A DNA stretch of 64,000 bases from Bugula neritina (Eukaryota; Animalia; Bryozoa). The notes under the pieces are model-generated. The model was not told the DNA's origin. It did not search any database and was given only the letters and a program-made list of their open reading frames with translations. This document shows positions 1 through 64,000 of the stretch, piece by piece. Location: assembly GCA_964035545.1 (NCBI GenBank), contig OZ037771.1:3049628-3113627 (forward strand). The letters are read 5' to 3'. Position 1 is the first letter of the stretch, and each line of letters begins with the position of its first letter. The position numbers and the translations under genes were made by a program.

Positions 1-138
1 TACTTGAAAGAGTGGTAATAACTGACAATAACTGAATATTACTAGATTCTTCCTATAATGGTGAGAATACTGGGAAGCATTGTCTGTTTTGCTACTTTTA
101 GTTTGCTTTGCATACTGCCATATTAGATTTCACTAAAA

Positions 139-1187
<1,049 letters not shown>

Positions 1188-1692
1188 CACTAATAAATCA
1201 AAACTCATTGTGAAATAGTTTCTCAATCTTGGTGATAACAAGAATACAGCAGTTATTAATGTTTGTTTTATTATGCTTATTCATCTCAGTCATCAACGAT
1301 TTCCGAGTATGTGGGCATGAAGATTCTCTGTTGAAAAGTGCTATTTTCAATACTCCCCAAGAAGTTTATGCCATTATTGTATTATTATTAACTTTTTTAT
1401 TTTCTATTGATGACTAAATTTTTGAGAGTTACTAACAAAGTTTGTAAATTAAACACCAGTATTGACTTATAAGACAGATAATCATAGTCATAATAGAGTA
1501 TGGCTTTCGTATTGACTTCATGGCTCTTTGTTTTAAGCATTGTTTGCTTCATTGTTGAAGCAGAGCCACCGCAGTTTTCATTGTTTATTCTTGAAAATAT
1601 TGTTATCTTATTGATGTGTGTTTGAATATTTCTTGTAACTCCCACTTTAGCAGTGAAAGGCTGTGTAAATAAAGCAACAAGTCAACTAACTG

Positions 1693-4600
1693 ATGGCTTA
1701 CTATTTTCAACTTTTGATATCTTTATTCTCTCTGAATGTTGTTCCAGGTAAGTTCTGTTACCGTAGCATACCCTTACCAATAATATTTAATAAATATGTT
1801 TATATTACTATTATATTTAGTCATTATTTAAATGTAATGCTAATAACTCTGTTAAACCATTAGAATTGTGTTTCACAAGGCAATAATGTTGATATTTATT
1901 TGAAATATTTGAGCTTTTGTTCTAATTAATAACTAAAGCTTACTTGAATTGCAAAATTTAACTCATCATTCTCATAGCCATTATCAAACATGACATTGTA
2001 AATCATTTTTTTATATATTTTGTATTATATACTATAGGCAGCGAGATATCCTCCAGTTGCAACACAACCCAGTGCCCGGACAACAGCAATTGCATACTTG
2101 TAACACAATATGGCGTAGGTCCAAAGAAACCAACCTGCAAGTGTATGAAAGGGTACACTGGGAAGTTATGCAACACCAGAGAGGGCAAACTTGCTACTCT
2201 GCATCATGAATGCAGGTATGTTTGTAGCAGTGATGTAGCTAAAAAAGTGTTTGTCGTGTTAAAAATGGTGATGTTGAGTCCTTTATTAGTTCTAAGGTAA
2301 CTTATTGTCTATGGTTGGCGCCTTAATTGAGCTTCAATCCATTTATCTAACTATGCTATTCAATAAATTACCAAGTATTTCAAGGCAGACATACTAATGA
2401 TTCTTGGACTAACATCTAGCTATAGCCTATCTTATTGATAGCAAAGAATTATTAGTATGGTACACTTGTGTTTAATGGGTTTTTAGTATATCAAGTAGAC
2501 ATTTCTGGTTTAACTATTGATTATTTTAAACATTTTTTGTTATTATTAGTCATATTTAAGAAAGCATGAAGTCTGAAAGTTCAAAAACAAATCAAAAATG
2601 TATTTGTTTTTGTAGGAATGGTGGTCGCCCCATGCCTTGTTATAGCGAAACATTTCATTGCAACGTTCCCAAGACGTGCATCTGTCCACCCGGTTACACA
2701 GGCAACCTCTGTGAATACGAAATCTGTGAGAATTCTGTGGGTGGTTTTTGTTGGAATGGTGTGTGTGAAGAGACATTAGGATGCCTTTGTTTTCCTAGTT
2801 TCTATGGCAACCAATGCGAATACAAAGCCTGTACTCGTCCCAATAGGTAACTTCCTGAGCTCCATTGTATAGTTTTATGCTAATGGTAACATTAAAGGCT
2901 TTCAAAAGCCATTTTATTTACAGCAAACTGCCCATTTGCAATTTACATATTTTCAATATGATATTTTCAAAAGGCCTCCAATTCGATGTGTACATGGTAA
3001 TTGTGTCAATGGTATTTGCCAATGTTCTCCGGGTTATTCTGGCCCAACATGTGAAGAACTCAGTTGTAACGGATTTCAGTGTCTCAACACAGCCGAGTGT
3101 GTCCTTGGTAAATGCGTCTGCCAGAAAGGGTATTTTGGTAAGTGGTGTTGGATCATACGTCTCATCTCATTTGACAATGAATTAAAGTAGTTTGTTTCCA
3201 ATCACTATGACTCTTTTATTTGCTGTTAGGTTTAAACTGTGAAATGAAGATTTGCCCCGTGACGTTCCGATCTTGTTATCGAGGTGATTGCTCTCCTACA
3301 GGAATGTGCGCTTGTTACTCGGGCTATGTAGGTGAACATTGTCAATACGTCAGGTGCGGAGACACAACCTGTAGTATTTTCTCCAAATGTAATCAGAATG
3401 CGCTGAATGGTACCAGCGTATGCAGCTGCACTAGCAGATACAGCGGGGATGCGTGTGATATAGGTGAGTCAGCGTGTGATATAGGTGAGTCAGCGTGCGA
3501 TATAGGTGAGTCAGCGTGCGATATAGGTGAGTCAGCGTGTGATATAGGTGAGTCAGCGTGTGATATAGGTGAGTTAGTGTGTACGATATAGGTTAGTCAA
3601 TGTTCGAAATAGGTGAATGAGTGTGATATAGGTGAATGACTGAGTGAAGTTACTAAAGTTGAGCTAAATTGAGCAAGAATTTACTATAACCCATTTTCAA
3701 TATCTTGACAACATTTACAGAAACTCGACATAAAAAGCAGTGGTTGCATCAACTTACTTTTATGGTTTTGTGTTGATAAAGTAATGGGTTATCGAATATC
3801 AGAAACTTATTCACTTATCACCATGCAGCTAAGACTAACAGAAATATAACGATGGTTTTCATACAATTAAAAAATTTTCAGATAAATTGAAAAAATAAAT
3901 TTGTTTCTCAATCAACGACATAGATATTCAAACTTTTTATTAATTGGTTTACAGCTTTTCTTTTACACTACATCCTTTTCAGTTAAAGCTAACTACTAAA
4001 GTATGCTTTTTTATTGCAGAACCACAACAATGCGGATCAAAAAGTTTTTTGCCCAAATATTGTCACAATAATGCAATGTGCAAGCAAAAGTACTGTCATT
4101 GTCAAGGAAATTACACCGGCGAGTCCTGTGACGAACCGAAACCAAAATGTGGAAGCGAATATTGCAAAGAAAATCAGTTCTTCCTGAATGGACAATGTGA
4201 GTAATTAAACATACCTACTTTTGATATTGACTAGGGACCCGTTGCCCAGCATCTGTTGTCTATTAGAAGGTATATTCTGTGCGCTAAGACCACTTTCTGT
4301 CATTTCGTGATTTCACTTAAATTGTCATTGTATGCAAACAGAATGAAGCTGTATTATGATACTTCAAGTCTAAAGAAATTGGCATTTTTGTGTTGATTCA
4401 AATTTTTCGGCATAACATCAGTAAGCCACAATAGATTTGATTCACATCACACTTTTGTGAATGAGAATCTGTACACTTGAAGGTTGCGACAAGGATGGAC
4501 TAACTCAATGCACACCTCAGCTAAAGTATGATGAAGGGAAGGGTGGATCACTAACAGTTCAATCAATTCCATGGTAGGCTGAAACTATTTGGTCTCTGTG

Positions 4601-6229
4601 ATAGTCATTTGCTATTAAATACAACTTATGCAGCTGTGTTTATTAACAAATAAAACTGATGAAATGTCTCTTTTAGTTTAATAGAACGTGTAATTATTTA
4701 GTAATTATCACCTGAAACATGCATTCATAATATCAACTGTTTGAAGCTAGTACAGCACTTATATATTGTACAATATTTGTGGTTTCATAAATGCAAATTC
4801 TACTTCTTCCCTTTTAACTACAGGCACTGGACATTTCTAATATCTATGTTTGTGGTGGGCGCAGGTGCTGTTCTCATCACAATGTCTGTAGTGTGTAGAA
4901 GTAGTGCCCAAGCTAAACATGAGAGGAGTTCTCCTCAGAACACACACTCTGTACTTTCTCCCAGGAAGACTCTCCTGTAAGTTAATGCAAGCTGCTTCAG
5001 ATATCCTTGTGTAGAGCTGAGACACAGTTATATTCTCAAATTCAGTAACAATTCCTCTATAAGATGTGCAATAGATCCAAAACACATATCTGCAACTGAT
5101 GTCTGTTTCACTTATTTCATATGTACTATAATTTTTCACCATAGACCTTACAGTGATATACAGTTATTTACATGAACAATGCTTTGAACTGTTTATACTT
5201 TCAAATGAATGAAGGGTTTTACAAATCTGTTTAATATTTAGCAGTCTATTTTAATGACAAACGGCATTTTAAAATTTGTGAGCAGTACAAAGTATGACCT
5301 TGTGCTGGCAATATGACTTCCAGAATTCTAAAACTGAATAAGTATTCTAGTATCCTAGTATTACCGTAGTTGGGATACCAACTGTTCTTGACTCTACGAT
5401 CAGATACTTGAGGTTCACCCTGATTGCAGTAGTACTACAAGGACTACTTATTCTTTCAGTACTCCGACAAATTTTCAGATCAAAGGTTAAGACGGTAGTT
5501 TAAAATTCAACAAAAGATTTTTAATATCATGGTAACTGAGACTATTGGCAACTAGTAAATTTATCACTCTTTTCACTGCAACCATCATGTTACAGAGAGC
5601 CAACTCCCCACCCACTGAGTGTAGCCGTCACAACGTCACGCGGCAGACTAAGCGTAAATGCTCAACGCCTGTCAATGACCAAGTAAGGCAACTTCAACAC
5701 GTGATGATTTTTGAAAATTTGTTTGAAATATATTTATTAAACAAGTAGTTTTAGCTTTTCGCAACTCTAGACTCTTTATTAAGTAACACAGGAAGGATGG
5801 TGCTGTGATGCCCTTTCCGACCTCTTGACGAAGTCAATTTATGAAGTCAATTCATGAACATTAAAGTGCTACTATTCCTCACAAAGCTTCAGTCAAATGC
5901 TTAAAGAGGTTTATTCATTGCTCTAAACTTGTAAATATTTTCATTCTATCTTCTTTAGATCAAGAAAGTCAACTCCAAAAAGAGGCTCTGCTCTCTCACA
6001 TTTTGCCAGTCACGCGTTGTGCTATAGAGAGTCTACGGACTCTCTCCCGGTACAAACCCCTCACACCCCCACAACAATATATTCGCCTGCGCAGTCGGAC
6101 ACCGGGCTCGCGACTCTCGACATGGGGTTCGTAACTCCTGACACCCCAATGAGAGTCAGTTCTTCAGACGAACTATCCGCAGATAGGGAGACTTCAGAAG
6201 AGAGTTCTGAATTTAAAGCCGACCCGTAA
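1693..6229 (+). CDS. Type I membrane protein with multiple tenascin/teneurin-style EGF-like repeats; approximate exons 1693-1747, 2038-2215, 2616-2846, 2973-3137, 3230-3463, 4020-4196, 4483-4572, 4824-4976, 5596-5681, 5959-6229
   Basis: Signal-peptide exon MAYYFQLLISLFSLNVVP; about ten CxCxxGYxGxxC EGF motifs; hydrophobic segment WTFLISMFVVGAGAVLITMSVVC; S/T/P-rich tail ending EESSEFKADP*; GT-AG junctions in compatible phases where checked. Confidence 0.82.
3451..3576 (+). repeat. 21-bp minisatellite (GCGTGTGATATAG|GTGAGTCA) x6 spanning a 5' splice site
   Basis: Units start at 3451 with 21-bp period; donors at 3464, 3485, 3506, 3527, 3548, 3569; degenerate copies continue to ~3640. Confidence 0.95.
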
Positions 6230-6750
6230 TCGTTTGAGTGAATGTAAATGGCAAGTTGGTTTGACATGTGATACAAACAAAAGATAGTGTGTAAAATGTA
6301 TGAGCAAATTGTATTTTAATCATTAGCCACAGATTGTGGAGAATTGCAACTTTTAAGGTGTTACAAGCCTAGCACAACTTTATATATTATATCCGACACA
6401 CTCTAATATATGTTCTTTGTTAACTCAGAAATGTTGGTACTTACTTGCACATTTAATTGATGTTTTAGATGCAAAATTACAATTCAAAATGTATATTTTA
6501 ATAGAAAATTACTTGTGCGACAGAAATATTTGAGTAGAATATAATAATTTTTTTATAAGCAATTTTAAGTTACAATATTTACACTAATTGTACAAGGAAG
6601 ACATTTACAGCTACAACCAAAACCTGAGTGAACGTTGGCGAGTCTCACAGCATTATACACTTGTACTCATCTCTGCACTCAATCAATATGATACACTATC
6701 GACACAGTAAGAGTGAATGAACGAGTTACTAACACCGTATTCTCAGAATC

Positions 6751-9700
6751 TCAGCTGTCGTTGAGCAAAGCTTCAATTTCATTTGCCGAAGATGGCAGAG
6801 CAGATGTGAGATTTTCATAACCATCTTCGGTGATGAGTATATTGTCCTCTATACGTATTCCTATACCTCTCATTTCTTTTGGCACTCGCTCGTCATTCTC
6901 ACCAAAGTACATGCCTAACCAAAAGAAGGATAACTCCTAATAATTATGACATTCAACACATGATCGCAAATGATAACACACCAGGTATAAGCCCTTATGG
7001 ATTGCAAATGTATTCTGTACGTCCATTTTTGATACAAATCATTCATTGATACAACAAACAAAATAATCCACAACTATCAATTAGCGTTAGCGAACATTCA
7101 CAGCTTTATACAGTTTTTTATTCAAAAGAGTTTTAATATTTCATTGAACATATGACATGGAAAGACAACTCTATATAATGCAACTATTACCTGGTTCAAT
7201 ACAGATTACTTGGTGAGGTTCTAGTTTCTTGGCTCTCGACATAGAAGGCGTGTCATGTACATCCATACCTAGCCAGTGACCAACATGATGAGGGCATATT
7301 TGATAGGCCAACTAAAACCAGCAACTGAATGTGAGTGGCTAGCCGCAGCAAAATACATGTTTCCAATAGACAAAGCAAACAAAGTATACAACTATAAATC
7401 CACTTAGTATAGTAATTATTGTATTGATATATAGTATACATGAGAAATTCATCTACAGATATATAAGACAATGCAACCTTAGAGTGGTATGATAATCACA
7501 CTACTAAATAATAAGAACCCTTAAAAACATTTAAAAATGACAAATCAATTTACAAGTATTCGAGAGAAAACAACTTCAGAGTGTACACTCGAGGTGAAGA
7601 CAACTCCTACAACTAACATTAAAACTGAATGATTTACCTGCGACAGCTGTTTATCAGACATGCTGCCGCTAGCCACTCCGAGTCTAATCAACTGCTTGGC
7701 TGTCAGAGCCATCATAATGGAGTAGATATCATCCAGACTGTACTCTCCGGCTTTACAGAACTGTATGCATGTGTTGTAGATCTCCTCTACAGCTTCGTAC
7801 ATCTCTCTCTGTGCTGCCGTAAACCTACCTACACAGTATGTGCTATGTACAGAAACCTACTTACACAGTATGTGGTATGTACAGAAACCTACCTGCACAG
7901 TGTGTGGTATGTACAGAAACCTACCTGCACAGTGTGTGGTATGTACAGAAACCTACCTACACAGTATGTGCTATGTACAGAAACCTACCTACACAGTATG
8001 TGGTATGTACAGAAACCTACCTGCACAGTATGTGGTATGTACAGAAACCTACCTACACAGTATGTGGTATGTACAGAAACCTACCTGCACAGTATGTGGT
8101 ATGTACAGAAACCTACCTACACAGTATGTGGTATGTACAGAAACCTACCTGTGCAGTGTGTGGTATGTACAGAAACCTACCTACACAGTATGTGGTATGT
8201 ACAGAAACCTACCTGTGCAGTGTGTGGTATGTACAGAAACCTACCTACACAGTATGTGGTATGTACAGAAACTTACCTTCACAGTATGTGGTATGTACAG
8301 AAACCTACCTACACAGGAATTCTGGTTGCAAGTCAACATGATAATATCAAGCCATTTGGGACATCATTGAGTATTATATTATATTATATAACTGTTTGTC
8401 AAAGTACATATTCAAAATATCTGATAAAATATAGTCGAGTGTGAAAAGATCTTTTAAGAGCCTGGGCTACATTCTTATTTAAAACACAAACTATAATCCC
8501 ACAAAACGAAAAGAAGTTTTTAACAATCTTTAAAATTATTTCAATGCTTCAACTGAATGACAAATGTAGATCTGATACACACAAGACGACACGCTAATTT
8601 AGCAGAAAAAAACAAAGTGGACTCAGTAGATGTAACCTCACCACTGACTGGCCACGTTCTTGTCACGTCCGACACGTAGCCATGAAGGTCACACCCACAG
8701 TCAACCAACACCATAGAGTCTGAGGCTATAGCCTGATCATTCCTTATATAATGTATAGCTAGAGCATTCTTACCTCCTGAAAATAAGAGCAGACTGTAGC
8801 ATTATACTTAAAATTATATCTATTGTTACAATAATAACAATGCTTGCCAATGTATTATTATAATAAAACAAAATGAAACAAACATGCTTAATTAAAATAA
8901 CCATGATCAACGTAAATTAAAATGATAAATAAGTCAAATCTTGCTAAATTACCTGCAATAACAGGTAAATAGGCCAAGTTGCTAGCACCATTTATTCTAC
9001 ATTCGTAATCAAATTTAGCAAAGAGGGCGTGCTCATCTGGCTACAACACAAAACACGCTATCCTGCAACAACAAACTCGTCAGCTAAAACAAAAATTTAA
9101 AAAACTTTATCATAACAAATAACAGCTAAATTATACAAAAAACCTGACTTTACTGATAACAAAGCTCTGCAATTATAACATCCTGTGTAACCGATGCAGA
9201 ATTTTATTATTGACTTGATACTCACGTGTTCGACAGAGAACTTCATACTGTCTATGAACATCTCCGAAGTCAAATCACTGCACTTTCGCATCAAGTCTCT
9301 CTCAGCCTCTGATTTCACTAGCCTCAAACTTTCAATATAACTGTCAGCATTTCTACAGAGTAACAACATCACCAGCAAATAGGTTGGCTACACTCAAACC
9401 TTACTAACAGTAGGTTGAAAGTATTTATCTAAAGCTATTGAAACAATAAATCAAAAACATTATACAACAAAAGTTTAAATTGATTTTGTTTAAAGCCACA
9501 AATGCTTTGAAGTTGTCCTCTCGCTGATTCAGTGCTTACTCATTGGGCAATTATTCTTTGTTGAACAGATTATTAAAGAGAATTTATAAATCTACACCAA
9601 CGGCAAAGCTCCATGGACTCTATGGTGCTACACTCACCTAATATTTGACGGCTGCACACGTCTGACTAGAGGTTCAAGGTACTTGCTGTGTAGACTGGGA

Positions 9701-10749
9701 CTGACAGGTGTCGTCTGGTTGTACCACAGCAATGTGTCTTCATTCTGTACAGACAATATATAGTATACATGTGTATAGAATAAGTATAATAGCTGTAATA
9801 AAAAAGCGTCACAGACTTACAACTACACTTACAACAGCTGAATGTATTAGACTAGTTTCCAGCTTCTTGATATTCTCAGTTCTATCTACACCAGTGAGTT
9901 GGAGAGCTCCATTCGCCCCTGACCTTTGACCTTCCCATATATTTTCATGTGCCGAGTGTTCCTTCACAAAGAGAGTGCTGTGGTGTCCTGTGTTATCTAT
10001 CTCCATCACCAAAACACTTTCGTTTTCTAAGAACCCTGCAGTAATCCCAAAAAGATATTGGGATTGCTGGAAGTCACAATATGTTTAGTTATAAATTCTT
10101 ACTTGATGAAGTGACTTGAAACAGCACAAGTTTAAGTATAAATTCTAGCATTTATATACAAATGAAAGGTTTATCTGACTAGAAGATCGATTGAAATCAG
10201 TCTGACATTTGTTAGGTTCTGTAAAATGAATGCTTTCAGCTTTGCTTTTTGCTAAATATTAATATTTAGACGTGAAAGAGAAACTCTACCTGATAAATAT
10301 CTCATATTGCTGTGCTGCCGATAAATAAAGGGCACTCCCGCTGCCATATAACTCCTATCGTGAGACGGAACAACCACCACATGTCGTTTGCTTGTGTCTA
10401 CACATTAACAGACTAAATACAATCTGAAGACAAGTCTAACACTTATGATATGTTACAGAAAAAGTAAACAGGCATACAAGAAACAACAATTTTTTATGAG
10501 CAACTTTTCAAATGTCTAGTAAAAGTGTACAAATATGTACCGGGTCTACAAACCATAGGAGCTAATAACATCAGCTAGCTTATCCCTCCTGCCTCTGTAC
10601 TCCTGTACAGTTATGCGTGGAGTCACTTCATTTGAGGCTATTAAATCAGGGTGTGTTGCATGACTGGGCTGACCTAATGTTAGCCTAGCACAGCCATGAA
10701 GGCATCGTCTCCCGTTACCAAGCAACAAAGAATGTGCCAATGAGTTCAT
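6751..10749 (-). CDS. XPNPEP3: Xaa-Pro aminopeptidase 3 (mitochondrial Icp55-like), multi-exon
   Basis: [24 protein letters not shown]-terminal motif; [12 protein letters not shown]; RLVKSEAE; [22 protein letters not shown]; [15 protein letters not shown]; IEPGMYF; [14 protein letters not shown] (M24B metal ligands); presequence-like start [17 protein letters not shown]. Confidence 0.95.
7821..8316 (-). repeat. 32-bp minisatellite x15.5 spanning the XPNPEP3 3' splice site (minus-strand unit ...TACTGTGTAG|GTAGGTTTCTGTAC)
   Basis: Plus-strand unit AAACCTACCTACACAGTATGTGGTATGTACAG; the copy at 7821-7830 supplies the real acceptor and the first codons (G-R-F) of the exon. Confidence 0.95.
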
Positions 10750-11281
10750 CTTCTATTGTAGAACTAAACCTAGAGTACATGATAGAGCATTATTCTCAAT
10801 ATAACCATGAGTAACCGACTGGCAAAAAATCAACAGACACACGTTGCCTTTAGAAACAAAATGATACCACGGTTTCTTTATAGCAATATAACACAGTGAC
10901 AAAATCTAACACGCACATTGTCACATGTAAATGTGATCTAAAATGTCACATTGAATTTTCAATACAAAAGCGATACAATACAACTCCGATTAGGTTAATA
11001 AGATACTTGAATTACTATAAAAACTACCATGTGTTAGCATAGTAGCAGCTGCAATAATGATTGGCTGAATGTGTGCAAAAATATTTAACTTTTAAAGAAA
11101 TTCAGATAAATTGAATGAGAACAACAAAAACGACATTCTATTCTCCAAATACTAATATATTTCTATAAAATATAGTATATGCAACAATTTGAATTTAACA
11201 TCTTACATCATGGTTACTTAAGCATTATCATATTTATTATATTTCACAGTAATTGTAAGTGAGCATCGATTAATATATTAA

Positions 11282-14200
11282 ACATCGTAGGCATCCAGGT
11301 TATTTTGATAAAATCAATTACTGTTAATTAAAAGATCATACTTTTTTAGTTGCATTCACAAAATATATACAAAAAATCTCAACTCAATATACCAGAAAAA
11401 ATGAATTAAAATATATGTGTTAATAGCACTGAGATTGACGTGACCGTGGCACATGAAAAATCTGAAAGAAGAGTTGTCTTCTATTTTTCTATATTGATAT
11501 ATAGAGCTTGTCGTGAAAATGAAGATTTTTTAAAAAAAATATTGTGATCCTCTGGTAACTTCCTGAATTTAGAAAATTAACTCATATGTTTCTTTTTATG
11601 TGGACAACAGCTCACTTTTATTTAAATTTATTTTGAAGCTCTTTTCGTAAAAAATAATCAAAAGTAAAAAATCCAAAATTTTTACAAATTGGTTCGGGGC
11701 TTGACGTGAAAGGCATTTGGACGAAGATGTCAAGGTCACCATTAATAAATTTATTTTATCACAATTCACAATACTGCACAGAAAGTTAATGAAGTGGGCT
11801 GAAAATTAGGTTGCTAGCATATTCATATTGATATGCATTATATTGATTGTTACAGTATTATTTTTTAAATGTGTTTTGTTATCAGTTATGTTTAACTTCT
11901 TTATAGAGCTGCTGTTAGACTAAGATTAAGACATAATATTAGCAACAATGAATGATTCAATGATAATATTAATAATTAATATCACTTTAATATTAAATTA
12001 AAATTATTATTAAATTGAAATTCACGGTGACGTATCACTATCACTATGAGTATGAGTATCGTACAAATTAATTATGAGTATGAGTATCACTATGACATTA
12101 ACTCAATCAGTGATTGACTATTACTATGAATATGACTGTGCATAACTCAATGAGAATATCAATATGAATATGGCTTCTAATTCTTGTAACTTTTGACTAT
12201 CACTATGATGATGCTGATAGTGATAATCACTGCCAGCCCAAGTATCATACTCATAGTGATACTATTACTATTGTCTATTAGTATTAATAACTAGTATTAC
12301 TATTAGTACAACTACTAGTACTGTACTAGTATTACTCATAGTTCTGATAATGATGGAGATAATAGTTTTAAAAGTTCTACTTCTACTTTTATAGTAACTG
12401 TGAGCTAGATTGTATATGTTGAACTCTACTCATTTTTTACTACTAATGCTAATACTAATAGTAATAGTAATACTAATAATTATAGTTGTTATAATGATAG
12501 TAATACTAATAGTAATAATAACTATTTCAATTTGATAATTTATGTTTTACAACAGCATTATCGCTTATCAATTACATTGGTTCATAATATGATTATTTTA
12601 ATTTTGCTTTGTGTGTTTTTTCATGTTGTAAATTTAAGTTCGTATGGTTATTTAATGAACTAGAGAACTAGCCAAATGTTATGTACCGATTGCAATAATT
12701 TACTATAAACTCAGTGAAATTTAAAACCTAATTGATATTACTATGACATTGATTGTACAGAGGTAGCTAAAATATACATTAAATTACCAATAATTTTAAC
12801 TCGCCAATACACTATGAGTAGAACAGTCAAATGCAATGATAGAAAATTAATTAGTCATAGCAGCCCGTTGCTTGAGGAACATTGAGCTACAGGTCTAAAA
12901 TGATTTAGTTTTGTGATCCCTTATATAACAAAATAATTTTTTTTAAACTGGTTTAATACTTTTATTATAAACACGCTTATCAAAGTAACATGTTTTTGAT
13001 GTATATTCTATTAAAAAAGCAATCACATCAGGTTTTCAATTTGTATGTTGTACAAAGTTTATTATGGTGACAAGTTACTAAATTATATGGTTCAGCTTTG
13101 TAAAGTAAAGCTGATAAAATAAATACAATTATGTGATTGTTTTACTGCTATATATTAAATTTAAATGAGTTGAATAATATCCTAGTGCATTGAATTAGAT
13201 ATTTTTTTTAGCTTTGGTACACCTGTTTGTTATAGGCTAACATTCCACCAATAGAAGAATGGTGCAAGTAGAAGAAATTTCAGGTGCAGAAAGCTAAGGA
13301 GCAGTCAGAATGCTGCCAGAGTTGTGAAGAGGCACTTGAAAAAGCTGAATTTCAATAATGACATGAAATTCGTAACAGATCACCCTGGTGTAATTGAACT
13401 GACATGGCCAGCAGAGTTCTCGAAGTCACATACAACAGCTATTTACATCATCATGGTTAGCTTAAATGTAATTCCTATATCAGTCTCTAATATATAGTTT
13501 GATATCTGCTGTAAATTCGCTTAAGGAGCATACACATAACCAAAACTGAGTTACACTATAGTATTTGTTCTTGAATATATTTACCAAGATAAGTAGATTT
13601 GCTAATTCATTAACAGTAAAATTATAATGATACAACAATTTTTCTTTTAGATGATTCAATCAATAACATAAGACACTACAACATGGTTTTGCAGTTATAG
13701 AGTATTAATTTTCTGGCTCTTTCCAAATCTTCATAGAAGGCAAAGAAAACCACCGTCAGCTTGCCTTTATAACTGAGTGCACGCGTCTTCCACCTACAGA
13801 TGATGATTAACAATTTGCTGGTGTGGAACTTTCTAATTTTGTTTACAATGAAGATAGATTATAGGACATTATTCTTTATGTAAAGATTGTCAAGTTTTGT
13901 TATAATTAAGAACAGTTTTAGTTTCAATAAATCAGTTCAACATTATGGACATCATTGCACAAACATTTTAATCTTTACTATCTACAAAGGTATCTGATGG
14001 ACTACTTAAAAATACAAAACTATGCTCCAGATACACAATGCACTGACCAGCAAAGTTAAAATGAGTTGGAGATGTAGAACATAATATCTTGTTCAAGGCT
14101 TTTCCCTGCTGTTGGAACCTTCTACTTCAGAACACTGAATTGAACAAACATATGTAGATATATGAAACTTTGCAAAAAATAATAATGTGAAATTAGTTGC

Positions 14201-16067
14201 TAAGTATCACATTGCTAATAAATACAGCATTGTGTAATGTTTTATTTAATTTTTTTTGAGCCATTGGATCTATAGGCCCGCATAGTATTTACTATATTAT
14301 AACTAATAAATTGCAGACACATTATGTCAGACCAGTTTCCATTTAAATAGAATAGTGTAGGCTATCAAATTTGTAGAAGTAAAAAACCGCATTCATATTT
14401 AGTAAAATACTTGCCTTTTTTTTTCATGATGCCTCTACTGCTAAAAAGAGAAGTTTTTATCAATACAGCTCCATCAATCTGTATCCTGATGAAGCTAGTA
14501 GTTTAGGAACAATTGTGGGGGGGGGGGAGTGTAGGCTGAGCTGCAGTATAGGAAGAACCCCAACATATGTAATCTATTCAGCACATTATATGTATATTTA
14601 TTCAAAAAAGGATTTAGAAAATGCTTTATGAAGAGATGAACAAAGTAAAAATTAATGCTGGTGAAAGTAATATTATTACACCCATTAGAATTACTAGCAG
14701 CTATAGCATTAAAATTATGTATTTTCATAAAAATGTGTCTAATTTATGCTACAAAGTTATTACTGCCAAAGGTTACAAAATTTACCAGTCACATTCATGC
14801 AGCTGGCGGAGAATAACTAACTTTCACTTGCAATAAATATTATATAATATATTGATAATTATTGGAATCATAATTATATTTATTGTTATGATCATTATGA
14901 TTATAATTATTTAATATTATCTTTATGTTTGTATTTAAAGTTGTTCCTTAAATTAAAAGTTGTTTAAGTTTTATAAATTTATTATAATTATATTTCTGTA
15001 TAAGTATTAGTATAATTAAATTATTATAATTTATATTTTATTATTTATATTTATTTCACTTTTTATTTCAAGACCAGCAGTTCAAATTGAAATTAATACT
15101 TGTGTCGTTTGCTTTATATTATAACTTACAAGTATAACTATTAACATAATAATATTACATTTGCTATTAGTATTACTATGAATATAAATATTTATATTAA
15201 TATAGCTATCGGTATAACTTATAGTTATAGTTATACTTATAGTTATAACTAATATTATAACTATAAGTATAAGTTAAAGTATTAGTTTCGAAACTGATCC
15301 TGCTCCGTAACATTAACATACTGATACTGTCATATGATTATCATTATGACTAATAATAGTATTAATAAATATAACCATTGAATATTATTAATAATAGTTC
15401 ACCAATAGGCGATAGTCATAGACTTAGAGTGAGAGTCAATGTCATAGAAATAGAGTTAGACTAGTGACACTCATACTGATACTGTGATTCACTGATTTAG
15501 TTACAAATTTCAAAACTTGGTTTTACGTAGACAACTACTAACCTATAATTCATCACAAAACGGTTGAAAATCATCATTTACTGCATATTTAAGAGTAATT
15601 TTCTGGTAGTGTGGTCGACATGATAATTGAAATTAAAATAGGGAAAATAATTATTTTGTGATTTACAGCAAGTTACAAACTAGCGAAATGGAATAGTCCA
15701 TTTGAAAACAGTTAAATTAGTTACCTTTCTTGATGTTGCGTAGCTAACGTTAGTTATTAGTAGCCGCCCGAAGAGTAACATTCATGTGATTTGAGCTACG
15801 AATAACGAGAATCTGTGACAAACCCGCTTCTTAATAACTTTACGCGATATAAACTCACGCTACAATTGGGCTATTTTGCCATCCCCACGTCACGGAGGGC
15901 ACGCTCGCGGGCAAGTCTGGGCAAGTCTAAGACACCTAATATGACCACTTTTACTTACATTTTTGTAGTGTTTTCGTATAAGAAATTGGGTAAAATGCTG
16001 ATAAAACAGTTGAAAAGCATGCAAACTTTTGCTCAAATGTAATAAATAACCTGGAAGCTTACCGCCT
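11282..16067. mobile_element. Decayed Kolobok-like DNA transposon (~4.8 kb)
   Basis: TTAA at 11278-11281 and 16068-16071; imperfect 24-bp TIR (left ACATCGTAGGCATCCAGGTTATTT vs right reverse complement AGGCGGTAAGCTTCCAGGTTATTT, 18/24); contains a KolX/P2X7-ballast-like pseudogene; no intact transposase visible. Confidence 0.65.
13236..13835 (+). pseudogene. P2X7 C-terminal ballast domain / KolX-like pseudogene (spliced, with stops and frameshifts)
   Basis: Fragments NIPPIEEWCK*KKFQVQKAKEQSECCQSCEE, MKFVTDHPGV, RVLEVTYNSYLHHH, SYRVLIFWLFPNLHRRQRKPPSACLYN*VHA and QFAG follow the recalled WCxC..C / ECC / TxHPxF / VL..AY / YR...W / R.PLPxC / FP..YxGF motif order. Confidence 0.72.
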
Positions 16068-17449
16068 TTAAATCAAAACTAAAACCAAAAGAAATATAAT
16101 AATAAGTTAATTACACATGTAAATGTAAATCTAAATTAAAATTAAAATGTAATATTTTATATTTATATTGAATTTTACACTTAGGCCTATACTAATAGTT
16201 ATAGTAATACTAATAGTAATACTTAACTTATAGTTATAAGTTATACCTTACACTAGCAGTTGAGTTAGTGTTACATTTACTTTTAGGGACTTACTGTCTT
16301 ACTTTAATTTTAGGCTAAAACTAACAGTAACACTAACTCTAACTGTAAGTTTAGATTTAAGAGTAACAGTTTGAGTTTAACTTGAAGTTATTGTTAAACT
16401 AAAACTTAAAATTAAATCATTGATTTTCATTTTGAATGTCGACAACCGACAGCGTCAATGTAATCAGTTTCAGGATAAAAAATATGATTGACAATCGTGA
16501 GCAATAAAATCACTATCAATTAGCTTCTTGAGTAAACTTATTAATTTATCATCCATTCGTTGTGATAAAATTAGTCTTAGATGCAAAGCAGCATCACGAT
16601 GATTGTCATTGCAATGAGCAACGAAGAGCTTTGGTCTACAGGAAACTAGAATTTAACAATTGTGAAAAAGCGACTCGCGAAAACACTTTGATCTCTAATT
16701 TAATTTTCACAGAGAGAGATCATCAAATTGGCCAGTCGGTACTAGTTGGTTACTTAGCAACGTTGTAATGGCCACTTGAGCATTGTCACAAGAGACATAG
16801 AAGTAGATAATGAATCAAGGCTCTCCTTAAAAGTTTGACAAGGTAACCGTTATCAATCGTACACGACTCTTTTTTAACCTATTATAATTATTTTTTAAAA
16901 CGCTACCTAACTAAAAAATTATGTTTAATAATTTCCGTTGTTATATATATTTTTTTATTATTAGTACTAGTACTACTAGCACTGCCACTAGTATAACTAT
17001 AAGTATTCCTGTTAGTATACTATTAGTCAGGTAAACGGACACACTCAGTCACTGACCCTTGGTCAACAATAGCATCAGTATGAGTATGCGTTTCAGTAGC
17101 AATAGTCTAAAATTCAAAGCTGAAAGAAAAATTAGTTAAATCTTATTCTGATTCTAAAGAACTGCCCAATTATGATTGTCCATAAGAAGCTAGTCTACAA
17201 ATCAATATGAATATGGCAATGTAAATTACGGTGCTAAACTTCAAATTTTGATACAAATATAGCACACTAAGTATTGCTAATTAATGATTAAATTTGAGCT
17301 GTGTACTATACTGATGTTATTTATAATTTTATTTACAATATAAAATTAGTTTGAAGCTGCTTTAAGCTTATGTTGTTTCTTTCCATAGTGACAGACACAA
17401 AACTGTAGCTATTTATGAACAACAGCTATAACTGATTCTCTAAAAAAAG

Positions 17450-20246
17450 ATGGATACTGCTAGATCTCCCACGTCACCTCGAAAACCGCTTGCTCTTCCT
17501 TCAACTCACAAACCTATAGGGCTAGCAGAGCTTGAAGCACCATTGGACTATTCATTTTACAATATGACCTCTCTACAAGGTATAGCTTAAACAATAAGCT
17601 AATAATTAAAATGCGATACAATAAGTCTTTAATATATAATTATTAAACAGTTTTAATATTTGAATATATTATTATTACGTCAGCCAATACCTAGTATCTT
17701 TCGTTACTGTCTAACTATTTTAAGACGACTATAATAAATAATTTTTAGTGATTAGTGTTCAAAATAGTAAATTAGAAATTTATTATCAAAGTAGAAGATG
17801 TTCTTCTTGCTGATGGTTTACTTTGGCTTCTGCTTATTCTTATAATACATATTGTTGTGTCTCTTCACATAGATGTGATATATTGGGAACCTCGTCAAGG
17901 GTTTTTGCCTCCAAAAAGACTTTACGTAGAAGAAGGTTACACACGTTGCTAGTGCTTAATTTTTGCCATTGTTTCCTAGTGACCCTGCTTACATATAGTG
18001 ATCTTATTTTTACAGCTTGTACTTTGTTTCCTCTGTTATTTGTTCCATGTTGAGTTTATGATTTCAATATTGCCAGTTGTTGGGAAATTATAGGTCTCAC
18101 GCATTAGAATTTCAATGCTAAAACCAAGCACAGTTTTATACAACTATTGATATTATTAGTGAATATGATGTGCACGCTGTCTTCCCAAGTATGCTAGTAG
18201 CCATCCTGAGTATGCTAAGTGTTATATGTTACCCCAAAAAGTAGTTAGAGCCCCATAGGTGACTCTAATTTAGATCATTTCAATGTTAAAGTGAGTTGAA
18301 CTATTGTTTTTTTTCTCTATACTTATTTTGTGTCTAAGATATTGTATATATGTTATCTGTTATTCATTTTCTGAACCTTCAATTGGTATAAAATACAATG
18401 AACATTGTTGCAACTGTTTGGTGGTAGTTTTCTACATGGTTGATGTGAATTTTTAATTTTCTTCTATTGCCTTCTTTTCTCAAGTTTAGGTGGCATAATT
18501 TATAGCTTCTTTCTCATGTATTACACAGTTAAAATCAGTGTATTGTGCATTGCAGAAGTATCGGACAATGAAGCTCGAGTTGGTGCAAAGGCAGCCAATC
18601 CAATTCTTCCTAAAAAATCTCCATCAACCCATCAAAAACTCTCTAAAAGCAAATGCCTCAAGGTTTGTTTATGTCAGCAAGGAGTAGTTCTTAGAAAATG
18701 TTCAACTGTTGGATATGCAAACAGTTTAGCTGAGCACAATGATTGCGTGCTTGTAGTTGACAGTTATAATGTCTGTGTGCTTGTAGTTGAACAACAACTG
18801 CCTCTCTGAGATAGGAGACATAAAAGAAGTTGCATCGGGATTATTCGAAGATGTAGACAGCGTTGCCTGGCTAGATCTTTCCTTCAATGAACTCACTAAA
18901 GTGGACGATGTAAGCACATGTTACGAAAAAATATTCTTTAAAACTAGCTTTTCATGATTGAGTTGCAATCTGAAAGGCCTTTTTGAAGCTAAACAACTGG
19001 AAAACTTTTTGAAATAGCCTGAAATCGAATGATGAATTTCAGCATAAAAAGCTATCTTTCCTTGAATTAAAACCAGAAATTAAAATTATAGCTAAACAAA
19101 CACCTGTAAGATAATATATAGAGTTTAGAACAAATGTTCAATTAAATTTGACTTGACTGGCCCTATTTATACACCAGCAAGCTACACAAAATGTTGAAAT
19201 TATCGGATATCGGTCCTTTGTTTATTGTCTCACAACAAGATCTCAGAGCCATCTTAAAAATCCCACTATAAACTATTGTAAATAAATCCTGTGTCCAAAT
19301 GCAACTGTGGCTGTATTTTCAATGTCACTTTTAATGCCAACTGCAAATTCGAATCACCAAGTTTGTTAAATTACCAACTATTGACTGTTTAAGTTACCAC
19401 AATGTGTCATCTTACAGGTAAAAGAGTTCAATAACCACTAAATTTTAACACTTACTTTTCACAAAGCATTTAATTTGTTATCTGATGTTATAGATATTGC
19501 TGCAGTTTCCAAACCTGCAGATTCTATATCTCCATGGTAACCAGTTTTCAAACATGGCAGAGATAGAAAAGTTAGCAAAGATTCCCACTTTGAAGAAGCT
19601 CTCACTTCATGGCAATCCTATTGAAAATGAAAAGGCAAGGACAGCAGAAACATTTTTCCAGTTCTGTTCATTATTGAAATTTGGTCGGACTAATTTCGGG
19701 GTGAAAAATATCCATTAGGCAAATCTTTATCATTTAACATTTAAGGATTCCAAACAAATAATTTTAAATGCACAATATTTGTTTAAAAGTCTCAGTAAAT
19801 GTGGCACAATGAGCTATTAGTATATTTTCTTCAAAAGCACCAACATAATTACAGCTGTATAATTATGCAGTTTCTCTAAAGGGCAATACTACACGTGAAC
19901 TCTATGTCTGACAATGTTATCTTTACTCTTCAGAAAACACTAGCAACCAATAAATCTGATACATATATGTAATTTTTCTTCCAAGAAGAGTGAAATATAT
20001 TGTGAAAAATTTGTAAATACTTGAAGTTTATCTAAAATTAGCTCGTGGTAATAGTTTGTTAATCAAATTATTTGCCATGTCTTTCTCCAGGGATACAAAT
20101 ATATCGTGATGTCAATGCTGCCTGGAATTCAGACGTTAGATTTCAGTCGCATAACTAAAGCTGATCGAAGGACTGCAGCAACACTCGAAGGAATGAATAA
20201 AAACCTGAAGAAACGTCGAGGTAAGCCAAAGACGGAAGAGGAATGA
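17450..20246 (+). CDS. LRRC51: Leucine-rich repeat-containing protein 51; exons 17450-17579, 17873-17935, 18556-18662, 18787-18909, 19494-19634, 20091-20246
   Basis: EAPLDYSF, EPRQG, LNNNCL, AWLDLSFNELTKVD, ILYLHGN, LSLHGNPIENEK|GYKY, TLDFSRITKADR match the LRRC51 motif order; intron 19635-20090 is GC-AG; likely 5' UTR exon ending ~16843. Confidence 0.93.
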
Positions 20247-20991
20247 GAAGCCTAAGTTACTTGGTAGAAGTCATTTTGAAAAACAACTAAGTCATGGGAA
20301 ACCGTTGGCATGGCTGTAATATATATATTATAATAAAAATTTTAAAATGCTTTCATAAGCTCAAAGTAGAACGTAATTTTTATTAATACAAATAAAGTTT
20401 CTATCATCACTAGAGATTCTTATATTTTATAATTGCATGATAGTATAAAAGCGAATTAGGCCTATGAACTAAAAATATTTATTATTGTACATATTGCTAA
20501 TGAAATAATTATACCAATTTCAATCTATTTTTATATTATGTAATTGCTTTGAGTAGATCTACTGGCCTTACAAATGTAGTACGTTTCGTGTTTTCTATGA
20601 TATTTTGACAATAAATGTACAATAAATTATCCATACAGGTATTTTAAATAATTGAAAAAATATGCAATATGAAAATAAATGTATTTGGATGGAAAGCACA
20701 AAAAGGGTGCATTGAACTGCGTAAACTCGAGCAAAGACAACAAATTCAATGATTCCCCAAAAAATTAGGAAAATTTTGCTATAAGTACATACAATAAATG
20801 TCCTAACTTACATTGTATGTCAAACAATGACCTTCATTAAACTATATTACAACATGACTTGACTAGCAATGCTGTTATGTCATTCAATATAAATATGATT
20901 AGATATGAGAACATTTTAAATACTGACTAGCACCTGCTGGTGACACTGTAATGCCATGACCTGACACCCATAACTATACTGTGAGTCACAG

Positions 20992-21183
20992 CTTGACATC
21001 TGTCAATCACCTGCACATTTATAAGCTGACACCTGTCAGTCACCTGTATATCTATAGGCTGACATCTATCAAGCATCATTATATGTATGGGTTGACACCT
21101 GTCAGGCACCTTCATATCTATAGGCTGACATCTGCAACTCACTTGTATATCTATGGGTTGACACCTGCCAGTCATTTGTATAT

Positions 21184-21200
<17 letters not shown>
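20992..21200 (-). repeat. 33-bp minisatellite x6 whose first unit contains the last HELQ codons and the stop codon
   Basis: Minus-strand units CAGATGTCAGCCCATAAATATAC..., CAGGTGTCAACCCATAGATATAC...; 33-bp spacing (21191, 21158, 21125). Confidence 0.88.
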
Positions 21201-42679
<21,479 letters not shown>

Positions 42680-42869
42680 CTTGCTAGTAACAGTAATAAG
42701 CAAATTAATATTTATGACGGTACTGGTAATAGCAATAAAAAGCACGAAAACAATTAGCATAAGTCTACTAATTACAAATATAAAATAATTATAATTACAA
42801 TAATACTGACAGTTGTAATCAATAAACCATAGTTACTAATTTGTTATATTTATATTATATTATTAATAT

Positions 42870-43200
42870 ACTGTATATAATATTTATATTAATGACATCA
42901 ATGATAATGAACATCACATTATGATTATCATTATGATTATGATGATGATCATCATAATCATCATCCCGATCATGATGATGATGCATTGATGATTGATGGT
43001 GATGGTTAATATTAGTATTGACAATATCATATTCATTATCATTATGGTTATCAATATGATAATCGAAAAGTAAAACTAAATTATAATCATAATGAAAATG
43101 AATATCAATATGAATATCATCATAACGATAATCATTATGATTATTAATATTAATTATTATGATCATGATGATGATCATGATGATTATGATACCAAAGTTT
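42870..43200. repeat. Degenerate (ATC/ATG/ATA)n low-complexity tract upstream of HELQ
   Basis: 3/6-bp periodic sequence giving the spurious His/Asp/Ile ORFs. Confidence 0.85.
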
Positions 43201-45428
43201 TGAATTTTATTTATTATTTTGATGTGTTCAAACTCAAAGTTACAGTGACTTTACCTTTACATGAAGCAAACACAATAATTTTGACTATAGCAATCATCAT
43301 ATCCTCACAGTAAATAAGTAATACTTTCAGTTATACTCTTCACATGAATAGTATTACTATCACTATTAGTATTCATATTTTGTGCAAATGCTTAGTGTAA
43401 ATTGATATCTTGTAGCTGTCTAATATTGTAGGCATAAGGACAAGGTAACACTTCATTGTACGAATATTCGTAGCACATGTACATTCGCTAAAATAAAGAA
43501 AAAGCAACTCCTGCAATGCTTAGAAAGACCCTTGCGGTATGTTGTATAATATAGTATATTTGAATAATTCCCTTTTTCAATAGGAATAGTTTTATTAGAA
43601 TTTTCACTACTAAGGGTTATATAGAGTTTGTTGTTGCTAAGAAACAACAACACAAAAGGAAGTATTATGTAATCTATTAAAAATAAAATTTTGAAGTTAA
43701 AAATCCGATGCATGATTGCCATAATAGATTATTGACTCTGCCCCATCAAAAGACTATGCATGTCTCATGTTGCATTGGGATTTTCACAGCATCCGAGATT
43801 GAAGCATCACAACAATTTCTTGGTAATAACATTGATACAAATTTTTTGCAGCACTGGCCTTCAAAAATAACATAAGTTCCAATTTGATCATAAACTATGT
43901 ATGTTTTTGTGTTTAATCCCTTATTTTGCTTCATATACATCTACACATATAAAAATATATCTCATGTTACCTGTTTAAATGTAAATTTGGTATGTTTCTA
44001 TGTTATAATTAAACAATGTCTAAATTTACTCAATTAAGTATATATATATCAACGTTGATACCTAGTCCCATTAATAAGAATTGAGAGCTATAAACAAAAT
44101 CGAGGACTCTCGACGAAACGAAAAAATTTTGCAAAGAAAGGTAGTGTAATAATGCTATATCAGGAATTAATAAAATGTAAGCGACAATTTAGCTGATGAT
44201 GTAGTGAAGGTGCATTTTAGAAAAAGTTATGCTGCATAGTTATGTCTAATTACTATGTTAAGTTATGTAATAGAAGTAAAAATATCCATCTTTAAAATAT
44301 TTGCGCATACTTCAGAAGGTGTTGTTTATATAAGGAAACAGTATGTTAGAGCATGAATATAAATGTTGTTTTATAAATGTAGGTGACTTGTAATAATAAA
44401 CCCTGTGACCCTTAAGTACCAGTCTATTAAAGCAGTGCATTTCTCAACGTATTTAAATGTAGCCTATAAATAAAAAGACCTGTTTCTTTAAAAACTATGA
44501 TATTAAATCAATAGAATGAATGGATCTGTGAACAATGGTATTTGTTGACTTAGGGCTCATTAAACACAAGTCATTATAATGATTACCCTTTTATATAAAG
44601 CAATTTATATGCATTCCCATTGCACAGAAATCTCAATTGCATAATGTGATGGACATTACTCCTAAGCACTGATCTTCAATGTATACTCTAATGACACTGG
44701 ATACAGCAACAGGGTGAGTGCATTGTGTACAGACTATAGATACTCCAGCAAATAATCTTTGAATATCGCCGTGACATATATGTTAAATATACTTGTGGTT
44801 TAAGACTTTTTATACAAATTTATAGTTATATAGCTAGTACTGTAAAAAACTTTTAATACATCTTTAAATGATTTAAGCAAAGTTTAATAAGAGAAAGATT
44901 GTATACCAATCATGTAAGTATTAATAACAAATTCTGTTTTATACCTATGCAGTTATATATTTAATTTACAAGTTGTATGCCTATACATTGTTTTTTTATT
45001 AAACTTAAATAAATTAAAATATGTAAAAAATTAAATTATATAATGCATTTCATATAGTTTACCCAGCATTAGGCATATGATCAAGATATTTGAATTATAT
45101 ATATATATATAATGCAGTTATGTTGTGTTATACAATTATACAACATTATACACTGTTGCATTGTAGTGCTATCTTATTATGTGCATCTCGAAATATGCAG
45201 GGCTATATAATATTTCATTATAACAATATAAAATATTCTACTAATGCAATCTATTTTATCAATATTTGAAGTTATATCCAATAAATATATAATGCTATCA
45301 TATAAGGCATAACATAGTACATTTACATTATTGTTAGTAAGTATGTATCACCATTATAACTACATTGCGACAAAAATTTTGTTGATACAGTTATCGATAA
45401 AAACTAATTTACTTAAGCTATGCATTAA

Positions 45429-45475
<47 letters not shown>

Positions 45476-45635
45476 TGATATATAAACAAGTGGACAATAT
45501 TACTTTATCGGTAAGGGTGTAGCATGTAGCTGCATGTGAGTGCAGGTATAAATTCCTATCCCAATATTGATCTATTTATATTTGATTTATGACAGGAGCG
45601 CTAGTGGTGAGGTTGAAAGTCAATTGATATAAAAC

Positions 45636-48600
45636 ATGCAGAATGTATTGATTCCACTTTATTGGGGTGAGTATAGAGCACCTGAACAATAGTGTCAAAC
45701 CAGCAGTGCGTGTCATTCATGGCATTCTCTGCAAGGTGATCTCATTGTTTATATACCCATAGAGCATGCATCATGATTATATAATGTAAATTACCTTCCT
45801 GTATAAGAAGGTTCCCACAGTTTCCATTTTTACTCAAAAACAATTCAAACATTTAGGTTATAGTGAGAAATGTGAGAAAATAGCAGTTAAGGCCTATACT
45901 AACTAAGTTTAAATTCTATAACTGCTTGTATTGATATCAATAAGGACAACATAGATGAATATCTATGACGAAGAAATATCTTTAAAAAAAATTGATAGAC
46001 TAAATTAAATTTCACGAAGCTCTTATTTTGAGCTTTTAATTGGAAGTTAAAATTAAAAATACTAATTTTTTCATTTATGTTTACATAATTTAGCGAAACA
46101 TATTAGTAAGCAAAATGACCAACTATTCATAGTAGACAAGTGTTTGCTGCTTATAATTTACAAATATAGCTAAAATACAGTGCTCAGTAATTCCTAGTGC
46201 ATTCTTAAATTAATATTTTTAATTCTGGTACTGTCACTAGGTTAGCCTAGGGCCACACGGCGCGTATTTTCGCATGCGAAAATTGAAATCACAAGTAGCA
46301 AAGGTGTCCACTGTAGCGTCAGTGATGCGTGATAAATAAAACTTTCATTTTTAAATCGCACTCGCTTTCAATAAAACGCAATTTACTGGAATGTAGCACT
46401 AAAATAAAGAAGTTGGGCTCGCTGAATAACTATCAGCCAATTAGGTGACGACGACAGAGACGATTCGCACTTGCGTTGAGAATGCAGAGCGACAAGTGCG
46501 AAGGTTTCTCAACGCGCACAGTGGACACCTTTGCTACTTGTGATTTCAATTTTCGCATGCGAAAATACGCACCGTGTGGCCCTAGGCTTATTCAGTAAAA
46601 TTTAGTTGAATTAAAAGACTTACTTATTTTTAGAAATCACTTCATTGCATAATGATTAAGTACGCAGTGCAAATATTGCAGCTATTCTCTCAACCTGTCT
46701 TGGAATTATCTCAAAACTCTAGCAGTATTTCTTCTCAGACACACTTATTAAAACCCTGTTGCAGGTTTGATTTTACAAGCATTGTTAAAGCAAGGGGAGG
46801 CAAACCCTGATGCCAAGAGGTTGTTCCAGGACTTATTGATAAAGAATAACTACAACAAGTTGATTCGGCCAGTAGCCAACAATAATGACACTCTGACAGT
46901 GAAGTTGGGTTTGAGGTTGTCTCAGCTAATAGGCATTGTGAGTAGCAGGTTTACGTACTTTTCTTAATTTGTAAATTGCATGAGTTATATTATGTAATAT
47001 CAGTCATGTTTTTGTAATGCAATTTGACATTGAATTATGTTTATAATACTACTTGGAAAGATTTTGAGTAAAATTGCAATGAAAGTTATTAATACATAAT
47101 AATAATTATATATTTAATAGTTATATAAAATATTATACTTTCTTGAATTATTGTGCATATAGCATAAATGGTATTTATAATAAAGCCTAGCTAACATATT
47201 CTAACTATATTTTACTACATAAGTGAAGTTTTCAACACAAATTGCCATGCACTATTATATAAGCTATAACTATATATTTTCTATTCTGATATATAGCTGG
47301 ATCGAGCAGTAAACAGGGTTCAGCACAATTAGTTTTGTTTTTTAATGTCATTTTTTCACTCTAGGATGAGAAAAACCAAATTATGACAACCAACGTATGG
47401 CTGAGCCAGGTGAGGAAATATTTCTGTCTTTTCCAGTTTATACTCACATGAATGATTATTATAAAGCACACAAAGCCACTAATATAATACAGCTGTACTT
47501 GTACAAACAATAATATATTGAGTTGAGCATATTGTAGTATATAATATATAGTATATACAAGTATACCTACTATTCTAAAAGAGTACATGTAACTTTATAC
47601 ACAAAATACACATATGCCTGCACCACCTTTAGATTTTAGTTATACCCCTGAAGGCTGAGCATATTGTTAATTACATTAGTCAGCCATTGTATAAATCTCC
47701 TCCCTAACCTTAAAAGAATGGGAAGATTTGAATCTGAAATGGGACCCAGCAGAATATGGTAATGTGCAAGTATTGTATGTCCCTTCAGAAGATATTTGGC
47801 TTCCTGATATAGTATTATATAATAAGTGAGTTTGATCTTAGCACCCCACATTTCAGTTTCAACATATATTTGAAGCAGTGAAGCCTTAACCATCACCACC
47901 GTGTAGATTGTGAGTGTCGGTTTGAAAACAATTTTCTTAAAGTTTTGAACAAACTTTTACATTATTAGAAGACGATATATTTTTATGCTTGCAATAATTA
48001 TTATACACCTGAAGCTATTTGTATTTCTGGGTGTTTATCTTGCACTCCCGCACACATTCAGTTGCAAATCATGCTTATTGTTAGGAGTGGGAAGATTTTC
48101 ATTTTATTTGGGACCCTAAAGATTACGGAGGTGTTGATTTGTTATATGTTCCATCGGAAGATGTTTGGACACCTGATATTGTCCTTTACAACAAGTAAGA
48201 GTTATGTGCACTTGTCCTTGGAATACTTTGTGAAGCAACAGCATGTTATTCTTTTCTTTCATGTGTATATACTAGAGATGATCTATGAACTTTAACCCTT
48301 TGGTGTATACAGGTTAAGCTAAGAAGTAAAAATTAATCGAAGCCTGTGTTCTAAATAAAAAAAATATAATAAAATAGATTATGCTCTCCCAAGAATTGCA
48401 GCTTACATTCTACATTTAAGAAGCTTAGACTATTGAAATTTTTGACTACGAACACCTAATTGCAGTCAGCAGTTAATTTTTTATTTGCATGTTGCAGTAA
48501 GATTTTGGTTTTGTTGGCCTAATTTTGAATAACTTTAGTAAATTCTTGAGTTGAGAAAAACATTTTCAACAATGTCAGCCCAAGTTAAGGTTATTAATTT

Positions 48601-51433
48601 GGATGAATTTCCAAAAATCTGCTTCTATGTATTCAAAGAGATGTTTTATGTAGTCAAATAACTGAGAGGGGGACAGCAAAGCAAAAGTGGATAAACCATA
48701 TTGTTCTGTTGTATAGCACTAGGCACTCAGCTAAAGTAAACTGTATTATATACACTCAAGGATGCCAATATTCTGTTTAGCTTGTGGTTTTAGTACTTTT
48801 GATTTTAAGTTTGTGGTGCTGCAACGTCTTTTTCTACAATCTTCTACAGAATTTACTCAAAAGACTGTTGCACTTCCATCGTAGTATAGCTAATGTCCTA
48901 CTGTTTGCAGTGCAGATGGGAACTATCAAGTAACCCTTATGACCAAAGCTACTCTCCACTCCAATGGAAGGGTGTTCTGGGAGCCACCCGCCATTTACAA
49001 AAGCTCCTGTACCATAGACGTAGAGTTCTTTCCTTTTGATGAGCAAACATGTGGCATGAAGTTTGGTTCATGGACTTATGATGGCATTAAGGTAAAGATG
49101 AACTAACGTGTATCTTTTACTTGCCTAATTGATAAGCGCATTAACATATGTTGTAATTATAGTGAAAATATGATGGGGAAACCCGCAGCATGAAAGTTTT
49201 TAGGTTCAATCACCTTTTTATCAACAATTATTTATTAGCTCATCAAAATTCAATTAGAACTAGCAGTTTGTTTATTGAAAACTGTAAAAAATTTATTTTA
49301 CTTCAATTAACTAAAAACAATTCACCAGTGGAAAAATAAGAATAAATGTTTTTATACGTTTTTTAAAACTCAAAGCAGAAAAGTAAAGCTTTGCATTTGA
49401 ATAAACGATTCTCTGCATTAACTCAGGTTGATTTAAAGCATAAAGACCAGGCAGATGTTTCTGGGGAAGTTCACATTCCAAAGGCTATAGACATGTCAGG
49501 CTATTACAGATCATTTATATGGGACGTTATGGCCGTGCCCGCAAAGAGAAGTGAAGTTACGTACCCATGCTGTCCACAGTATTACCCAGACGTGACATTC
49601 AAAATAACAATCAGACGAAAGACCCTATTCTACACCGTGAATCTCATAATACCATGCGTCGCTATCTCCTTCTTGACAGTGTTTGTATTTTATCTACCAT
49701 CAGATTCGGGAGAGAAAATAACTCTATGTATCTCCATTTTACTTTCGCTAACTGTGTTCTTCCTTCTATTGGCTGATCTAATACCTCCGACCTCCCTAGT
49801 TGTACCGCTGATTGGTAAATATTTGCTATTCACTATGATCCTGGTGACACTGTCCGTAATTATCACTGTCATAGTCTTGAACATTCACAACCGCACCTAC
49901 GCGACACACACTATGCCACCGTGGCTCAGGTGCGTAGCTCTAGAGATATTACCCACAATTCTGTTTATGCAAAAACTTAAACTAAGGTCAGCGATGAAAG
50001 TGAAAAAGAAACTAGATGTTGAGTCTCCGAAAATTAGGAACAGGTAAATAATTGTCAAGTATACTAAATCATTGTGGCTTGAAAATTTCCCAGTGAATTC
50101 AATTATTAAATGAATGTTAAAGTGTTTTGGGCAAGAGCTAATCTCACCGTTTTAATCCTATTGCGGTAAACGGAAGCAACAGCTAAAATAAAAGTAGAAG
50201 GATATTTCATTTTTTATTAGCTAAATTTTTATAAGTTATCACTCAAAAATGATCGAAAATATAATATAAACTATATAAGTAGCATAGGTTATTATAAAAC
50301 TTGTAGATCCTTTTCTTTAAATTTGATCATTTTCATAAACAGAGTAAATGGGGCTTCTGAGGCAAGGAAATTGCTCATCTCCCCAACAAAGGAATCGGTT
50401 AGGTCTGACATTGCTGGCCCGTGTTCACGAGATTCTCATGCGGGACTCAGGGTGTCTTCTACTGACGTCCCAACCCCGAAACTAAGGAAAAGAAAGTTGC
50501 CCCCAGAAGTTGAAAGAGCTTTGGAAGGCGTCCAACATATTGCAAACCATATAAAAGAAGATATTGACTATGAACAAGTTAGTTATTATAGTCATGTTAG
50601 ATATCTTTTAGTGAACTGTAACATTGTGTTAATTTGATTTAGAAAAACTGCCTAGAAATGTATAATTTGGAAATGCTGTACATATAAAACTGGAGTTATC
50701 AGCCTTGTGTAGAAAGCTGTTCATGTAGTTTGGAGTTGTCGGTACATCATGATAGACTAAGACTCGGCCTCATGATTTACTGCTTATTCTCCTGCATATT
50801 TCATCAAATGCACAACTGCAAATGTATTCCTTTGAAATTATTTGAACTTTGAGTAATTGTCTAAAATATTACAGTCAGAATTAAAACTGAATTAGTCTTA
50901 TTTGTATTGTAACTATGCAACTATGTTAACCTAACCTTCTATTTTTTCCAAGCAATTAGATTCTTAAAGAATAATTTAAACCTCAGTATTTCAACTAAAA
51001 TTTTGTTTAAATTTCATGATCGCCCAGTAAGCTACTACACACTGTTTTAATAGACAAAATGGACTTTGAATTAATTATTAAAAGTTATAAAATGGAGAAC
51101 AACATTTGGCATAAAAATCTTCGGCTCAAATTTTTATTAAAAATAAGTATTGTATGCTTAGTTGAAATTCACTCCGCTATCATAAGATGTGCATCTCTAT
51201 AAAAATAACATTGCAGATGAAAAACATATAATTAAAATTCCCTTAACAATGAAAATTATAAAAATAAATATTTCTTCCTTCAGATACAAGAAGAGTGGAA
51301 ATTCATGGCTATGGTTATAGACAGGTTGTTTTTATGGCTCTTCACTACAGCTTGCCTGGTTGGCACATTTGGAATTATACTACAAGCACCTACACTGTAT
51401 GATGGTGCTAAACCTATGGATGCCGGGATATAG
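45636..51433 (+). CDS. Nicotinic acetylcholine receptor alpha subunit (cation-selective type); exons 45636-45666, 46765-46937, 47365-47409, [47716-47825 or 48085-48194], 48911-49091, 49427-50043, 50343-50577, 51284-51433
   Basis: Signal peptide [23 protein letters not shown] then NPDAKRL; [12 protein letters not shown]; WxPDIVLYNNADG; Cys-loop [15 protein letters not shown]; GSWTYDG; loop C YPCC vicinal cysteines; M1 [11 protein letters not shown]; M2 [21 protein letters not shown]; M4 [16 protein letters not shown]. Confidence 0.97.
46245..46587. mobile_element. 343-bp PIF/Harbinger (Tourist-like) MITE in the first coding intron of the nAChR gene
   Basis: 70-bp TIRs (46245-46314 / 46518-46587) with one mismatch; TTA target duplication at 46242-46244 and 46588-46590; GC-rich relative to flanks. 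Confidence 0.92.
47716..47825 (+). other. nAChR alternative exon 4a (110 nt): [36 protein letters not shown](N)
   Basis: Paralogous to 48085-48194, same length and end phase, GTGAGT donor; the in-frame start is preceded by AA, not AG. Confidence 0.8.
48085..48194 (+). other. nAChR alternative exon 4b (110 nt): [36 protein letters not shown](N)
   Basis: Canonical TAG acceptor and GTAAGA donor; phases 0/2 join exons 3 and 5 in frame. Confidence 0.92.
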
Positions 51434-51864
51434 GACAGTAACTGAGGCTACAGATAATTATCTATCAACAAGAAATAAGGCTACAACTAGTTTAAAAAAT
51501 TGTACAATTAGTTGACTATTCAGAAAGATTACTAAAAAATTACTTTAAAACAATAATTATAGATAAATTAATTTCAACATTTCTCAGACTTATTTTTTAA
51601 AATATAAAACTGTACATATACTTTTCACATATACTATTGAGTTTTGGTGATGTCATGCCATTCATACCAAAATGTTATCAAATTCAATCATTAGAAATTT
51701 TAATATCATTCTATAAAAATTATAATATAATGTATAATAAACTATTTTTCAATATATAAATATTTCTAAACTAAAACATGTAGCACCAACTTGGCATTAA
51801 CACAGAGAGAAGATAACTTCAAGATTGTCTGTATTTTCATTCTAACTTCCACGACAGGCGGCTG

Positions 51865-54800
51865 TTAGAGTGAAAACTTCACCAACAGCAGATCTTCGTC
51901 TGTACCCCTTGCAACCCGCCCTCTATCAAACGTTTGAACGGAGCAGTAGCACGGCCCTACAAACAGGAAACAATCTCTTCTATCAGCCAAGTCTTACTTC
52001 TACTGCTTCTATACAATAGGTTATTTCAAAACACCAAATTGCAACAATTACCCAGCTCTGTATAATCCGCTTTAAGCAACATCGAAATCTTACTGTTACT
52101 TCATGAAATACTACGAGGTTGAGAAATTTGTATAGCAGGTAACATGCTAATACAACACAGAGATGGTGTTAGTCAGGAACACATGCTATCCTGCTTTTAG
52201 TTTTAGCTGACATTGCTAGTTTCGTATTATTTTACAATCTGCAGTGACAACTTGTTACATAATTACCGGAACTACGGGATGGATTGTGGAAGACGACCTC
52301 ATCATTTGCCAGATTTATTTTCGTCACAAGTATGAAATGACCTAAAATAAATTGAACAGAAATCTATGGTCAAAGGTTGTAAAGAAACTGTGATGATATG
52401 CAGGTTTTATTTAATGAAAAAAGTGGAATCAGCTACGAGATAAAGAAGAAAGAGAGTAAAACGCATTCAATTAACTGCTTACCTTGGTAACTCCCAAAGG
52501 TGAAACAGAGCTTGGAGCATAAACTCGAACAAGTCTGCAACACAGTTTGAGTAATCAATGTCATATTTCGAATATAATTTGAATGCAATTTAAGTAATAA
52601 TAACATTAAAACAATGCAAATAACAGCTAGCATATAGGAAGATACTTAATTAGTTGAAACGGATTTCAACTTTGATTGAGTTTCAAAATTTTCACAGATG
52701 TATACAGTTGCTGCATAATTAATGCCATTTCATAATTAAAATTTATCATTTGCATCGATAGTGCAGCATATGACTCTGGAATGTGTTCTCACTGTGGCTT
52801 TTGGTTTACTACAGTCTTATCACTAAACTAAATAATTTTAAACATGCCTTAATATTATTTTTACAGCAGTTTTATCATAATTATCCAGAATGAGAAAACC
52901 GTCAGATGCAAAAAAAGTAGTAAGTATACTAACTAAATGCTTGTTTTTAGATTTGTCTATTCACTGTAAGCTCTGAACGTACAAAAACATTAGCACTACA
53001 GCCTTATTGGATAGTAGAAAACAGCATCCACACTATTCTAATACTCTTCAAATAAAGTATGCTTTAAATTAAAACATAATAAAATGTAAAGCTTGCAGCT
53101 ACAGCTAACAGGAGCATAATTGCACAAGAGAAAACTACTCTTAAAAACATGATATTATGTAGCTCAACTAATAGATTTATATACCTGCATGACATCATGA
53201 CAACAGGTACAGCCCATGAGATTCCAGTCGACTAGGGCTATGAGCAAACACCCACCAACTTCCAATAACTCAGAAACTCTGGCTATAGTCAAGTGCCTAT
53301 GTAAGAAGAAGAAAACTCCAAAAATAGTGAAAACAAAACTACTAATGTAACCAGCATTCTTCACATTCAACTGTTAGACAAGGAGAGAGGAGCAGAAAGT
53401 TGAACCCAACAAATATCAGTTTAGAGGAAGCATTGACAACCACGCATTACGCTAATAGTCAGCAGTAGTAGCTTTGATATATAATAGCACATATTATATA
53501 GCACATATATAGCACAATGCTAGATAGAAATGCTTCATCCAGGCACTTGAAAGCACACGGCAGCAAATACTTAGAAAGTCAGCGAGCAAGCTGATACTAC
53601 TGATCATCACCTACATGGCCGTACTCTCGTATCTGTGCTGCTTAGCTGTACATTCACCTTTATACAAGTATACTGTCTAACTTATGACCATTAGTCTAAC
53701 ATTCAACATGAGCAGTGAATAGTAAGCTGCTAGTAGTAATAGTAGATTTACAAGATAACTTACTCTTGTATGCAAGAAATACCACACTGCAGCGCTTCTA
53801 TGAACAGATTGTCTACTCGCTCTTTGTCATTGCGAAAATTGGACTTATAGAATGGCTGCAAAATTACCAGACATAATTTATTATATTTAAATACAACATT
53901 GACATATATTTTTGCACTAAAACTATATATTTAAATATAATATTATCATATATGATTAAACTATAAATATATATAAATACAATCTCAAAATATATATTTA
54001 TACACATAACATAAACATAATTTCATTTTTAGCATTCCAAATCGAGTAAGAAATTTGACTAGCAGAATGCTGCATTTATAATATCAGTTCAATATCCTGC
54101 ATGATAAACTGTTTTGCAGTTTAAATAAAACTCAATCTTGTATTTGACTTGCACTATCATAATGAATGTACAATGTTTAGCAAACTAAAGAACATACCAA
54201 GGCAGCGTGACCAGTATCAACCTCACAACTCAGAGTATACAAGGTGCATTGGAAACCATATTTCGACAGTATGCAGGCCAAATCAATTGTGTATACACTA
54301 AAATATAAGTCTGAGGTTTACATATCCTTACAAATATCTGAAATGAATACTACAGCATATTTATAATTCAACAAATACTTCAACTTATATTTTTCTTATA
54401 AAACTTGTAAATATTTACATATAAATAACGCAAAATCTTCATGATTAACTATCGTAGAACATTATATATATATATATACATTAGTAATGTGCCTGATGAT
54501 TGCTGTAAGGAGCACAAAACTAATAGTTGCACAAAAAATGTAAAATCAACATCAACAGGTTAAATTTTTTTCATTAATTATATATGTAAATAATAATAAA
54601 CTATATTATTTATTTGATAAAAAACATTACCTGTGATAAAGTCTGATGTCCTTCATATACTTCGGCATCAAATCTAAATCTTTATTTAGAGATCTACAAC
54701 AATTAATGAAATTGTTTATTTAAAAATAAACAGAAGTTAAGAATATTTTATTACAATGATACTAAGATACAGTAAATAGAGAATAGTGAGATAGATAACA

Positions 54801-55318
54801 AACTAATTTACAAATTATGATGCATAACACAAGCTAATCATGTTTGTCTAAAAAGGGCTTGTGTTTATTGTTAGAGTAAAAAATGTGGCAATAAAATGCT
54901 GGAAAATAAATTAAGTGTACTCTAATAAACAGACGAGTCCAATTGTGACATTGTGATTAGTGGAATACAAGTGAGACAATGCTGGTAATGTTCTGTAGTG
55001 CTACTCAAAAACAGGCAGCAATAAACCTTGGAGTCTGAAATAAATCCCAACTGAAAAAATAAAATGCTACACCCGAATTAATATATTATGATATAAAATT
55101 TACTATAATCAAATTTTAACATTAAATTTTAAGCTCAAAATAATAAGATATTTTTGATAAGCTGTATGGGAACCCAAGAATATAACTGTGGCTAAAATAT
55201 CGAGTTTTGGAATTTTTCTCGTTTTCACTTACTTCAACACCATTTTTACACAAGCAAGCCCACAATCCCAGTTGGCCTGTTGTTGAACATGCTTTACACT
55301 AAGCATTTGAACATCCAT
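51865..55318 (-). CDS. GUCD1: Protein GUCD1 (C39-like/papain-fold family), 7-8 coding exons
   Basis: MDVQMLSVKHVQQQANWDCGLACVKMVL; SVYTIDLA; PFYKSNFRNDKERVDNLF; LIALVDWNLMGC; SYQGHFILV; FHNPS; RVARGTDEDLLLV match the GUCD1 motif order; GT-AG junctions in frame. Confidence 0.92.
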
Positions 55319-56389
55319 CCATTCAACTGAAAAAATACATTAAATATAAAAATTTACACAAAACAATTACATTTAAATAGTTATGGCCCATTATTCTTAA
55401 TAATCCTATTCACTTTCAGTTGACTCACTGGGACAGTTATTTTAAACACAATTATAAACCTAGCCTTAATCCTAAGGGTCAGAGTATAGTATAGTATAGT
55501 TACATTGATATTGGCCTTGAATTAAATTTATTGATATTATTTTGTATTGTATAATTGATAATAAATTAAAATATACATACATTATTATTATATATAAACT
55601 TCATAACTGATAACTATAACTATTAGTATTATCAACTTATTATTAAATTTATAACTTTAATAGTAGAACTTCATAATAATAATGGCAAAAATGTGCAAAC
55701 AGTAACACTGCGTGAGTCTATAGTTTTTATAAAATAAATAAATATATTAGAAATAATAATAAAAGATAACTATAGGTTATAGAATAGATCATCATTTATC
55801 ATTTTTCATGGCTGAGCAAATGTCTACTTAATACTAATAAAAAATCTAGCTAGAATATCAAATTTTACTAATAAATATTAATAAACTCCGGCTAAAATTA
55901 AAATTCCAAGTCCAACAGCAATCAATAGTAATACTACATTTGCTTAAACTTTGGGTTTTACTTTTAAACTAAAACGGGTTTAACTTTAACTTTAAGCTTC
56001 AGCTTCCAATGACAATTAATCGACCAGATTTTCTACAATATAAAAAATAACTATTAAGTGCTAGTTCTCAATTGATTGGACGCCTATCTACTATCTTTAA
56101 ATACATACTATATTTATAATCTATTCCAAAACAAACATATAAATATAATTGTTACTGTTAGGTGTTGAGATGCTGAGCTATCGCTGAGAAGGAAACGCGA
56201 AGCTGTAGAAATAACTTGACTCGCTACCACTGAGCAATAAAAGATAGCTGTTGAAACATAATAAAAATCGGCTTGTCCGACAATGTGGTAAATGGCTCAC
56301 ATCGTTAGTACGTAATGGTTAGGACAACTCCTATAATTAAACACTTGGATAAATGTATAGTATTTCAGGATTTTTTATCAATTCTAAGG

Positions 56390-56960
56390 TTCACTGAAGG
56401 TCTGCTAGGTACATAATATGTTTGAATCGTGAGTTATATATAAGCATCACATCACAAATTTAGAGAGATTCCGCCAACATTGTCTTCAAAATATTATCCA
56501 AATAAAATGGCTGGACACTCATGTTCATGTTGCCATAATGCTATAGAAAAATTGAAACTGGGTAGGATCGAGGCACTGTTGCTACACTATCAACTTCATT
56601 AGACTGGTCCCGCATCTAGAATTGAAAACAAACACCTGCCTAGCATGGTTTTATGTAGTGAGCTGGATGACAGAAAGCGTACCGGAGTCTGCCCAAAAGA
56701 AGATTAAAGAATAATGCAAATTGTTTTAAAGAACTTGGGTGCGCACCGTGGCAGTGGGACCAAGCTCACTTTTGATCGTGCTCTTTGGCGTGCAGCTATT
56801 CTATTAGCTGTTTCAACATTTGAAGCAGAGCATAGAATAAATGCTATTAAAAAATAATCAAAAAGAAAAAAGTCTAGACCTCACAAACTCAGACTCATCA
56901 CATAGCATTGCTTCTACCGCATTGCAATAATTAGCCATCAACATGCTTGTGAAAAAAATT
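56390..56960 (+). mobile_element. RTE-clade LINE 3' remnant (degenerate)
   Basis: Broken translation ES*VIYKHHITNLERFRQHCLQNIIQIKWLD...IEALLLHYQLH*TGPASRIENKHLPSMVLCSEL...GVCPKRR...RIAIISHQHAC resembles the C-terminal part of RTE ORF2. Confidence 0.8.
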
Positions 56961-56966
56961 TATATG

Positions 56967-57385
56967 TACTGTGTACTCATTAGCCCATTTGTTTTTTTAT
57001 TTCTTTTCCATTATATAATTTTTATTTCACCCAACTTTTGCTTTATATTTTTCCATGGTGGTAATCTGATGTTTACTTTTCTCTAGTCCACCTTTGGTCA
57101 TGAAGTTTTGCTGTAAATAGATCAGACAGCTCCACTATACCGGCTGCATAATGTTTGTTCAACCGGAGGTTGCTAAAAATTTAAAGCTTACTGCATTTAA
57201 CAAACGACTAGATGGCTAAAAAACATAAATAAGTAGAAACAGTCAAGCGTAAACATACCTTTACTGAGCTAGCTGGCTTTGATATAGCTATAAACTCATC
57301 CATCACACATGAATGTATTTATCAATTTAGAACACAACAACGCCACCTGCTTATTCTCTGACACCTGACAAATTGAATATTCATA
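56967..57385 (+). repeat. ~420-bp repeat, with an inverted copy at 61655-62103
   Basis: Shared blocks such as CATTAGCCCATTTG, GGTCATGAAGTTT, ATAATGTTTGTTCA, CAAGCGTAAACATACCT, GGCTTTGATATAGCTATAAACTCATC, CTGCTTATTCTCTG. Confidence 0.9.
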
Positions 57386-57452
57386 TGTTGGGTGTTGGAT
57401 TTTTGTGTCCTACTAAATGTTTTTATAATTACACCTTTAAATATGCACGAAA

Positions 57453-57668
57453 GGTAGCAGCTGTGCTCTAGGGGTTAAATCGTTTGCCTAGTGAACGCGA
57501 GGTCATGGGTTCAAACCCACACTAAAGGCCATTGGTGATGTTAGGAAGAGCATCCAGTCATAATTGCTCTTGTGCCTCATTTAAATAAGTCCTTAGCGGC
57601 TTTAGCCAAAACCCTTTCCATCAGGGGTTTCTCACAGGGATAGCGACTAAACTTGTGTGAGTTTTTTT
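57453..57668 (+). mobile_element. tRNA-derived SINE, full-length-looking copy
   Basis: A-box-like GCTCTAGGGGTTA and B-box GGTTCAAACCC; central TTGGTGATGTTAGGAAGAGCATCCAG block; T-run end; second copy at 32930-33092. Confidence 0.85.
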
Positions 57669-57677
57669 AAAATAAAC

Positions 57678-58778
57678 ATGAAATTTCTTTGCTTTTGCTG
57701 GTTGGTGCTCTTCACTGCCATTTGCTTAAACTTAGTGAACAAGCAGGTTTATTGTAAGGATTTTGTGTAAGGAGTTATATTATTAGGTATATCAAAAGGA
57801 CAACTCTCTTGCTCCTACCGCGTTATCGTAATGCGTAGCGTCTCTCCTCTACTCGGCCTGACAATATGTGCCCTACTACGCTACTAACATACACTATGAG
57901 CAAGGGGGAGGAGCCTAGTAATTAAAGCTGACAGCTATTACGCTTGGATAGCCGGCAGTCAAACAGCGGAATAGTTATAGTTAGGTTGTGCATGCTGTCT
58001 GCAATTATGTGACGTGTTTTTGTAGTTGTTGTATAGTTTTACTTTTGTATCTTAGAATTAAAAAAACGCATATAATATACTTTAACTTGGTGGTGTTGCA
58101 TTACTTTAAATACCCAAATAATTAGTGAATGCACAGTTTCACAACACTATTATATACAGCAGCTGTGTGAGAAGTAGTTAATTTGGACGCTAGATTATAG
58201 ATTATTTTATATAATATATTATTGGATAATATACTATACTATACCATTTAATATACTATAGGAAATTTATGTTTTACAGTATACTATGTTAATGTTATAT
58301 AATATAGCTTATATACTTTTTTGAAAAGTTGAACTTTTTCCCCTAGCATATGTATATACGTAACATGGTATGTCCACAAATATATCTATTTGATATCTAA
58401 TGAAAGAAAGATACTGGTATCTACATTATATTTTAGATAAGCATAATTATACCTCGGCAGTTTGTTAATTATGTTTGTTAAAAATTTTTGCAAACAAAAT
58501 ACACCTTTGCGTTTAAGCTAGACTTTTCATTATTCATTTGCAGCATAGATTTTAAGGATAAACGATGACACTCTTGCTAAAACCAGAGTTTAGTTATAAG
58601 GCTGTATTGTTTACCGCGGATCAGGTTTGTTCAACTTTCAAGATGTTTTAAATGCTTTACAGGGACAAGCCACGGACACCTCAGCTTGGGGTTTATTGAC
58701 CACATGGCACCAAAGCAGTGCTCAGTATACAAACTGCTAACAGGATTCTGTGAAGCTATCCATACTCTCTTTATATAG
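57678..58778 (+). pseudogene. Probably inactivated paralogue of the small secreted-peptide gene at 60071
   Basis: MKFLCFCWLVLFTAICLNLV signal exon with donor GT changed to AC; last exon GTSHGHLSLGFIDHMAPKQCSVYKLLTGFCEAIHTLFI* (58663-58778); SINE directly upstream and solo LTR in the intron. Confidence 0.6.
57753..58146 (+). mobile_element. Solo LTR (394 bp), Gypsy-like
   Basis: TGTAAGG...ACAACA termini; 4-bp flanks TTAT/CTAT; ATTAAA poly(A)-like signal ~58057; absent from the homologous position of the paralogous copy (~60140). Confidence 0.78.
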
Positions 58779-60070
58779 ACCCCGATCTGACTTTGGAAAC
58801 ATTGGTTTAAAATTAAATTTGAAAAAAAGATATGTATACATGTAATATTTAACAATAAATATTTTATCTAATATAATGATTCTAACAATTGTGCACTTTA
58901 CAAAACTCAATGCAATTGCATATGTTCATCATAATGTTATTATATTGATAGTCAAACAGCATATTTGGTAAATATATTTTATCATAATAAATAGATGCTT
59001 TCAATGTTATTCTGTGAGACTATGGTGCATACTGAAATTATTACATATATGAAAGAATATACATATAATATATGCAGTCTCAGTAGACATTAAAGTTATC
59101 AGGTGCCTTTTAAAATTTGCCGGAAAAACCAAGACTCTGCTGGTGATATGAAAAGCTGAAAGCTATTTCAAGCGGATGAATAGCAATCAACTCATTAAAT
59201 AAATCTTCTAGCTAACAACAGAACACTTGAGGTGAACCTATTTTATATGTTACATGAGCAGTAATCTGCACAATTTTAATTTTTGTTTTTTTTTTAAATC
59301 TAAAAGGTGTCTTTTTATTGTTGAACTACAAAATTATGGAAACTGAAGCTTTCACGTTGACCACATTAATATGTCCATGTTTAAAAACACTATGAATAAT
59401 TGTTTTAGAACCTGCCAAATGCAATGCGTGGGACATCAAATATGCACATAACTACTTTTTAAAATTATATATTGGAATATTGGAACGTTGACAGCTTTAG
59501 AAAAATATCCTGCTTTGACATAAAGATTCATTTTCTGGACAACCTATACTCCTGTCAGATCAGTTTGAGATTTAAGACTAGGAGTTGAGTGAGGAACGCT
59601 GAAGGTGTCCTGATCAGTTGTCATGACTCCTACAATATTGATTAATTAAGTGTTATAAAAGAGATATTTTCAGTTATAAAAGTGGTGAACCCAAAGATTT
59701 GGTAAGGAGATAGATTCAGGCAAGACGCAGAACATAATATACTGGTAGGTGAGGAAGTTTACAAAATATATCTGAAAAGCTGCGTTTGTATTGCTGGCAA
59801 ACTAAAATCTAAAGCCTTTGATAGAAAATTAACACATATTTTGTTAAAGAGTAGCCCTGGCCAAGCTGAATTAAGGCACTTATAGTTATTCTAAGCTGAT
59901 TGCATGAATCATAGAATGTCTTTGGTAGCATTGTGAAGGGCATCCATTCAACATTCCTCTGGCATTGTATAGAAGCCATCTTGCTAGCCTGTTTTTAGAC
60001 CAACCGGATTGTAAGATCATTCATATTTATGTGTCTGACGCATGTTTTTACAATTCATCTTTAGATAAAC

Positions 60071-60996
60071 ATGAAGTTCCTTTACTTTTGCTGGTTGGTT
60101 GTCTTTACTATTTGCTTGAACCTTGCAGGTAAGCAAGTCCATTGTATACAGCAGCTATGCGAGAAGTAGCTTATTTAGAGATTGTGTAATATATTATTTT
60201 ATAATTATATTATAGTATACTATGCTATATAATATACTATATATTGATGTTATGCTTATATTATATTTATAATATAGTATTATATTATTATACTATACTA
60301 TGCTACGATATATTGTACTATATTACATTATATTATGTTATATTATATTTTATTAAATTGCAATAAATTAATAGTATTATACTAATGTTATACATAATGT
60401 ATATATGCTCGTATAATTCAAATTATATGCCTCCTTAAAAAGAGTGCAAATTTGGTTCCCATGCGGCTCACTTGTGACTGTAGATTTTATCAAACTAGTT
60501 AAATATTTAAATTAAAAGTTTTGTTAGAAATGGTGACTGACTACTACATACAAGAAAGATAATTTTGCAGCCTTCAAATGGTTCTAAAATTGCAATAGCT
60601 GATACAACACATTATGTTATTCAAAGAAAATGATCAAATTATCTTTATCTACATGTTTGATCATGAGTATAACTGTGCATCCACAGAGTTTAAAAATATT
60701 TTTTGCAAATTTATATCAAGTTTTTGTGTCTAGCTTAAACTTTTAATTATTTGTTTAAACCAAAAATAACTTTTATATTTAGAGCATGCAAACACGGAGT
60801 TATAGTCGATCTTGGCAGAACCAGAGTTTTTTGAACTTACATTTTTAATAAATCAGGATTGTTCAATTTTCACAATTTTTAACTTACAGGTACCAGTTAT
60901 GGACACTTGAGCTTGGGCTTTTATAATGGTCTGGTAAAGAAGCCATCAGAAGATAAACTGGAAGCAGACTGCGCAGTCAAGCAAATTCTCAAATAG
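60071..60996 (+). CDS. Putative 54-aa secreted peptide; exons 60071-60128 and 60890-60996
   Basis: MKFLYFCWLVVFTICLNLAGTSYG-HLSLGFYNGLVKKPSEDKLEADCAVKQILK*; strong CAG|GTAAGC donor and TTACAG acceptor in phase 1; TATAAAAG at 59654/59675, candidate UTR donor ~59745-59749, acceptor 60063-60064, AATAAA at ~61022 and ~61057; paralogue upstream. Confidence 0.62.
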
Positions 60997-61654
60997 ACAT
61001 GGTCTTGAAAAAATTGTTAAAAATAAAAAAATTGAATCAGCTATATTGACATATACAATAAAAATGTAACACTATGCTCTATTTCCATTAATCATAAAGC
61101 TTCCATCAACAACTTCAAATAGTTAAATAGCTGTTTGCGGTGACCTATAATCAACCAGAGACCTTCAATTTACAAGTCAATTTCCTTAATTTGCCCAGAC
61201 AGACAGACAGAAAGATGTAATTTAGCTGCAACTTTAAAACATTCTGCTCATTTGATCTAAACCAAACTTACTAAAAGTGATCTGCTGTTGCTAGCTGTAA
61301 AATGATATCTAATAATTGTTAATACCATTTTTCAGCATGAAATAGCTTTTTACTTTTTGATACTACTACCAGGTTCAAGGTTTTCGTCACCTGTACTGCT
61401 TTGTATTATTGGGTATTTTATACAAAGATGATGTTTTTTAAATTCATAATATATCTTCTCTACAACTTTGTACAAGTTATTTTTGTAGCATGCATATAAT
61501 ATTATGTTCATGTAAATTATCCAAGCATCACCTTTTCCTATGACACAGCAAGCTAGCACTACTTAAATTTGGAACAGGTTTTGGAATTTATTCCAGGATG
61601 TTAAGAAATGATTATTGCAGTAATTTTCTGTCAAAAAGCTATCACCTAATTTAT

Positions 61655-62103
61655 GAATATTTTGATTGTCAGGTGTTCAGAGAATAAGCAGATGACCACA
61701 TTGTGTTCTAAATTGATATAGGGAATATAGGGAAGGGTATGGCTAAATTGATATATACATTCGTGAGTGATAGATGAGTTTATAGCTATATCAAAGCCCG
61801 CTAGCTCAGTATAGGTATGTTTACGCTTGGAGGCTTCTACCAATTTATATGTTTTGTTCATCTAGTTTTTTTTAAATGCAGTAAACTTTGAATTTTAGCA
61901 ATCTCTGGCTGAACAAACATTATCCAACTGGTATAGTGTGGCTGTCTGAGCTATTTACAACAAACTTCATGACCAAAAATTTAAATTAGAGAAAGGTAAA
62001 CACAAGATTGACCCCAGGAAAAAATATATACAGCAAATGTGAATGAAACAAAGGGTATATTGGATAAGAAATAAAGGAGCAAATGGGCTAATGTGTACCC
62101 AAT
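61655..62103 (-). repeat. Inverted partner of 56967-57385 (with a ~35-bp internal insertion)
   Basis: Reverse complement aligns block by block with 56967-57385. Confidence 0.9.
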
Positions 62104-63289
62104 AACTATCAGTTTTCTCAGAAGCAATTTGTTGGCTAATTATAGCAGATTTAATAAATATTTATTTTACTATAAAATTATATTATATGATTATAAGTTG
62201 GCATGCAATGAAAAGAATAGATACAATAATCTCCTAAATATTCTTATTTATAATTACATTTTGATTGCAGGAGCTTATAGGTTTCTAATACTAACTTTAT
62301 TTTATGGAGTTGTGTTCACTAGGAATTTGAGTTCTCACCAAGCCTCAGCTGTTTGAAATTGCACTTTGTAACTTACTTTGTTGGGCAGAAAACTCCCAAA
62401 TAGCATTCAATTCTTGTTATATGATATAGTTTCAGTGAAAGCTGCTCAAATAAAGCAAGGTAACTAAAGTACATACTTTCAGTTATTTGAAAGCCTCGAT
62501 AAGACAATTCCCAAAAACAATTTCTAAAGAAGACAATCCCCAAACTAACATGCCACGTTTCTTTGTCACATAAGATGCAAGGATGCCATACTGAACATAC
62601 CGAACACACTGATTACAATAGCATGTGTTCTAGCACCTGGCCGATGTTCCTGTATAAATAGCCAACTAAAAAGTAATTAAACAATTATTCCTAATTAGAA
62701 CCCTGGGTCTGCTGGCTAGGCCTCTATGCCATAGAGGTTTCTTTCATATACTGCAATCACATAACTATTAGTATATAGTATTATTATCATTATTATAATG
62801 CATATAAAACTGTACGTATTAGTTACCAAATAGCAATTTGCTCAGATGCAGGAACTAATATAGATTACAGTATAAAGATGCAGTCTTACAATATTATATT
62901 TGTTCACCAATTACACAAATTATCAAACATATGCTATTATAAACAATGTTCATAATAATTATAATATTATAAAGGTACAGTCTCATAATATATTTGTTCA
63001 CCAATTAAAAAAACGGAATGAGCAAACAGCTGGATCATTGAAGTCAATCAATTACCACAAGCACAGATTTCATACACAGCAGCTTTGAATTAAGTCGCAG
63101 TAACTCGAAACAGTGGTGATTATAACTTTATATGCCTGTAATACATTCAATTTTAATATCTGCAAAATTGTTAATTTACTGCATGCATTATACTTGCTGA
63201 ACAGTACATTTATTTAGCCTTTTGCTATGCTGGTTTGCAGAATATACTAAAAATAAGTGTTGGTACAAAAAGAATTGTCAGCTCAACGT

Positions 63290-63415
63290 GTTCAGTGATA
63301 CATGCAAAAAGAATGCATATTCATTTAGTGCTGGTACACATAGCATTCTCAGTGATACAAAGAGAATATATATTCGTTTAGTGCTGGTACACCTTAGCAT
63401 TTTCAGTGATACAGC
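63290..63415. repeat. ~55-bp tandem repeat x2.3
   Basis: TCAGTGATACA...TATTC.TTTAGTGCTGGTACAC..TAGCATT repeated. Confidence 0.75.
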
Positions 63416-64000
63416 CTCTGAATCTGTTGATTATGGAAGTAGAAAAAGGTTGATATTTCCTAGGAAACACTCTACTTTGCATCAGCCAATCAGAGCTGTG
63501 CACCATGGACAAATAACCCCTATTTATAAAATATGTTTAGACAGCGAAGTTTTCTAGCATTTCTTAAATGTTTTATATTCATAATATATTGTATTATTTC
63601 AAATATCTCCTATTATTGCATTGCTTTATATTATAGGAATGGCAAGATAATGTCTTTTTTTGTGAAAATACAGCTTGACTTGATATTTTATAAACTTCAT
63701 ACATGAGACACGATGAATCCCACATCCTGGTGATGATATGACCCAAGTTATTGCATAGACCTAAACCAAATAAAATGCATCTCAACTCGCTTAATTAATT
63801 CCTGCAAAGTGACACAACTTTCTAAAATAGCAGAAGACAAACGGGAAATCTAGTTAGTATTTTTGAATTTATATATAGCAAAAACACAAACTTTTACGCA
63901 GAGAGTAGAGACACACATTACGTGTAATGCAATGTAACATACAGAGTTTCAGGTAATAATTGCTAATCATGTTATATAAATCAAATTGAGAAATTGAAGT

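Follow-up and report, generated by a model that had tools for sequence, protein, structure and literature searches.

How is an exon spliced when its reading frame asks for an intron that ends in AA, while the only AG nearby lies one base too far downstream? This question is raised by exon 4a of a receptor gene in a 64,000-nucleotide stretch of DNA from Bugula neritina, which is called the window here (G000:C7:3049628-3113627; 216-Mb genome). The gene encodes a nicotinic acetylcholine receptor subunit and occupies approximately 46.7-51.4 kb of the window on the plus strand. Matches to the Pfam domain Neur_chan_LBD are found in the window at 47698-47850, 48079-48198, 48909-49112 and 49421-49624. 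Homologues of exon 6 recovered by a word-based protein search carry both PF02931 and PF02932, and several of them are named nicotinic acetylcholine receptor. Exon 6 also contains a YPCC pair, which is the mark of alpha-type subunits. Judged by its sequence, the gene product is an alpha-type nicotinic acetylcholine receptor subunit.

The exons of this gene are listed in Table 1, together with the elements around the acceptor of exon 4a. Protein searches were run exon by exon rather than with a joined spliced model. An RNA contig from a relative (X3 record 17) covers 46764-46933, which corresponds to exon 2, and a second, spliced contig from the same relative (X3 record 18) confirms the junction between exons 5 and 6 (49089 to 49425). 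The 15-residue peptide encoded by exon 3 is the same in two homologous genes (L001 and L002). On the minus strand, an antisense open reading frame of 87 codons with a GTG start (window 47636-47899) spans all of exon 4a and its acceptor. This frame is probably a chance by-product of codon bias in the sense exon.

Table 1. Exons of the receptor gene and sequence elements at the exon 4a acceptor. Positions are those of the window; a slash marks a splice boundary.
Feature	Position	Strand	Description
Exon 2	46765..46937	+	N-terminal ligand-binding domain; ends ...LSQLIGI, phase 0; acceptor ttgcag/, donor /gtgagt; ORF fragment
Exon 3	47365..47409	+	45 nt, phase 0 at both ends; U2-type donor CAG/gtgagg
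In-frame TAA	47692..47694	+	Blocks a longer exon 4a from an upstream AG; ORF runs 47695-47826
Pyrimidine-rich tract	47696..47711	+	Contains branch-point-like CTAAC at 47704-47708
Acceptor anomaly	47714..47716	+	AA (47714-15) at the intron end required by the frame; AG (47715-16) straddles the boundary one base downstream
Exon 4a, in-frame reading	47716..47825	+	110 nt, loop-A exon, 36 codons + 2 nt; donor AA/gtgagt
TGA stop	47729..47731	+	Reached after four codons if AG 47715-16 is used (109-nt exon)
Exon 4b, tandem alternative copy	48085..48194	+	110 nt; canonical acceptor ttgttag/G; donor AA/gtaaga
Exon 5 (Cys-loop)	48911..49089	+	ORF; X3 record 18 joins its end to 49425
Exon 6 (loop C with YPCC, TM1-TM3)	49425..50028, 3' end approximate	+	X3 record 18; Pfam homologues
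Loop exon	near 50340-50606	+	
Last coding exon (TM4) and stop	51266..51433, start approximate	+	X3 record 22 covers 51273-51605

The initial annotation of this DNA had claimed that exon 4a is in frame only with a non-canonical AA acceptor, and its description of the letters agrees with ours. Translation of 47716-47825 yields an open loop-A exon of 36 codons, a frame that needs the exon to start at G47716 with AA directly before it. Across the acceptor the genome reads AAAAGAATGG, a short AAAA run followed by G, and the in-frame mRNA form with a 110-nt exon would consist of ...CTGAGCCAG joined straight to GAATGGGAAG. The sole adjacent AG, at 47715-16, yields a frameshifted exon of 109 nt that begins AAT GGG AAG ATT TGA. 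When the sequence was read directly, no AG dinucleotide was found between 47690 and 47714, that at 47715-16 being the first.

Extension of exon 4a in the upstream direction is closed by the in-frame TAA at 47692-94, again as the initial annotation had stated. Two upstream starts were considered and rejected: a start after AG 47678-79 is in frame but meets this TAA, and a start after CAG 47681-83 is out of frame. A shifted donor of exon 3 offers no rescue, as no alternative GT exists. Inclusion of 4a and 4b together (219 nt) likewise leaves the frame wrong, with a TGA at the fifth codon. All other splicing signals appear in good order. A branch-point-like CTAAC sits close to the acceptor within a pyrimidine-rich run, the frame of exon 4a is open and free of stops and indels, and the donor at 47825/47826 resembles the consensus.

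The first explanation to consider is that the letters themselves are wrong. An 11-kb contig assembled independently from the raw reads of run X1 agrees with the window letter for letter over 46565-52200, without differences or gaps. The word depth of this contig (record 7) is 142.6, where single-copy DNA in X1 has approximately 143. Because a read-derived contig of this depth matches the window exactly, a slip of the assembly is unlikely. The initial annotation had named a null allele, a poison exon and an assembly error that dropped one G as alternatives; this was the right set to consider, but the X1 contig makes the last of them unlikely. At the acceptor itself the contig shows AA/G as well, and the assembly holds no AG/GAA haplotype. 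A search of the genome assembly revealed no alternative haplotype copy of 47560-47900, and the bin at 47679-47875 has no second contig in X1.

X1 is possibly the same sample as the source of the assembly, or even the assembly's own data set, and contigs can drop a minor allele. The 4a acceptor may be heterozygous, with a second allele hidden in this way. We nevertheless consider it very unlikely that the true genome, or another haplotype, reads AG/G instead of AAAAGAATGG. Against such an artefact or unseen allele stand the independent k-mer assembly, which gives the same letters in an unbroken contig at full single-copy depth, and the lack of any alternative contig in the bin or haplotig in the assembly. 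Moreover, an AAAA run followed by G is short and not the kind of long homopolymer that is prone to error.

Other sequencing runs contain this locus in diverged form. Runs X2-X4, which are labelled 'symbiont metagenome', carry a version that is 5-10% diverged. Run X5 shares the organism label of X1, yet differs from it by approximately 7-10% in introns and 3% in exons, and the same is true of the 2016 'symbiont metagenome' runs. This divergence of X5 and the 2016 runs from X1 (window 46700-52200) suggests that cryptic sibling lineages exist under one name. A 135-nt deletion at 48569-48705 is common to X2 and X5. Just upstream of exon 2, at 46300-46590, we also observed a very high-copy element with a word depth of 1e5-1e6 in 4/4 runs, as compared to approximately 143 for single-copy DNA in X1. 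Many opposite-strand joints connect 46300-46331 to 46518-46539 in this element, which suggests a foldback or MITE-like repeat common to the sibling lineages.

Is the AA at the 4a acceptor a peculiarity of this exon or a feature of the receptor family? Homologous receptor genes of other animals were taken from metagenome and Logan contigs, and their exon-4 copies were located by tblastn. AG/G is present in 7/7 of these copies, which read AG/GA(A/G)TGG or AG/GATTGG; the genes are homologues rather than strict orthologues, with no more than 75% DNA identity to anything in this genome. Both members of a tandem exon-4 pair in another animal (L002) are among the AG/G copies. Within this genome we collected 30 distinct exon-4 homologues including 4a. 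Among the other 29, an intron occupies this position in 25 and ends in AG in every one (25/25). The remaining 4/29 are without an intron here; exons 3 and 4 are fused, and the coding sequence reads through. The 4a acceptor is a lone outlier among homologous acceptors, which is more than chance.

The closest sister gene (G000:C5:4809296-4812069; C5:4811497, loci L023 and L027) shares its exon layout with this gene and is 77% identical to it in exon 6. Both acceptors of its tandem exon-4 pair (C5:4809773-4809880 and C5:4810201-4810308) are canonical, and the first copy of this pair shares 81% protein identity with 4a. The residues VPAE..WKPD are found in its second copy and also in that of the metagenome locus L002. 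A degenerate pattern for a 10-residue peptide of 4a found no match in the metagenome contigs, and the best identity in the word-based protein search with exon 6 was 83%, with no close relative in that collection. Taken together, the sequence comparison points to a derived loss of a canonical AG/G site at exon 4a.

The arrangement of 4a and 4b is the layout expected of either/or alternative exons. As in documented mutually exclusive exons, the two are adjacent homologues of the same length and phase. Such exons also have functional splice sites in each copy; those of 4b are canonical, whereas 4a has no in-frame AG. The two copies share 69% amino-acid identity at equal size (110 nt). Comparison of 4a with 4b, with the sister-gene copies and with the copies of the C4 cluster gave dN values of 0.16-0.22, and dS is saturated (undefined or >1.5). 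If anything, 4a is nearer to the family consensus than 4b. By this measure exon 4a has long been under purifying selection. Since the exon is constrained, carries neither stop nor indel and retains a consensus donor, the defect in its acceptor should be either young or compensated. And since selection has acted on 4a as a coding exon through most of its past, a lesion would probably be young.

The most probable reading of this case is that the acceptor of one of the two alternative exons has suffered an ordinary, probably recent, lesion. More specifically, we consider it fairly likely that the last base of the intron changed recently and shifted the AG by +1, that 4a-containing mRNAs are frameshifted, and that 4b carries the function. 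The ancestral sequence would have been ...AG/GAATGG, and either a G-to-A substitution at the last intron base or the loss of one G would have turned it into ...AA/GAATGG. The polarity of this change is derived from paralogues and more distant homologues rather than from direct orthologues. At present the intron closes with A and the exon opens with G; the two letters together make a new AG one base downstream (47715-16), the signature of a shifted-AG lesion. The spliceosome would be expected to take this shifted AG, and an mRNA containing 4a would then be missing the first exon base, shift its frame and meet the TGA after four codons. Such an mRNA would probably be degraded. The 4a isoform would thereby be lost or unproductive in this haplotype, and the receptor would be supplied by 4b. 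A point against the lesion is that a still-functional exon would likewise show a perfect exon 4a, a good pyrimidine tract and a good donor.

The shift leaves both the pyrimidine tract and the surrounding aaag as they were, and therefore recognition of 4a should persist. Persisting recognition leaves room for a secondary role of 4a as a poison exon. It is a different proposition that such a role is maintained, that is, that the 109-nt frameshifting form is a regulated unproductive choice by which some cells reduce their receptor mRNA. The tract, the AG at 47715-16 and the consensus donor all look usable for this purpose, and inclusion would lead to an immediate stop. Nevertheless, we judge a maintained poison exon to be rather unlikely. 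Conservation at the protein level would be unneeded in such an exon, but 4a has preserved a complete receptor-like reading frame, and its dN is far lower than its dS. Its homologues, whether from the sister gene or from other animals, are normal exons read in frame, and nothing indicates that the poison state is old or conserved.

RNA contigs from the relative bear on the use of the two exons. In X3, the contig depth is 6.6 in the 4a bin, 5.4 in the next intron bin and 20.4 in the 4b bin. Contig depth is an unreliable measure, and the lower depth over 4a than over 4b gives a weak hint in favor of the lesion. X3 record 17 holds exon 2, exon 3 and approximately 27 more bases, and its exon-3 piece appears to run approximately 14 nt past 47409. 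The first 14 bases of intron 3 (47410-47423) are identical to the start of 4a (47716-47729) at 9/14 positions and to the start of 4b (48085-48098) at 10/14. Because the intron start resembles both exons over these 14 nt, the extension in record 17 does not reveal the following exon. For the same reason, an aligner can extend a spliced read into the intron and so hide the junction.

As opposed to being lost, exon 4a could be used in frame. This would be the case if A47715 were converted to inosine or if AA were accepted directly, so that the G lost from the genome is restored at the RNA level; we regard such a restoration as quite improbable. In the editing version, which the initial annotation had put forward as a possible gate on exon choice, an ADAR would deaminate A47715 and the resulting AI at 47714-15 would be read as AG. 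As an editing-created site requires, the genome has AA where AG is needed. Deamination of A47715 would also abolish the out-of-frame AG at 47715-16 and would amount to a restorative edit of a G-to-A substitution. ADARs accept a 5' A and a 3' G, and the AAG context of A47715 suits them. Exon 4a is intact, receptor genes of the family are documented as targets of editing in insects (PMC8505678), and conversion of AA to AI has a precedent in ADAR2, as far as the account in PMC4761006 goes.

Deaminase domains of the ADAR type are encoded at several loci of this genome: matches to A_deamin (PF02137) above the cut-off were found at C7:3339268-3341075, C4:23456181-23460472, C2:5150941-5154403 and C4:15633938-15634417. 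With these genes present, the case against editing does not turn on a missing enzyme. The first of them lies on the contig of the window, approximately 240 kb farther downstream.

What speaks against editing is the double-stranded substrate, which we did not find. In the minimum-energy fold of a 301-nt context A47715 is unpaired and lies in a predicted 15-nt loop, and a z of -0.87 relative to shuffled sequences indicates no extra stability. The predicted pairing probability is 0.27 at A47715 and approximately 0 at 47711-14. Inverted repeats were searched in 46900-48950, approximately 1 kb around the site, and none of the best (longest) 25 of 54 pairs covers 47700-47730. A search from exon 2 to exon 5 for a duplex partner of 47695-47735 gave a best energy of -20.4 kcal/mol, compared to a shuffle mean of -22.1, and 24/30 shuffles were equal or better. 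With the site predicted to be unpaired, no complementary sequence and no excess folding, the proposal that editing gates the choice of 4a gained no structural support, and we consider it very improbable.

The second way to use 4a in frame is to accept AA as the 3' splice site directly, either by the major spliceosome or in a U12-type intron, where the distance from the branch site would fix the 3' end. The U12 branch consensus TCCTTAAC is expected approximately 8-20 nt from the 3' end. TCCCTAAC (47701-08) matches this consensus at 7/8 bases and lies 8-9 nt upstream of the needed junction. U12-type introns tolerate unusual 3' dinucleotides. The genome contains a full-length U12 snRNA gene (G000:C2:4146490-4146640, 108 bits), and from the presence of this gene we infer that the minor spliceosome exists in this animal. 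However, the only possible partner donor, that of exon 3, is U2-type GTGAGG rather than RTATCCTY. A search of the plus strand between 46700 and 47716, that is from exon 2 to 4a, found no match to RTATCCTY, and a U12-type intron before 4a was rejected on account of this donor. U2-type GT...AA introns are extremely rare, an AG one base away would compete, and the homologous introns are all GT-AG. The suggestion in the initial annotation that a non-canonical 3' site is used thus finds no support in the donor or in the homologous introns, and direct use of AA seems very improbable to us. Editing and a true AA site taken jointly leave in-frame use of 4a improbable.

What would follow from these readings differs. 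If the lesion is true, this locus is a natural isoform-specific knockout, in which a single base has silenced one form of the ligand-binding site of a neuronal receptor and the gene remains functional. It would then serve mainly as a warning for annotation, as gene predictors will drop 4a or invent an AA acceptor, and possibly as a marker for comparing the cryptic lineages of this animal. Only if the 110-nt junction does exist in mRNA would the locus stand out as an example of splicing that is non-canonical or depends on editing. Should the editing or AA reading be true, the choice between two versions of the ligand-binding site would be gated by editing, and, outside vertebrates and insects, this acceptor would be the first in a receptor gene to depend on editing for productive splicing.

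Each of these readings can be compared to a known system. In Drosophila, nAChR alpha4 has an alternative exon 4, and alpha6 has mutually exclusive exons 3a/3b and 8a-c (PMC8505678; PMC1919356). Like these exons, 4a and 4b are tandem duplicates that agree in length and phase and encode part of the N-terminal ligand-binding domain. Unlike them, they belong to an animal of a different phylum, are candidates for either/or use by their layout, and include one copy, 4a, that has no usable in-frame acceptor. The duplication of 4a/4b is probably independent of those in Drosophila.

The transcript of ADAR2 (ADARB1) is edited by its own product: in the account given in PMC4761006 (Rueter et al. 1999), conversion of AA to AI creates a 3' splice site, adds 47 nt and breaks the frame, and the edited site lies in a defined duplex. 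The 4a acceptor resembles this case, as there outlined, in having an intronic AA exactly where AG is needed. It differs in that a duplex is not predicted at 4a and in that editing would restore the frame rather than break it. With U12-type introns that have non-AG/AC 3' ends, the 4a intron shares a branch-site-like TCCCTAAC very near the 3' end and an unusual terminal dinucleotide. In contrast to those introns, its partner donor is GTGAGG.

The closest parallels to the preferred reading, a lesion of the acceptor, come from human genes. In CHD7 c.5535-1G>A and ATM c.4437-1G>A, the affected exon starts with G and splicing moves one base downstream to the newly formed AG; the exon thereby loses its first base, and the frame is shifted (PMC6637606). 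Exon 4a shows the same configuration, with A as the last intron base, G as the first exon base and an AG that straddles the old boundary, and its expected product would likewise be frameshifted by the loss of the first exon base. In contrast to these human variants, the state at 4a belongs to the reference genome of a wild invertebrate, and its consequence for the mRNA is deduced rather than sequenced. Also unlike CHD7 and ATM, only one of two alternative exons is affected, and a productive isoform is retained.
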